DNA of 63,606 nt, the filler included, from Circinaria calcarea (lineage: Eukaryota): assembly GCA_051942165.1 (NCBI GenBank). It is 14 parts of 14 records of this genome, joined end to end, with 100 filler letters (N's around TTAATTAATTAA, not from the genome) between each part and the next. Parts side by side here need not be neighbours in the genome. Positions count along the whole stretch, not along the records: positions 45,555 to 49,995 come from JAVECS010002327.1; 13 more parts are not named here. One strand, given 5' to 3'. Numbering within the stretch: position 1 is the stretch's first letter; each line of letters begins with the position of its first letter. A program made the translations under genes and the position numbers. Below are positions 1 to 63,606 of the stretch, in pieces. The notes below the pieces were generated by a model. It had not been told where the DNA came from. It did no database searches and saw only the letters and a list, made by a program, of their open reading frames with translations.

Positions 1-728
1 ATCAAAGCTATCGAGCTTCAGCGCGATAACATGAAAGCGTACTTTTATCTTGCCAAAGCCCAGCTCGCCTTACATCATCCTAATGAAGCTTTGACATCTG
101 CCTTGACCGCCTACGATTTTGCGATACAAACCCACAACGCAAGCGCATCTAGTATATCTACCATTGTCCTACAGGCGAAGAAAGAGAAATGGGAGATGCG
201 GGAGCGGGAACGGATCAGAAGGAGAAGCGAGTTGCTTCAGGAGTTAGAGGATAGCCTGTTGAGCAATAGTCGAAATGAGGTACGTGCGCTCGAGGAACAG
301 ATTGAGAAACACGGTATCGATCAAGTGGAAGGTCTGGAAGAGAAGGCGGAGATAGAGTTAGCTACTAGACGAAAAGTCGAAGAAATACGGAGTATCTTTG
401 CTATAGCGGATCCAGAACATTTACGACGACGGGTAAGGTTATCGACATTTAAATCGTGCCGATATTTCCAGAGGTCTCTAACAATCTCGTGTAGGAAGTA
501 CCCGACTATTTAATTGATAATATATCTTTTGCCATCATGCACGACCCGGTAGTGACGAAAAACGGTCAGTCTTACGATAGATCTACCATACTCGAACATC
601 TCCGACGATCAGAAACGGATCCTCTGACGCGTGAGCCTCTTAAACCCGAGGAGCTGAGACCCAATCTTGCCCTCAAACAAGCCTGCACCGAGTTTCTCGA
701 GGAAAACGGATGGGCGGTTGATTGGTGA
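1..728 (+). CDS. STUB1: CHIP/STUB1-like TPR + U-box E3 ubiquitin ligase, 5'-truncated
   Basis: TPR-like helices (KAYFYLAKAQLALHHPNEAL), coiled region, intron 433-494 (GTAAGG...CTAAC...TAG), then U-box EVPDYLIDNISFAIMHDPVVTKNGQSYDRSTILEHLRRSETDPLTREPL; stop TGA 726-728. Confidence 0.9.
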
Positions 729-1010
729 TGCCGATTGGTGGTTGTCCGCATTTGTGTGGTTACACAACATATCGCTTGGGAAAATATGTCGCACCTCGAC
801 CAGGACGATGCAGCTACAGAGCGTGTGCCACTTGTTCGTCCAATGATAACTATCCACCTCTTCGATCCAGACATGGATCCTCATCCTTGGAGCTTGTGGC
901 ACAGAGTAGGACTTTGTCAGCTGGTTTTTTCGTTCTTAAGTGCTGCTCTCGCTCTCTTGTATCCAGAATATTGAAACCCACGTGAACCTGGGCTATTGCC
1001 CAGAATCAAT

Positions 1011-3577
1011 ATGGATATTGCTGCGTCCGTAGTCGCTTTCGTCGGCATTGCTGGGCAACTTTTACAGGGCGTTTGCACTGTTTATACTTTTCTAAGTGAT
1101 GTTCAGGATGCGCCAGAAGAAATCCAGCAATTAAATGCCGAGCTGAACCTTTTGAGGATGATTCTTGAGAACATGATCACTTATCCGCAGGGTATCTGTG
1201 GATCCAAGGAAGCGTTTGACAGTGTCGGGTTGGCTATGGAGATGGTACAAAGTCAGGTCAAAAAGTTGAAAGAATTAGTTGAGAAATACAACATTAAAGG
1301 TGTAGGTCGGCGAAAGCTAGTCTGGAGTAATATCAATATAGCCTTTCGGAAGAAGAAGTTTGCGAAGTACATTTCGAACTTAGACCGCGCAAGGAAGCTG
1401 CTCGAGATGGCTCGATCCTCGGTTGAATCGTAAGCACGAAGACTTATTTGTTGCTGTAAGGAGCAGTCAACTGATGAACTGTTTGCAGCCGTACGCGTAC
1501 TCAACAAACTGAATTATTACATACTATACATCGAGATGTTTCCTTCCTTCGCGATTCGCACCAGGCTGCCGCCGCAATTGTGGTTCAGTCATCTATTGCT
1601 GGTCAGGAAGGGATGGATGAAGCTAAAGTCAAGAATGCAGCCTCCGTGGTCATCACAGAAGGCAATGTATCGATGCATGGTAATGGAGGGGATTCAAGAG
1701 AACAAGTTGCAGCCAATGCTACCCAGACAATGTTGTCCAATCTTGATACTCCAGGAAGTGCCCCACCGCCGTGGCTCACAGAACATGCAATGCGAAAACT
1801 TATGGTGCGAATACTCAAGGAGAACCAACAAATCTTCTCCAAAATTGAGGATTCCCATAGGGACTCTGACGTTCCGGAGATGACTTCAAGCAAAACGGGT
1901 TTACATCCACACCGACAGACTATTCCTAATGGTTTCGGCGAAGTCGTACACTTTACAAAGATCAATGACAAAGTGGCTCCAACAGTGTATCATAGTCCTT
2001 GGGTTGGTACGGTTAGGGTTATACGTAAATCAACTGTGAAAAAAGTATGGGATACTAAAGATAAGGTTTTCGAGACTCAGCATCAGATATGGCAGACATA
2101 TATACATTTGAAACCCGCCTCCTGGCTATCACAACTCGGTGTGGACTTGACAATTCAAACCACGCAAGCCGTGTATGGATCTACTAAAATTGAAAGCGCA
2201 ATAGAGCCTGTACGGTACGTTGATATACCACCAGCAGCACGCTACGCTTTACATCGAGGTGATATTGCCACTGTGCAACATATGCTGTCAGCTGGAGAGA
2301 TATCTCTTCGTGATAGGGACATTCGCACTGGTGACAACCTGTTCAGGATAGGCTTACATCATTTCGGAGAGTTTTGGTATACCGACGAGCAGAAGAAGCT
2401 CTTGCCTTCCCACTTGGATATCGTCAGCATTTCCCTCTGGCTTCTCTCCCAAGGACTGAAGACGGATATACAGAGTGACGATTCCATAATTTCTGACTGG
2501 AAATTCACGGAAGCAATGCGCGAGCATGGCGGGGACGTCTATGTTAATGTAAGCAATATGGAACGCCTTTTACTTGAAATAACAGAGGCTGAGTCTCCTA
2601 TCATGCGAGCCAAGAAACTTTTGATATTCGCGATAGTAAATCCAGACCATTCACGGCATTTGGAGTCAATTATAAAGGATCTGCTAGAGGAAACCCCGAC
2701 GGTAAAAGAAGTGGCACTGTTGCAAAGTACCGAACGCAAGCTATGGGAGAATGGAGATCTTCTGAACCTTGGTATCGAATGCATGGTTCTCAACAGCTAT
2801 TTCACGCTTAAAGGAGAGGCTCACTACACCAACAACAAGGATGCTAATAAAGCTGCTGTCGAGGAAGCTTTAAAGGGACCACGACGAATTCTGTTAGACC
2901 AGCTCACAAGAAAATCCTACAATCCTGGTCTTTATAACTGTTACAAGGAACATACCGCAGATCAGCTCCATCTGCTCAATCTATTTAGCAAATTCATCTC
3001 GATCTTAGATGATGATGGTTTTGTTGACCATGCAACGAGCTTTGCTTGCCTTCAGCACAGTCTCCATCTTTGGCGCTACATTCTACAAAGCATTCGCTAT
3101 CCTGTGATGGATTGTCTAAATAGACATCTCTCAACTGAGCCACAATTGCATCCACCCCTACGGATCCTTCTAGGACCAAGCAACGATTCACGTGCGTCTA
3201 TGATGCTCGTAGCGAGAGATCCCCATGCTATCGGAGACGAAGAAACTGGTGACGTCTGGGACTCCATCGAGTCATACGATGAATGCACGTACGATTCTCA
3301 TCAATCTACCGGAGTACCAGATATCTGTTTCGTACGTAAAGAGGGCACCGAGCTTCATTTTGATTGTGCTGTTATGGATCCTCGGTTTGATTGTGCAGGT
3401 CATTGGGAAGCTGAACGACGTTACTGGTCTGAATTCAATGAAGCTGATCGTCGGTACACGCACAAAGAATTCAAAGAAGCGGAAGCCGAGGCCGTGGAGC
3501 CTCCGCCGATGTCAACCCCTGGTATCTTGTCCCGCCTTGTCTCTGAAGGAGCTTCAATCATTACCAGCATTGTGTGA
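1011..3577 (+). CDS. Fungal HeLo-like (STAND N-terminal-type) domain protein with a degenerate ankyrin-like central segment; no NACHT visible
   Basis: N-terminus MDIAASVVAFVGIAGQLLQ...DVQDAPEEIQQLNAEL is typical of HeLo-like domains. Intron 1430-1488 (GTAAGC...CTGAT...CAG) joins it in frame to ORF 1580-3577. ALHRGDIATVQHMLSAGEISLRDRD is ankyrin-like. Confidence 0.7.
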
Positions 3578-4368
3578 GGACACGGAGCGCCAGGAGCTAT
3601 ACCTATGCACGAGGCAGGGACCCAATATCCGGTACTTGAAGTCACTGTGTACATGTTCTGGATGAGAAGGCATTGGAGATGGCTTAAGAGAGAACGCTGC
3701 ATAATGGCGGTTGCTAACTAGATATGGCGTACCTACGAATACACCGTGGAATATTTCCGGTCGTCGTGGCTGCTGGTAGATTGTAGTACAGGGGTTAGAT
3801 TATTGTCTATTAATGATGGTCTTCTCCAAGGCGGGCTTATCGCATTTCGGAAGCTTACTGTCTTGGAGCTAAATATTTGGAGCTTGGTATGAAGGGTCTT
3901 ACCTAATGACGCTATGGCTGCATGAAAACGGCGTCTTTGGGTATCTGACTAGGGTTCACACGGGGGGCGCTGGGTGGTTGCAGTGTTTTCATACTCTTTA
4001 CAGAGTCCACAGGCAGATGTTTCGGAGGCCAGGGTAGTTAAAGTCTATTGCCTTACGGAAGCGGAGGCGACCAGTCAGTCTGAACATTTCGGGGAAAAGG
4101 GACGTTGGCAACCCTTAGGGTCTCTCTTTTTTACCCCTATCTCACATACCGTATCATTCTTTATTCCAATCGAGCTCGGCTTTTCCGGATTTTCATAAAA
4201 CCCAAAAAATGGCGGGTCGGTACTTTTCATTACCAACGGCGTACTCCCCCCTTTAGCATACCATAGCGCTGTCAAGGGTATTACCATTATATAGCACGCT
4301 ATGCTACGCAGTATTCTAACAGCCGTGTGTGTATACTATATCAAATGTATTGTCCATCCCCGTTAGCC

Positions 4369-4396
4369 CCATCCATCCATCCATCCATCCATCCAT
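4369..4396. repeat. (CCAT)7 microsatellite
   Basis: Seven perfect CCAT units near the contig end. Confidence 0.9.
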
Positions 4397-4463
4397 TCCT
4401 ACAATACAACTAGAGGATGGGGGCCCAACATCCAACAGCTACTAATTGGAAATACCCCTTAAC

Positions 4464-4563
4464 NNNNNNNNNNNNNNNNNNNNNNNNNNNNNNNNNNNNN
4501 NNNNNNNTTAATTAATTAANNNNNNNNNNNNNNNNNNNNNNNNNNNNNNNNNNNNNNNNNNNN
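4464..4563. other. Artificial contig linker N44-TTAATTAATTAA-N44 (first of 13)
   Basis: Identical 100-bp linkers start at 4464, 9026, 13586, 18146, 22701, 27255, 31806, 36357, 40907, 45455, 49996, 54534 and 59072. The core gives stops in all six frames. Intervening contig lengths never increase, running from about 4463 to 4435 bp. Confidence 0.98.
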
Positions 4564-7287
4564 TAGCTTTCGAGCGAAAATGCCACTCTTTTGGAGGGCC
4601 ATCTGGATAGCGTCGATTCGCTTTTCGCATCCGGAAAGCGTGATATTACGTGGACTGTTGATACATCCGACAGTTACAAGATCGCCGAAAGATTGTGATT
4701 GATCGAGATATAATTTAATCTCAATATCAGACAAGCCAACAGCTAACATGGCACCAGCTTTTCGCGGAGGTTCTTTTAGAGAAGTAGTCACCACTCCACG
4801 GTAATAGGCTATTTGCCAAGCTGATTCACGAGACAGAGCACCAACACAATAAGCAGCAGCAATTTCCCCAGACGAATGCCCAATCACTGTTGCCGGATAA
4901 ACCCCCCAGCTTGTTAGAAGTTCGATTAGGGCGATTTGGAGGGCGGTACATATCGGTTGGCTATAGGTAGGGTCGCTGAGGTTCGAAAAGGTTTTAGACG
5001 CCAGAATTTCATCTAAATTCGATTAGTGAAGAATCGTTGCCACTATTGGAAAGACATACTAGTCATGTTCCATGTGCAGCCCAAACGCCGTAAGAAGAAA
5101 TCTGCTGCTTGAAGACTTTGTCTAAAGACTGGGAAGTCAAGAAGCTCTCGGCCCATGGCAGGCCATTGTGCACCTTGGCCAGTGAAGATGAAGCTTAGCC
5201 GGGGTGTGTTGGCGATACGAGTCGGCTTTGACAGATTATTCACTAGAGTCGATAAAACCCCCCCACTGACTGAGCTGGACAAAGCGAAGGACCGCCATAG
5301 CATGTGACTACGTTTTTCAGAGAGAGTAAAAGCAAGGTCGTCGAGAAAGTACTCTTCATCCGGTGCAAAAATATTATATGCAAGGTATTTCTGGTAGCTG
5401 GAGGCTATCCGCGTTAAACCACTCTCCTCGGAAGAAGACCACACAAGAAGCCTAGACCGCAGCTGAGGTCCTGGATTAGCTTCTAGGACAGGAAACTCGT
5501 CTATTGCAACTTTTGAACCGATGGATGTTGTTGGGGATTGAAAAGACGTGGGCGGAGCCTTTTCGGAACAATGCTTTCCATGGAGATTTCTGAGCCGTAG
5601 ATAGTTGTAAGCATCATCTAACACTGCATGTGCATTGGCTCCTCCAAAGCCGAATGAGCTTACAGAGGCCCTTCGTAGGCCTGCCGTAGGCCAAGGAGTG
5701 GGTTCAAGGGGGAACTAGTAGCCGTGTTAGTTAGCACATCATTAGATATGGCATACCCGATCTTACTTTGATATTCCAGTCTTCCAACGGGATCTTCTCG
5801 TTTGGACGCTCAAATAGTGCATTCGGGGGGATGACAGCCTTCTCTAAGACAAGGACAGTCTTGATCAAACCCGCTAAGCCGCTTGCCCCTTCCAAGTGGC
5901 CGATATTACTCTTCAGAGCACCGACATAGAGTGGATGTTTATTTTGTCCAAATGCTGCATTGATTGCGCTTGCCTCAACAAAATCCCCTAGCGGTGTGCC
6001 CGTGCCATGAGCTTCGAAGAACCTGGTTTCGCTGAGATCCAAGCCACCATTTTGATAAGTTTGGCGGATCATATCTTCTTGAGCCTTACTACTGGGCTGC
6101 GTAATACCCGGTGTACGTCCATCTTGATTGGCACCAGTAGCTCGAATAACAGCACGGATAGTATCACCGTTCTTCAAAGCTAGGGAAAGGGGCTTCACAA
6201 CAACCATGCCAAACCCTTCTCCGCGAGAATAACCGTTGGCGCGGTGATCGAAGCTGTATGATTTTCCATCCGGAGAAAGGAAGTTCAAATCCGTCATCGA
6301 TGTGAAGACATCCGGGTTAAAAAACAGGTTACAACCCCCGACCAGCCCCTGCCACATAATCAGTAAACGAGGGGACGCAGCCATCGTGATATAGAGCCGA
6401 GAGTTATCACCTACCATGGTAGCTTCTCCATTATGAATGCTTTGACAGGCGAGATGGAGCGCATTCAGGCTGCTCGAACATGCAGTATCGAGGGATATAC
6501 TTGGACCGGTTAGATTGTAGAACCAACTAAGTCGATTTGCCAGCATAGCTGCTCCATTCCCGGTTGTTTTATATTTCGCGTGCATCTCAGGATCCCTCGA
6601 CAGCATTATTTCGTAATCGTGCATAAAGCAGCCTATATGCACAGACGTTCTGGTGCCGCTTGCTCGCTCGATGGAAATACCAGCTGTGGATCAGCTGTAT
6701 CAGTTTCTGGACGAGCTGCCATTATCCAATTAAAGGGGCTTACCATTCTCGAGAGCTTCATACGCAATCTCCAGGAGCCATCTTTGCTGCGGATCCACAC
6801 ATTCCGCCTCTTCGGGCGTCATAGAGAAGAATGGCGCATCAAAGCCCGCAATATCTTCCTTGATGAAATGGGCCCCTTTAACATTGAGCTAGTATTCTTA
6901 GTCAGTATTCAACGTCGTGGATCTTATATGAGGCGGAAGATAGTATCATACCACACCTGTCTCATGCTCGCCTTCGCGATAAAATGCGTCAATGTTAAAA
7001 CGGTCAGACGGAACATCAGTCATAGCAGATCGCTTTTCCATAAGCATTTGCCAGAACGATTGTGGAGACGTGGCTTCCTGAGGAAATCTCAGAGCCAATC
7101 CAACTACCGCAATGGGCTCAAGCTTGTCCGGTTCGACAACATGGCTGAAAGTCTGTGTAAGCTCAGCGTGACCATTCATATAACCGTTAGTGTATCCTTC
7201 CATTTCTCCATTGGCCTTGTCATTGAGACAACGACCAGCGGGGACAGTCATTCGCGTGTTAGGAATGCTATTGTGATAATCTCGCAT
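4564..7287 (-). CDS. Iterative type I polyketide synthase, highly reducing type; KS and AT domains only, 3'-truncated
   Basis: [16 protein letters not shown] start of KS; DTACSSS, EAHGTGT and [14 protein letters not shown] motifs; AT motifs [10 protein letters not shown] and [11 protein letters not shown]; several GT-AG introns; no N-terminal SAT domain. Confidence 0.95.
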
Positions 7288-8678
7288 TTTAGCAACGCCT
7301 AAGAATTCATATCCAGATCGAGGGCTTCTATCAGTAGATTCATGAACGATACTCGTTTAAGAAAAGGCAATTCACTTAACGGTGAGCATAGTACAAGAGA
7401 AGATATAAGAATTGATATGCTAAGCTGTCAACAGATATCGAGGAAGCACAGGTACCACCCACGGACATGGGGGAAAATGTAATCTCACGACGGGAGGTAC
7501 TTAGAAGGGTCTGCCGAGTTATCACCGCGGCATATGAAGATCCATAGATAATGCATGTCCCACGCCGTCTTCCGGCGATCAGGATGATGGCGGCCGCGAA
7601 ACCGAGTGACTGGAGGGCGAAAGCCCAATAGTATCTGCCCGCATCGGAGTGGGAACTCCATAGCTCGGATTTACCCTTGTTTGTAGGGTATGTTGCATGG
7701 CCTTTTGTTTGTTTCGTTTCATGACCTTTGGCTCAGCCCTGAGAGCTTCCTTGTAGTCCGAAATAAAGGGCCTTGTGCCACCATCATTGGTCGATCCGAT
7801 ATGGTGTGTAGAGAGGCCATACACTGGAGAGGGAGCTGAGGATGGCGTCGTAAGACTTTTTCAGCCTTATTTTGGTGGACAGCGGTTGCGGAACCGGGTG
7901 CTAGCGGACGACGGGATTACGTACGAGAAATAGCGCCCACGTATATAAAGTAAAAAACGGTTGGGCATTCATCTCGGCACTACCACTAGAGTCGCAGTCA
8001 TGTTGGAAGTTCAAAAGCCCATGCATGCAGCTCAGCCAAAAACTACTGGAGAGACCCTAGGGCTCCAAGAGGTGTGCTTTCGATAGGCTCCCCGACTCCT
8101 GCAGGCCATATGGGCAAGCAGCACTGCCTACTAAGTTGCGTACTTCCTAGCAATATTCTATCCCCCCGTCCGGAGTCCCACTTTCCTATCCTTGGCATCC
8201 CCTTGCGATCGCCATCATGTCAGAACAGGTTACACCAGATATCTCCGCTACTGCACTTGTAGATGCGCATGCAACCAACGGCGTGTTTCCCAATCGGTAA
8301 TAGTAGGCCCATTGGCGACGCGTTCGCTAGCTTCCTTGGGCGCGGAACCCCGTTCTCATCCAACATCAGGAGCATAACCTACGCGGAATTTCCTCGACCG
8401 TTTTTACCGTAATCCTTGGCGGTTGAGGCGGTGACTGTGTGCTAGAGGTTAACCATATCGTGGATATTTAGTTCGGGGAAAACGATGTGGGGCCGGATAG
8501 ACCGACGGGGGTCCACATTGTAAAAGTATGGCGAGTTGGAGACACGTATTGTAAGGATGGTATTCGGGAACTGGGTCCAAACCGCCAGAGATCTCCCCCT
8601 TTCTTTGCGAACAGCGTGGCGCACTGCTATGCCTGTCCACAGATCCGGGCTAACCACATGTCTCTCCATACATGATCC

Positions 8679-9025
8679 TCATTTCAGAGCTACCTTTCCC
8701 CCGCTGACCCACCATACTGCCCCTACCGCCACCAACACGGCGCCTGCCGCCCCCAGAACCTTTCCCAACACAACAGCCAGGCGGATCCAGATCGCCCACC
8801 AGTGAAGATCGGCGGTGTTGGAGCCTTGATTGACTTTAGGATACGGGCCGTCTGGAATATCCTTGCTCAGGAATGTACACAGTGGAGCCCAGCCGTCCTC
8901 GGCGCGGAATTCAAGCAGGTTCGATGCTGGCACGATAGAGCGGATATGTTCGCAGTGTTCGAGGTAGCCCTGTCGTAGTTTAATGCGATTGTAGGGCTCC
9001 CCATGTGTCCAGAAACAGAGTACAA
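8679..9025 (-). CDS. Sulfotransferase-like (Sulfotransfer_4-type P-loop) protein, C-terminal part
   Basis: Frame open from the contig end: YLEHCEHIRSIVPASNLLEFRAEDGWAPLCTFLSKDIPDGPYPKVN matches the family pattern H..VP..LLEF...GW.PLC.FL....P..P.P..N, followed by a hydrophobic tail. Confidence 0.75.
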
Positions 9026-9125
9026 NNNNNNNNNNNNNNNNNNNNNNNNNNNNNNNNNNNNNNNNNNNNTTAATTAATTAANNNNNNNNNNNNNNNNNNN
9101 NNNNNNNNNNNNNNNNNNNNNNNNN

Positions 9126-10193
9126 CCTCTTTGGGGATCGAATAGATAATGTGAAAACTTCAGGTCCATCGGTCGCTGGATCAGCGTCTCCGTCCCTGAT
9201 GAACTCAAGGTGATCGAGTAGGTTATCAGTCTGCTCATCTGAAAGTATATCACAGAAGCTTTCCAACCCGAAAAGCATTTGTGGTGTATAGCCAATCAAT
9301 TTTTCAGAATTTTCGCTGACGACCCTGACTATTAATTTACCTTCCGCCTCTTCGTGTAAGGCAATAAGGAGGCCGAATCCTTGTACTGCCCCGGGTATGT
9401 GAATTGGCTCGTCTTCGCATCTTTGTAGAGTGTCACCATCTCTCCCAGTGATAACGGCATGACCTCCTTCAGTTACAACATGCTTGAACCTTGCCGTAAT
9501 GATACCACCTGTGTCCTCTGCTGTACTTCTGATTGAGGGTGCACCACTCCTCAATGGTATAGCCTCGCTAGTGCTAGCTCGACTTTCGGACCTAGCAGTG
9601 GCATTGTCGCTAGCTGAGTTCATCTGTTTCGAGCAGCTGTTCCGTTCTTCGTCGTTGATCACCTGTCCAGACCCCCTCCGGACGTTGGTTGTGGCTATTT
9701 CATCATTCGAAGTCCCAGGCTCCTTTGGAAAGGCTTCTGCCGGGTGAGCTGGTCGAGGTTTGGAAGATATATCTATAGCGAAGATATCGGAGGCTATATC
9801 AGAAGACGTACTAGCCACCGAGGAGCGCCGAAGGCCCTCCCGCTGCTTGAGGATATTACTTGGCCCGTTTGAAGCCACCATCCCTGAATACCCGTCTCCG
9901 CCACCCTCGCATTTGCTGTAATGAGTCGGTGAAGGGTCAACAGAGACGACGGATCGTATTGGGAAGACCCTGTCTGTCGCTCCTGGACTTAACTGGTCGA
10001 ATGGTGAATCGGAGTTTACGGGTACTGGAAAGGCCAGGGGCAGGTTCGTTTGCAAGGAAACATTGAACGCCTTCCCTTCCATCTCTGGGTTCCAAAGCCC
10101 CGATCGAGGTGCGGGGGTTAGTTGGGTTTGTTCCGAAATCGCTCGACGGTGTGAAGGGGATTGTGGTTGAGCACCTTCAGCCGACTGATCCAT
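9126..10193 (-). CDS. fphA: Fungal phytochrome (N-terminal extension + PAS), 3'-truncated
   Basis: Long S/P-rich extension then ARFKHVVTEGGHAVITGRDGDTLQRCEDEPIHIPGAVQGFGLLIAL, containing the bilin-binding Cys, and VRVVSENS. Confidence 0.93.
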
Positions 10194-11357
10194 CTTTACA
10201 TGCTTTTAAACTGAGTTCGTACCACTCAAGCCAGATACCGCCCTCCTTTGTCTGGCGAGTGAAAGGTCCGCCGTTTATTTGGTTGAACGTGGTGCTAGCG
10301 GGTGCCTTTGGTGGAAGCTGATTGACCTAGTGAGACCCGTTAACATAGAGCGGCGGGAATCTCGAGGGGTGGATAAATAGTACAGTTCATGTTACTCCCC
10401 GAATGGACGTGAGCGTCTTTGTCGTGGCAGACCGGTAATAGAGTAGGGACCGGCCAAGGAGGACAAAGGCGGGCATCAGGTTTTCGGAGTGGGACTGGCA
10501 AGGAGCGAAATGACTGCCAATCTTCAAAGACACCGGATTGTTAATTTTTACTCCATCCACTCCTCAATTGCTCCAACATCTCGGTCCCAGGGTTCGGACA
10601 AAAGTCGCCACCACAATCAATTCCCTGCAGCTCGAAAGTGTGGCGCTTTGGTCTTGGACCTGCTTATGTAACAGAGTGCTATGGTTTCAATTATCCGTGA
10701 CGTCATTTGACAGCGAGCTTACAAGTCAACAATGAGTATTCCAAGGCGTCTCTACAATCCTACCTTACCTGTAGAGACTGCCTATCTTTGGATCGCGCAA
10801 GGGAGTTCTGGTCGGGAAGGGAAGCTTAGGAGGCCATCACTAGATTCGCATCCTGAAGATAAGCTTTCTGCAAGCCAACGCCATCACTGTCATGTGGCGT
10901 GTGTGGATGATGGTGACAATCCCAAACGCAATGCTATTGTTTACCATATTACGCCACAAGCAGATTCAGGGGATATATCGGCTAAACGCAGCTCGCGACG
11001 TATTAAACCTACTTGATGCTCACGAATCCTAAAGCCCTATCAGATCACTGGGGCCTAAGCTGCCATCAAGCTTGAATGTATCTGCTAGAGACTCAAATGA
11101 CCCTCTTCCTCGCTTTGTCATTTTGTGATTCCCCAATTCTCTTGCAGACTGCCACCCATCAGACCAACTTGCCTTCTTTGTAAAGCAAAATAATGCCTTT
11201 ATTAGGAGCACCGTTAAATTCCTGTGAGCGGTGGTCTGAGCAGCCTGACACTTTCGCTTTCATGGACTGGCGCATTCAATTGTTCCAGATACTCACGATT
11301 TATTTTCGGTATTTCTCTCCGACTGCTCTAATCATCAGGATGCTTCAGGCTCCGTAT

Positions 11358-12308
11358 CTAACTCATCAGGGTAAATCGATCTATCACTCGGCCAGAATGA
11401 CTTGTCGAACAATCCTGTTTACCATCCAGTGACTTTGCTCTCTTCTTCGACTTGTCTCTCTCCTTCTTCTTCACCTTCTTCTCCCTGTTGCGGCGTGTTC
11501 GCTTTTCGCGATTGGCTGCCTGCTTCTTCTGCTGACTCAAGGTAGCCTGGGTCCGCTGCGATTGGATTAAGGCCATCTTCTTACGAGTAGCAATTCTTTT
11601 CTTCTTTCCAGCTCTTTTCCCACCACCTGATCCTTTAGCGGTGGAAAGATTCTGCTTCCAAGCAACAGGAGCCCCGGTAGTCCGCCATGTAATCACACGC
11701 CAGGGAAGTTCATTACCTCGCTATAGTATAATCAGTCAACGGACCCTAATGGGAATCAAAATTCCTGTACCCAACGTCGTTGAAGCTCAGCAAGTACATC
11801 CTGTCCACAAACGGCCGAGGCATGAAATCGCTCCATGGTGACCCTATCGGCTTCGCCTGTAAAGTAGTACGAGTCTGGTCTCCGTGGATGTATAAAACCG
11901 GGCTCTCCCACTGGCGGGGAAGGGGATCTGATATCAATCCTCGAAGGCGTATTGCCGTTATTGGCCGAACCAGAAGGTTTCGATGCGGACCTTGAGAACA
12001 GACGAAAGGCAAAAATTTCTACTCCTTCCTGCCCCCTCTCTCCTTCATCACCGGGATCAGTCTCATTCGTAGCTCGCTCGAGACCCTCGTCGAACGTGAC
12101 ATCTACAGCCGACGATAAGTAGTCCTGCCTATATCGCTCTTGCAGACTCTCCTCAACAGCACGATCATCCTCATGTAACTCCGAGGATTCTGATCCCGGA
12201 TAGAGTTCGGCTCGACTGACCCTATAGAAGCCCCTTGGTTTAGTGCACTGAGACAGTCTGATGCTAGCGGTGAGACGCATACGATCTTATATCGGCACCT
12301 TCTTCCAT
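11358..12308 (-). CDS. DUF2011-like conserved fungal basic protein
   Basis: Two GT-AG introns. Motifs FAFRLFS, IRSPSP, RRPDSYYF, LPWRVI, GKKKRIA and EKRTRRNREKKVKKK. The start codon is inferred. Confidence 0.7.
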
Positions 12309-12606
12309 TTCGCAGTATCAATGTGCCTGAGTGCTCCTCCGATAGGCGGCCTCCCCTGAATTATCTATTACCCGTCCCGCATAGTCATGTTAGTAGAGTA
12401 ATATGGCACAAAACGTTCCCACCATGGAAGACAGTATTACCGTCCTCTGCACTCGATTGGGAGAAAATAGTAATTCAATGGCGGATTTCCATCGTATATG
12501 GTTTGATGGTCACTCTAACTACGGCTTTCGAGAGATACCGCTAACACAGAAATAGGGTATCTATCAAGGCTACATAGATCACATTTTCATGTCATAACCC
12601 AGGGCC

Positions 12607-13585
12607 TCAGCCAGCAGTACTCGGCCTCGCTAGACCAAGGTTGTCCTTTCCCGACCCTTTTACTCGTTTGACTCGAAAGACCTGCTTTAATTTCTTCAGC
12701 TTTGCCCATCGTTCTTTGTCTTTCGCATCCCTCGCCTCTCGATTTCCCGGCTCTGCATTTGTAGTGGCAATACTGCCAATCTCGTTTGGTCTCTCGTCTT
12801 GCGCTAATGTACTTAAGGTAGATGGAGACGATGCCCTTTGCCGCTGAGCTCGATGCGCATTCCGTAGCACCTGTGAGAGTATCTCCCAACCAGTGAGTTT
12901 CTGTGTTACGCCATTGCCATCCGTTGATTGTGTACTGCCACTCTGAGATGTAGCGTTTACCCATGGACAGTAATCCCGGTGTTCACCCGATACATCAAGG
13001 CTACTCATGACGGCCTCTTCGTCATCTGCGCCGTCATTATGGCTCGGCTTAGATTTGAAAAGCCATAGACCCAATCGGCGAAAGCAAGCATTACAGGTTG
13101 CAAGACCAGAGATATGGTCGGTCTCCGCTTGCCAGCCGAAAAGGGCTAGAGTTAGAGCTTGGGTATTAATAGGATTGTAAGACTGGACATCTACGCCAGC
13201 GGCAGAGGGTTCCGGGAGAGTTGACAAAACCTGTTCGGAGACGAGTTCGAGGTCGAAGTTCTTCGGCGCCGAGATGGAAGTTGGTAACTCTGGTGCAATG
13301 CTAGCCAAAGAATTGTATCGTTGGTGTAGCTCCTTGAGAGAAGTGGGCGGGTGCGTTAGTGGTAGGCGGTAAATGGTCGCTAAGGGATCAGAATAGTCTT
13401 GCAATGAATGAGTCTACTTGACGTGAAGCTTACCATCGCAACCCCGTACTCGCCATAAGCAGCCTTCTTCGTGCTCCGTGGTAATCATCTCTGCATACTT
13501 TTCCACGAGTTGCTCTTGCGCAGCCGCTCTCCAATCGTCCCCTTCAGACTCATCGTAGTCTGCATTTCCCTCGCCACTATCAATT
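12607..13585 (-). CDS. rsm1: C3HC zinc finger / Rsm1-like (NIPA-like) protein, 5'-truncated
   Basis: HEEGCLWRVRGCD end of zf-C3HC, an intron near 13380-13433, then LALFGW...CNACFRRLGLWLF...EHRDYCPW. Confidence 0.85.
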
Positions 13586-16500
13586 NNNNNNNNNNNNNNN
13601 NNNNNNNNNNNNNNNNNNNNNNNNNNNNNTTAATTAATTAANNNNNNNNNNNNNNNNNNNNNNNNNNNNNNNNNNNNNNNNNNNNGAGTAGGTGAAGCGC
13701 GCAAGGTCAATGGTAATGGCGTGGTGTAGTCAACCAAACAATGCCCAAGATTGTGGTCACTGGTTCTGTCAAGCGCTCTATCAGTCAGGTATGCTGGATA
13801 GGGTCCGTCTCATACTGGCGAACACGAACCCGGGACTTCTACAGTTGTAACGGAGAAGCTGTCGCGATGGGAGTTGTGCTTACGTGCGGTTTGAACGCAG
13901 TTCCCTGGGAACACCGGTCAAGAAGATTTGAGGTTGAGGCCAGACGCCGAGCAAAACATGATAGCAGTGCTTGTAGGGAATAGGGAACGACCGTTGACCT
14001 TGGAAGCGGCCGTCAACGATGATAGTAAAGGATGGCTGAAGAGACCGCGGCGGAGAGAAAGCCCCTCTTACGACGGTGCCGTATGTATTACGGTGCTACC
14101 ACTAGTACTACGGGAGATATTTGTGCTGGTGCAGATTTAGGGCGGTTGGGTTTTCCTCGTTGGCAGCATGCTAGATCGGGTATAGGTATAGGTGTAGGTA
14201 TAGGTAAGGTAGGTAGCGTTCAGTCAAAGGCGATCTCATTCGAGCCCCCTTGGCCGTCCATACCCTGCCATGTTGTCAATTTCCCCCAGACTCTTCCGTA
14301 TCCTCGGGAAGTTGGGACTGGAGCTAAGTTACATGTAGCTAACGAGCTCCCGACAGGGGATCCCGTGTGGCTGGCGCACGGATAGTTCTGACGGTGGATA
14401 CGGAGGAGAGAAGGAGAACGCCTGACTTGCTTTGGGGGGACAGAATGACATGGTGGCGTGGATGGGTAGGGCGGCAGGGCACCTCAAAGCGGATGAAAGC
14501 TGATTGCTGATTGCCCAGGTCCGGAGTAGATGGCTGACTTGTGTCACGTACAGAGTACCGCCGGCACTTGATGCATGCCAACGGTGCATGAGAATCGAGC
14601 GCTGTTATTTTTCATTTCAACGTCTTCATCGGTATCATCCCTCCCAGTGGAGAATAAATCCATCGTGGCGAGATCGCCCTCCTGGAGAAATGGAGATAGC
14701 ACTTTAAAGTATCCTCCCACCGCTCTACCCGCCCATCCCCATCCCCATCCCGGGAGCCTGGGAAAGGATCGGCCCCAAGACTGGGGGCGCACAGTGATCC
14801 AATCGTAGCTGGATCACGGGCGGGGGATATACTGCCCTTTAGCTCGTAGGATCCCGCATCATTATTACCTACTTACTAATCGTCGCCGCCGTGGCGATTG
14901 GATCCGATGGCATCACGTTGGATTTTTTTCGATCTTACGACGATCAGACCTAAAAGGGCAATTTGGTCCAACTTTCCAAAGCTCTCTGGTCGAAGAATGA
15001 TGATGCCCCTGACCCGTTGGCGCTCAATCTGGAGATCTTCGCCAGGGGCTCTTAAAACCCAGGAATACGGCATGATTTCAAACCTTTCAATCTTGGAGGA
15101 TTTGCAGAGCACTCCATGCTATCTCCTCTTCCCAAGACGCAATACGAGTCGAGGCGGCCAAACCTAAAACCCGGGGGATGGTACAACGTCATGATTGGCC
15201 AGCACTGATAGTGAGTCGTGGTCACCGCTTCTTCTTCGAACAACGGAGAACAAAGCAGACGAGCAACCATTGCGCTACCGTGTCGGGCGTGGGGTCTCCT
15301 GACTTGTCCTACGACATTCCTTCCTCCTATAAGATAGCAGTACTGGACGATCACTGACGACATGTGTTACCGTGATTTCATCCAGACAATCCTCTGTAAA
15401 GATAACGTACCTAGTGCTGTCACCACCGCGTGGGAGTGGCAATCCCCGGCCCGAGTTTCGCGCGACCCGTTAAGCTTATTGTTTGATAATCGTTCAACTG
15501 CCGATGCAGGTCTGGCGACTTTGGGGGGGGCATTCCGTAGTCTACTCGATGTGTAGATCCGGAGATGACAGCTAGCCTTGGAGATGCTTCACGGCTTCTA
15601 CGCATCCTTGATGACTGGACTGCTCCGGTACAGATGGGCAGAGTTCACTGACCCTTGGGCCTGTCAACACAGCTGAATTTCTATCACCCTACACGCACCC
15701 CACCCCCGAGCAACCCCTCGAGGAATTTTTGCGTGGGACCACTATGGCTCTAGACAGATTGACTATTATCACACCGCAACTATGAGAGCCAGCTGTTCTA
15801 GTTACTCCCATCCTCGGCCGATGAGACTCGACATAATAGGATGTATAGTTGGGCCAGCGCTGTTGATTCCTGCGACCGAAAGAGTCGGTTTCTTGTTCGT
15901 GAACGGTTAGCAATTAATTTTTACAGCTTACCTTTGGTGTGCCAGTCGGTCTTCCTGAACGTCGGTCGAAAACCACTCTTCACGCAGAAATGTGATATGA
16001 TTCAGATTCCTGGTTGATATCAGAGGCCTCCCTGCATCGCGTCTTCGCACCGTTTATTGGTCATCTATGGAGTTTTCCTGCCAGGATAACCAAGATGCTT
16101 CATGCAGAGTGAAGTAATCGCGCAATCCCACGATGCATTCAGATCTATCCCAGAGATGCTATTCCGCCATTGTTGCCAATATCCATTCGTCCACAATTAA
16201 TCCATTCAATCAGTATTGAGCTGCGTATCAGACAGATCCCATGCTAGCAATGACACAGATTGTGAGACACGCAGATGAATCGGCGATTATGGGCATCGTG
16301 ATTTCCTTGGCATTCCGTTTTTCGTGCAACAGGCCGAAGTCGAATAAGCCCGGGGCCGCTGTCAACCATGGTTTGCCAGACCATCAGTATTCAAGGGGGG
16401 GTTTGAAACGAGTGCAATTGGGTCTTGAAATTATCGCCTAACTAAGTTAAGCCTAACCACATTAGCAATGCCGTCGGTTGTGCTCGCAAGGGAAATAGCT

Positions 16501-17994
16501 GTTAGCTCGATACTAGTAAAATAAGTGCCCTCATCTTAGTTAGATTGTGAAATGGCTTGTTGATTACAAGTAATGTTTCATTTGCATGCCAAGCAGATGA
16601 GCGGGTAGATTGCGCAAGAAGGCAGGTAAGTAACATACGGATTAGGTGATTTAAAAAAAAAAAAAAAAAAAAGAAAAAACAATATTCATGCAGAGAGACT
16701 TTAGCGTGTGAGCTTACAGCTTGTTTTCCCACACAACCACAGTATATTTCCGCATTCAATATGTATCCAGGGGTGTAACCAGGCACTCGGATTTTGCTCG
16801 ACCAATTAACGCATCTACCTTGCCACAAGGACGGGAATAGATCTAGGCTTTTGGCATAGTACAGCGCTTCCCGGTTCAAGCTGATTGTCGACGGAAAGGG
16901 ATTATCTATACGAAAGCAGCAACTCGGGTTCTCGGAAGGAAGGACTAGCTAGATATAAGGATTCCTACACGAAAGGGAGGGATAAACAAATCCTCCTTTT
17001 CTCGACCTAGACTTTCTCACTGCCGTCAGGCTTTGGCATTTCGTTATCGTCGAGGGTCAATGTTGCTTTTTTCTCAGCCCTATGGCTGAGCTTCGTGTAG
17101 CAGTAGCATTGAATGGCCTGTGATGTTTCAATTAACCATCGGCTAGATGGGTTTCCCTTTGCTACCGTTCGGCTTTATGGTGTATTATATATGGTAAACA
17201 GTGATGAGTTGGCCAATCAGAGCCCTAAACAGCCGGTTCGAGGGAAGACAGAAATCATTCAAAGAATGAGGAGCTGAACTTGCCCTAACAATCCAGTCGA
17301 TACTGGCCTTGAAACTGTCGATCAGGACGAAATCCAGGGGTTACGCAGCTGGTGGCTGGACCCTGTCAACTAGCGTCAAGAACTCGCCGCCGTCATAATA
17401 TACCATTTCAGAGGTAGTCGTTTCGGAGAGCGCGTGGCATCTCGGAGGCGGAAAGCACCTTTACCAATGCGGTCGAGAGTTTGGAGGGAGAGATTCGGGA
17501 AGTTGTAAACGAGAGCGGCGTGAGATGATTGTTACTTTCTCGGAAGATGTAATTAAAAGGCATCAATCAAGGCGCGCGAGAGTAAGCCGAGCGTGAGCGG
17601 AAAAACTAAGAAGTCCTCGGGCAATCCCCTTTCCCTCGAGATATCACTTGGCACTGTGAAATGGAAAAAGATTTCCATGTCCAACAAATTCTGAGGCTCT
17701 TTAACCGGCCGCGCGTGCCTGAGCGGCAAGGCCCATTATTGCAAAGTACCTTCGTAGGTGTCTGTTTGAAGTAGCAGCCAAGGCTGCTGGATGTAACGGT
17801 AGTACAAGTGATGCCGCTGGGGCGGAGTCGCCTAGAATATACGCAAGCTGCGGCATTCAGCCTTGTCAAACCCCTTCTATGTAAGCACGGCACCATCGTG
17901 GATTGGGTAGCGTCTTTACTTTCTCACATTCTCCTCTCTCTCTGCTACTAACTTTACAGCCAGTCTCCACAGTCATCGAAGTAGAAATCATAAC

Positions 17995-18145
17995 ATGAAG
18001 CTTCCAACTCTCGTCCTCTTCGCCTTGGGTGGCTTCAGCAGCTTGGTAGCTTCCCAAGCCAACACCACGACCAATTCCACTGCATTCACCGTCACTGTCG
18101 GTTTTGGGGGCCTTCTTGTCTTCAATCCTCAGACGATATTTGCAC
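17995..18145 (+). CDS. Secreted cupredoxin-like / extracellular serine-rich protein, N-terminal fragment
   Basis: Signal peptide MKLPTLVLFALGGFSSLVAS, then TVTVGFGGLLVFNPQTIFA typical of the first cupredoxin strands; runs off the contig. Confidence 0.6.
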
Positions 18146-18506
18146 NNNNNNNNNNNNNNNNNNNNNNNNNNNNNNNNNNNNNNNNNNNNTTAATTAATTA
18201 ANNNNNNNNNNNNNNNNNNNNNNNNNNNNNNNNNNNNNNNNNNNNGGGGCAGGGTAAAGCATATATAAATTTTAATTACTAATGGGTTTTCCTGGATGAA
18301 GGGGGGAAAAAGTTTCCTGATAATTGTAACTCTGTGAGGGGGTGATGGGAAACAGGGAATAGAGGAGATCTCATATTACAGTGTCGAAGAGCCCCGGGCA
18401 GAGTGCTGTTTGGGGGGATATTATGGATCCCTTTTCCTTACCAAAGCGAAAAACCTTGAACTCTTTGCATGACACTACCCTCCTCCTCCCATTTCTTCAA
18501 CCCGGT

Positions 18507-21230
18507 GCCCTTAGCGGCCCCTTTAGCGTCAAAGTTTTCTATTATTTTCTCGACCATTTAGCGCGCGACGTTCAACGATGGAGGCTGGAAACCTCAAAGG
18601 GGTTAATGGGTCGCTTTACTTGCTTTCTAAGATGATAAGCTAATTGGCGGTTTCCGATTGTAGGGGCTTTGTGTTTATACGTAAGCCCCGTAGCGTGCTA
18701 AGGGCCGTAGCGAGCAATTAGTATGACCCCGGTCCAGTACGCGCCTGCAAAGATGATGTAATTTACTGCTTCGTACTGCACAGGCTGCACGATTAGCGGG
18801 TCTTATATCGTGCATAGATTTTATATAGCTTTCAGTGATTTGCAAGCTATGTTTAATGAGAAAGCTGGAAAATTTTATCAGAATCATAGGTCGTTGACCT
18901 ATTTTCTAGAAAACAGCGAGTAAGTGGGCTGTAGATGGAGGTGGTGGAATGCTGAAATGCACTGGCGCTGACAGTTCTGTATATGGTAGGAGGTGTTGGA
19001 AGTCATAGGGCTTACCGGATCACGTGTTACCTGCGGGTAATACGTGGTCCAGCTCTACACTTTCCACACACACCATAAAAGCATTTTTCGTAGCAAAGGT
19101 GGTTACACAGTTACATAGCAATCCATGTATGCTACCATACATGCTGCTCAACGGGAGGTTTTGTTATGAAGTCAGTGCAGTCAGTGCAGTCAGTGTGTTC
19201 AGTATGTTTAAAAACGGTACCGAGAGTGAAGAGCAGACAGTGAAATCAGCGTAGTGTAAACAATATGACCAGCGCAGTATAGACGATACAGTTAGTAGAA
19301 TAAGAATTGCTGTAATATAGTTACACGACCAAGACCTTGACTTACCCTCCCTTTTTTTCAACCTAGCCCTTAGCGTCAAATTTTCTATTATTTTCTTAAC
19401 TATTTAGCGCTCGACGTTCGACGATGAAGTCTAGAAACCTCAACTAGGCAATCTCTTTACCAGCCTTTGAGGTTATAGCCAATGGCAGTATGTGGTTTAG
19501 TTGATAGGCTTTGTGCTCCTACGCGAGCCCTTAGCATCTCATAGCCGCCAATAGTGGTACAGCTTCACTGCCAAGTCCGTATACCGGCTGCACTTAGGGG
19601 GGTTTAGCTATGTTTTGTAAGAGATTTGTTGTGTACGGGAGCCCGGCACCAATAGCCTAAGCCTAATATCGTAAGGTCCAGTTGGTGGGCTTACCATGCT
19701 CACGCGGAATCCACCCTTCCGTATTGGCCAGAAAAGGTCCACTAACATAGCATAGCTCCATTATAGAATTATAATTGATCAGACAGAGTAGAGCAGAGCA
19801 CAGCACAGCAGAGTAGACTGTAGTGTAGAGCAGCGTAGACAGTGCAGTGCAGTATAGTTCAGTACAGTATAAAACAATATAGGGGTACAGTCGGTGAAGT
19901 ATCTGCTGAAATAGTGACTGCTTACTGGCTGCATGGTTACACGAAGCGAAACATAATCCTACTACGTAGTACAATGCCCTTTCTTTTCACCCAGCCCTTA
20001 GTGGCCCTTAGCGTCAAATTTTTTATTATTTTCCTGAGCATTTAGCGCTCGAGGCTCAACAATAGACCGAGAAACCTTGAACAGGTAATTTGTCGCCTTA
20101 CCTGCTTCTATCAAAGAGCCCACCGGCTCATAGGTAAGTGTAACGAGTAGGATTTTTGTCCACATAAGCGAACCCTCAGCATCAGAGGTCTATGTTATGT
20201 ATCAGCATAAAAGTCGACACTTGACGAAAAGATAACAAATGCAAAAATGGTAATAGGTTGCTCTAACCGCATCTGAAATGGAATTGCTAGCATATAGGCA
20301 GGGATAATGGGTATGGGTTTTATTCGTATATGCGGACCTTTAGCGTGCAGAGTGCTATTGTACTTCTCAGCACCTAGCAATCGATATTCGATTGTAGATC
20401 TGAAGGGCCCCTAGAAATAATCAATCTTTTTACAGGTAAGTAAAGGAGAGCAAGTAGGGTTTCTGTTTACACAAGCCGCAAGCGAACCCTTAGCGTCAAT
20501 TTTTTTATTATTTCCCTGAGCATTTAGCGCTCGACTTTCAACGATAGACCGAGAAAACCTCAAAGAGGGAATTAGTCGCCTTACCTACCTCTCTGAAGAA
20601 ACTATCAGCTCACAGGCAGGTGTGACGAGTGGATAACTAGAAATTAGGGTTTCTGTCTACAAGCGAATGCCTAGTGTGCATATTTATTTTGTATTTCTGA
20701 GCGGCTGGCGGTCGGCCTTTGACGGCGAAGGCTGGAATTTTAATTAGGTACTCGGCTGACATATCTCTATAGAAGCGGCCAGCAAGCTGGACATAAATGA
20801 ATGTAATCCTGATCTCTGCACACTATCTATCGATGTTGGTAATATTTCTACAGGATTAGAAATTTGAATTATTGAGTGTAGTGTCATACATGAAGAATCA
20901 TCACATGACTGGCAGCGCTGCGGGCCGATAAGCGAAGCCCTTAGCTTAGAATTCACTCCGTCCTCGTTGCGCGGTCGTGGTTGAACCTGAGGCCGACCAA
21001 CGTGGATTACTTGATATGGAAGAAACTGAACAATCGTTGAACGTCGAGCGCTAGCCACGCTGCACGGTATGCGGAGAATCCACTCCGTCCTCGTTGCCCG
21101 GCCATGGTTGAAGTTAAGAGCCGGCCATGCTTTTTAGGCCGGCCATGCTGAAGTAGGAAGCTTGCACCATCGTTGAACGTCAACTCTAGGTGCGCTGGGT
21201 ATCTATTAACGCTCGACTTCCAGCGATGAG
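18507..21230. repeat. Degenerate ~150-185-bp satellite-like repeat family with interspersed CAGTG/GCACA-type low-complexity tracts
   Basis: Core CCCTTAGCGTCAAA(T-rich)ATTATTTT..C..A..ATTTAGCGCTCGA..TCAACGAT...GAAACCT at about 18520, 19367, 20005 and 20487. More diverged unit starts at about 18687, 19528, 20173, 20337, 20669 and 20938. An inverted core lies at 21033-21053. Confidence 0.8.
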
Positions 21231-22800
21231 GTGTCATGGGCTTAATTAGGAAATCATGTGGGGTTTCTCCGGCAGTCAGGATATGTACAGATCATGCCTG
21301 AGGTCCAAAGATGAATCTCAGACACCCGCCCCCCGCGAGAGAAGCTCCAAGGACAAACCAACAGCGTATCAGGGTCACGAGGCTCTTAGGAGATCAGATT
21401 ATGCTGATCTGAGCGGAAATCGAGGACCAGTACTTGCTAATTGAGAAAAACTTCATTCGGCTTCCACTCATGGCTTATTTTCAGGATGGGAATGGGACAT
21501 GGAATCGAAAGGATCTCCCCGGCAACCATCTGCGACCGATATATAGAGTGGTTGGCAATGAACTAGTGTATGAGATAGTCCTTGTTTCTGGGTAACAATT
21601 CAAACTCGGACAGCAAGGCACACGTTCTGCTTGAACTTTCCAAGATTGGAAGCGGAGATTACAAATGAAACAGGCAGCCTTACATCACAATGTAACCCAG
21701 TCATTGGTGCTCGGACATTTCTGATTTATCCTAGGTACGCTCCGCGTAGCTCAGTGTAGGAGAGCACTGATAGATGCGATATTTTGTAGACGCAACCTAG
21801 TACTGTCGTCGGATCATCTTTTGAAGTAGCTTAAGGGACTGTGGGGGATCCAGTGGGTCGGCTTCCACGCCCTGTACTGCGTAGTACGGAAGATGGTTTC
21901 CAGTCTGTCGTGGAGCTATCTGTAAATAGTTCCGTAGTCCGGCACCCTAAGGTAGATAAGCATAAGCTTCCGCCCAGCTAGGCAAATGCTACACCGAGGT
22001 GATTGTGAAAATCATGAAATCCCAATAACTTCAAGACCTGTTGCGAGATGCTACTGCTGCTGCTCAAGTATGGAAGACTGAAGAGTCTTTGAGATGGGCG
22101 ATTGGGAAGAGCCGCTAGTCTCACTCGGTCGAGGAGCCGCCAACGCGTACTCAGTGCTCCCACACTCTGGACAGTAAATGCCTCGAAAGGTGAAAAGGCC
22201 GACGGAGTAGTGGGACGCAGCCTCGTGTTAGCCTTCCCATCTTCCAAACCCATCAGTAATGCCCATTGTTCTCCTTCTCTTGACCACGTTTGACTCCAAC
22301 TTGCCTTGGCCGAACACACCAAATCCACACCGATTATTCTGGAAGGGCAAAGACTGCAATAAGCGTCGAGTCCTGCGTCGCAAGTAAAAAGAGGGGTGGA
22401 AACCTGCTTACAGGGCTGAGATCCTTTCCCCAGCTCCGCTGTCCGTCTGTCTTACTTATCCGTCTCCCTCTCTGCAGCGCATCTTTTCCATCGCTCGTGC
22501 ACATCTGCATACTTAACAAGGACTCCAAAGATGACATGGCGATGTCTTTATTCTTAGACATGATCCCGATCCTTGAGTAGGACTTCTGGTGAAACCGATA
22601 TTCCTGCGAGCGACCAATCGACGAATCGATTCACAGTGCTCCGCCGCCCTGCTAGAAATTGCTTTACAAAAGAGCACCGCCTGAGTCAACGCATCCAGCC
22701 NNNNNNNNNNNNNNNNNNNNNNNNNNNNNNNNNNNNNNNNNNNNTTAATTAATTAANNNNNNNNNNNNNNNNNNNNNNNNNNNNNNNNNNNNNNNNNNNN

Positions 22801-23244
22801 GATTGGAGCACCCTCAAAAGGGATCTTGATGTTAAAGTTTTGTGTATCGGCGATGGTAGCAGATCGCTGGGTGAGGACGGCCTTGGCGTCATTGGAGCTT
22901 AGGGCCGAGAGAGCGAGGCGGTTCTGATATCGTCAGAAGGACCGATCTACATATAAGTCCATAATATCTTCTAACCTTGGGATCTTCCATCAACTTCTTC
23001 TCCCATTGCTCAGCGGTGGTGATGGAGATGGTGGATGAGTAGGGGTGGTATGGCTGTGCTAAATGTAGTGTAAATGATTAAACACCACTTGATGGATAAA
23101 GACGTGCTTACGTTCTTCCCCGTTGATGTATACATATCCCTTCTCAAGCTCAGGTCTGCTCCCCTTTATTTCCAAGGCTTGAAGCCGCTCTGTAAGCTTC
23201 TCGCTTATCGCTGGTTCAAGGGCTTTTGACTGGGAGTTCCCCAT
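22801..23244 (-). CDS. LAP3: Bleomycin hydrolase / cysteine aminopeptidase (peptidase C1B), N-terminal fragment
   Basis: MGNSQSK... across two introns to EQWEKKLMEDPK|NRLALSALS...DTQNFNIKIPFEGAPI, the segment that precedes the TNQ..SGRCW active site in this family. Confidence 0.85.
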
Positions 23245-25306
23245 TTCGGCACTGTGTATTCTAAGTTCCAATACAGAATAAACAAAGCTCTGGAATGTGA
23301 TTCAGATGAAGTGTAGAGGTGCTTTGACGGTGAATATAGAACTGGAGTCCGATCATCCTTCCCTCGTCCCATGTTCTTTCACGTTGTCTACACATCAGGC
23401 GAGCTTCCCAAAGCGGCAAAGGCCGACGCTAGGGTTCAATCTTATCTTTGGTGGGGTCGATTTGAGACAAGGGGGCAAGGGAGGATGATCGGCAAACCAC
23501 AGATCATTGGTAAGGACAATGATTGGACGAACCAGAGATAGTAAGATTCAAAATGTACCAATACGGTGCTCATCGGAATATCTGCGGCTTGATTGTTGCG
23601 AGAACAAAAAGATTGACATTGACCAGATTCAATGTGTCCATAGCCAGGTTTAGCTTACCTAGATGGAGTTTTCTAATCGTCCAACGTCTTAAACCGCCGT
23701 GTACCAGTAATTCGCACAAGATGAACATTACCCGAGTATGGTATGTCCATCTACAAGCTCGCATCTCCTACAGAAAAACGCTGTCAGATACCTACCACAT
23801 CACGCAGATATCATACTAGTCTCAGCGCCCTTGTGTGATAGAGGATTCAAAGCGGACCACTCCATAGCGAACAGCTGCTGTAAATGAGTTTACAGTTGTC
23901 ATTGGGTCTTCATAAAACCAATGGGTTATAGGGAAAATGGCATATCGTATTGGAAAACCCCCCGGAACTAGTCGGTTGCAAGACTTGATAGTAGAGCTGG
24001 TGGTTTGCCTATCGTCACTAAAATAGAGTGAGATGAGCAGTCCCTCTTCCGCTTTGCTGCCAGACATCGTAGCTAGGTGCAGAAAAGGCGTAATGGGAGG
24101 ACCCAGACTGTTGATCTATATCCTGGATGGCTTGGCAGTTCGATTGTTCAAACTAGATCGACCACGACGAGTGACAACAGATGAAGTTCTTGTCGACTAT
24201 GGAGCTAGTGTTAGAGATAGACTCACGCCTGATGGATATGGTGGAACAGTCTCCATTTTTCGAAGAAGACAATGTAGCCAAAGTCCCCTCACCGCACCGG
24301 GCTGCTCTGGAGACCTTCAGGTAAATATTATTTGTATTCGGAAGCTTCAGGGGAAGTTCTGGTTGCTCTGGCGAGCCCGTTTGAGTGGGAAAGCGCATGT
24401 CTAAATCGGTTCCACTGCTTCGACTTTTGGAGGCGGTCCTTGACTAGCAATCCCAGAGCCCTTGCTCCGTCTCATTGGACATAAGATGGGGGAGTTGATT
24501 CAAAATCAAAGCCCATAGATGACACTGTCTCGAAAGCTTCTAGTAAATAAGATAGCAAGCATCCACACAGTGTAATGTTTTAGAGACAACAGGAAGTTCT
24601 GTAATCGATTGATCGATGTTAAGAATTTGACAGTGTACAAACACATATTTATGCATGCGGCTTTGACCATGGAAATACCTTATATAGCTACGAGTAGGGA
24701 AGCTTCTAGGCTCATTCTAGCTCCACAGAGAAAGCTATGATCCCTCCCTATCATCCTTGTAGTAGTGACCAGCTCAACGTATGAAGAAGTTATAAAGGTC
24801 GATCCTAAACCCATAGAATTGGATTCTATCATGACCTGACATAGGGGTATTCCTATAGGGCGGTAAAACGAATAGAGGAGGTTGAACATAGCCAGGAAAA
24901 CAAGGTGGGGCCCAAACTGTGCTCTAGAACAGGCCAGCTCCGTCATACGTGAAGCCGCCAAGGAACATTTATCAGAGACGAGTTTTGTAGTGAATGCTAA
25001 TTAGGAATTTTAAGCCGATGATATTCGTACTTTCAAGGGGTGGAATATAAAATGATAGAGCGGGTAAAGGATTTAACAGTCTCACGGCTGAATCGGATTG
25101 TGACATGTAGCCCCCGCCTGCTGTACCGTATTTCTAGGGTAATGGCGCCGATCACGCCCCTCCCGGTGTTTACTGAACCACGGTACAATCCTTTAATTTC
25201 GCCACATATACCGTTATGTATTGATCGAAACCTGTAGATTTGACATTTTGGGAACATCCATCCTGACAACAGATATAAAATCATCTTACAAAAGTTTCCA
25301 AAGCAA

Positions 25307-27254
25307 ATGGGCCAACCTCCTGCCGTCGTGATCATCGCACGGTATGCCCCTCCCGAACAACTCATAAGTATTCACTCACTGATCGCATCCCCAGGCATGG
25401 CGCCAGACTCGATGCAGCCAACAAGCAGTGGCATCTCACCTCACCGATTCCATATGACCCTCCTCTGACCTATGGCGGCTGGACTCAATCTCAAGCGCTT
25501 GGGGTAAGGATCGCGAGTTTGCTGGAAGCACGCGAGAACCTCCATGATCATCACAGACCGAAAGGACATGCGACACGACCAAGTACGGCATCTGAAGATG
25601 TCTCGGAGGCGGAGAAGGAGCATCACCACCGCCGATTTAGACCTCATGGTAGCAGGCGAAAAAGACAGCGGGTCATCATCCATACTTCACCATTCTTGCG
25701 ATGCATACAGACCTCCATAGCTATTGGTGCTGGTATAGAGCAATACCAGGGCTCGAATCCTCAAGGTTCAAAGCCTGATGTTGAAAGTATCACACACTCA
25801 AAGCCCCACGTGATGCACTCCGGATCGCCTCATCTACATGGCGTAGATCATGGAAAACCCCATCATTTATCCTCCATCATAGAGCCAGACGATGATTCGG
25901 ACGAGTTTGATGATTTCGGAAGGCCAAGGCAAAAGTCTCAAGTGGGAAGGAGGATAACTAAAAAGCCGGAGCTTCGAATCGATGCATTCCTGGGTGAATG
26001 GCTCTCACCTGACTACTACGAGTCGATAACGCCACCTCCTAGCTCAGTGATGATGGTCGCAAGTGCGAAATCAGATCTTTTGCACCGTGGCGAGTATGTG
26101 GAAGCATTACAGGAGTCTACAAGAAGCAGTTCCACTCATGGGAACTTTCCGGGAGGGTGGGGAAATAGTGATACCACTGTTGGAGCAGATCATCAGACTG
26201 AGGACGAGAACGGTCCTTTGTCGAAGATGTCAAGCCTAGCTCAAGCACTTTCACATCGTGACCGAGCCCACAGCCATAGCAGCAGCACAGCAAACACCTT
26301 AAGCAGGCCAAGCCAAAGATCTTTAATAAGAACATACATACCGACTAGCCATGTTCATCGGGGATATGTACCACCGGTGCCTAAGTATGCCATATCTCCA
26401 TCTGACCCCATTCCGGCAGGCTATGTGGCTCACGCTCGTGAGGCATGCGTGGATGTCAACTACCAATGGGATAGTATGAGAGCTCCGCATAATTGGGGTG
26501 ATGGTGGTGAGTATGGTGAGGAGTGGAGCTCTATGCACAAACGATTTCGAAAGGGACTTCACGATATGATTATGTGGTATAGTGACCATGGATTATCCGG
26601 TGCAACGGACAGCCGAAACGGAGCCTCACACCCGCGAGGTGAACATCACGAAGATGACTCCGAAGACACCGACATAATCCTAATCTTGGTTACACACGGT
26701 GCAGGTTGCAATGCACTTATCGGCGCCTTGACCAACCAGCCAGTCCTGCTTGATGTCGGCATGGCTTCACTTACCATGGCCGTACGAAAAGACCTTAGCC
26801 TTCGAGTTTCCACCTCGTCCGAATCTTCCCCCGTCGAACCAAGAATATCTGACGAGTATGATATATGCCTAACTGCTTCTACCGAGCATCTACGGGGTGG
26901 TTCCAGTCCATCCAAGATAGCTCCAGCGCAAGCATCCCCCAGGATTTCTTCGCAACACAGCTCCACGTACCGGCACCGGCTCGGCTCGGCTACCACATTA
27001 ATACCCACCAGCAGTCCCATTGATGGAGGTTTCTCGCTCCCAGAACCCGGCGCTCGCGCCATGGCGAGCATCAACATGGGCGGCGAAGTCCAGCGCCGAG
27101 GAAGCGGCGCTTCAACATCGAGCACGGGATTATGGAGCAAGCCGTCCGTCGAGTCCATCAGGAGTACGGAGGAGAACCAGGATCCCACCTCGACGATGGC
27201 GGAAAATAAAAAGTTGGCCCTCAAGATCGACCAGAGTCCCATTTCGCCGGTCAA
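25307..27254 (+). CDS. Histidine phosphatase (phosphoglycerate mutase-like) family protein, 3'-truncated
   Basis: MGQPPAVVIIAR|HGARLD (RHG motif split by intron 25342-25394), DPPLT, HTSPFLRCIQT, LGEWL and ILVTHGAGCNAL. Confidence 0.88.
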
Positions 27255-27354
27255 NNNNNNNNNNNNNNNNNNNNNNNNNNNNNNNNNNNNNNNNNNNNTT
27301 AATTAATTAANNNNNNNNNNNNNNNNNNNNNNNNNNNNNNNNNNNNNNNNNNNN

Positions 27355-29844
27355 AAGATCCTCTTGAGCAGCCGAGCCGAAGCGGATATTGCGGGCTTAC
27401 TCAAAGATCAAGAATTTATTCGTGTGGATAATCGAAACTCTGGAAGCATTCAGACGTTCGTGACGCAGCGCACTGAAGAGTGGTTTAGTCAATACGACTT
27501 TTTACCAGAAGCTCAAGCTGAGATCCGGGAGTTTTTAGCGCCACTCGCTTCAAATGCAAAAGGTATGTATGCCTTTGTTCTCTAATCCGGATTCACAGAC
27601 AGGCACTAATTGTCCAAGGCATGTTCCTTTACGCCGAAGTGGTTTTAAGCAGTATGGACTACTTGGATGATATCGAAAAGATACGGGAGGACTTCAGCGT
27701 TCTCCCAAAGAGTTTGGATGACGCGTAAGGCCTTAATTGCCTCCTCTAGATTTGATTGTCCTCTTATGTGTGTCAAAGTTACTTTAGAATCCTCGATCGA
27801 ATCAACCAGTTGCGTCCTTCAGAAAAGGATAGAGTTCGAAAGATTCTTGGCTGGGTCGGATGCGCACCTATGCCTCTGACGCGTCAGGAGATTGAGCAGG
27901 CTCTAGTCGTCAGCCGTGAGGGTAACAAGGAAAATACGAAGGTGATTGCTGTCCTCGACATACCCAGGATTTGCGGCCCAATTATCGAACGGGTCGACGA
28001 CTATATACAGTTCGTCCACTTCACTGTGAAGGAGTAAGTTCTAGAACAAAGCCTTGATAAACGAGCCGCTAAATTTGAATTCATACAGATATTTTTTCAG
28101 TTCAAGTATAACTGGGTCCTTGAATGTTGCAGAAGCGAAATTAGGCCTTGCGGTGTGTTGCGTCACGTATTTGTGCCAAATACATCACGATTATGACCTG
28201 CTGGATGAAGAAATCGACCGCAATATCCTCTCCGGAGCATACCGACTTCATGACTTAGCAGCAACCACATGGTTCGAACTTGTCGAAAGTTCTGTCCCCT
28301 TAATCAAACAGGATACCACTCTATCTCCCAAATTCATTGACGCTCTTGAAACGCTTAGGTGCGGAAGAACTAGTGGAACGTATGATAAAGGCGCCGAGAC
28401 GTTTACTCCGTCAAGTCTGGAACCTTTCAAATCGATTTCCCCCACTTTGCACAATATGCTCTGCGAAGTGGCTTACTTTCGTCGGGCATCTTTGAAAAGT
28501 AACTTCGACAAGGACAATGGTATGATGATAGATCGATGCCTCTTGCCTTATCGTTCGATTTAACTAATCTCCATAGATTCCTCATGGACAAGCCTCGACC
28601 CTTTGACAATATCAGCCACCTCTGTCCGTATCCATCAGCGATTAAGAAATCTATTGTGTCGAAACAACAAACATCAGGATTACCAATGCGAGATTATCCG
28701 ATGGCACTACGGTCAACGGCCCTTCAAGTGTGGTTTCCTAAACTGCTCATTTCGCCGCCATGGGCTTGAATCGAGGTCACTCCAAAGGTCACACATGAAA
28801 CATCACGATCGGCCCTGGAAGTGTCATTTTGAGGACTGTGAATACGCAGAGGGAGGCTTTCTCTCACGAAAGATGCGAGATTATCATTACCGGGATCACA
28901 TAACAACTAAACCCCAAGAGACAGCTTATTCGGAAAACATAGAGGCGGACGAAATCCAACCGCTTCTTTTCGACTTAATCAAGGCCGACAAAGTGGACGC
29001 TGTCACGAATCTCATAGACCAGTTCAAGGCTCTACCCGCAGAGATCCAAGAGGCACTTCGAGAATGTGCGGCTTCTGTTGGGTCAGCTGCAATGTTCGAT
29101 TTGATCCGGCCATTCGATAAATCTTGTTCGATTGATCTTTTGAGGATTTCCATACGAGCTGCAAATATTGATGTCTTTAAGCACTTACTGTCGCAGAGTA
29201 AAAACTGTGAATTTGTAATTATACATGGTCATAAATGTGATCATAATGAAAGATATTCGATTTTGTTCGGGGAAGTTTTGGAGTCCGATTCCGAGGAAAT
29301 TTTCGAAGAATGGGTAAAGTATGCCAATGTCGATTATAAAGCATCTAGACAGAGAGGATCGTTACATTTTTGTTGGGAGCAGTACACACGACCATCTAGG
29401 TTGAAGGCTACTGCTGGACATCCCAGTAGGGAAAACTTGCTGATTAATACCTGGGAGAAGCTTGGTGTTTTGGAATCATTCAATCATCTATATCTTGGGA
29501 GTGCACTTGTGAATGTGGTGTCAATGACGTGTTCGGTCAAGCTTGCGAAATATCTCATTGACCATAAAGCAAAGGTGGATTTCAGACGCAGCGACTTGTA
29601 CTTTACACCACTTCATTGTGCTGCGCGGCAAAATTCAGCAGCCGCTGCGGAGATGATGAGGTATCTCCTTCTCCAGGGAGCAAATCCCGAGCTCAAGGGC
29701 GGACGCACGCGTTTGAGGATTTGTGAAGAGAAGGGTGCGAAGGGAATCGCAAAGTGGTTGGGAATGTCCTGGGATGAGCTCGTTGCAAAAACCAAAGAGG
29801 AAAGGGAGAAGATAGCACAAGAGACCACGAAAAGCATTCATTGA
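27355..29844 (+). CDS. Fungal NLR-like protein: NACHT C-terminal/winged helix + two C2H2 fingers + ankyrin, 5'-truncated
   Basis: KILLSSR (sensor I), AKG|MFLYA, LPKSLDDA|YFRIL, ILGWVGCA, FVHFTVKE|YF; RPFKC....C...HMKHH and RPWKC....C...HYRDH; TPLHCAA ankyrin; four GT-AG introns. Confidence 0.88.
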
Positions 29845-30881
29845 TATCAAATACATGGTGATGAAATGTCTGTGGTCACGTTGTGCCTAAACATTTGGAA
29901 AAAAAAACTTGGATGGGTTAAAGCTATCTTATTACTATAGGTTTATAGTAGTATTTATGATAATCATGGCTTTACAACTTACCCAATTTAAATGAACCTC
30001 CGGGAGAATTCTGCATACAATAAGCGGGTGTACAGAACTCTACACGCATATCCACACCTTCCATCACTTTGCAACACAGAAGTATCACGATTTAGGCCCA
30101 TGCTATTCGATTCAAGCTACTATAGCTTAGCGCATACACGGCACGCATACAGAATGTGCAGGTTCAGGGGTGCTATAGGAGTCCATTACCCATGGTTTTT
30201 GCACTAATACTATTGTCTCTACGATTATGGTATATAAGGGCTATGCCCATATTGTTACTTCTTCATAGAATATAGAGATAACTGCCAATTCATATTGATA
30301 TCAATGCATTCGCACCATACCATGATTGCACATTCTAACAAGATGAAAATCAATGTGTGATGGCCCCCATAGTCGCTTATTGGATGTTTCACGTAGCACT
30401 CAACTACCTCAAGGCAAGGCTTCCAATAGTGCAGCCGGTGCAGTGCGTACTAATTTATTAGGTGAGGATTTATAGTGGGGAATTTTAAAATTTTGGTAGT
30501 CTTAGACCCTGAAGCTAAGCCGAATTAGGTATATTTCAGCAATATAATGTGTAATTTATAGAAACACGACACCTAAAAAGGTCGTGATAATTAATCACAA
30601 TTCTAGCTCCGTATTAATCCCCCAGCTATACACTAAGCTTTAAGCGGAATGAATTTTCCTTATTCCTTTTCCTATTTGCCTTCGTACATCAGTGTAAGGG
30701 CGCTGCAATCCTTGGGGCCTATTGAGGAATATGATAAGTCCCGATTGGTAATAGCACGGTTATATAGGGTGTAGTTGAACTGTTGCCCTAGGCTCAATAT
30801 ATAAAGGAATATATTGAACTCGTTATGGTTCTATAAACATGCTATTCTAATGAACGAGGAACAGCTTGTTTATATAATGTC

Positions 30882-30992
30882 CTGAGCAACCTGAGCACCT
30901 TGAGCACTCCTCTGCTCACTCCGCTCACCTTGCTCACCTGAGCACCCTGAGCACCATGAGCACTGCCCTGCTCACTCTGCTCACTCTGCTCC
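30882..30992. repeat. Two tandem ~56-bp units, each three TGAGCA followed by three (T)GCTCA
   Basis: Nine-bp-spaced TGAGCA motifs alternate in blocks with their reverse complement TGCTCA. Confidence 0.85.
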
Positions 30993-31301
30993 GTCACGTG
31001 TGGTGAACCCGCTAGTCCATTCTTGGCTCTGGACCCTGAGTGTGGCGTGGCGCCATAACAATCAGCCTCCGTCATTCTGTATTATTCGAACACTGCCTCC
31101 GCGCATTGAATCCGGAAGCACAGGCTATAGGCGAGGTCTTATAGACCATAGAAGCGATGGATTACAACTATAAAGGTACTGTGAGGTGGAGTGGAAGCTT
31201 GGGGGCTTCTACGCTATTTATATGAAGCCTTGCCTCAAGGACAAGAATTTTTATTCGAATCGGAAATCTTTCTGAATAGTCTGAGTCTTGATATTCAACT
31301 G

Positions 31302-31805
31302 TTACTTCAAAAATAACTTGAGTTTCTAATTGAGTTGTTAATCTCACCAAATTTCACAATAGCACGACGAACGACTAACCTCATACTGACGATTTTCAAT
31401 GTCATCTTGAGATAAATGCTCCGAGTCTATCGACTGGTTGATGAACTGCAATTTTTCGTCTTGAATTCGCTGGATGTACTGGACAGAATCAGTATGCTAA
31501 TTTTTATTAAATAGGTCGTACTCTGATCTACCCTTTCGATAGAGTTGAGCATGATATATCTAGTGATCACGACTTCGCGTTTCTGTCCTATTCTGTGCAC
31601 CCGGTCTACAGCCTGCGCCTCTACCATTGGATTCCACTGGGGTTCGATCAGGTGTACGTGGTTGGCGACAGTGAGGTCAACCCTAACACAGTCACGTTGT
31701 GTGAGCTCTGACGAAACATTATGAGTGTGCAAGTGGTCAACTCACCCTTCCCCGGCGCTGCCAATACTGGCAAGCATGATAGTATAGTGTGGATCATCAT
31801 TGAAC
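31302..31805 (-). CDS. SNF2-family (Rad5/Rad16-like) helicase, C-terminal fragment
   Basis: IMLASIGSAGEG|VDLTVANHVHLIEPQWNPMVEAQAVDRVHRIGQKREV (motifs V-VI); three introns; inferred last exon KLKLFLK*. Confidence 0.88.
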
Positions 31806-31905
31806 NNNNNNNNNNNNNNNNNNNNNNNNNNNNNNNNNNNNNNNNNNNNTTAATTAATTAANNNNNNNNNNNNNNNNNNNNNNNNNNNNNNNNNNNNNNN
31901 NNNNN

Positions 31906-32884
31906 CTTCTACTACCATGTCCATCTTGAGAGCCGGTTTTCCGTCTATCCCACGCTCGAAATAAGAAAACTCCGTTCTCTTTCTAAGAGACAAGGAAGAT
32001 TCGAGGATAGAATAGCACCAATGGTCTTTTGCAACGCTCATTTTCCTCGCGATACCCTTGACGCCGTCCATATCCTCCTTAATCCATCTCCGTTTAGGGT
32101 AGTGAATAGAGCGTGACGTCAGAATTTCAAGTGTATTTGTTAAAACCCTTTCGTGCTTCGCAATGACCTCTTTGTCACATCCTCGTTGTTGATAGTACAG
32201 TCTTGTGATTACGAGCATCGATTCGCAGAAGAATTGCCGGGTCCACTCGGTCAATGATTTCAGACCCGCTCGATACTGGGAGAGACCTCCAATGTCACGA
32301 AGCATATTGTCGACGGCCACTTGACAGTTATTGGACCACACAGCGTATTTGTTAAGATGCATTCGATTTAGTCTAGAGAATTGACTATCGCCGACTGCCT
32401 TGATTTCCTGGTCGGTAAGAGCAGTCACACCCTGCACGTATGTATTTATGATCTGACTTTCTTGTTCCTCGCTCCATTTGGACATCCGTAAGCCAGTGCG
32501 AGTGGGATCCGTGTGAGCCCGTTGAAGCTCGAAGTACTGGTCGCCGACCTTGATGGCCCAGTGCATTGCCCACGATAATTTTGTCTTACTTTTATCCGAT
32601 GCCTGCCTTAAGAGTGTCGCCCCCCAAGTCCCGCCTAGGGCAACTGCTGGGGTGGTCACAATAGCAATTTCGCGTACGTCGTCCCGGTTAGCAAGGCGTC
32701 TTTTCAGCCTTTCTTCTCGGAGTAGCATTTCTCTAACATTCGGGTCCAAATAAGTATTCTCCCCGTCCCTGGTTACATCAAATTCCCTCTCTCCTAGCTT
32801 TACGTCGAGGAGGCCTTCGTTTTCCAAAGCGTCCGTGGGAAAGCGGACACAGTCTAGGCCAACAGGGTAGTATGGTGTCTTCAT
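31906..32884 (-). CDS. Permuted papain-fold (PPPDE/LRAT-like) cysteine peptidase-like protein, 3'-truncated
   Basis: HWAIKVGDQYFEL (His) precedes YAVWSNNCQ (Cys), the order and NNC motif of PPPDE/DeSI enzymes; first ATG at 32884. Confidence 0.65.
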
Positions 32885-33534
32885 TATGGATACGTAAGTG
32901 AAATGAATGATCTCAGGAGTCAATACGGAGTCGCTGGTAGAAAGAATAACATCGAGTGTTGGCAAGTGCCATGTATAAGATGCATCAGCGGGTTGTGCTG
33001 CGGCAACTTACGTTGTCGTTGTGAACCGTAAATATCCTCTAATGTACTGGTCTCCGCCACCGCGAGCTTGGCGGATAGTTTCCCGTGTACCACAAGGCTA
33101 TAATACCTGAAACGGCCCCCATTCTGCGGCCCCCATTCTGCGGACTCGGGTCTGAAGGAGCCCTGAGGGTGAACTCGGAACGACCCTGATAGGTGGTGCC
33201 TTATTGCCAAGCCTGCTGTGCCACCGCCATTGAAGCTCCCTGCGCCCGTTTCAGGTTGGAATCCATGGAAAGCGGAAAAGATATGGTAGAAGGTGCTCGG
33301 ATGTTGTGGAGGCTGGTAGATGCCCCGAGGACCGCAGCTCCCTGCATTCGATCAACCACCATCGGCGGCGGACAGAGGACAATTTGAGGACACGAGAACG
33401 AGCACTCGTCATACCTGATCATAAAGAGTCGGTTTTCTCCCCGATTAACCTACATGTGCAGTATTTGATGGTGTTGCTCAATCTTATCGAAATTGGATAC
33501 ACTCTTTTTGCTTTGGTTTATATCTAGAACGGCC

Positions 33535-34472
33535 ATGCTTCCGTTTGAACAAAGGGCAATAGATGAAGAGGCTTCGCGCCCTGATGGAGCCACTCCGGCA
33601 AATGAAGCTATCTACGGCATCGATTGGGTGTATGCAAAAGTGTGCAAGGGCGTCTCCATAGCGATGGCCCCATGGCCTTCAATGCACGATCCAATCAAAT
33701 CTCTTCTGAACGCCGAGGGCAAGGAAGCTGACCGGTTGACTCTGAAATGGAAGGATGCAAAGCTCCAGGAACTCAACTACGTCGGCATTACTGTAGGTGA
33801 ACTTACCTGTTGGGCGGCGGACCTCATGGGCGTGAGGTTATGGTGCTAACGCGGGCACTTGTCTAGGGCGCCCTAATCACCGGCGCCGTCGTCGGGTCTT
33901 TCCAAATATATTCGGCTGAGACCGACCCGTGGAGCACGAATGCTCTCTGGGTAAGCGCCTTGCTGTTCTCATTGACGTCCATCTCCATTGCAACGCAACA
34001 GTGTATTGGCCTCAACCGTCTCAGCAGCCGTGAGGATGGTCCCGGTAAGATCCGTCTTCTCTTGGGCGAAGAGAACCCCAGATTCGACAAGCCTCACACA
34101 GCAACGTATACCGGCAGGGATGAAAAGATAACCGAGTACAGACTTCGCATGAGGAAGAGTCAGCTGTGGGTATGGCAAACGCCTGTCATGCTGCTCAACT
34201 TTGCCATTCTGTTATTCATAATCGGCCTCATGATAGCCGTCTTCAGCAGAGCAGTCAAGGCGCATGGTGACTGGTCAACGGGAGACATAAAGGTACCCTA
34301 CGCATCGTGGCGGGGAACCGCTGAACGTAGCCGCTGGCTGACACTATCATAGACTGCCATCGTCTTTGGCTGTGCAGCTAGCTTTGCAGGAGGCAACTAT
34401 CTCGTCAGCTGGATATGTTTGAATCGGCGGTCGCAAGGACAGTGCCCGAAAGTTCAGAAATGTCTAATCTAG
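33535..34472 (+). CDS. Uncharacterised fungal membrane protein with about four TM helices
   Basis: Three exons joined by GT-AG introns with CTAAC/CTGAC branch sites. WKDAKLQELNYVGIT|GALITGAVVGSF, LWVSALLFSLTSISIA, WVWQTPVMLLNFAILLFIIGL and TAIVFG; stop TAG 34470-34472. Confidence 0.75.
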
Positions 34473-34689
34473 TAAAGGGTTTATATTGAAATAAGAAGAA
34501 CCGAGAGTGGTGACCGGCTTTGTCTCTTCTCCGGATCCCTGAGCGCCCTCCCCCCAGAGACCTCTGCACCAGGACTATCATATTATACACAGATCAAACC
34601 CACCTTTGAGGCAGCAGCTAAACGCTAGTCATGATGCACGCTAAATGTAGACTGGAACAAAAGGCAGGGAATATTTACACCTGATAAGA

Positions 34690-36356
34690 TCAAATATAAT
34701 CCCGGTTACTTTTCTGAAGCTCTATCAACCGCCATCCTCGGGTCTCTGGGTTATTGACGTCCTCTGCCACACGAGTGACACCGATAGCGTAGGTGACAAG
34801 TTGAACCTTGTCCTCCATGCCGGCTGCGAGTTCGTTGGTTTTGATCTGTCGATAGACATGGACTTCCTGCGTCCGACACGTGATGATGAAAACCGGAATC
34901 TCCCCAGGTTCGAGCATTCGAGCCGATAGGATATCCACGTGCCGTATATCGAGGATGCGGCCGTCCACCTTCAAACCTGCCGTTGTCCATTGCTGAGCCA
35001 GAGCCGAGTAAACCGAGAATTGCGCTGCCGAGAGCCACAGTCTCAAGGTTTCGGTGTCCCCTTTTACGTATGCGTCGAGGACTTCAGGTAGAATGTATTC
35101 GCGCATTTCGCGAAGAAAAGGTTCGATTTGGAAGTTAGGGTCCATCTCGCGGAATTTCTTGATGACCATTGCTGTCTCATTTTCGGCGAAGAAACCAGCT
35201 ACTCGGTCAGATATACTTCGTGCTGTTGATATGAGGGGGTTCTCGGATTCGTTATAGCTGGACTTTAGAGAGAATAGCGACTGCATCAACCGATTGGAGT
35301 CTTTGAAGTCACGCCATGATTCCTTCCAGGCGGCGTCCTTGTGTAGCGTGACGTTGGTTCCAGCCCTTTTCGAACAAATTAGTTACGAGGCGCGGCTAGC
35401 GAAAGAGGAGCCATACTGAGGATCTTCCTCCATCTTCTCTATACGTTTTCCTAATTTACCACTGGTTTTGCTTTCATTGAGCTCTCGTAATTCCCGCTGT
35501 TTCCGTCTTTCCTCTTTCTCTGTCCAGCCGCCATATCTCGAACTGCTACCATCATCAATAACCTCCTTCACACTTCCAACCGTCTTCTTATATACTTTGG
35601 TTTCTCTCACTGGTTTCGTAGCCTTGTCGATGCCTTTACCCGTAAGGCTAACGCCTGCACGGACACCCTTCACAACCGGAGTATCCCAAGTCCATGCAGC
35701 CCCCTGTCCGATCGCTTTTCCAGTAGACTTCAGCGCGGATGAAGTGGTTGAAGTAGCCGTCTCGGACGCCGCAGTGTAAGCTGCCCGTGCTCGTTTTACG
35801 GATTCATTCTCAGTAAATTGATGTGCCGAGGAAGCCAAAGCTTTTGTTGATTCATTCCACTCTTTGGACGCCTTGAATTCGGTGCGCAAGGTCTCTGTAA
35901 ACACTTGCCATGGGGTCTTGTCACCATGTGGCGGGGGGGGTGGCGGTGCTTCTTTTTTGTTGTCGTCTTCACCCTCCTTGCTTGACTCTTGCTTGGATCT
36001 CTCGGAAGACTGTTCAGATTTGTTCGACTCTGCTTCTGCCCCTTCTGGCGCTGAACTCTCTTCCTTTGCCGAATTGTTTACATCAGGACCGGTTCGCTGT
36101 GGTTGAAGAAAGGTAGGATAAGACGAGAATGATCTTCTGATGGCAGCTGGGGAAGACCATCGATACGAAGTTGGATATTGAAGATGTAGCGCTAATGGTG
36201 TTACTGATGACGGATGACTTGAGCGCAAACGCGGGCCTATTAGTTGCCTCAAGACCGCTGGGTTGTGTATCCGCCTGTAAGGTCCAGATCTGCCATATGG
36301 AGTGATTGCAGAGGCGGCGAGAGATCTGACAGCGCACTCTCGAGTCTGAGTGATCC
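34690..36356 (-). CDS. TIM44: Mitochondrial import inner membrane translocase subunit Tim44, start codon off contig
   Basis: Presequence-like N-terminus, TPWQVFTETLRTEFKASKEWNES, SSRYGGW, one intron, then the Tim44 domain FAENETAMVI...EYILPEVLDAY...RTQE...GWRLIE. Confidence 0.96.
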
Positions 36357-36731
36357 NNNNNNNNNNNNNNNNNNNNNNNNNNNNNNNNNNNNNNNNNNNN
36401 TTAATTAATTAANNNNNNNNNNNNNNNNNNNNNNNNNNNNNNNNNNNNNNNNNNNNAAGAATGGGAGGTGATGAGGGGTGAAAGCGTTTGTTTATATTGG
36501 AATTTTTGAATTAAGGGGGGTAGGGGTAGGGGGGTTTATAGTCACGATATCAACGGCATTAGACTCCAAAATTCATATCTAGGGAATGTTTTAAGGGGGG
36601 GGGATTGCGTTGATCTTTTCTTGCATTTTTCCCATCTAATCTATCTATCCATTCTCGATACCTTTTCGTTTTTTTGGGCAAATGATCTTTCTGTCGTTTT
36701 TATCTCGTGGCCCTAAATGTGGTTTCAATCT

Positions 36732-36820
36732 TCTCTCTCTCGTAATCCGTATCCGATACAAGGTCAATCTGTTCTTTCCGTCTCTCTCTCGTATCCGATA
36801 CAAGGTCAATCTTTTTCTTC
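36732..36820. repeat. Short direct duplication (period about 42 bp) in an AT-rich low-complexity contig end
   Basis: CGTATCCGATACAAGGTCAATCT at 36748 and 36790, each preceded by (TC)n. Confidence 0.8.
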
Positions 36821-37396
36821 CACCCTCCAAAGTTGACGTAAAAGCAGCAAAGTACCGCATTCCCGACTCCCCTGCACCATTGGGAGACTTTGTTTCTCCG
36901 TGTTTTTTCCTTTTCCCGAACGATGACGCGGGAAAATTCCCAATTTTCCTCCCAAAAAAACCCCCCAAAAAACAGCATGGTTCAACGCCAATAAAACTCC
37001 CATCAGATTCGCATATCCGAGCAACGACCAAGCAAGCACTTCTCCTTCTCTTTTCCTGTTATCTATATTCACACCTTTTCCCTTTTTCCCTTTTTCTTCC
37101 TCCTTTCTTTTCCCTATTCCCCCCCAATTTTCCCACCCCAAAAAAACCCAAATAGCCATACAAAAACCAAGCTCACATCCCCCACTTCTCCAAAGAGCCA
37201 AAAGAAAAAAATGGCCACAGTACATCAACAGGGAGGTTTTGGACACCTTCATCCTAGACATAAACCGTAGTAAAATTTCTTTCTTTCTTTCTTTGGGGAG
37301 AGGGTAGAAGAACAAGTAGTTTGTCGACATTTGGGATTAGAGGATGAGGGTAGGGGGGGCGAAAGGAAGCTGGGGACAGATGAGGGGATATGGGAA

Positions 37397-40300
37397 TCAA
37401 AGGGGTAGGGTGGTGTTGCCGAACCACCACGCATCCGGGTCTTCGTCTTCGTATGTGCGGAAGAAGCTGTCGAAGTCCACGGTCGGCTCGGCAGAAAAGG
37501 GGGAGGGGGTAGCAAGGGTACGATCGAAGAGCGGGGGATCGTTGGGAAAGTGGTCGTAAAAGTCTGTTGCTGATTGGTTGGGAACGGCTGGGGCGAGGCT
37601 GGAATCGAAAATAGCTGGATGTCGATTTGGTGATGGCGAGATAGTGGCTGTTAGGTTCTCGTCATAGATGTTGGTAGTACCATCTGAGAAGAGGTCGGAA
37701 AAGTCTCGGACTGGGTTTTCAGGAAAGTATAGTTCCTGAGGATGGTCGACTTGGAGTTCGGACGTTGACGGTGCTATGGCGGTGCTGGCAGGAACTTGTG
37801 AGGTGTTTTGGATCCCCGCCAAGCCGTTGGAGGAAGTAGGAAGTGCCGCGTGTAAGTAGTTCGGATTGGATTGTGTTTGTGCGTGATTGACTGAGTCCTG
37901 GGATACCGGCGGCGTGGAAGCAGGGTTAGGATGTTCAGAAACACCCTGGCCACGTGTCAAATTGTTAGAAGGGTCAGGGAGGGCTTGTGAATGGGTATTT
38001 GAGGTTAAGTAATCCTCTATATCACGGATAATGCTCTCAACTGTCGGCGCCGAGGCTGTGACGATAGTATCCGTAGGAAGCATGTTACCTTCAGGAACCC
38101 AAAGTAAGGCGTCAGATAAACTAGAGACGCTCGGAGATGAGTGATCTGCGGTGGGCTGCTCGCGTGTCTGGTGCGTCAAGTTCTCATCTGTAGGCGCTGA
38201 TGGTGTAGTGCTGACGCTGAGAGCTCCAGAAGTTTCATTCCCTGTTGAAGTTTCAAAGCGGTCATCAGTGCTGGTTGCTGCAACCTCGGCAGGTGAATCC
38301 TCGTATAGGTCAAAGAAACCCTGGATTGGAGGTGCTGTAACTTTGGTAGGAGGATCTTCGAATATGTTAAAGTTCCATCCTGAAGCATCGTGCTGACCCG
38401 CTCCAAGAAAATCGTCAATAGTATCTTGCTCTGGCGATAGTACAATAGGATTATTGCTGGACCCCAGAGGTGTATGTGGTAGCATGTCAAACTGGGCAGC
38501 CGGTGGAGGATGTGTTGTACGGGGATGACCAGCATTGTATGCGGCTGTGACGTTGAGCGCTGTGGCTGGGACATCACTGGCGTTTGCTCTAGCATGACGT
38601 GCACTGGAAAGGTGTATATTGGCGATTTGAACTCTGGCATTGCGTGATCTCGCGTTGCGTTCTTTGGCGTTGGCGATCCTCGTATGAAGTTCAGCGTTGA
38701 AGAGGCTGTTATTGTGTAGTATGGCACCATGTGCTCCTGTGTCAAATGCCCCTGTGGTAGCTTGGGAAGAACCATGTGTTCCGGTATTAATGGTAAACGG
38801 GACAAGATCAGGATCCTCAGGTTTGGGCATTTGAGTCGCCCATATGTCTGCAAGCCCTGCGCTGGGATGCGGTACTTCTGGATTGATATTGTTGGTCCTA
38901 CTGACTCTAGTATTACCTAGGCCGTATGAGCTTACGCCTGCTGCCCTTGTAGAATTGCCCTGATTCAGGAAGCCGCTGAAGTCTTCGGCACCGGCCATGC
39001 TGATATTGTTTGGTCCATGAGATTTGGCTGCGACTTCGCCAGCCCGGTATTCCACGTTCGTTGCCGATCCTCTCCCCATCCTTGGACTTTTGAAATGCTG
39101 AGGCTGGCTGATGTAATTGGTGCGGTCAAGCCCTCCATTGAATGCGGTAGGAGAATGGTGGAAAGCCGTACTTGAGACATTCTCAAGAATTTGGGCGGGG
39201 ATGTATCTGGTGTCTTGTGAAAGATCATTAAGATCATCACCAGCGTACAACCCCAATTCACCTTGAAAGGCGGAGCCTCTTGCTTGTGCACCATGTATAT
39301 GACTAGTGCTAAGAGGTTTAGCAAAGTAGGGAGTTGTTCCCACTCGGGATAGAAATTTTCTTGGCTGTATGCTACTTGATCGTGATGAATTAGAAAAGCT
39401 ACCTTGTGCGCTATCCTGTTAATCAATTATTAGTTACTATTGCCTGCGTTTTGATGACTTCAGATAAAAAGCACTTACCACATTACTACTCAGACAAGCC
39501 CTCTTTTTGTCTTGTAATTCACTACTAGCTTGGCCTTCGGGCTCGAGAAAGCGCTTCCGCTTAAGGTGATTATTTCCCTGCACTGGACCAGTTCCCTGCG
39601 TTTGTCCAACACCAGTCGCGCAGTTGGTACACACGTGATCTCCTACAGGAAGATATCTCGGTGCTTGTAAATTCTCAGGTGGATCATACAATGATCCAGG
39701 ATGACTTGTATAATGGTGCTAATTCGACAGTCAGATCGGGTATTCAGAAAGGTTAACTAGACTTACCTGGCCATAACCCAATTCTACTTCAGCACTTTGT
39801 GGAACACTCGCCTTTATTGAGCGCGAGGTCGGATTCATGACCTGTGGCATCATATACTTTGCGCGCTTCGATGATCCATCAGCTTCTTCACTGGGTTCTC
39901 CTTCAAGTCGACGCTTTCTACCCTGAATTCAAGTCATTAAATGAATGCTTTCAAACGATCGAACATAACCCACCTGTGGCTTGCTGACAGGTGCGGGCAG
40001 TTGCTCCTCCAGCTTCTCCAACTCCTCGTTGGTTCCACGAGTCTCCAATCGGCCGGTGTTGGCTATCTCATCTTCTGCCCCAGCTTGACCATCCTTGTGG
40101 CGTGCCGACCATGCCCGAGGTAGTAGCTCTCTCGAGAGCTCACTCCAGTGAGTTTTCCCGTTAGCTTCAGCAAGAGCCTTAAGTCTCTTGCTCTCTGCTA
40201 GTGCATCCCTAACTTCATCAGATGGAACGTGTTCGGCCCCATTGATGAGAAAGTAGTCCAAAGGTAAAACCACTTGAGGATTTTTTGGATTAACAATCCC

Positions 40301-40753
40301 ATTGTCAGTGATACTCCAGCCGGTGTTTTTCTTGATGCCCTCTTCCGTCAGAGTTTCGACAAATAACACCATTACCTTGGTTGGCCGTCCGGTGTATTTT
40401 TGAGTCCAGCAACGCGAGTTGTAGGGTACACGAGCTTTGCGTAGTCGCTCTTGGTTCAAAGCGTTTTTATTGGGTAATGGCGTTCCTGGTGGCTGACGTG
40501 CCCAAATATCCAGGTAAGTCATATGCTTGTGTTTCCTGAACAACACCTCACGTGCGACAGGGTGTATCTTATCAGGCAGCTCTAATGGTAGAGAGTTGAA
40601 CTCCCTTTTCTTGTCTCCCTTGGTGTCATAAACCTCTAGTCCAGTCGTAGGATCAATGAGGTTTCCTGGTGGCTTCTGGTTGTACCAATCGGGGTGTGGA
40701 TCCAGTTGCCCCAGGATTGCATCGGGATCCAAAGGGTCAATGAAAGCAGCCAT
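37397..40753 (-). CDS. Orphan ~1,064-aa probable nuclear protein (four exons)
   Basis: Exons 40753-39974, 39922-39767, 39718-39479 and 39415-37397 join in phase 0 through GT-AG introns into one open frame. NLS-like RKRR and KRKR..KKR; long disordered S/T/P/D-rich C-terminus. Confidence 0.75.
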
Positions 40754-41006
40754 TCTATCTTCTTGAGGCAAAGATATGATCTGGCTCTGATGGGTAAAGA
40801 AACTCCTTGATGTAAGGAGGCTGATGGTAAGGGAAGATCTTGAAGGACCAAGAGTTAGAAGAGAGATTCGAGATGCAGGACGAGAGAAGATGATGAAGTA
40901 GAGTGTNNNNNNNNNNNNNNNNNNNNNNNNNNNNNNNNNNNNNNNNNNNNTTAATTAATTAANNNNNNNNNNNNNNNNNNNNNNNNNNNNNNNNNNNNNN
41001 NNNNNN

Positions 41007-42631
41007 TTCGTCGGCCTAGGCATTTATAGGCTGTATTTAAGCCCGATTGCAAATTTCCCAGGACCTAAGCTGGCAGCCGCGACATATCTATATGAGATTT
41101 ACTACGACGTGATAAAGAGGGGCAAATACACATTCAAGATTAGAGACTTGCATGCTATATATGGTCAGTCTCGATCACCTTCTATCAGCGTAGGAGTTGG
41201 AAAAGGATTGCTAACCTCAAAGACTTCAGGACCTATTATTCGTATTAGTCCTACCGAGCTGCACATTAATGATCCCGACTACTATGACAGCCTCTATAAT
41301 CGAGAAGGCAAGTGGGAGAAGAACCCGTTCTATGTGAATTCGTTTGGGAACACTGTCTCAGGATTCGGCACGGTTAATCACGATCTCCATCGCTTGCGGC
41401 GAGCAGCCATCAATCCGTTCTTCTCCAAGCAGAAAGTCGCGCAATTGCAACCAGTCATACAACGGCTGGCCGATAAGCTCTGCAGGAAGTTGGAAAGGAT
41501 TAGAGAGACCGACGAGGTTGTGCCAATAGAGTGCGCCTTTGATGCTTTTACAATGGACGTCATCACGGAGTACTCCCTTGACACGAACTTCGGCTACCTC
41601 GATCATCCTGGATGGAGTAGCGACTTCCGCGAGTTAGAGCGAGGGTTCGGAGAGATGGGCTATCTACAGAAACTTTTTCCACCGTTGCTTGATATTATGA
41701 ACAGCTTACCTAACTGGCTGGTCCTTTTATTGAACCCGAAGTTCAAATTGTTACTAGACTTCTTCAGAGACTGCAATGCAATCGCCAAGAAAATGTTGAC
41801 CGAGACGGATAACAAGAAGTATCAGGAGAAGGAGCACCCGACCGTCTTCTACGAGATCATTCACTCTGACTTACCGCCAACGGAAAAAACGCCGAAACGT
41901 CTAGAGGGAGAAGCGGCAGCCATACTCGGTGCTGGAGCCGTTACTACTGCGTGGACGCTCACTGTAGCCATGTACCATCTCACAGTGCAGCCGCAGAAGC
42001 TGGAACGACTACAAGGCGAGATCAGATCGATCATGCGGGATCCGCACCAGCCAGCTAATCTACAACAGCTTGAACAGCTCCCATATTTGACGTCTGTAAT
42101 CATGGAAAGTCTTCGGCTCAGTAACGGCGTTTCTACTCGGCTCGCCCGTGTTGCGCCGGACCGCAGCATCTACTTCCGAGATTGGGAGATTCCGAAGGGT
42201 ACGCCCGTAGGCATGACGTCTACACTTATTCACCAGAATCCCGACATCTTCCCGCAGCCTCTGGATTTCATTCCCGAGCGTTGGCTCGATCTGCAAGACA
42301 GAAAGCGGATGGAACGGTATCTAGTACCGTTTTCCAAAGGCACCAGGCAGTGTGCTGGTATCAAGTAAGTTCGGCACGCATCTCTTTAACTATGGCACCC
42401 TATGACAAGATTGAACCGCCTCACTGTTCCAATTCCCTATAACTAGAAGTCACGAACTAACGAGAATAAAGTCTCGCCTGGGCGGAACTTTATATAATGA
42501 TGGCTTCGATCTGTACCAGAGTCAACCTGGAATTATACGAGACAACGAGGGATGATGTGGACATCTATAGTGATATGCTTATTGCTGAGCCGAAGAGATA
42601 TGTAAACGGTGTCAGATTTCGGGTCAAATAA
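41007..42631 (+). CDS. Cytochrome P450 (CYP58/trichodiene-oxygenase-like), 5'-truncated
   Basis: FPGPKLAAAT, GPIIRISP, AGAVTT I-helix, ESLR, PERW, heme motif FSKGTRQCAG; introns 41164-41229 and 42365-42471. Confidence 0.95.
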
Positions 42632-44693
42632 GTTATCGGGAAACTACAAGAATGCCCTGAAACGAAATGAAAGGGGTTTTATTCGGCGGGAGATTTTCCG
42701 AACCGAAGCAAAATTTTGCGGTATTCGCACTCTGGCCTCAAAATTGGCTTAAAAAGGTTTAGTTTTTTTACTCGATTAAGCCTAGTTTTTACCCTGTGAA
42801 GGAAAAAAATTACTACATTCAGCGTAGCGTATCTTGCTTTATACTGAGCTTTATGCCGTTTTTATGCTGCCATGCCCGCGTACTATGCTATGCTGCGTGG
42901 TATAGAAAGCGGGACGGGCCACCAACCCAAATCGCCAAAAAACCAGCGCTATTAGGACTTGAACCTAATTTGATTGGTAAACCCAACCCGTCCACCACCT
43001 GACCGCGTTACACGCGGGTGCAAAACAAATGCGATATAACCCATCCCATAGCTTAGCGACATCTCGCACTACCATTAGTGGGGGATTATCGCTAAGCTTA
43101 GGGGGGGAAATTGTCGCTAAAAGGTGTTATGGAGCTCTGTCGTAATTTTCTCTTTCACCCCGCTGTGTCGGGCTGTTATGGTACTCGGGGGCGAGATCAA
43201 TTGCACAGGATTACAGGGGGCAGGGCATGTGGGGTCCGAAAAGTCTGTTGGGCACTTCGATTCGAGCAGCGGACATGTAGTTAGTAACGGGTATCTTATT
43301 TCATGTTCCTCCTTAGCTCCCCAAAGTCCCATTGAATCCACCTTCGGTCTTCCGGTACGAAAGCTCCATGAATTCGAAACCCTTTGCTTCTCGGGCCCCT
43401 CCCAGCTTCCAAACCGTTCGTATGATAGGATAGATAAGCCCTTCATCTCGACTACCTACATCATAGCTAACTAGAATATCTCGCCATCATCTCGTATTTT
43501 TTGTGGTCCTTCGTGTCACCGCACCCCTTCTCTTCGAATCTATCTGTTGTGACCTCGCCAGGTTTTCGCTGAAACGCTGCAGAAGCGATATCTGTGGATG
43601 GGGATTCGGAGGGAATAGAGAACAAGTCCGTGGGAGGGCAGAGGTCCGGGATGGCTGCGTCGTTAGATCTAGTATGCTGGCCCAAAAAAAAAAAAAAAAA
43701 AAGGTGAACATGTGGCCGTCACAACCATCGATCGGATTTGGTGTTTTGCTGATAACCGTTTCGGCGCATGCCTCTCTTTATCATGATCGTCCCTTGGGGT
43801 TCTCTGGCAATTCACTTTTCACCGAGTCCTTTCACTCCCTTCCGTTTCTAGCTCAGGAGAGAACGGATCGATACGATCGTGAGCCTCGGTTTGTGCCTTT
43901 CTCCACTTCAACATCGATTCTGTATGCCCCTCAGCGTTGTTTCTTCCATTCACCCAATAAAATGCCGTTCTTTTGTCAAGCAGCTCCCCCTAGTCTTCTC
44001 GTAAATGCTTGGCTGCACCCCTCACCTCTTCTTTAATGGCCTCCAAGTGAGTAGTACAAAGGAGAACGCAAAGGAACTCGTGCTGACACTCGATCGGAGG
44101 CTACCAAGAACCTTCATGAATAAGAAAAGCTATGTACAAGTGGATTATCCCCAGAGGTCCAAGGAAAGCGGATTTTATACATTATAGCAGCCCTACTCTG
44201 CTTTACACAACCCCTCTCGACCTTCCGAACAATTATATACCCCTATTCCTCCCAGCCAATGACCAATCCTGACAAACTCGGTGTAGCTCCAGCTACCCTT
44301 ATGTACGCAATCTTTTCCCTCGATCCCTTGGTTTCCTCCATGTCCTCTTCCTGCCACACTCTTACCTCCATTACCTGGGTATCAGAAGCTTCCAAACAAA
44401 GCTCGAAAAACACTTCAAAAAGACCGCCGAGCCTACTTGAGCTCAGTCACGAGCCGGATTACTGAAAACAAAAAATCCTTCAGCTTCGACGCTGATGTGA
44501 GAAGCAAACCTCCGACTCCCACAACACCCACCGTACGCAGTAGTAATAAGCCGAAATAACAAGAGCGTCTTCGATCAACTCATGAACGTAGCGATGCCCA
44601 GGACTCCAACTCTTCGCAGTTTTGGACGAACGTCGAGTAGCGTCTGAAAGTGGACGATTGGATTGCGTCGGATAACCAAATGAAAGCAGTGGA

Positions 44694-45454
44694 TTACCGC
44701 TCTTCACCTGCCCTTGCCCTCCCTCTTCTCCGGAAGAAGTCCATCACCCTCTTCGCAGCGCCTGAACTTCCCGCATGATGTCCCGGATCACGGTCCTGGT
44801 CATAGGCGTCTGCAAATTTCCTGGTGTTCTTCTGCAACACGCCGGGACCTCGCCCATTCCGACCTTGCTGCATCGATGGTCGCGGCGGTTCCTCGTAGCT
44901 ATCGAGCCCGGGGGGATATTGCGGTCTCTGCTGTTGAGGCCGACCAATCGAAACTTCTGAATCTGTGCGAAGTCCAGATTCACTGATGAAATAGGATTGC
45001 CCCAGTTGAGGTGGTCTCGACGCCTGACCTGCTTGCTGGTACGGAGCATTCTGTAGAGGTCCAAAGTGGGTTGGCTGCGAAGATAAGGGCTGGGTTGCAT
45101 TACGAATCTGGGGGTTCTCAAATCTGGGCTGAGGAGCTGATGCTTGACGACTGCGGTCTCTTGAGCCATCATAGACTGGCATATTCTCTTCACTCTGGCT
45201 CGGACTAAATCTTTGAGCGTAAGCCATACCCTGTTGACTAGAGGTACCACGCGCCGACTGTTGATTCTCATGACCGATTGATGCTTTACGCTGAGGGGTA
45301 GGTCTTGAGGCATCAGACGCTTGCTCTTTTGAGCTATTGGCGGAGCTCTTGAACGAGAATGAGGCCGGGAGCAGCGAAAACCTCCGGGAGGCTTTGTCTT
45401 GTTTCTCATGCCTGCTGAGATCGCTGTTTTTCCTCCCAAAACTGAAAGAGGGAC
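44694..45454 (-). CDS. KIN4: Kin4/Ppk1-like Ser/Thr kinase, C-terminal tail only
   Basis: Frame open from the contig end with RRFSLLPASFS and GVLQKNTRKFADAY...GSSGAAKRVMDFFRRR, which I recognise from filamentous-fungal Kin4-type kinases. The kinase domain is not in the window. Confidence 0.72.
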
Positions 45455-45554
45455 NNNNNNNNNNNNNNNNNNNNNNNNNNNNNNNNNNNNNNNNNNNNTT
45501 AATTAATTAANNNNNNNNNNNNNNNNNNNNNNNNNNNNNNNNNNNNNNNNNNNN

Positions 45555-47290
45555 GCCCCTTCCCCGCCCCGCCCTCCTTCCTTTCCACCGCCTAAGCCTT
45601 GGCGACAGACATAGCACATGGAGTAGCCGCAGACACACATCATTTTGTTGCAGCCGCTGTCCTTGACGAAGCCGAGGCCGCAGCGAGGACAGGTACGCTT
45701 GAGGGCGGCGGTGCGGGCGGCCTCGACAGTAGTGCGGAGGGAGAGGTGGGCGGATTCGTGGCAGATGTGAGGGTCACGCCAGGGCTTTTGGCAGAGGAGG
45801 CAACTGGTTGCGAGGCAGGAGGGAGAGCGACATTGGAAGCGCGGGGAGAGGTGGGTGGTGCGGGTTAGAGTTCGGAGGGAGTTAGAAAAGAGGGTTTGGA
45901 GGGTTTGGAGGGTTGGGAGGGGAAGGACAAGAGTGAGGATGGTGTAGCAGAGGAGGAGAGGGAAGAAGTTGAAGGCAAGGAAGAGGAGTAACAGGGTTTG
46001 AAGGGGGTGAGATGTGTTGAGGCGATAGCGAAGGGTGGAAGGGGGAAGGTAGAGGTCGTCGAATTCGGCGTAGGGGCAGAAAGGGCAGCGAATTAGTGGG
46101 GCTTGGGACTTGAGGATGGCCTCGTCTGCGAGGCGAGAAGAAAGCTTCTGCCATGTTTGAGGGCCGCCTTTGGTACCGGCGATAGCGCGGTGAGCGAGTG
46201 AGTGCGGTATACAGCCTCTGCAGGGAGTCGAGGATGTGGGTGCGAGGCAAGCCATTTGGCCGCGGGTATGATCAATGTTGAGACCCCAGGATTGTCCATA
46301 GAGGGCTTCCGATGCAGCATGCTGGATGCATGTGAAGCAAACTGTGTGGGCTCCGGCAGTACAGGTAGCCATACGTTCGAAGGTAGTGCTGGAGAAGCAG
46401 CATTCGCACTCATGGAGAGCGTCGGCTTCCTCAGCTTCCTGCTCATTGATAGTAACAGCAACCTCTAAGTCTTGAGCCTCAATATCTTGCTTTCTCTGAT
46501 CGAGAATGGGCTTCAAGACGGTGTTATATAACTCCATATCAAGCTCTCCGTTTCCAGACTCCTTCAAAGTCGGCGCAATCAATAAACTCCGATCCCGTGG
46601 GCCATTCCACACAAGCATGAAGTGGTCCCTCGGATATGGCGGTCCGGACTTCTTCCATTTCGACAAGATCGTACCAAGGCTGATTCTCCAGCTCTTTGCC
46701 GCGAGGCCCAATAGAACTAGTCTTGAAGAGGTATATGAGTGATTTTGCTCCGCCAGTACACCATCGACTGTGCTCTTGCTCAGATTCTTGAATTCCTGGC
46801 ACAGCATAGACCGCACGGCTTGTTTGTAGCTCTCTGTCCTGAATTGCTCTTCCACCGGCAAGATGCCAGTACCCGAACTGTCAGCCCTCGCATCTGACGG
46901 CTCCTCCACCTCGTAAATCTCCTTTGGTGTATTAGGCTCAGTTCCCTTGGAAGGTATACGCCATCTGTCTTTCACCCATTTGGCCTTGTGTTTGAGTAGC
47001 TGTTCCGCAACGATTTGTAATCGACTCTCCCCACTAAAGGTAGTGAGCATCTCACGGAAGACTTCAGGACAGACATCGGGGAAGATGGCAGCCAGAGCAG
47101 CCAATGATTCGTTGAGATCGGTGAGGTCTGGCTGGATTGGTTTTGTAGCCGTAGCATCTCTGGGCAGCACTGTGGCTTGAGAAAGAGATGTTACTGATTT
47201 TGTCGATGATGAGCGGCGGAACAAACGGCGGCGAACTTGGGGTGACCTTGACGGATCTGATGTAGTAGGACGGAAGACTGAGAAGACCAT
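45555..47290 (-). CDS. RBR (RING-IBR-RING) E3 ubiquitin ligase, RNF216/TRIAD3-like, with CUE-like N-terminal motif; 3'-truncated
   Basis: LAAIFPDV CUE-like; RING1 ECECCF..C...H.VC..C; IBR CPFC...C..P.C...SC..C...H.C; RING2 CPRC...FVKDSGCNKMMCVCGYSMCYVC. Confidence 0.9.
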
Positions 47291-47419
47291 CGCAGATGAT
47301 GGTTCTAAGGGAGGACTACATGATGTAGATGTTGGGTCTTGATCCCAGCTTCCGCTCAGTAGTATGATTGTCAGATGAAGTAAGTTTGAATTCTCTGTGG
47401 TGGTTTTTGTTGAATGGGT

Positions 47420-47425
47420 TATATA
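47420..47425 (+). promoter_or_regulatory. Candidate upstream TATA element of the tRNA gene
   Basis: TATATA about 30 bp upstream of the tRNA 5' end at 47453. Confidence 0.45.
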
Positions 47426-47452
47426 TGTCTTTAAGATAATTCGCTTATTATT

Positions 47453-47664
47453 GGCCGCGTGGTTTGTACAATTCAGAATCGAGTTTTCAAGTTATTCCTA
47501 CTGACAGTTCGATTAGGTCTAGTGGTATGATTGTCGCTTCGGGTTTATTGGCCTGAGTATCGCAGATGCTCTTGTATGTGACAGGCCCCGGGTTCAAATA
47601 AGTCTCCCTATCATGTCACAATCTATACTCTCCGCTAATTGTTGATTAAATCCCGGCGCGGCCC
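47453..47664 (+). tRNA. tRNA-Pro-CGG: tRNA-Pro(CGG) split by three introns: 47462-47516 (spliceosomal-like GT-AG), 47544-47576 (canonical 37/38) and 47598-47649 (spliceosomal-like AT-AA)
   Basis: Joined exons give the 72-nt sequence GGCCGCG TG GTCTAGTGGTATGAT T GTCGC TTCGGGT GTGAC AGGCC CCGGG TTCAAAT CCCGG CGCGGCC C. It has a 7/7 acceptor stem, a 5-bp anticodon stem (one G-U) and a 5/5 T stem, and closely resembles eukaryotic tRNA-Pro. Confidence 0.9.
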
Positions 47665-47676
47665 AATATAAAATGA

Positions 47677-47682
47677 TTTTTT
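47677..47682 (+). terminator. RNA polymerase III terminator (T6)
   Basis: TTTTTT 12 nt after the tRNA discriminator base. Confidence 0.7.
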
Positions 47683-49072
47683 GGCTTCTTGAAGGATCAA
47701 AAGTCTGTTATTTATTGTCCCATCATTTCAGGGCATCTTGAACCCCGCAAGGGATTCCCCGCAATAGGAAACAACCATTGTATCTTAATTCCATACATGA
47801 GTATGGTTATTTTATGATAAATCAAGCTTGGAGGAGACTCGTCTGTAACTATATTCCTTAAACTACAGTTGCACTTCTTGGACTGGCCTGATGATAACGA
47901 TTCCCGTGACCGTTTCTCCCTCTCCCCATATCCGTGTAAAGGCGCCAATAATATTACACGAGTACTCTTAAAGTCTTATACGACCTATGGCACTCGGGGA
48001 GAGCTAGTGCATGAAACCATCGCACTTTTCTACAGTGTCCAAGAAAATAAAGACGTCCTTACTCATCCACCAGAAACCGTCTGACCAGAAAGTTTACGCT
48101 TACGAAACCCAACTTCGCCTCATTTTTCAGAGTCTACTCCTGCCACTCTCTCCACCCACTCGCCCTCTCCCTCGCCCTCTCCCTCTTCTTATCCACAGTA
48201 CCGCTTTTCCACCCTCAACGCAACTAAGCGGAATACAGTACCAACATGGCCTATGTAGTGGCCTTCACAATCCAAACGGCTAAAAGATATCGAGATAGCC
48301 GCCACGAAGCCCCTCGGCACGTTGGTTGAATTAAACCCGATAAACCGAGCCTAGCTTAGCATGGATGGAGAGGAGGCGGACAGTGAAGAGATGGCCGCGA
48401 AGTAGGATGGGAATGATGGCAGAGAAAGGGAGGTCGTTTGGGTCTCAAAGCGCCACCAGTATCATTAGAATTATTTCGTATTCCGGTTATCGCACCGAAG
48501 CCAGGGTTCCTGCTAGTAGCAGTATTCCGGAGGATCTGGGCTTTAGCCTATTTGGACCTCCAAACTGGGCAGAGGTCGCTCTTCTAAATATGAAATTAGG
48601 CGGGCGTCGCTGCTATATAGTATAGGTTAGGCTGAGCGGGCGAACACAGGCATAGCAAGGATCCGAGGTTGAGAAGGAGTAATAGGGCCAAGGGCAAAAT
48701 GGCGAGGGTAGGGGTGGAGTCTAGTGGAGGGCTCGGTTAGTAGCTTGAGTGGGTGTTTACGAACGTTCAGTGAGATGGCATGTTGGAGGGTCAAGAGGGT
48801 GGTATTTCACGCTCGGATAGCTAATGTGAAACGTTACTATACTTTGAAGCTGCTAGCTACTCCAAGTTGGGCGGAGCTATTCGAGGTACTGCAACAACGA
48901 ACTTCCCTTTCTTCGATTCCAAGCATAGATGAGTATGTTGAATACTTGAGCTCGCAAAAAGTGGCTCTGGGTGCTTTGTCTCGGGTTGTTCAAAAGCGAA
49001 GCATCTAAGCTTCTTTCTCAGATCTCTCCTAGCTAAATCAACATTTGAAAATGAAACTTGGAGAAAACGAAC

Positions 49073-49616
49073 TCACTGCCCGCTTGGTGTAGTGAGAGAA
49101 AAGCGGCCTCTGGTAATCTTCATACATCTCCCAGGCCGATACTTTCCTGTGAAGAAATCAACTTCCTTTAGGTCCAACCCTAGGTTATAGAATTTCTGTC
49201 GCATGTGGTTGTTAGCCGTCAAGGTTAAGTTCGGTGTCTGCTGATTCTTACGAAACACCCGCAGTAATCGCTCTTCCCAGCCCCTCCGTCTATACATCCA
49301 CCTTTGCAGTAAGCCTGGTATTCAATCTTACTCTGGAAGCTGTCGTGGCAAAAAAAGAGGTAGTTGTCGATGGCGTTTTGATCGAGTGGTGATGCCGGAC
49401 AGTGATCGACAACCGCTCTAAGGTTACCGTACCCGTATCCTAGAACAAGAAATGGTGTATAAGTATCATATACTTTGTAGGGGGGAGAAGAGCACGAGAA
49501 CCTTTTTGGCTCACAAGCGTCTTGCCACAGTAGTAGACTCCTCCCTTGCAAGAATAACCCGCAAGCCCACCACTAGCCAAAGTGAGGGCTGGGAGCATTA
49601 AGTTTGACAGATGCAT
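49073..49616 (-). CDS. Small secreted cysteine-rich protein (effector-like)
   Basis: MHLSNLMLPALTLASGGLA signal peptide; CKGGVYYCGKTL | ...LFFC...YCKGGCIDGGAGKSDYCGC; introns 49501-49440 and probably 49251-49196 (stop at 49225 if the second is retained). Confidence 0.75.
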
Positions 49617-51387
49617 GTTGATTTGGGGCTGGCAGGCACAATATCACTCAAGCAATTGGAATCAACAAAGGGTGTTGGGAGAAGAGAAACGTCTTGAGCC
49701 AAAGAGCTTTCTTTATGCTACCGCCATCAACCTCCTCATATGGAAATAACAAGAAGCTGTTGCAAGAGATTTGATCGGCCTTGGTCGGCCGAGTTGCTCT
49801 CCAACCGGACTTGTTCGTTGTGCAAGCCGTTGGCGTCACACAGTGGTGTGTAGGAGCAAACTAGATTGTAATGACCTTTTGTCATATAGAGTCTCTTGAG
49901 AAATGCGATCAAATCAAAATACTGGTGGACAAGGCTAAAGCGCGTACAGAGGCATGCATAGTCCGTAACTGCCTTCGTATACAAAAGACCTTGGCNNNNN
50001 NNNNNNNNNNNNNNNNNNNNNNNNNNNNNNNNNNNNNNNTTAATTAATTAANNNNNNNNNNNNNNNNNNNNNNNNNNNNNNNNNNNNNNNNNNNNATTAT
50101 ATACACCCCGGACTTAGGATTTCTAATTGCTGTTTTCGGTCGGGAAAGAGAGCAGGGCCGCTTTAGAGAGAGTATTGAGGGAGTAAGGGGGAAGCACCGG
50201 AGGAGCGAGCATTGGGGGAGCAGGAGGGAGCATAAGGGGACAGTGCAGGGGCGCAGTAGCGGGAGCCTGAAATGGCTCTATCGACATCGGTTTGAGCTGC
50301 CCTCGTTATTTTCTGCTGTCTATTATGATCGCATGCCGAATGATTCAACTTTCCACTGTTTTAGTACACTGGCTGCTTTTGAAAATTCAGAATTCTATAG
50401 ATACACAATCGATTTGTCTGTATTGCTTACAACCATAATCAAAAAAATTAACGCGGCTTTAAGCAAACTCGGAACGCCCACTCCGCGAAGGATTAGACAG
50501 GGAATAATGGATGTGTACAGACTGCTAATACTATAGGTGACCGCGTCGAGCAACTTTGAAAACAAATTTATAATAACCCTCTATCCTTAATGCCTGTAAG
50601 TAGCACTATCTCTGTGGCTTTATTTACACACAGGCCCTCCCAATATTGGTAGCGGGGCAGCCGCAGACGCGGACTGGGGTAGTACAAGTGGCACTCATTG
50701 ACATTGCACGTTCTAGTACAGGCCTAAAAGAAAATGAGAAATTGGGCTGTGGTTGGTTTTTTTGGGGATAAGCTTACCCTTCAGAAAGGAGGTGCATTAC
50801 AGGGAGGGCGCTACGTCTTCAATCGGCTACACGATATAACCGGAATGTATGTATGATAAAGTGTTACTGAAATACTATGGAAATGCTGTGAGATCTTGCT
50901 TCTGTGTTATGTGTAGTGTGTGTGAGATGTGTGTGAAAGAATACTCGGGGGATCCCTGAGATATGGAAGGAAAAAGGCGTTTAATTAACATTATTTCCCC
51001 GCTATCTCCTCCACGCGTTCCAATTATAAAATTCGCTAATTTTCGGCCATTTTAGCGAAGGCGTTTTTCACCCGCTCCCGCATTATATCCGCTCCCGTAA
51101 TAATTTTTATTACGTAAATAACTATTGATTTTTCCTTCCCGTCGCGTCAGCATAATTGAGTATATATTGCCGCTGAAAATAATTGGCTGGTATTACTGCG
51201 AGTGGGTATATTAATTGGCATTAATTGGTGCGCTTCGCATTAAACGTTATATAAAGGCGTTCAATATTAGCCAAGGAAACTAATGATTCAATGTCGACTT
51301 TATTCTATGCCTGGCTTTGTTTATATAAGTCTGCTATGGCTGCTTGTTTGCTGGGTAGGGATATATCGCGTGGTAGAACTTCGCGCC

Positions 51388-53340
51388 ATGTTCATCATAT
51401 ATTCATTCATTGTGCTTGTGCTCTTCCTGAGACTTGCAAGGGCAACAGCCTCAGTTCACGACGACACCTTCACACCACACATAATCCTCCGAGGAACAGT
51501 ACAGAGCGTATCTCAGGCGTGTATCAATCGCCTCTCTGTCCTCATCAACGGGACTTGTCCTGGTCCAGAGATCAGGCTTAGGGAAGGAAAGACAACATGG
51601 ATCCGTGTGTACAACGACATGAATGACCGCAATCTTACGATGGTACTCCTCTACTTCCCTAGCTTCAGCATGTCACGTTGATGTTGATAGCAGTTCAAAT
51701 AGCACTGGCATGGTCTCGCCCAAGCTGCGTCCCCATTTTCTGATGGCACACCGCAAGCAAGCCAGTGGCCTATTGGACCCCTTCATTTCTTTGACTATGA
51801 AATTCACCCTCAGGCTGGGGATGCTGGGACGTATTTCTACCACTCCCACGTAGGATTTCAGGCCGTGTCTGCAGCAGGGCCGTTGATTGTCGAGGATGCG
51901 CATAGGGGTCCATATACCTACAAAGACGAGCGGACTTTCTTCCTTTCTGATCTTTTTAATAAAACGGACAGCCAAATCCAAAAGGGTCTCGAAAGTGACC
52001 CGTTTGTATGGAGTGGCGAAACCAGTACCGTCCTTGTAAACGGCCTTGGCATCACCGTGAACGGAACGAAAACAGGCCCATCGTGCTCGCTCTCTATTAC
52101 TAACGTCGAGCCGGATACCGTCTACCGTTTCCGTTTTATCGGAGCAACGGCACTTTCCCTCGTGTCTCTCGCTTTCGAAGGTCATCCGGAACTGAAGGTA
52201 ATTGAAGCAGATGGCCGGTACACGAAACCGTATTCGACCTCCTATTTGCAGATCGGAAGTGGCCAGAGATATAGTGTACTCTTCAAGACGAAATCCCTTG
52301 CCGAGGTCCGAACAGACCAGACTGGTGGCCGCTCAGCCTACTACCTGCAATTAGAGACGCTGGAACGACCGACTCTGACAAGGGCATATGCTTTGCTAGC
52401 TTACCCCAACCAACGCAAGCAGGGAAATACAACTGTTGCAATCACCACTACCATTCCCGACCCAAAGCCTCTCACATTACCCAATATAACCACAGGCTTC
52501 CTCGACTACCAATTACGACCCCTAAACCCCAATGAGTTCCCACCCCTCTCAGAAGTAACCCGCCGCGTAACAATCACAGTCCAGCAAATCGTCAACGGCA
52601 CCATCACCTGGGCCCAAAACGGTCTCCCCTGGTTCGAATCCTACCCCAAAGTCCCATACCTAGTCTCCCTGTACGAGGACCTCTACACCGCCGACTCCCC
52701 TCATTCGCCTTCCTACACCGACGCCATTGCGAACGGCGGCATGGATAACACCACGCGCACCTTCCCAGCACAGATCGGCGAGGTTCTAGAAATCGTCATC
52801 CAAAACTCTGGCGCCACGAACGGTGGGCTGGACGTCCATCCGTTCCATGCGCACGGCATGCATTTCTGGGATCTCGGCTCCGGAAACGGGACCTACGACC
52901 TCGCGGCCAACGAAGCGAAATTGGTAGGCACGCAGCCTGTGGTGCGCGATACGACAATGCTATACCGCTACGGCACGAAGACGACACCGGGGCTGAATGC
53001 AGGATGGCGCGCTTGGAGACTACGAGCCACGCAGGCGGGCGTGTGGATGATACACTGCCACACGCTCCAGCACATGATTATGGGTAAGAAAAATCCCTCC
53101 TCTCCTCTTCTTCCTTTTGTCGATATACAGATAAGAAAAGCACCACGTAGAAATATGCATGGAGCTGATCTGGCGGGATGTACGGCAGGTATGCAAACGG
53201 TATGGGTATTCGGAAACGAGGAAGAAATCCGCAAGATCCCGTATCCGGATATCGGCGGTTATCTGACTTACGGAGGGAGCGCGTATGGGAATGAGAGTTG
53301 GGCGCCGGTTGTGAATCATTACTTTGATGAGACAGGGTGA
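51388..53340 (+). CDS. Secreted multicopper oxidase (ascorbate-oxidase/laccase-like, AA1)
   Basis: Signal peptide; copper motifs HWHG, YFYHSH, HPFHAHG and HCHTLQHMIMG|M; introns 51643-51702 and 53084-53188. Confidence 0.95.
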
Positions 53341-54300
53341 TGTGGGCGGGGAGTTCTGTTTCGATATTTACAACAGGACGGAAGGCCGAGAGGGTTCCTT
53401 ATATTCGATCCTGTCGAAGTTTTGTTCCGTCGAATTTTCTAGATTGTTTTGGTGTGGTGAATTTGAAGAGCAAGGGATAATTATTAGCGGTGACTGAAAG
53501 ATATGTCATCCCAAATAGGACATAGGACCGGCATTATCAACCATAGTCGAGTATTAGCACCTGCTAGCTATGTACAGATCATGACCACCAATATTCCTCC
53601 TACCCATATTTGCCCCTTTCACTTGTAATCGATTATCCTTGGAAATGGGGATATAGCGACATAGCCAACGTGTAAACATTCCCATCAGAAAACAAAAACA
53701 AAATTGGCCCGTGGTATCTTATATAAATTGAATCCCCCCAGACTCCAAGAAACTCCCGTTTGCAATCATCCGCGACCGTTAGCACCGTCATATCCTCTCC
53801 CGTAATCACTCCTCCCTAAACCGCTCTCGACCCCCTGCATCACCCCATGGGCTTGCGCTCGCGCTCGATCCCCTCTCAGCTTTGGATCTAGGACGCCGGT
53901 GAATTCCCCTGTCTGTCCATGCACATTGTTATCTTCGTCTTCTGGCGCATTAATAAGATCCGACTCTAAGGGGTCGTCGTCCTGGTGGTCGAAGGTCTGC
54001 ACGTCGCCGTTGGACGCTGCATGTGTGTTTGAAAGACCGCCGTTGGGATGATGGGAGGTGGTAGTTAGTGTTGAGAAGATTTGTGATGGTGCTGGGAGTT
54101 TCTATTAACTATTTCTACTATTCTGAATTCGCGGTTATTTATCTCGAAACCAGTTTGTTATAATCCCCATGCATTATTCGAGGTAGTTTCTGATGATAAA
54201 TCGATAGCTTCCTGCGTGATTGGTAGGCTCCAGCATAGCACCCAGCATAGCACCCTGCAGAGCACGCTGCAGAGCACGTTATATAATATAGCAATACATA

Positions 54301-54369
54301 GCATAACATAGTAATAGCATAACATAGTAATAGCATAACATAGTAATAGCATAACATAGTAATAGCATA
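54301..54369. repeat. 16-bp minisatellite GCATAACATAGTAATA, about 4 copies
   Basis: Perfect tandem copies. Confidence 0.92.
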
Positions 54370-54386
54370 CTGCATAATATGGGGAA

Positions 54387-54533
54387 AGCACGCCGTATAG
54401 CATGGAAAGAGCACGCCGTATAGCATGGAAAGAGCACGCCGTATAGCATGGAAAGAGCACGCCGTATAGCATGGAAAGAGCACGCCGTATAGCATGGAAA
54501 GAGCACGCCGTATAGCATGGAAAGAGCACGCCG
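54387..54533. repeat. 23-bp minisatellite AGCACGCCGTATAGCATGGAAAG, about 6.4 copies, running off the contig
   Basis: Perfect tandem copies with no spacers. Confidence 0.95.
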
Positions 54534-54633
54534 NNNNNNNNNNNNNNNNNNNNNNNNNNNNNNNNNNNNNNNNNNNNTTAATTAATTAANNNNNNNNNNN
54601 NNNNNNNNNNNNNNNNNNNNNNNNNNNNNNNNN

Positions 54634-55752
54634 TGGGATGGAGATATCAGATTCCCATGCTACTAGGAATGGGATTCCGGGTAGTCTGCCCAGACATGAT
54701 GGGTTATGGAGGGACTGTATTTCAGAAGCGACCCTAAACTCAATGTCCTTATCACTGAAGCTTTTTCAGGATGCTCCGCTTGTGCCACCGGAATCGATGT
54801 CAAATTATGGCTTCAAAAGGGCCGCTGATGATATCAAAGAATTAGCGAAGCAGCTCGGTACCTCACGAGTAATCTTGGGCGGTCACGATTGGTAAGTCAT
54901 TGTACTCCAAACATTCATTCAGAGCTGTGACTAACCAGCCATAGGGGAGGAGCGGTTGTATACCGAGTGGCACTTTGGCACCCGGGTTTCGTATCGCATG
55001 TCTTCTCCATCTGTATTCCGTATTGGTCTCCCACAAAGGTCAACACACCGTTGGAGGAACTGGTCAAGACTGCACTACCAAATTTCCGTTATCAGTTACA
55101 GCTGAGCAGTGGCGAGGTAGAGAAGCATATTGTCTCCAAAGAGCAGATCAGGCAATTCCTCCAGGGAGCGTACGGGGGTAGAGGCCCGAATGGAGAGGTG
55201 GCATTTACGGCAGAAGAAGGGATACAGTACCGGAACCTGCCTGAAATCGGGGCTTCACCACTACTGACCAAGAAGGTAGGGCACGCTGTAGTGATAGTAT
55301 TAAGGGTGGCTGACCAGTTCCGTTATTAGGAACTGGACTATTATGTGGAGCAGTATGCCAGAAACGGCCTGCACCCGACATGTAACGTTACCGGCATCGC
55401 ATAGGTGGACTCTTACTAATTTGGATAACAGTGAACTGGTACAGGACTAGAGATGTCAACTACCAAGAAGAACTAGAGTATCTTTATTTCATTGTTCTAG
55501 CTTGTCTGGTGCTAAAATCTCATCAGGCTCACCGTGTCGACGATCAATGTCCCGGTTCTTTTCGTCATGGCTACTAGAGATTCAGCGTTACCACCGAAAA
55601 TATCGATAGGCATGGAAGACTATATGCCGAAGCTGACGAGGAAAGAGGTTCAGACGAGTCACTGGGCTCTCTGGGAGGCCCCAGACCAGGTTAACAAAAT
55701 AATTACAGAGTGGCTAGAGAATGTTGCTTTGGGAAGTAGGAGTAACATGTGA
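54634..55752 (+). CDS. Soluble epoxide hydrolase (alpha/beta hydrolase), 5'-truncated
   Basis: WRYQIP, PDMMGYGGT, nucleophile elbow GGHDW|GG, YQLQL, NWYR, and catalytic His in SHWALWE; several introns. Confidence 0.9.
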
Positions 55753-56171
55753 ATGGGCTAGAAGGATACGGGGCATTCGATCTTGTCAAACATAGAGGTT
55801 TTACGAGCAATCCAGCTGAATATGGATGCCGTACACGCAACAATCCCTTTTACCTGCATGACCGTTGGATGTCTCCGCCACGACCTTCCATTTTCCAAGC
55901 ATTCTTGGCCCTTCACAAAACCAAAAGCGAGGTTTCCCAACCATCATCAAGCATCATGTAAAGCTAGACGTTGGATGAGGCCTCTAGCGCGCTTACTAAG
56001 AATACGTACATACTTTAAGGTAAACATGAGATATCCTCGATGTCAATCTGAGGTTAGCGCTAGTGGAAGGATGCCCCTCATGCCACGCCATTCGGACACG
56101 CGCCCCACCAACAGCTATGGAGCAGATGGCCGTGAATCTTTAGAGCTCCGATTAATCCTTGAACGCTCAAG

Positions 56172-57334
56172 ATGCAATCCGGCATCTCAGGTACGTTGAT
56201 CATTTCGTTCAAAGTATACCCAGACCGTTTCTGAGGTCTGCAGCCTCGCAAGAGCTCCACGATGCCTTCAACGCCCTGGTGTCATCCTTTCCCTCGCAAC
56301 GTGGACTCATAGCGACCATCAACAACGAGCAAATCATCCCCACCAAAGCAGTCCAGTCCTCCTCCGTAGATTTCTTCGACGACCTTAAGGCGCTTGAGCC
56401 TTTGATTCAAGACAACGAAGCCGCTTATATCATACTTCGGCGTTACCAAAATGCCCCGGACGGCTTCGTGGCAGTCACCTATGTGCCAGATCATGCAAAC
56501 GTCCGTTCGAAGACGCTATTTGCGGCTACACGGCTGACGCTGGTTCGGGAGCTGGGTACAGAGCGGTTCCGGGAAACGATCTCCGCAACTACTAAGCACG
56601 AGCTCACTGCGGATGGGTGGCGGAAGCACGACCAAAGTGGGGAGCTGAGGGCGCCGTTGACAGAGGAGGAACAGTCGTTGCAAAAGGTCAAAGAAGCGGA
56701 GGCAGAGGCAAGTCGAGGCACGACTTCTCGGAGCAGCATGGTCAATGCTGGGAGGATCAGCTTTCCCATATCTGAGGATGCGCTGCAGGCACTGAAGGAT
56801 TTGCCGAGTGGAGACGATAACCTGGTGCAACTGGTACGAACTCGGGTTGTGGGCAAGGGCATAACGACGAAACTAAACAGAGGAACAGAAATTCGAGGTT
56901 GCCAAAGAAGCCCTTGAGCTCACCGGGGTCAGCTCGACCGATGCTGAGGGACTGGCAATGGCCATTTCTGATACGGCGCCTCGATTTACGTTCTTTCGAT
57001 ATTCGTACGAGTCCGAGGGGCAGAAGCACTCTCCAATCATCTTCATCTATACGTGTCCACCCGGGTCGAAGATCAAGGAACGTATGGTGTATGCATCGGC
57101 CAGGAACAGCGTAGTGTTTATGGCCGGCAATCAGGCCGGCCTCGAGATTGCCAAAAAGGCAGGAACCATCAGTCCGAGTCATTAGATTTTCAATGCTGAC
57201 CGTGCTTTGTTCACTAACAGTTGGAGGCCTCGAGCCCTTCGGAGATTACGGCGGCTACTATTCATGAGGAATTCAACACGAAGCCCGAGCAAAGGCAGGC
57301 TTTCTCCCGGCCCAAGAAGCCTGGTAAACGGTAA
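56172..57334 (+). CDS. TWF1: Twinfilin (two ADF-H domains)
   Basis: MQSGIS|ASQELHDAF, YVPDHANVRSKTLFAATR, PLTEEE, FIYTCP.GSKIKERMVYAS, tail FSRPKKPGKR*; introns 56191-56244, 56834-56888 and 57159-57220. Confidence 0.95.
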
Positions 57335-58229
57335 CGACACGACACTGGTGTGGCATTCGGCGCGCAGCCGAAGGGTCTTGCTCTATCAAGTCCGGGTTTC
57401 TAGCTTTCCAAGCTGATGAAGTAAATGTAAAGGTCACTCAAGCTTCAGCGTGAATAAAAGGTCGAATGAATGCCCAGTGGCCCACGACTGTACTGGTACC
57501 GTAGAGGATGCGCGCGTAAAAGCAGGATCGACTGCATTCGAGCAACCTCGGCCCAAGGGCATCTCGAATAGGGCCGGCGGAAGCGCTATGCCCCCCGCAT
57601 CCAGGTAGGCGTGCCAAGCTCATCACATGTCAGAAGGGCAACGAAGGCTGGAATCTAGTGCAACCGGGTATGGCACCAGCTGGACCTTGACGCTGACTGT
57701 CCGTCTCGGCCGGGAAAATGGATAAAGGGTGGGGTTGCTGAATCCGGGTTGAAGGACGAGAGACGGGAAGCTGGAGCTAGAGCTGTCTTGAATCCCCTCC
57801 CAAGCTCCACCGGGAGCAACAAGGGGGCACTTACTCCGTACCAGCCCGACCCTTTAGCAGTCAAGTGGCCCTTCCGGCCTCGGCTCTCGAGGCAAACCCT
57901 GACGAACGGGTCTGCTACTTCCACCGACTCTTCCGCCTTCTTCATGGGGCTGCGGCTTCATTCAAAAGATGAAGCATGTGCCCGTCGGCCTTTCTCTTTC
58001 TCTTTCCCCTTCTCTTTCCCCTTCTCCCATCCTCTCAACTCATACCAGCGTTCTTACGAGAACACCCGTCCGCGTGGTGGAAGTGTGACTCTTTGCTCTC
58101 GCCGTCATCTCTCCTCACTTACCGAGTAGCTAGCAGCTGCGAGCCGCCAATGGATGGCGGTACTATGCCCACTGTCTCGATCATATAGCACAACTCCCTG
58201 CATTCACAAAACGGTGTGGTTAAAGTACA

Positions 58230-59071
58230 ATGTCAGCCAAAAACATAAATGGAACAGGAGGCAAGAAGCCTGCTTCGGCAGCAACTAACTTAATTGGTTT
58301 GGCTGCTAGACCGTTTCGACGTACAACATCAGGCTGACGGGCGTTGAAGCTGGCGGGGCCGCGGGAATGATGGAGGCATTGGCTTGTCATCCGTTAGGTC
58401 AATCGCGAGTGAAACCCTCTCATGTTTCCTACTGAGATTGCTATAGATACCATCAAGGTTCGAATGCAGCTGTCGCGGCGAGCACGAGCACCAGGGGTAT
58501 GACTCTGGCTCCATAACATTTTGCATAACGCTGGATCTCATACATCATGCCTAGGTCAAACGGCGAGGCTTCCTGATGACAGGAAGAGAGATTATCAAGC
58601 GAGAGACGCCTCTGGGTCTATACAAAGGACTTGGGGCGGTAATAACAGGCATCGTCCCCAAGATGGCCATACGCTTTACCTCGTATGAGTGGTACAAACA
58701 GCTGCTGGCGAACAAAGAGACGGGAGCGGTCAGCGGTCAGGCAACGTTCTTTTGTAGGTTTCTTTGGAAGTTGCATTTGCTGCTTTGGAGTAACCGGTAA
58801 CAGCGGGCCTCGCTGCTGGTGTCACCGAAGCCGTGGCAGTTGTAACGCCAATGGAAGTGGTCAAAATTCGGCTACAAGCCCAACATCACTCGATGGCGGA
58901 CCCACTCGACATCCCAAAATACCGTAATGCAGCGCACGCCACTTATACCGTGATTAAAGAAGAAGGCCTCGGCGCGTTATATCGAGGCGTCTCACTTACC
59001 GCACTCCGTCAGGGGACTAACCAAGCCGTTAACTTTACGGCTTACACGGAACTCAAATCACTCCTGCAGTC
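58230..59071 (+). CDS. SFC1: Mitochondrial succinate/fumarate carrier, 3'-truncated
   Basis: NLI|AGGAAGMMEALACHPL|DTIKVRMQL, GIVPKMAIRFTSYE, PMEVVKIRLQAQ, PKYRNAAHA and LTALRQGTNQA. Confidence 0.93.
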
Positions 59072-59171
59072 NNNNNNNNNNNNNNNNNNNNNNNNNNNNN
59101 NNNNNNNNNNNNNNNTTAATTAATTAANNNNNNNNNNNNNNNNNNNNNNNNNNNNNNNNNNNNNNNNNNNN

Positions 59172-59304
59172 CCTCTCCATGAGGAAGTAGCTGAGGAAGG
59201 TAATGGTCGGAGCATTGCTTCGAGATGGCGTTTGCAGGGGCAAGGAGCACGTCGGAGAGGAGACAAGGTTCCTCCGGTGAGATGTACGCAAACCAACGAC
59301 ACAT
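59172..59304 (-). CDS. Class II (Ntn) glutamine amidotransferase, Dug3/YafJ-like, N-terminal fragment
   Basis: MCRWFAYISPEEPCLLSDVLLAPANAISKQ with the N-terminal nucleophile Cys2. Confidence 0.8.
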
Positions 59305-62300
59305 TGTTGACAGATATCAAGGACTACAGTGGATGAGTGTGTTGCTTTGGTTCTCAATTGGAATGTCTTGCTCGTAATTGAAAACAAGTTGCAGTTATGA
59401 CTGAATGCAGACGGCAGGATCATGAAGGTTTATATTGTCGAGACTTGGAGCATTCGGGCGTGTTCGGTGATCGGCTTGATGCTCCAAGCCTGAGGGAATG
59501 CGGTCGGTACCGTACTATGATCATGCGTCTTGCAGGACATATTCCACAAGACACCGTATCTCTCCTTTGACAATCAACTTTGATAGGCGCACTTGGATGC
59601 ATCTTTGTGGATTCCAGACACCTGTTGGAGAAATCGAGAGTACATGATTGAACAATGGTGAGGGGTACCGCGTCTTGCAGGATGGATTTAGTCGGACGAC
59701 GTGTCTTCCCTTCGAGCATCTACTTCGATAGGCGGGCTTGTGTGCAGCTCCATGTGTTCTAGAGATCCGCTGGAAAGATCGGAAGGATATGATTGAACGC
59801 TGTCGTGAGGGGCTCGAGGGGTTATACCCGCAATATTCTCCGTTGCGCCAGTTCCGTGCACCCCTTATCACCCCTCCTTTTGCTTTGGGAAAGATCTCCA
59901 CCAATGATGTCCGCCGGGGGGTACTACCATGGCGTTAGCTAAGATAGCCGTACTCCGTCCCGCGGGCTATCTGTCAGTTATGGTACGCCTGCAATGATGT
60001 CAGGCATAACAAACCTTAGCGCGAGATTTTCACAACTTTTACAGCGCAGCCAAGCCATGCTTTAAACCTTTAAGAAGATGTAGGTATACTCCAGATCATG
60101 TGTCTATGATAGCCCTCTGCTTTCCTGTAAGTTTTATGCGGTTGTGGTTGAGGTTTCTGGGGGTACCATATTGAACAAATCACGCAAGAGTTTGTTTTGC
60201 CTAGCGCCACGCCGCAGTAGATTCGAGAGCATTGATAGTGACATTTAATGATGCCCCCACAAGACTCTGAAGAACGAGCAAGTCCAGTTGTTGCGATGTT
60301 GTAGATATTCTCGATCTCAAGGATTACCCCACCCTGCTGCCCACCGTAGCTTGAGATTTCTGGAGGCAGCCGCGGACGAAAAGTGATTCCTCTAACGCAG
60401 TGTCGATCGATGCAATGAGGAGGTGGCGAGTCATGAGGACGAATCATGGGTCAAGGTGTGGACCGCCACCGGACAATAGTACCCCGTCGAAGGAGAGGCG
60501 GAAGGGGGACGATGGAAACAAAATGACACGGGAATGGGGAACAGTCAAGGCAGCTGGACAAGAAACCCAAGCAAGAGGAAGGAAGAAAGACGAACGATAG
60601 AGGATTACGAGAGAGGGTAGAGGAAAGATGGTGCTGTATTCTATATACAATATCTGAGGTGATGGATCTAGTCTCACGAAGGACCGCTTAAGTGCAGCAT
60701 ATCTACCAGCGATTTTTATAGGTCCCAGGGATTGGAGTACTACAGAGGGCTAGACACCATCGTGAAGGGGTTCTAAGATCTGCTGAGAAGTACCAGCGTG
60801 CTTTTTAAGGGGCCTGCACCTTTTGCGATTACAGTGGGAAGGATGCCTTAGGGTCATTATCGGACAACCATTCCGAGGTTTAAAAGTGTGGACCTGGTAA
60901 TGGTTTGGTTGCACAACATCTGCAGGCTCAGATTAAACAGGTATGTATGTATGTTCCCCGCATTTTCAACCTTAGGAGTAGCCCCCAATCTCGTGATGTT
61001 GTCATCGTGGTGTCGAGAATGAGCCTTGAGCCAATCCACCTATTCTATGCATTTAGTGATTGGGCGTCTCTAATATGATATGAGCTGAAGGCTTCTCTCA
61101 ATTGTGAAAGCGTATCCTGCAGCCTCGACCTGAAGAGCCTCTCTTTTTGCTTTCAGAGACGGAACTTGGGGGAGGCTGCGTTGCCTAGGTTATAAGTTTT
61201 CATAGGTTTTACGGTATGGTTGATTCGTCGCACAAAACTCAAGGGAGGATCTTGCAGAAAGCATGATTCTCTTAATCAAGACTTGAGTCAAGGCCGCTAA
61301 AAGATGTGCAGGCTGCATTACCAAGCCTATACTATCGGTGCAGTGCGGGCTATCTGCACTGCAACAAAGGTGCACTTCACTATACTGCCCGCTATTTTCC
61401 CAGGGGGACTGTTCATGCCCGATAGCCGAAGTTCTTTACCCCTGGGTTGTTTAGTACTAATTATTGATTATGCTTTAGGTGTCGTGCCGGGCTCTCGTAT
61501 ATAAATCTCTCACAAGGCTAGTAAATGTCCCAATTTGATGCCCCAATTGCCCCAAGTTATCGGACAATGTTAGGTAGGCGCGGAATAACCATAACCCAGC
61601 TAATGAATAACGCGTGCGGAAAGGGCGCCTTGCTTGGGTTAGGTCTGTGATTCGCTTTCTTCTTTTGTTTATATCTTAGGGTTGAGTGTTTTTCAGAGAG
61701 TTCGCTTAGCCGGGTAGCTTTGATCATGAACATAATATAATTCATCCCGGAATCGGAAGTTCTTCCGGTCCGCACGGGGGGAAGTGGCCAGCCCCTTATT
61801 CTGTGTGGGTGACAAAAAGCTGACACGCCATAATATCGACCACCATGATCTGTCGCCTAATTATGTCCACTAAATCTGTGATGATCTTCAAGAGCCAGAG
61901 GCTAGGACGGCATTATAGTCAGGGATTTGACTTAGGCCGAAATAAGTCAGCGTGCCAGATCTTTTGTCACCCTCTAGCATGGCAAGCCCTGTGGAAGACG
62001 AACAACTAGCCTAGCAATAGCCTGTAAGTCCATGGTGACTCTTGGAAGAACCTTGTGCGGCGGAATCTTATTGCCGAGGCATCTCCGGACAGTACGCATT
62101 GACCAAAATCTCATATTATTCTAAGCTTTTGCGCGTGGGTGGAGCGGGCATTAATTCACTAGATCCAAAGGCTTACTTACAGGGTGCGTGGCGTAAGAGT
62201 TTACATAATTACTGTGGTATTAGGCGTTCCTGCGTTAAGGCCCGGAGCTATCTCCGGGCCTTATTTCTGGTTTCTGCCCTGAATAGAAAATAAGAGTAAT

Positions 62301-62766
62301 CACGACACAATCAAAGTGCGCGCGACGTTTTCAAATAGATCTGACATGAGTGTACTCCGCACCACCATTCGTTACGCGTAGCTCGACTCGTAGGGTGCTC
62401 CCGAGGTTGGGCTTTTATAAGGTAAGCTTTACATACCCGGGCTTAGTGCCCGCTCCATCCCTGCACTGAAACTTTGTGCGGTTCCGGAGATGCCTCATGA
62501 TAATGCACTAATCGGAAATCGCTTGGCAATCTTCAGGAATGACGGATTTTGATCAGCCACAAAAGCCCTACGGTGTGGAGCTTTTAGGCAGCAGCTCATC
62601 ATGTATTTAGCCCCCCCCTTACAATCAACCAATCCCTCTACAGAAGATTACAACAGCAAAGTAACATTGGGCGGTCTTCTGTCACACGAATCACGCAAAT
62701 CAGATTTCTATCGGGGGTAAACCCTTGTAGTCTCAAGTATCGACGGGCTATTACCTTTCCAGTACT

Positions 62767-63606
62767 ATGATGTTTGTCGTCCAGCTAGTCCAAGACATTT
62801 TTGGGAAATTCTCCATTTTAACAAATATCGCACTAGGCTCGATATTATTGGTAGGCCCCTGCTGCACATTTCTTTTGAATTGTGGGATGATGACTGGGGT
62901 TAGTATTTCTTTTATGCAGGCGGTATAGCTGCTTACAACGTCTACCTGCATCCCTTGGCCAACTTCCCCGGCCCAAAGTTACGTGCGGGATTCTACGTAC
63001 CTCAGTTCTGGGGACTATTGACCGGGACTGATCATGCTGCTACTAAAAAATTGCACGACAAGTACGGAGACACCGTCCGGGTTTCTCCTGATGTGCTATC
63101 ATTCAATAGTGCTCAAGCGTGGAAAGGTGCGATAGCTCAATGGTCGTTGGAGAAACCCGTGTGGCTGATAAATCCGTACTCAAGATATCTACGGGCACCG
63201 TCCAGGCAAGAAGGAGGTACCGAGGGATCGAATGTTCTTCACCGGAGACGGAAGTGGTGTCGCAGACATCATCGGTATGTTATAACATCTGCAGTGGTTA
63301 CTTTATCTGTCCTTATCTTCAATAGTATCCAACGAGGCTGACCACTCGCGAATGCGCCGTCTACTCAATCACGCTTTCTCCGAGTCTGCTTTGCAGGAGC
63401 AGGAGCCGTTAATCACTAGTTATTTCGATCTACTAATCCAAAAGCTTCACGGACAGATCCAGGGCCCAGCCAATGGCAAGGTCGATATCGCCCGATGGTA
63501 CAACTTTACCACGTTCGATATCGTCGGGGATCTATGCTTTGGCGAATCATTTGACGCTCTGAAGAACGAAGACTATAACTTCTGGATCGCCAACATCTTC
63601 AAAGGC
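62767..63606 (+). CDS. Cytochrome P450 (CYP65-like), 3'-truncated
   Basis: N-terminal TM anchor, intron 62851-62903, HPLANFPGPKL, LHDKYGDTVRVSPDVLSF, AWK|DIYGHR, HSRMRRLLNHAFSESAL.EQE and WYNFTTFDIVGDLCFGESF. Confidence 0.93.

Follow-up and report, generated by a model that had tools for sequence, protein, structure and literature searches.

A candidate tRNA-Pro(CGG) gene in four pieces, with introns of apparently spliceosomal type, in a lichen-type ascomycete

Structure of the split locus

The window, by which we mean the whole 63.6-kb stretch of Circinaria calcarea DNA that was analysed, contains at positions 47453-47664 four tRNA pieces of 9, 27, 21 and 15 nt that are separated by inserts of 55, 33 and 52 nt (Table 1). 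When the four exons were joined, ARAGORN called a 72-nt tRNA-Pro(CGG) with all four stems paired, the sole non-Watson-Crick pair being one G-U in the anticodon stem. Exon 1 pairs perfectly with 47657-47663 in exon 4, the conserved tRNA positions are present in the joined exons, and the joined sequence aligns with the tRNA-Pro of three loci from metagenome contigs that are described below (L006, L010 and L013). The genomic form of the same DNA gave no such call. ARAGORN found 0 tRNA genes in the whole window and likewise in a 321-nt genomic piece, and Rfam missed the gene at the gathering threshold; at E<=10 over 46500-48500 it gave no tRNA match, just three weak, unrelated ones. A preliminary description, made by a model from the sequence, had proposed a four-piece tRNA-Pro(CGG) with a 72-nt cloverleaf and intact stems that standard tRNA finders would probably miss; the call on the joined exons and the blank results of ARAGORN and Rfam on the genomic form agree with it on both points. 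The locus is intergenic and lies ~160 nt upstream of an RBR-type zinc-finger ORF on the opposite strand, whose first ATG is near 47293. We read it as a genuine split tRNA-Pro(CGG) gene, nuclear, of a lichen-type ascomycete.

The middle insert is of a familiar kind. Intron 2 lies at the canonical 37/38 position, and its CCTGAG (47552-47557) can, by our reading of the sequence, pair over 6 bp with nt 32-37 (TTCGGG). With introns 1 and 3 removed, ARAGORN accepts a 33-nt intron at this place, with the anticodon misread (tRNA-Thr cgt). Position and pairing are those of the ordinary tRNA intron that had been described here at first, and among the three inserts it is intron 2 only that combines the two marks of an endonuclease-type (TSEN) intron, that is the 37/38 position and anticodon-intron pairing.

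Elsewhere in the window we noted ketosynthase-like (5731-6690, minus strand), cytochrome P450-like (40959-42368, plus strand) and multicopper oxidase (51388-53337, plus strand) ORFs, the first and last of which also read as polyketide synthase- and laccase-like. These genes may serve secondary metabolism and are unconnected with the tRNA finding. The laccase-like ORF is 100% identical to a protein ascribed to a MAG of the lichen fungus Circinaria calcarea, and its next best named matches are other lichen-forming ascomycetes. Between 4464 and 59171 the window is also marked by 26 runs of 44 N bases, which come in pairs about every 4.55 kb and cut several ORFs.

Table 1. Features of the window locus, and intron arrangement of the split tRNA-Pro genes in metagenome contigs. 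Fractions such as 9/10 give the tRNA positions between which an intron lies.
Feature	Position	Strand	Description
TATA-like element TATATATG	47420..47427	+	33 nt upstream of the mature 5' end
Exon 1	47453..47461	+	nt 1-9: 5' acceptor strand plus T8 and G9
Intron 1	47462..47516	+	55 nt, at 9/10; GTTTGT ... TACTGAC ... TTAG; U2-type spliceosomal-like
Exon 2	47517..47543	+	nt 10-37: D arm, 5' anticodon stem, anticodon CGG, G37
Intron 2	47544..47576	+	33 nt, canonical 37/38; anticodon pairing
Exon 3	47577..47597	+	nt 38-58: 3' anticodon stem, variable loop, 5' T stem, start of T loop
Intron 3	47598..47649	+	52 nt, T loop, 58/59 in the AT..AA register; ATAAGT ... GCTAAT ... TTAA
Exon 4	47650..47664	+	nt 59-73: remainder of T loop, 3' T stem, 3' acceptor strand, discriminator C
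T6 run, Pol III terminator-like	47677..47682	+	12 nt past the discriminator
L006 and L010 (AGG)			53-nt GT..TACTAAC..CAG at 9/10; 21-nt 37/38 intron with the same anticodon pairing as intron 2; 53/54-nt GTAAGT..CTGAC..CAG at 54/55
L013 (TGG)			58-nt GTAAGA..GCTAAC..CAG at 9/10; 17-nt 37/38 intron with the same anticodon pairing; 61-nt GTGAGT..CTAAT..CAG at 60/61
L002 (AGG)			gene cut by contig end; 57-nt GTGAGT..CTAAC..CAG at 9/10; GTAAGT..TACTAAC..CAG at 30/31

Related split genes in metagenome contigs

We searched metagenome contigs for relatives of the window gene with a pattern made of the first 16 bases of exon 2 with AG directly before them. In real tRNAs an A at position 8 is almost never found, and for this reason few genes other than split ones combine AG with the start of exon 2. 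Of the 13 loci that matched, five are split tRNA-Pro(AGG/TGG) genes with 4 distinct sequences (L002, L004=L006, L010 and L013; Table 1). Each of the four shares with the window gene an intron of the position and type of intron 1, and their 9/10 introns all read GT..CTRAC..YAG; since AG was a search condition, only the GT, the branch and the length of these 9/10 introns count as independent, while the additional introns at 30/31, 54/55 and 60/61 were unselected. In silico removal of two GT-AG introns left a tRNA-Pro with a 37/38 intron in L004, L006, L010 and L013, as called by ARAGORN.

The remaining eight matches were set aside. In L001 the tRNA has A at position 8 but is not split; around L003, L007 and L011 there is no tRNA context; in L005 a 3' part is present, and nothing upstream of it makes a convincing exon 1; L008=L012 carries a transposon-like insert, to which we return below; and in L009, a tRNA cluster, the insert is not GT-AG. 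The same pattern produced one chance match each in genome contigs and viral contigs (L014, a bacterial coding-like sequence, and L015, whose contig equals that of L007 in length and whose range overlaps it). The L009 cluster deserves a description in its own right. At ~1430-1700 it contains a tRNA-Pro(TGG)-like gene with a 63-nt non-GT-AG insert at 9/10 that has two hairpins and a T5 run, and with a 37/38 intron too; ARAGORN finds tRNA-Gly, tRNA-Arg (with an intron) and tRNA-Val in the same cluster. This gene seems to be a split tRNA of a separate kind, belonging to some other organism.

Conservation of the split genes could be followed in L006 (identical to L004) and L010, which are orthologues from different samples. 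Their exons are identical at 72/72 positions and their 37/38 introns at 21/21, compared with 45 of 54 aligned columns for intron 1, 37 of 57 for intron 3, and 67-87% identity in the flanks. In both spliceosomal-type introns the middle has diverged, while donor, acceptor and the branch together with the tract that follows it are retained. The comparison of orthologous loci that had been put forward as a check on the window gene therefore came out, in this metagenome pair and not at the window locus itself, with unchanged exons and diverged intron interiors. Across the window gene, L006 and L013, the acceptor stem, which is formed by exons 1 and 4 from DNA segments ~200 nt apart, has both-sided changes at 5 of its 7 pairs, and covariation is seen also in the T stem, whose strands are separated by the third intron. 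Because of the L006/L010 conservation and the covariation of acceptor and T stems, we consider exon 1 to be truly part of these tRNAs, and the split genes are, on this evidence, under purifying selection as split genes.

Closer to the window gene itself, a contig of a related fungus from a biocrust metagenome (run X1) spans the whole tRNA locus (46288-47694) at ~92% identity. The sole listed indel within the gene is a T inserted behind 47483, beside the T4 run of intron 1, and none of the 40 listed substitutions, of 334, falls inside the gene; two extra T are found just before the T6 run (behind 47676). Taken together, the X1 contigs matching 46288-47694 and 48196-49846 cover the RBR-type gene and the tRNA locus at ~85-92% identity, with a gap in coverage from ~47700 to 48195.

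The nature of introns 1 and 3

Intron 1 has both a GT start and an AG end, and the branch A (47504) of its TACTGAC motif (47499-47505) precedes the end by 12 nt. Its junction is ambiguous, the flanking GGT allowing 4 registers. We compared it with mRNA introns of the window, which are heuristic and unannotated, having been inferred by joining long ORFs, and which form a noisy set (29 of 46 clusters are without a branch-type candidate). Among the 17 listed candidates 10 end in YAG; these measure 47-74 nt and have an ACTRAY-like branch at 8-17 nt before the end. Branch placement and length of this order are found in introns 1 (55 nt) and 3 (52 nt). Intron 1 further matches the inferred mRNA introns in its acceptor, and its donor GTTTGT is absent from theirs, so that the earlier statement that its donor, branch, acceptor and size are those of the mRNA introns of the window holds for the last three features and fails for the donor. 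As a separate observation on the mRNA introns, the alignment of a protein to 51388-53337 has 20 extra columns, as one gap of ~60 nt would produce.

How often such signals come together by chance was estimated from the window. GT, a placed branch motif and AG occurred jointly in just 98 of 400,000 random 50-62-mers, whereas the full set of spliceosomal signals is carried by 8 of the 9 non-37/38 introns that are obtained when intron 3 of the window is excluded. All nine (two each in L002, L006, L010 and L013, and intron 1 of the window) are GT-AG. The idea that removal of intron-like segments would bring further split tRNAs to light found no support within the window: ARAGORN made 0 tRNA calls on 50,500 window constructs from which one or two GT-AG candidates had been removed in silico. 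This result, beside the count of random segments, is a second argument against a chance origin of the split gene. We regard it as very likely, from the signals and their recurrence in relatives, that the gene family and its 9/10 intron are genuine and that this intron is spliceosomal in kind.

An alternative is that introns 1 and 3 are ectopic tRNA introns that are cut by the tRNA endonuclease through bulge-helix-bulge-like motifs. Such introns are known at non-canonical positions, the D-arm region and the T loop included (PMC3728597, PMC4090602). If they were present here, some register of each intron should place two 3-nt bulges around a 4-bp helix. We sought this geometry, which had been named beforehand as speaking against the spliceosomal reading, in every register of both introns, and none fits. 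Of the 4 central pairs, intron 1 forms 0-2, depending on which of its 4 registers is taken. For intron 3, with 5 registers, the number is 1-3; the best register has 2 outer pairs and no inner helix, and in none do flanking helices occur on both sides. Conservation among the relatives, moreover, falls on the motifs of donor, branch and acceptor, and no helix is kept. Excision of introns 1 and 3 by the endonuclease is thus extremely improbable.

The inserts might also be small transposon or introner-like insertions with target-site duplications (GGT and AAAT) that have broken the gene. Direct repeats of 3 and 4 nt do flank the two inserts, and the metagenome contigs provide a real case of this sort: in L008=L012 a tRNA-Pro-like gene, ~225 nt upstream of the pattern match, is broken after nt 17 by a ~210-nt insert with inverted-repeat-like ends that is flanked by an 8-nt direct repeat. 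That locus reads as a transposon-type disruption, in contrast to the spliceosomal-type introns. In the window gene, the GGT repeat is itself the product expected of a GT-AG intron inserted at G|GT. Within the 63.6-kb window and the collected loci neither intron 1 nor intron 3 has a second copy, BLAST matches there being <=17 nt, and the two introns resemble each other no more than chance allows, 161 of 1000 shuffles scoring as high. The exons, finally, are unchanged in orthologues. Insertions of this type are very unlikely to account for the inserts.

Intron 3 departs from the pattern of intron 1. Its junction is ambiguous as well, the flanking AAAT giving 5 registers. As there is no AG between 47603 and 47692, none of the 5 is a GT-AG register, and the sole splice-like one is ATAAGT...TTAA, with A for G at both termini. 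The branch motif GCTAAT (47634-47639) puts the branch A at 47638, 11 nt from the end. Apart from the A for G at each terminus, we therefore read the architecture of intron 3 as spliceosomal-like. The preliminary description had taken the outer inserts to be mRNA-type introns; this agrees with the spliceosomal signals of intron 1, and it overlooked that intron 3 begins with AT and ends with AA. Other modes of excision were considered for intron 3 and rejected. As a candidate U12-type intron it was judged by its start ATAAGTCT and its branch region CGCTAAT, which do not fit the extended and highly conserved consensus of U12 donors and branches; the U12 donor is unlike the ATAAGT start, and ascomycetes are not known to have a minor spliceosome. 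From sequence only, group I excision was dismissed for want of a terminal G after a U-ending exon, and IRE1-type excision for want of 7-nt stem-loops at the junctions.

Given AT..AA ends, the window copy is either spliced at non-canonical termini or has lost its function recently. In the second case it would be a pseudogene of a once spliceosome-dependent tRNA-Pro, in which the terminal G-to-A changes block removal of intron 3 and CCG codons are read by another proline tRNA. The absence of a GT-AG register in intron 3, set against GT-AG in all the other non-37/38 introns seen, fits this explanation, and some yeasts do without the CGG isoacceptor, on which account the window gene may be dispensable. 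The state of the remaining sequence argues the other way. All four exons are intact, the stems are paired and the conserved tRNA positions are present, and intron 3 is of typical length, retains TAAGT as the core of its donor and has its CTAAT branch 11 nt before the end; random decay would rarely strike just two terminal G and spare all else. In the second splicing step the two terminal nucleotides of an intron interact with each other, and paired terminal changes can for this reason be compensatory. We consider a pseudogene rather unlikely. Since exons and other intron signals are intact and the two terminal G are the sole departures from the canonical set, we lean slightly towards a window copy that still yields tRNA.

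Proposed maturation and comparison with known systems

Signals around the split genes fit transcription by Pol III that starts just upstream of exon 1. The element TATATATG of the window gene may position TFIIIB so that exon 1 gets transcribed. TATA-like runs are seen ~45-57 nt upstream in L006, L010 and L013, while L002 has merely an AT-rich stretch. By our reading of the sequence, intron 1 stands between exon 1 and the A box, and intron 3 interrupts the B box behind its ninth base; type 2 promoters of Pol III do not usually have 55 nt between exon 1 and the A box. Downstream, the T6 run that had been described as a terminator lies 12 nt past the discriminator, and T5-T7 runs lie within 25 nt of all four genes (window, L006, L010 and L013). 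None of the 12 introns of these genes has a T run longer than 4, the longest in intron 1 being exactly 4.

From these signals a maturation pathway can be proposed. Pol III would start shortly upstream of exon 1, at a site possibly set by the TATA-like element, and stop at the T6 run, giving a precursor of ~240 nt. The spliceosome would then take out introns 1 and 3, by which the D and T arms would be restored. The tRNA endonuclease and ligase measure from the mature tRNA body, and they would therefore remove intron 2 only after the spliceosome step. RNase P, RNase Z and CCA addition would complete the tRNA. Maturation of the split proline tRNAs thus probably needs the mRNA-splicing machine. 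That the pre-tRNA requires both spliceosome and tRNA endonuclease, as was suggested at the outset, is in keeping with the signals of intron 1 and with the 37/38 position of intron 2; the AT..AA ends of intron 3 speak against it for that intron. The reading as a whole, a tRNA-Pro family with a U2-type intron at 9/10, a 37/38 intron and a spliceosomal-type intron in or next to the T loop, we hold to be likely.

A wider proposal is possible, and we advance it tentatively, as something short of probable. Lichen-type ascomycetes may have shifted tRNA maturation partly to the spliceosome, with whole isoacceptor families (all three proline anticodons, by way of their 9/10 introns) needing splicing of a Pol III transcript before the endonuclease acts, and with the U2-type intron of the window copy working through a compensating A...A for G...G. 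Textbooks keep spliceosomal and tRNA introns apart. If these genes are expressed as proposed, one tRNA would need two unrelated splicing machineries in a fixed order, and the spliceosome would act routinely on Pol III pre-tRNAs. The tRNA gene counts for such fungi would then be too low, because ARAGORN and Rfam/Infernal miss split genes. The AT..AA intron would offer a natural test of the cooperation between first and last intron nucleotides. If the wider proposal is true, such introns could also tie the supply of tRNA to the capacity of the spliceosome, an effect already proposed for the spliceosomal introns of lichen rDNA (PMC8527467).

Searches of full-text literature available without subscription found no description of spliceosomal introns in tRNA genes. 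A 2025 article still treats the types of nuclear intron as unrelated to one another and assigns the spliceosomal ones to Pol II transcripts (PMC12530127), and the genes named in a review of such introns (PMC5855946) are U6, U2, U5, U1 and rRNA genes, with no tRNA gene among them. Among known systems, the tRNA genes of Cyanidioschyzon merolae and Archaea resemble the window gene in having several introns per gene at non-canonical positions and in being missed by gene finders (PMC3728597, PMC4090602). Their introns are, in the account given there, defined by bulge-helix-bulge motifs and cut by the endonuclease, whereas here no such motif fits and spliceosomal signals are conserved. Intron 3 shares its terminal dinucleotides with the AT-AA introns of PMC1557818, where Table 2 tabulates these termini only among U12-type introns, as 8 of 66 non-canonical ones. 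Those introns are from animals and plants; intron 3, by contrast, has a U2-like ATAAGT start and a CTAAT branch.

Closer parallels come from fungi. The rDNA of lichen-forming ascomycetes contains ectopic spliceosomal introns, 57 bp long in the cited example (Bhattacharya et al. 2000, cited in PMC8527467), and yeast spliceosomes removed one lichen rDNA intron from Pol I transcripts (PMC8527467). A lichen-fungus host and short spliceosomal introns in a gene outside Pol II transcription are common to that system and ours. The rDNA case concerns Pol I rRNA and the present one a Pol III tRNA, and PMC8527467 makes no mention of tRNA. The U6 snRNA genes of S. pombe and other fungi are Pol III genes with an mRNA-type intron that the spliceosome removes (Tani and Ohshima 1989, 1991, cited in PMC5855946). 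As in U6, a short GT..branch..AG intron would here lie in a small, highly structured Pol III gene that ends at a T run, again in fungi. U6 sits at the catalytic centre of the spliceosome and has for that reason an obvious route to intron gain by reverse splicing; a tRNA, in contrast, has no link to that centre. Unlike U6, too, the window gene appears to combine two such introns with an endonuclease-type intron, which would bring two splicing systems to bear on one 72-nt RNA.

Follow-up and report, generated by a model that had tools for sequence, protein, structure and literature searches.

Can an intron that begins with AT and ends with AA be removed from a tRNA precursor by the major spliceosome, or is it a GT-AG intron that has been crippled at both ends? 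This question is raised by a predicted tRNA-Pro(CGG) gene of Circinaria calcarea, which lies at 47453–47664 (+) of the 63,606-nt stretch of DNA analyzed here (the window) and is interrupted in three places along its 212 nt (Table 1). The window is made up of 14 pieces of 4435–4463 nt, arranged in order of descending size and joined by N44-TTAATTAATTAA-N44 linkers (e.g., 45455–45554 and 49996–50095). As it is a chain of separate contigs from a fragmented draft, pieces that adjoin here are not genomic neighbors. The real context of the tRNA gene is therefore restricted to 45555–49995. On the minus strand of this same piece lies a truncated gene encoding an IBR half-RING domain (Pfam PF01485, E = 2.9e-5), which is oriented divergently from the tRNA gene and has its start codon near 47290, approximately 160 nt away. 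In the 2.3 kb on the 3′ side of the tRNA gene (47700–49995), no open frame of more than 115 codons was found on either strand. Other pieces of the window encode a cytochrome P450 and a multicopper oxidase.

A predicted tRNA-Pro(CGG) gene with three inserts

Whether or not its intron option was used, ARAGORN reported no tRNA in the intact window, and no Rfam match was found in the window at gathering scores, nor in 47300–47800 at E-values up to 10. When either the D-arm insert (I1) or the T-loop insert (I3) was excised by coordinates on its own, ARAGORN still reported no tRNA. Excision of both led it to call a tRNA with a 33-nt intron in the anticodon loop (I2), and excision of all three inserts resulted in a 72-nt tRNA-Pro(CGG) with all stems paired: 21 out of 21 stem pairs are intact, one of them being G-U. 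The silence of both programs on the intact gene shows why standard tRNA finders miss genes of this kind.

Taking I2 out at the 37/38 site yields Pro(CGG) with an anticodon loop of 7 nt, while ARAGORN's own placement of this insert, at 34/35 (Thr-cgt), represents an alternative register. A TATA element upstream and a run of T residues downstream are typical of tRNA genes transcribed by RNA polymerase III (Pol III). After in silico excision, the cloverleaf, the anticodon, and the Pol III-type flanks of the predicted tRNA-Pro gene are all present, although the upstream TATATAT could equally serve the divergent IBR-domain gene. The B-box region of the tRNA gene is split by I3.

A hexamer that perfectly resembles a 5′ splice site, GTATGT, is located at 47574–47579 (+), where it spans the 3′ end of I2 and the anticodon stem; no 3′ site that would give a sensible product was found for it.

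Table 1. Coordinates of the predicted tRNA-Pro(CGG) gene, its inserts, and nearby signals in the window
Feature	Position	Strand	Basis
TATATAT, 27–33 nt 5′ of the tRNA start	47420..47426	+	Read from sequence; function putative
Exon 1, 9 nt: acceptor 5′ strand and nt 8–9	47453..47461	+	ARAGORN on coordinate-excised model
Insert I1, 55 nt, between tRNA nt 9 and 10, D arm	47462..47516	+	Sequence, ARAGORN, host-intron match
Exon 2a, 27 nt: D arm, 5′ anticodon stem, loop to G37	47517..47543	+	ARAGORN
Insert I2, 33 nt: ordinary tRNA intron at the canonical 37/38 site	47544..47576	+	ARAGORN after removal
Exon 2b, 21 nt: nt 38, 3′ anticodon stem, variable loop, 5′ T stem, TTCAA of T loop	47577..47597	+	ARAGORN
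AAAT junction repeat, copy 1 (copy 2 at 47648–47651)	47596..47599	+	Sequence
Insert I3, 52 nt, T loop, ATAAGT...GCTAAT...TAA	47598..47649	+	Sequence, ARAGORN, signal counts
5′ splice-site-like hexamer ATAAGT of I3: consensus at +2 to +6, A at +1	47598..47603	+	Sequence
Branch-site-like GCTAAT of I3, branch A at 47638, 11 nt before the insert end	47634..47639	+	Sequence, signal counts
3′ end TAA of I3: Y at −3, A at −2, A for G at −1	47647..47649	+	Sequence
Exon 3, 15 nt: T-loop AT, 3′ T stem, acceptor 3′ strand, discriminator C	47650..47664	+	ARAGORN
T6 run, 12 nt past the tRNA end, resembling a Pol III terminator	47677..47682	+	Sequence, related contig

Judged by its signals, I1 is a complete mRNA-type GT-AG intron. 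It reads GTTTGT at its start and ACTGAC at 47500–47505 (branch A at 47504), followed 12 nt on by a terminal TAG, and both its length and its signals agree with those of the host introns described below. It contains a T4 run at 47484–47487 and is flanked by a 3-nt GGT repeat, which arises because the exon context is G|GT. If I3 is counted as a second mRNA-type intron, the presence of two such introns and an ordinary tRNA intron in a single tRNA gene means that two unrelated splicing machineries would be needed for its maturation.

Intron-like signals and register of the T-loop insert

The locus had previously been read from its sequence alone as carrying a 52-nt T-loop insert at 47598–47649 (+) that starts with ATAAGT, contains GCTAAT, and ends with TTAA, and this description proved accurate. 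The insert separates TTCAA from ATCCCGG of the T loop. Since AAAT is present at both junctions, five different 52-nt excisions lead to an identical product; among these five registers, 47598–47649 is the only one that displays all three signals, so that the register chosen in the sequence-only reading is the best one. The same reading had set aside repeat-induced point mutation (RIP) on the grounds of context, correctly so, as a G at either end of I3 would come after A rather than T.

To obtain a reference for these signals, host mRNA introns were collected from the same assembly with a screen for introns that join open reading frames (ORFs), which gave 10 candidate 3′ sites, 7–8 of which were judged plausible. 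This stricter screen was used in place of a looser first screen for ORF continuity, which was noisy, with 1605 candidates. The host introns, found across the pieces of the window, are of the kind seen in filamentous ascomycetes: they measure 47–74 nt, start with GTAAGN, GTATGN, or GTAGGT, and contain ACTAAT, GCTAAC, or ACTGAT as branch motif, with the branch A 9–17 nt from the end. I3 agrees with them on every count but its two end letters. Its 52 nt fall within the length range of this small set, and its branch site matches CTRAY at a distance of 11 nt from the end. Its 5′ site departs from GURNGU at +1, which is A, with the consensus TAAGT at +2 to +6, and its 3′ end reads TAA instead of YAG, the base at −1 being A. 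No AG occurs from the I3 branch site through 47690, and no alternative GT, AG, or AC is positioned such that a canonical or an AT-AC excision of I3 could result. We take the 5′ site and branch site of I3 to be unlike the rigid U12-type consensus, and its signals to be of the U2 type.

Such a combination is rare by chance. An NTAAGT start, CTRAY at 8–20 nt from the end, and a YAN end were found together in 2 of the 123,182 52-mers on both strands of the window; these 2 were counted rather than itemized, and I3 itself satisfies the pattern. The product of the single signal frequencies amounts to 3e-6, or approximately 1.5e-5 when five registers are allowed. In a loose regular-expression census of intron-like strings, 57 were counted against a shuffle mean of 84, which is no enrichment, and in the accompanying census of end pairs, G..G was seen 24 times against 13–24 for other pairs, which is no clear excess; both counts were set aside as carrying no information. 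From the match in length, branch motif, and spacing, together with the rarity by chance and the single fitting register, we infer that I3 is an mRNA-type (U2-type spliceosomal) intron by descent, apart from its first and last base.

Published precedents and a related sequence

What can be expected of such an intron depends on its end bases. When the 3′ splice site docks for exon ligation, the two terminal Gs of an intron form a pair, and AU-AC is described as a tolerated alternative end pair, with C being the partner named for A(+1) (10.1101/212811). Parker and Siliciano 1993 is the source on intron end bases that is cited both there and in PMC4299874. According to the latter, A at +1 stops exon ligation, the second step of splicing, in budding yeast and human introns. 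The telomerase RNA of Aspergillus, which carries AUA(A/C)GU together with branch and 3′ sites, gives mainly the first-step product, and full splicing is restored by an A1G change (Kannan et al. 2015, PMC4299874). On the basis of these reports, the expectation for an ATAAGT...TAA intron of a filamentous ascomycete is recognition and perhaps branching, but no efficient ligation. AT-AA ends are reported in PMC1557818 (Table 2) for 8 cases in five species, which are U12-type introns only. The U2-type exceptions given in that survey are AT-AC introns (24 cases), which were identified there through a 5′ site that is of good U2 type at all positions but +1, and no U2-type AT-AA intron is among the cases it reports.

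Spliceosomal introns in noncoding RNA genes have been described for U6 of S. pombe and other fungi (a Pol III transcript), for Rhodotorula U2, U1, and U5 snRNA, and for rRNA genes of ascomycetes (PMC5855946, citing Tani and Ohshima 1989, 1991; Takahashi 1993, 1996; and Bhattacharya 2000). tRNA genes are missing from the list given in that paper, a full-text literature search returned no description of mRNA-type introns in tRNA genes, and AT-AA ends came up in this search in a U12 context only. I3 is thus a member of a class for which we found no published description, with end bases that are unrecorded for U2-type introns in these sources.

Several known systems resemble I3 in part. The snRNA and rRNA introns share with it that a short intron with mRNA-type sites interrupts a structured, conserved noncoding RNA; they differ in that the host here is a tRNA and that I3 lacks the terminal Gs. 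The telomerase RNA intron of Aspergillus is closer, as it combines the same AUAAGU and a normal branch site (ATAAGT and GCTAAT in I3) with a natural A(+1), likewise in a filamentous ascomycete (PMC4299874). There, however, the second exon is discarded, while the 3′ exon of I3 is indispensable for the tRNA and the last base is A as well. The context also differs: rather than an RNA 3′ end with an Sm-type site and a dispensable exon, I3 has a tRNA host of which exon 3 completes the stems. U2-type AT-AC (“type II”) introns, such as those of human SCN4A and SCN5A, have the same A(+1) in a good U2 5′ site and a changed last base (PMC1557818), but this base is C there and A in I3, which starts with AT and ends with AA, and none of its registers yields AC. 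The terminal dinucleotides of I3 are those of the U12-type AT-AA introns (PMC1557818). Finally, ectopic tRNA introns with a bulge-helix-bulge (BHB) motif, known from archaea and Cyanidioschyzon merolae (PMC4090602, PMC3978253), may occur several to a gene and at noncanonical sites, including the T arm. I3 differs from these in its spliceosomal signals, and no BHB could be folded around it; nor does it lie at the 37/38 position, which is occupied by I2.

Words matching the window were found in two public biocrust metagenome runs (shares of 0.06 and 0.05). A related metagenome DNA contig of 1412 nt covers 46302–47694 at approximately 92% identity without joints, differing from the window by 108 other letters and 12 gap letters; differences were compared base by base up to 47095, and the tRNA gene was compared by its layout and indels. 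Since this contig runs through the gene without a joint, the relative has all three inserts. Within the 212-nt gene, a single 1-nt indel was found, an extra T that turns the T4 run of I1 into T5. The flanks contain three indels in the 162 nt upstream of the gene and one in the 30-nt trailer, where the terminator-like T6 run has gained 2 nt. The low number of indels in the gene relative to its flanks hints at constraint on the gene, including the lengths of its inserts. The T5 run inside I1 of the relative is awkward for a Pol III transcript, and is not what one would expect under tight constraint on a gene of this type. Between 47262 and 47452, four indel events were counted, and three of these fall within the 162 nt directly upstream of the gene. 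Contigs from metatranscriptome RNA cover 46302–47083 only, which is part of the neighboring gene.

The search for further T-loop-split tRNA-Pro genes, based on the exact exon pattern with a gap of 35–65 nt, gave a single match among metagenome contigs, located in a high-GC bacterial coding stretch and attributed to chance. With a relaxed pattern, 14 matches were obtained among prokaryote genome contigs, all of them in bacterial or archaeal metagenome-assembled genomes or chromosomes; 4 of these represented one orthologous gene, and none was fungal. No matches were found in the viral contigs scanned.

Candidate explanations for the altered ends

The explanation that we tentatively prefer, while placing it somewhat short of probable, is that a GT-AG intron in the T loop was crippled by overwriting of its end bases, and that the gene has recently been disabled or has become very inefficient. 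In this scenario, the first and last G of an ancestral GT-AG intron became A, while the inner signals were kept. The two end letters of I3 are the exon letters of the unbroken T loop: A59 would follow the 5′ junction, and A58 would precede the 3′ junction. This identity accounts for the AAAT repeat that flanks I3. One route to this state would be gene conversion from an intron-less tRNA-Pro paralog or from a spliced cDNA, with conversion tracts that extend into either end of the intron by one or two bases; these would write AT at its start and A at its end, and would create the AAAT repeat in one step. The other route would consist of two separate transitions. As the exon context of I1, G|GT, equals its own intron ends, the same overwriting would leave I1 as GT-AG, which is what is observed; around I3, the exons read A|AT, and its own ends are AT...A. 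This match between end bases and exon letters suggests overwriting rather than adaptation. U1 and U6 would still recognize the 5′ site, and the branch site would still be recognized as well, so that branching may take place, but exon ligation would be blocked or very inefficient, and this copy would yield little or no mature tRNA. Both the history of overwriting and the block at the second step are put forward here as the most fitting account of the end bases and the published precedents.

Certain features of the gene speak against this explanation. Its exons show no decay whatsoever, with every stem pair holding, the signals of I1 are perfect, and the terminator-like T run has been kept and is even longer in the relative, which also shows but one 1-nt indel in the gene. 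These features imply that, if the copy is dead, its death was recent. In addition, the U12-type AT-AA introns show that A/A ends can be ligated in a related active site (PMC1557818). The 72 exon bases and approximately 12 signal bases are perfect, while both end bases are altered. Two independent hits on exactly these two bases are very unlikely by drift, which favors a linked cause, and we propose either compensation or conversion as such a cause for both ends. If the gene is dead, it would show how exon-guided overwriting can kill introns with an exon context other than G|G.

Compensation would leave the gene functional: I3 would then be a working U2-type AT-AA intron, in which A(+1):A(−1) replaces G:G and which is removed exactly by the major spliceosome, giving a functional tRNA-Pro(CGG). 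The alteration of both ends and nothing else agrees with this, as do the intact exons, I1, and terminator-like run, and the retention of the layout and all insert lengths in the relative (for I1, apart from the one extra T). The 5′ site is otherwise of the strongest consensus, with C and A at −3 and −2 and TAAGT at +2 to +6, as in U2-type AT-AC introns, and the 8 natural AT-AA cases show that the minor spliceosome handles such ends (PMC1557818). Nevertheless, the survey that reports these cases offers no U2-type AT-AA precedent among them, A(+1) combined with AG blocks the second step in fungi (PMC4299874), and C is the only partner that 10.1101/212811 names as tolerated in the major spliceosome. 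We therefore consider a working AT-AA intron rather unlikely. Of the earlier proposal of a noncanonical U2-type intron with compensating ends, the first part is supported for all but the two end bases, given signals far beyond chance next to the canonical GT-AG intron I1, while the compensating ends are doubtful in light of the published record on A(+1). Were I3 spliced after all, the major spliceosome would be shown to accept an A:A end pair, and maturation of each tRNA would involve two rounds of spliceosome action and one of the tRNA endonuclease. For the rule that links the first and the last intron base, the I3 locus provides a clean test case of natural origin, set in a host gene of an unusual kind. 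A block after branching could also be put to use: in programmed cleavage limited to the first step, a cut after A58 would free a 3′-truncated tRNA fragment, acting as a regulator or an off-switch. The 5′ site is identical to the AUAAGU of A. niger, the branch site lies at a normal distance, and a last base other than G would hinder ligation further. However, the 15-nt 3′ exon is perfectly complementary to the 5′ strands of the acceptor and T stem, which would be pointless if it were never joined, the sequence before the cut has no stabilizing element comparable to the telomerase RNA Sm site, and we know of no function for such a 3′-truncated tRNA fragment. This makes the idea an improbable one; if I3 does stop after branching, it would provide a second natural instance in which AUAAGU, the signal of Aspergillus telomerase RNA, is either put to use or fails.

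The remaining explanations do without a spliceosomal history or without altered ends. I3 may never have been a GT-AG intron, but filler DNA or a small mobile element inserted at a staggered break, with AAAT (or AAT) as target-site duplication. The 4-nt direct repeat at its junctions fits this, and I1 is likewise bordered by a 3-nt GGT repeat, yet the latter follows automatically from the G|GT context. Moreover, the 48 nt between the I3 repeats would have to start with AAGT, place CTAAT correctly, and end with a pyrimidine, for which we estimate a chance of approximately 8e-5 from the counted frequency of the branch motif and uniform 4-mer odds. I1 and I3 are also unlike each other beyond their signals, 475 out of 2000 signal-preserving shuffles reaching their alignment score. 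No second copy of I3 and no inverted ends were detected in the 62 kb of the 14 contigs, so that the dispersed repeat with a 4-bp target duplication, raised as an alternative in the sequence-only reading, found no support, and we regard any insertion of this type as very doubtful. An assembly or sequencing error at one or both ends of a normal GT-AG intron would be in keeping with a fragmented draft of roughly 4.4-kb contigs, but would call for two errors of the same kind exactly on both end bases of a gene that is otherwise clean, and is highly improbable for this reason. Hardly credible, lastly, is removal by the tRNA-splicing endonuclease through a BHB, the route described for ectopic tRNA introns in archaea and the red alga Cyanidioschyzon. 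Although I2 already requires this enzyme, I3 is nearly unstructured (−1.7 kcal/mol), both of its junctions lie in open loops in local and full minimum free energy folds, with no 4-bp helix between 3-nt bulges, and its intron-like signals would be left without explanation.

Between I3 and the host mRNA intron at 39416–39478 (minus strand), no homology was found beyond the common signals; this host intron has GATTAA near its end. Similarly, GATTA immediately precedes the last base in both I1 (47511–47515, ...GATTAG) and I3 (47644–47648, ...GATTAA).
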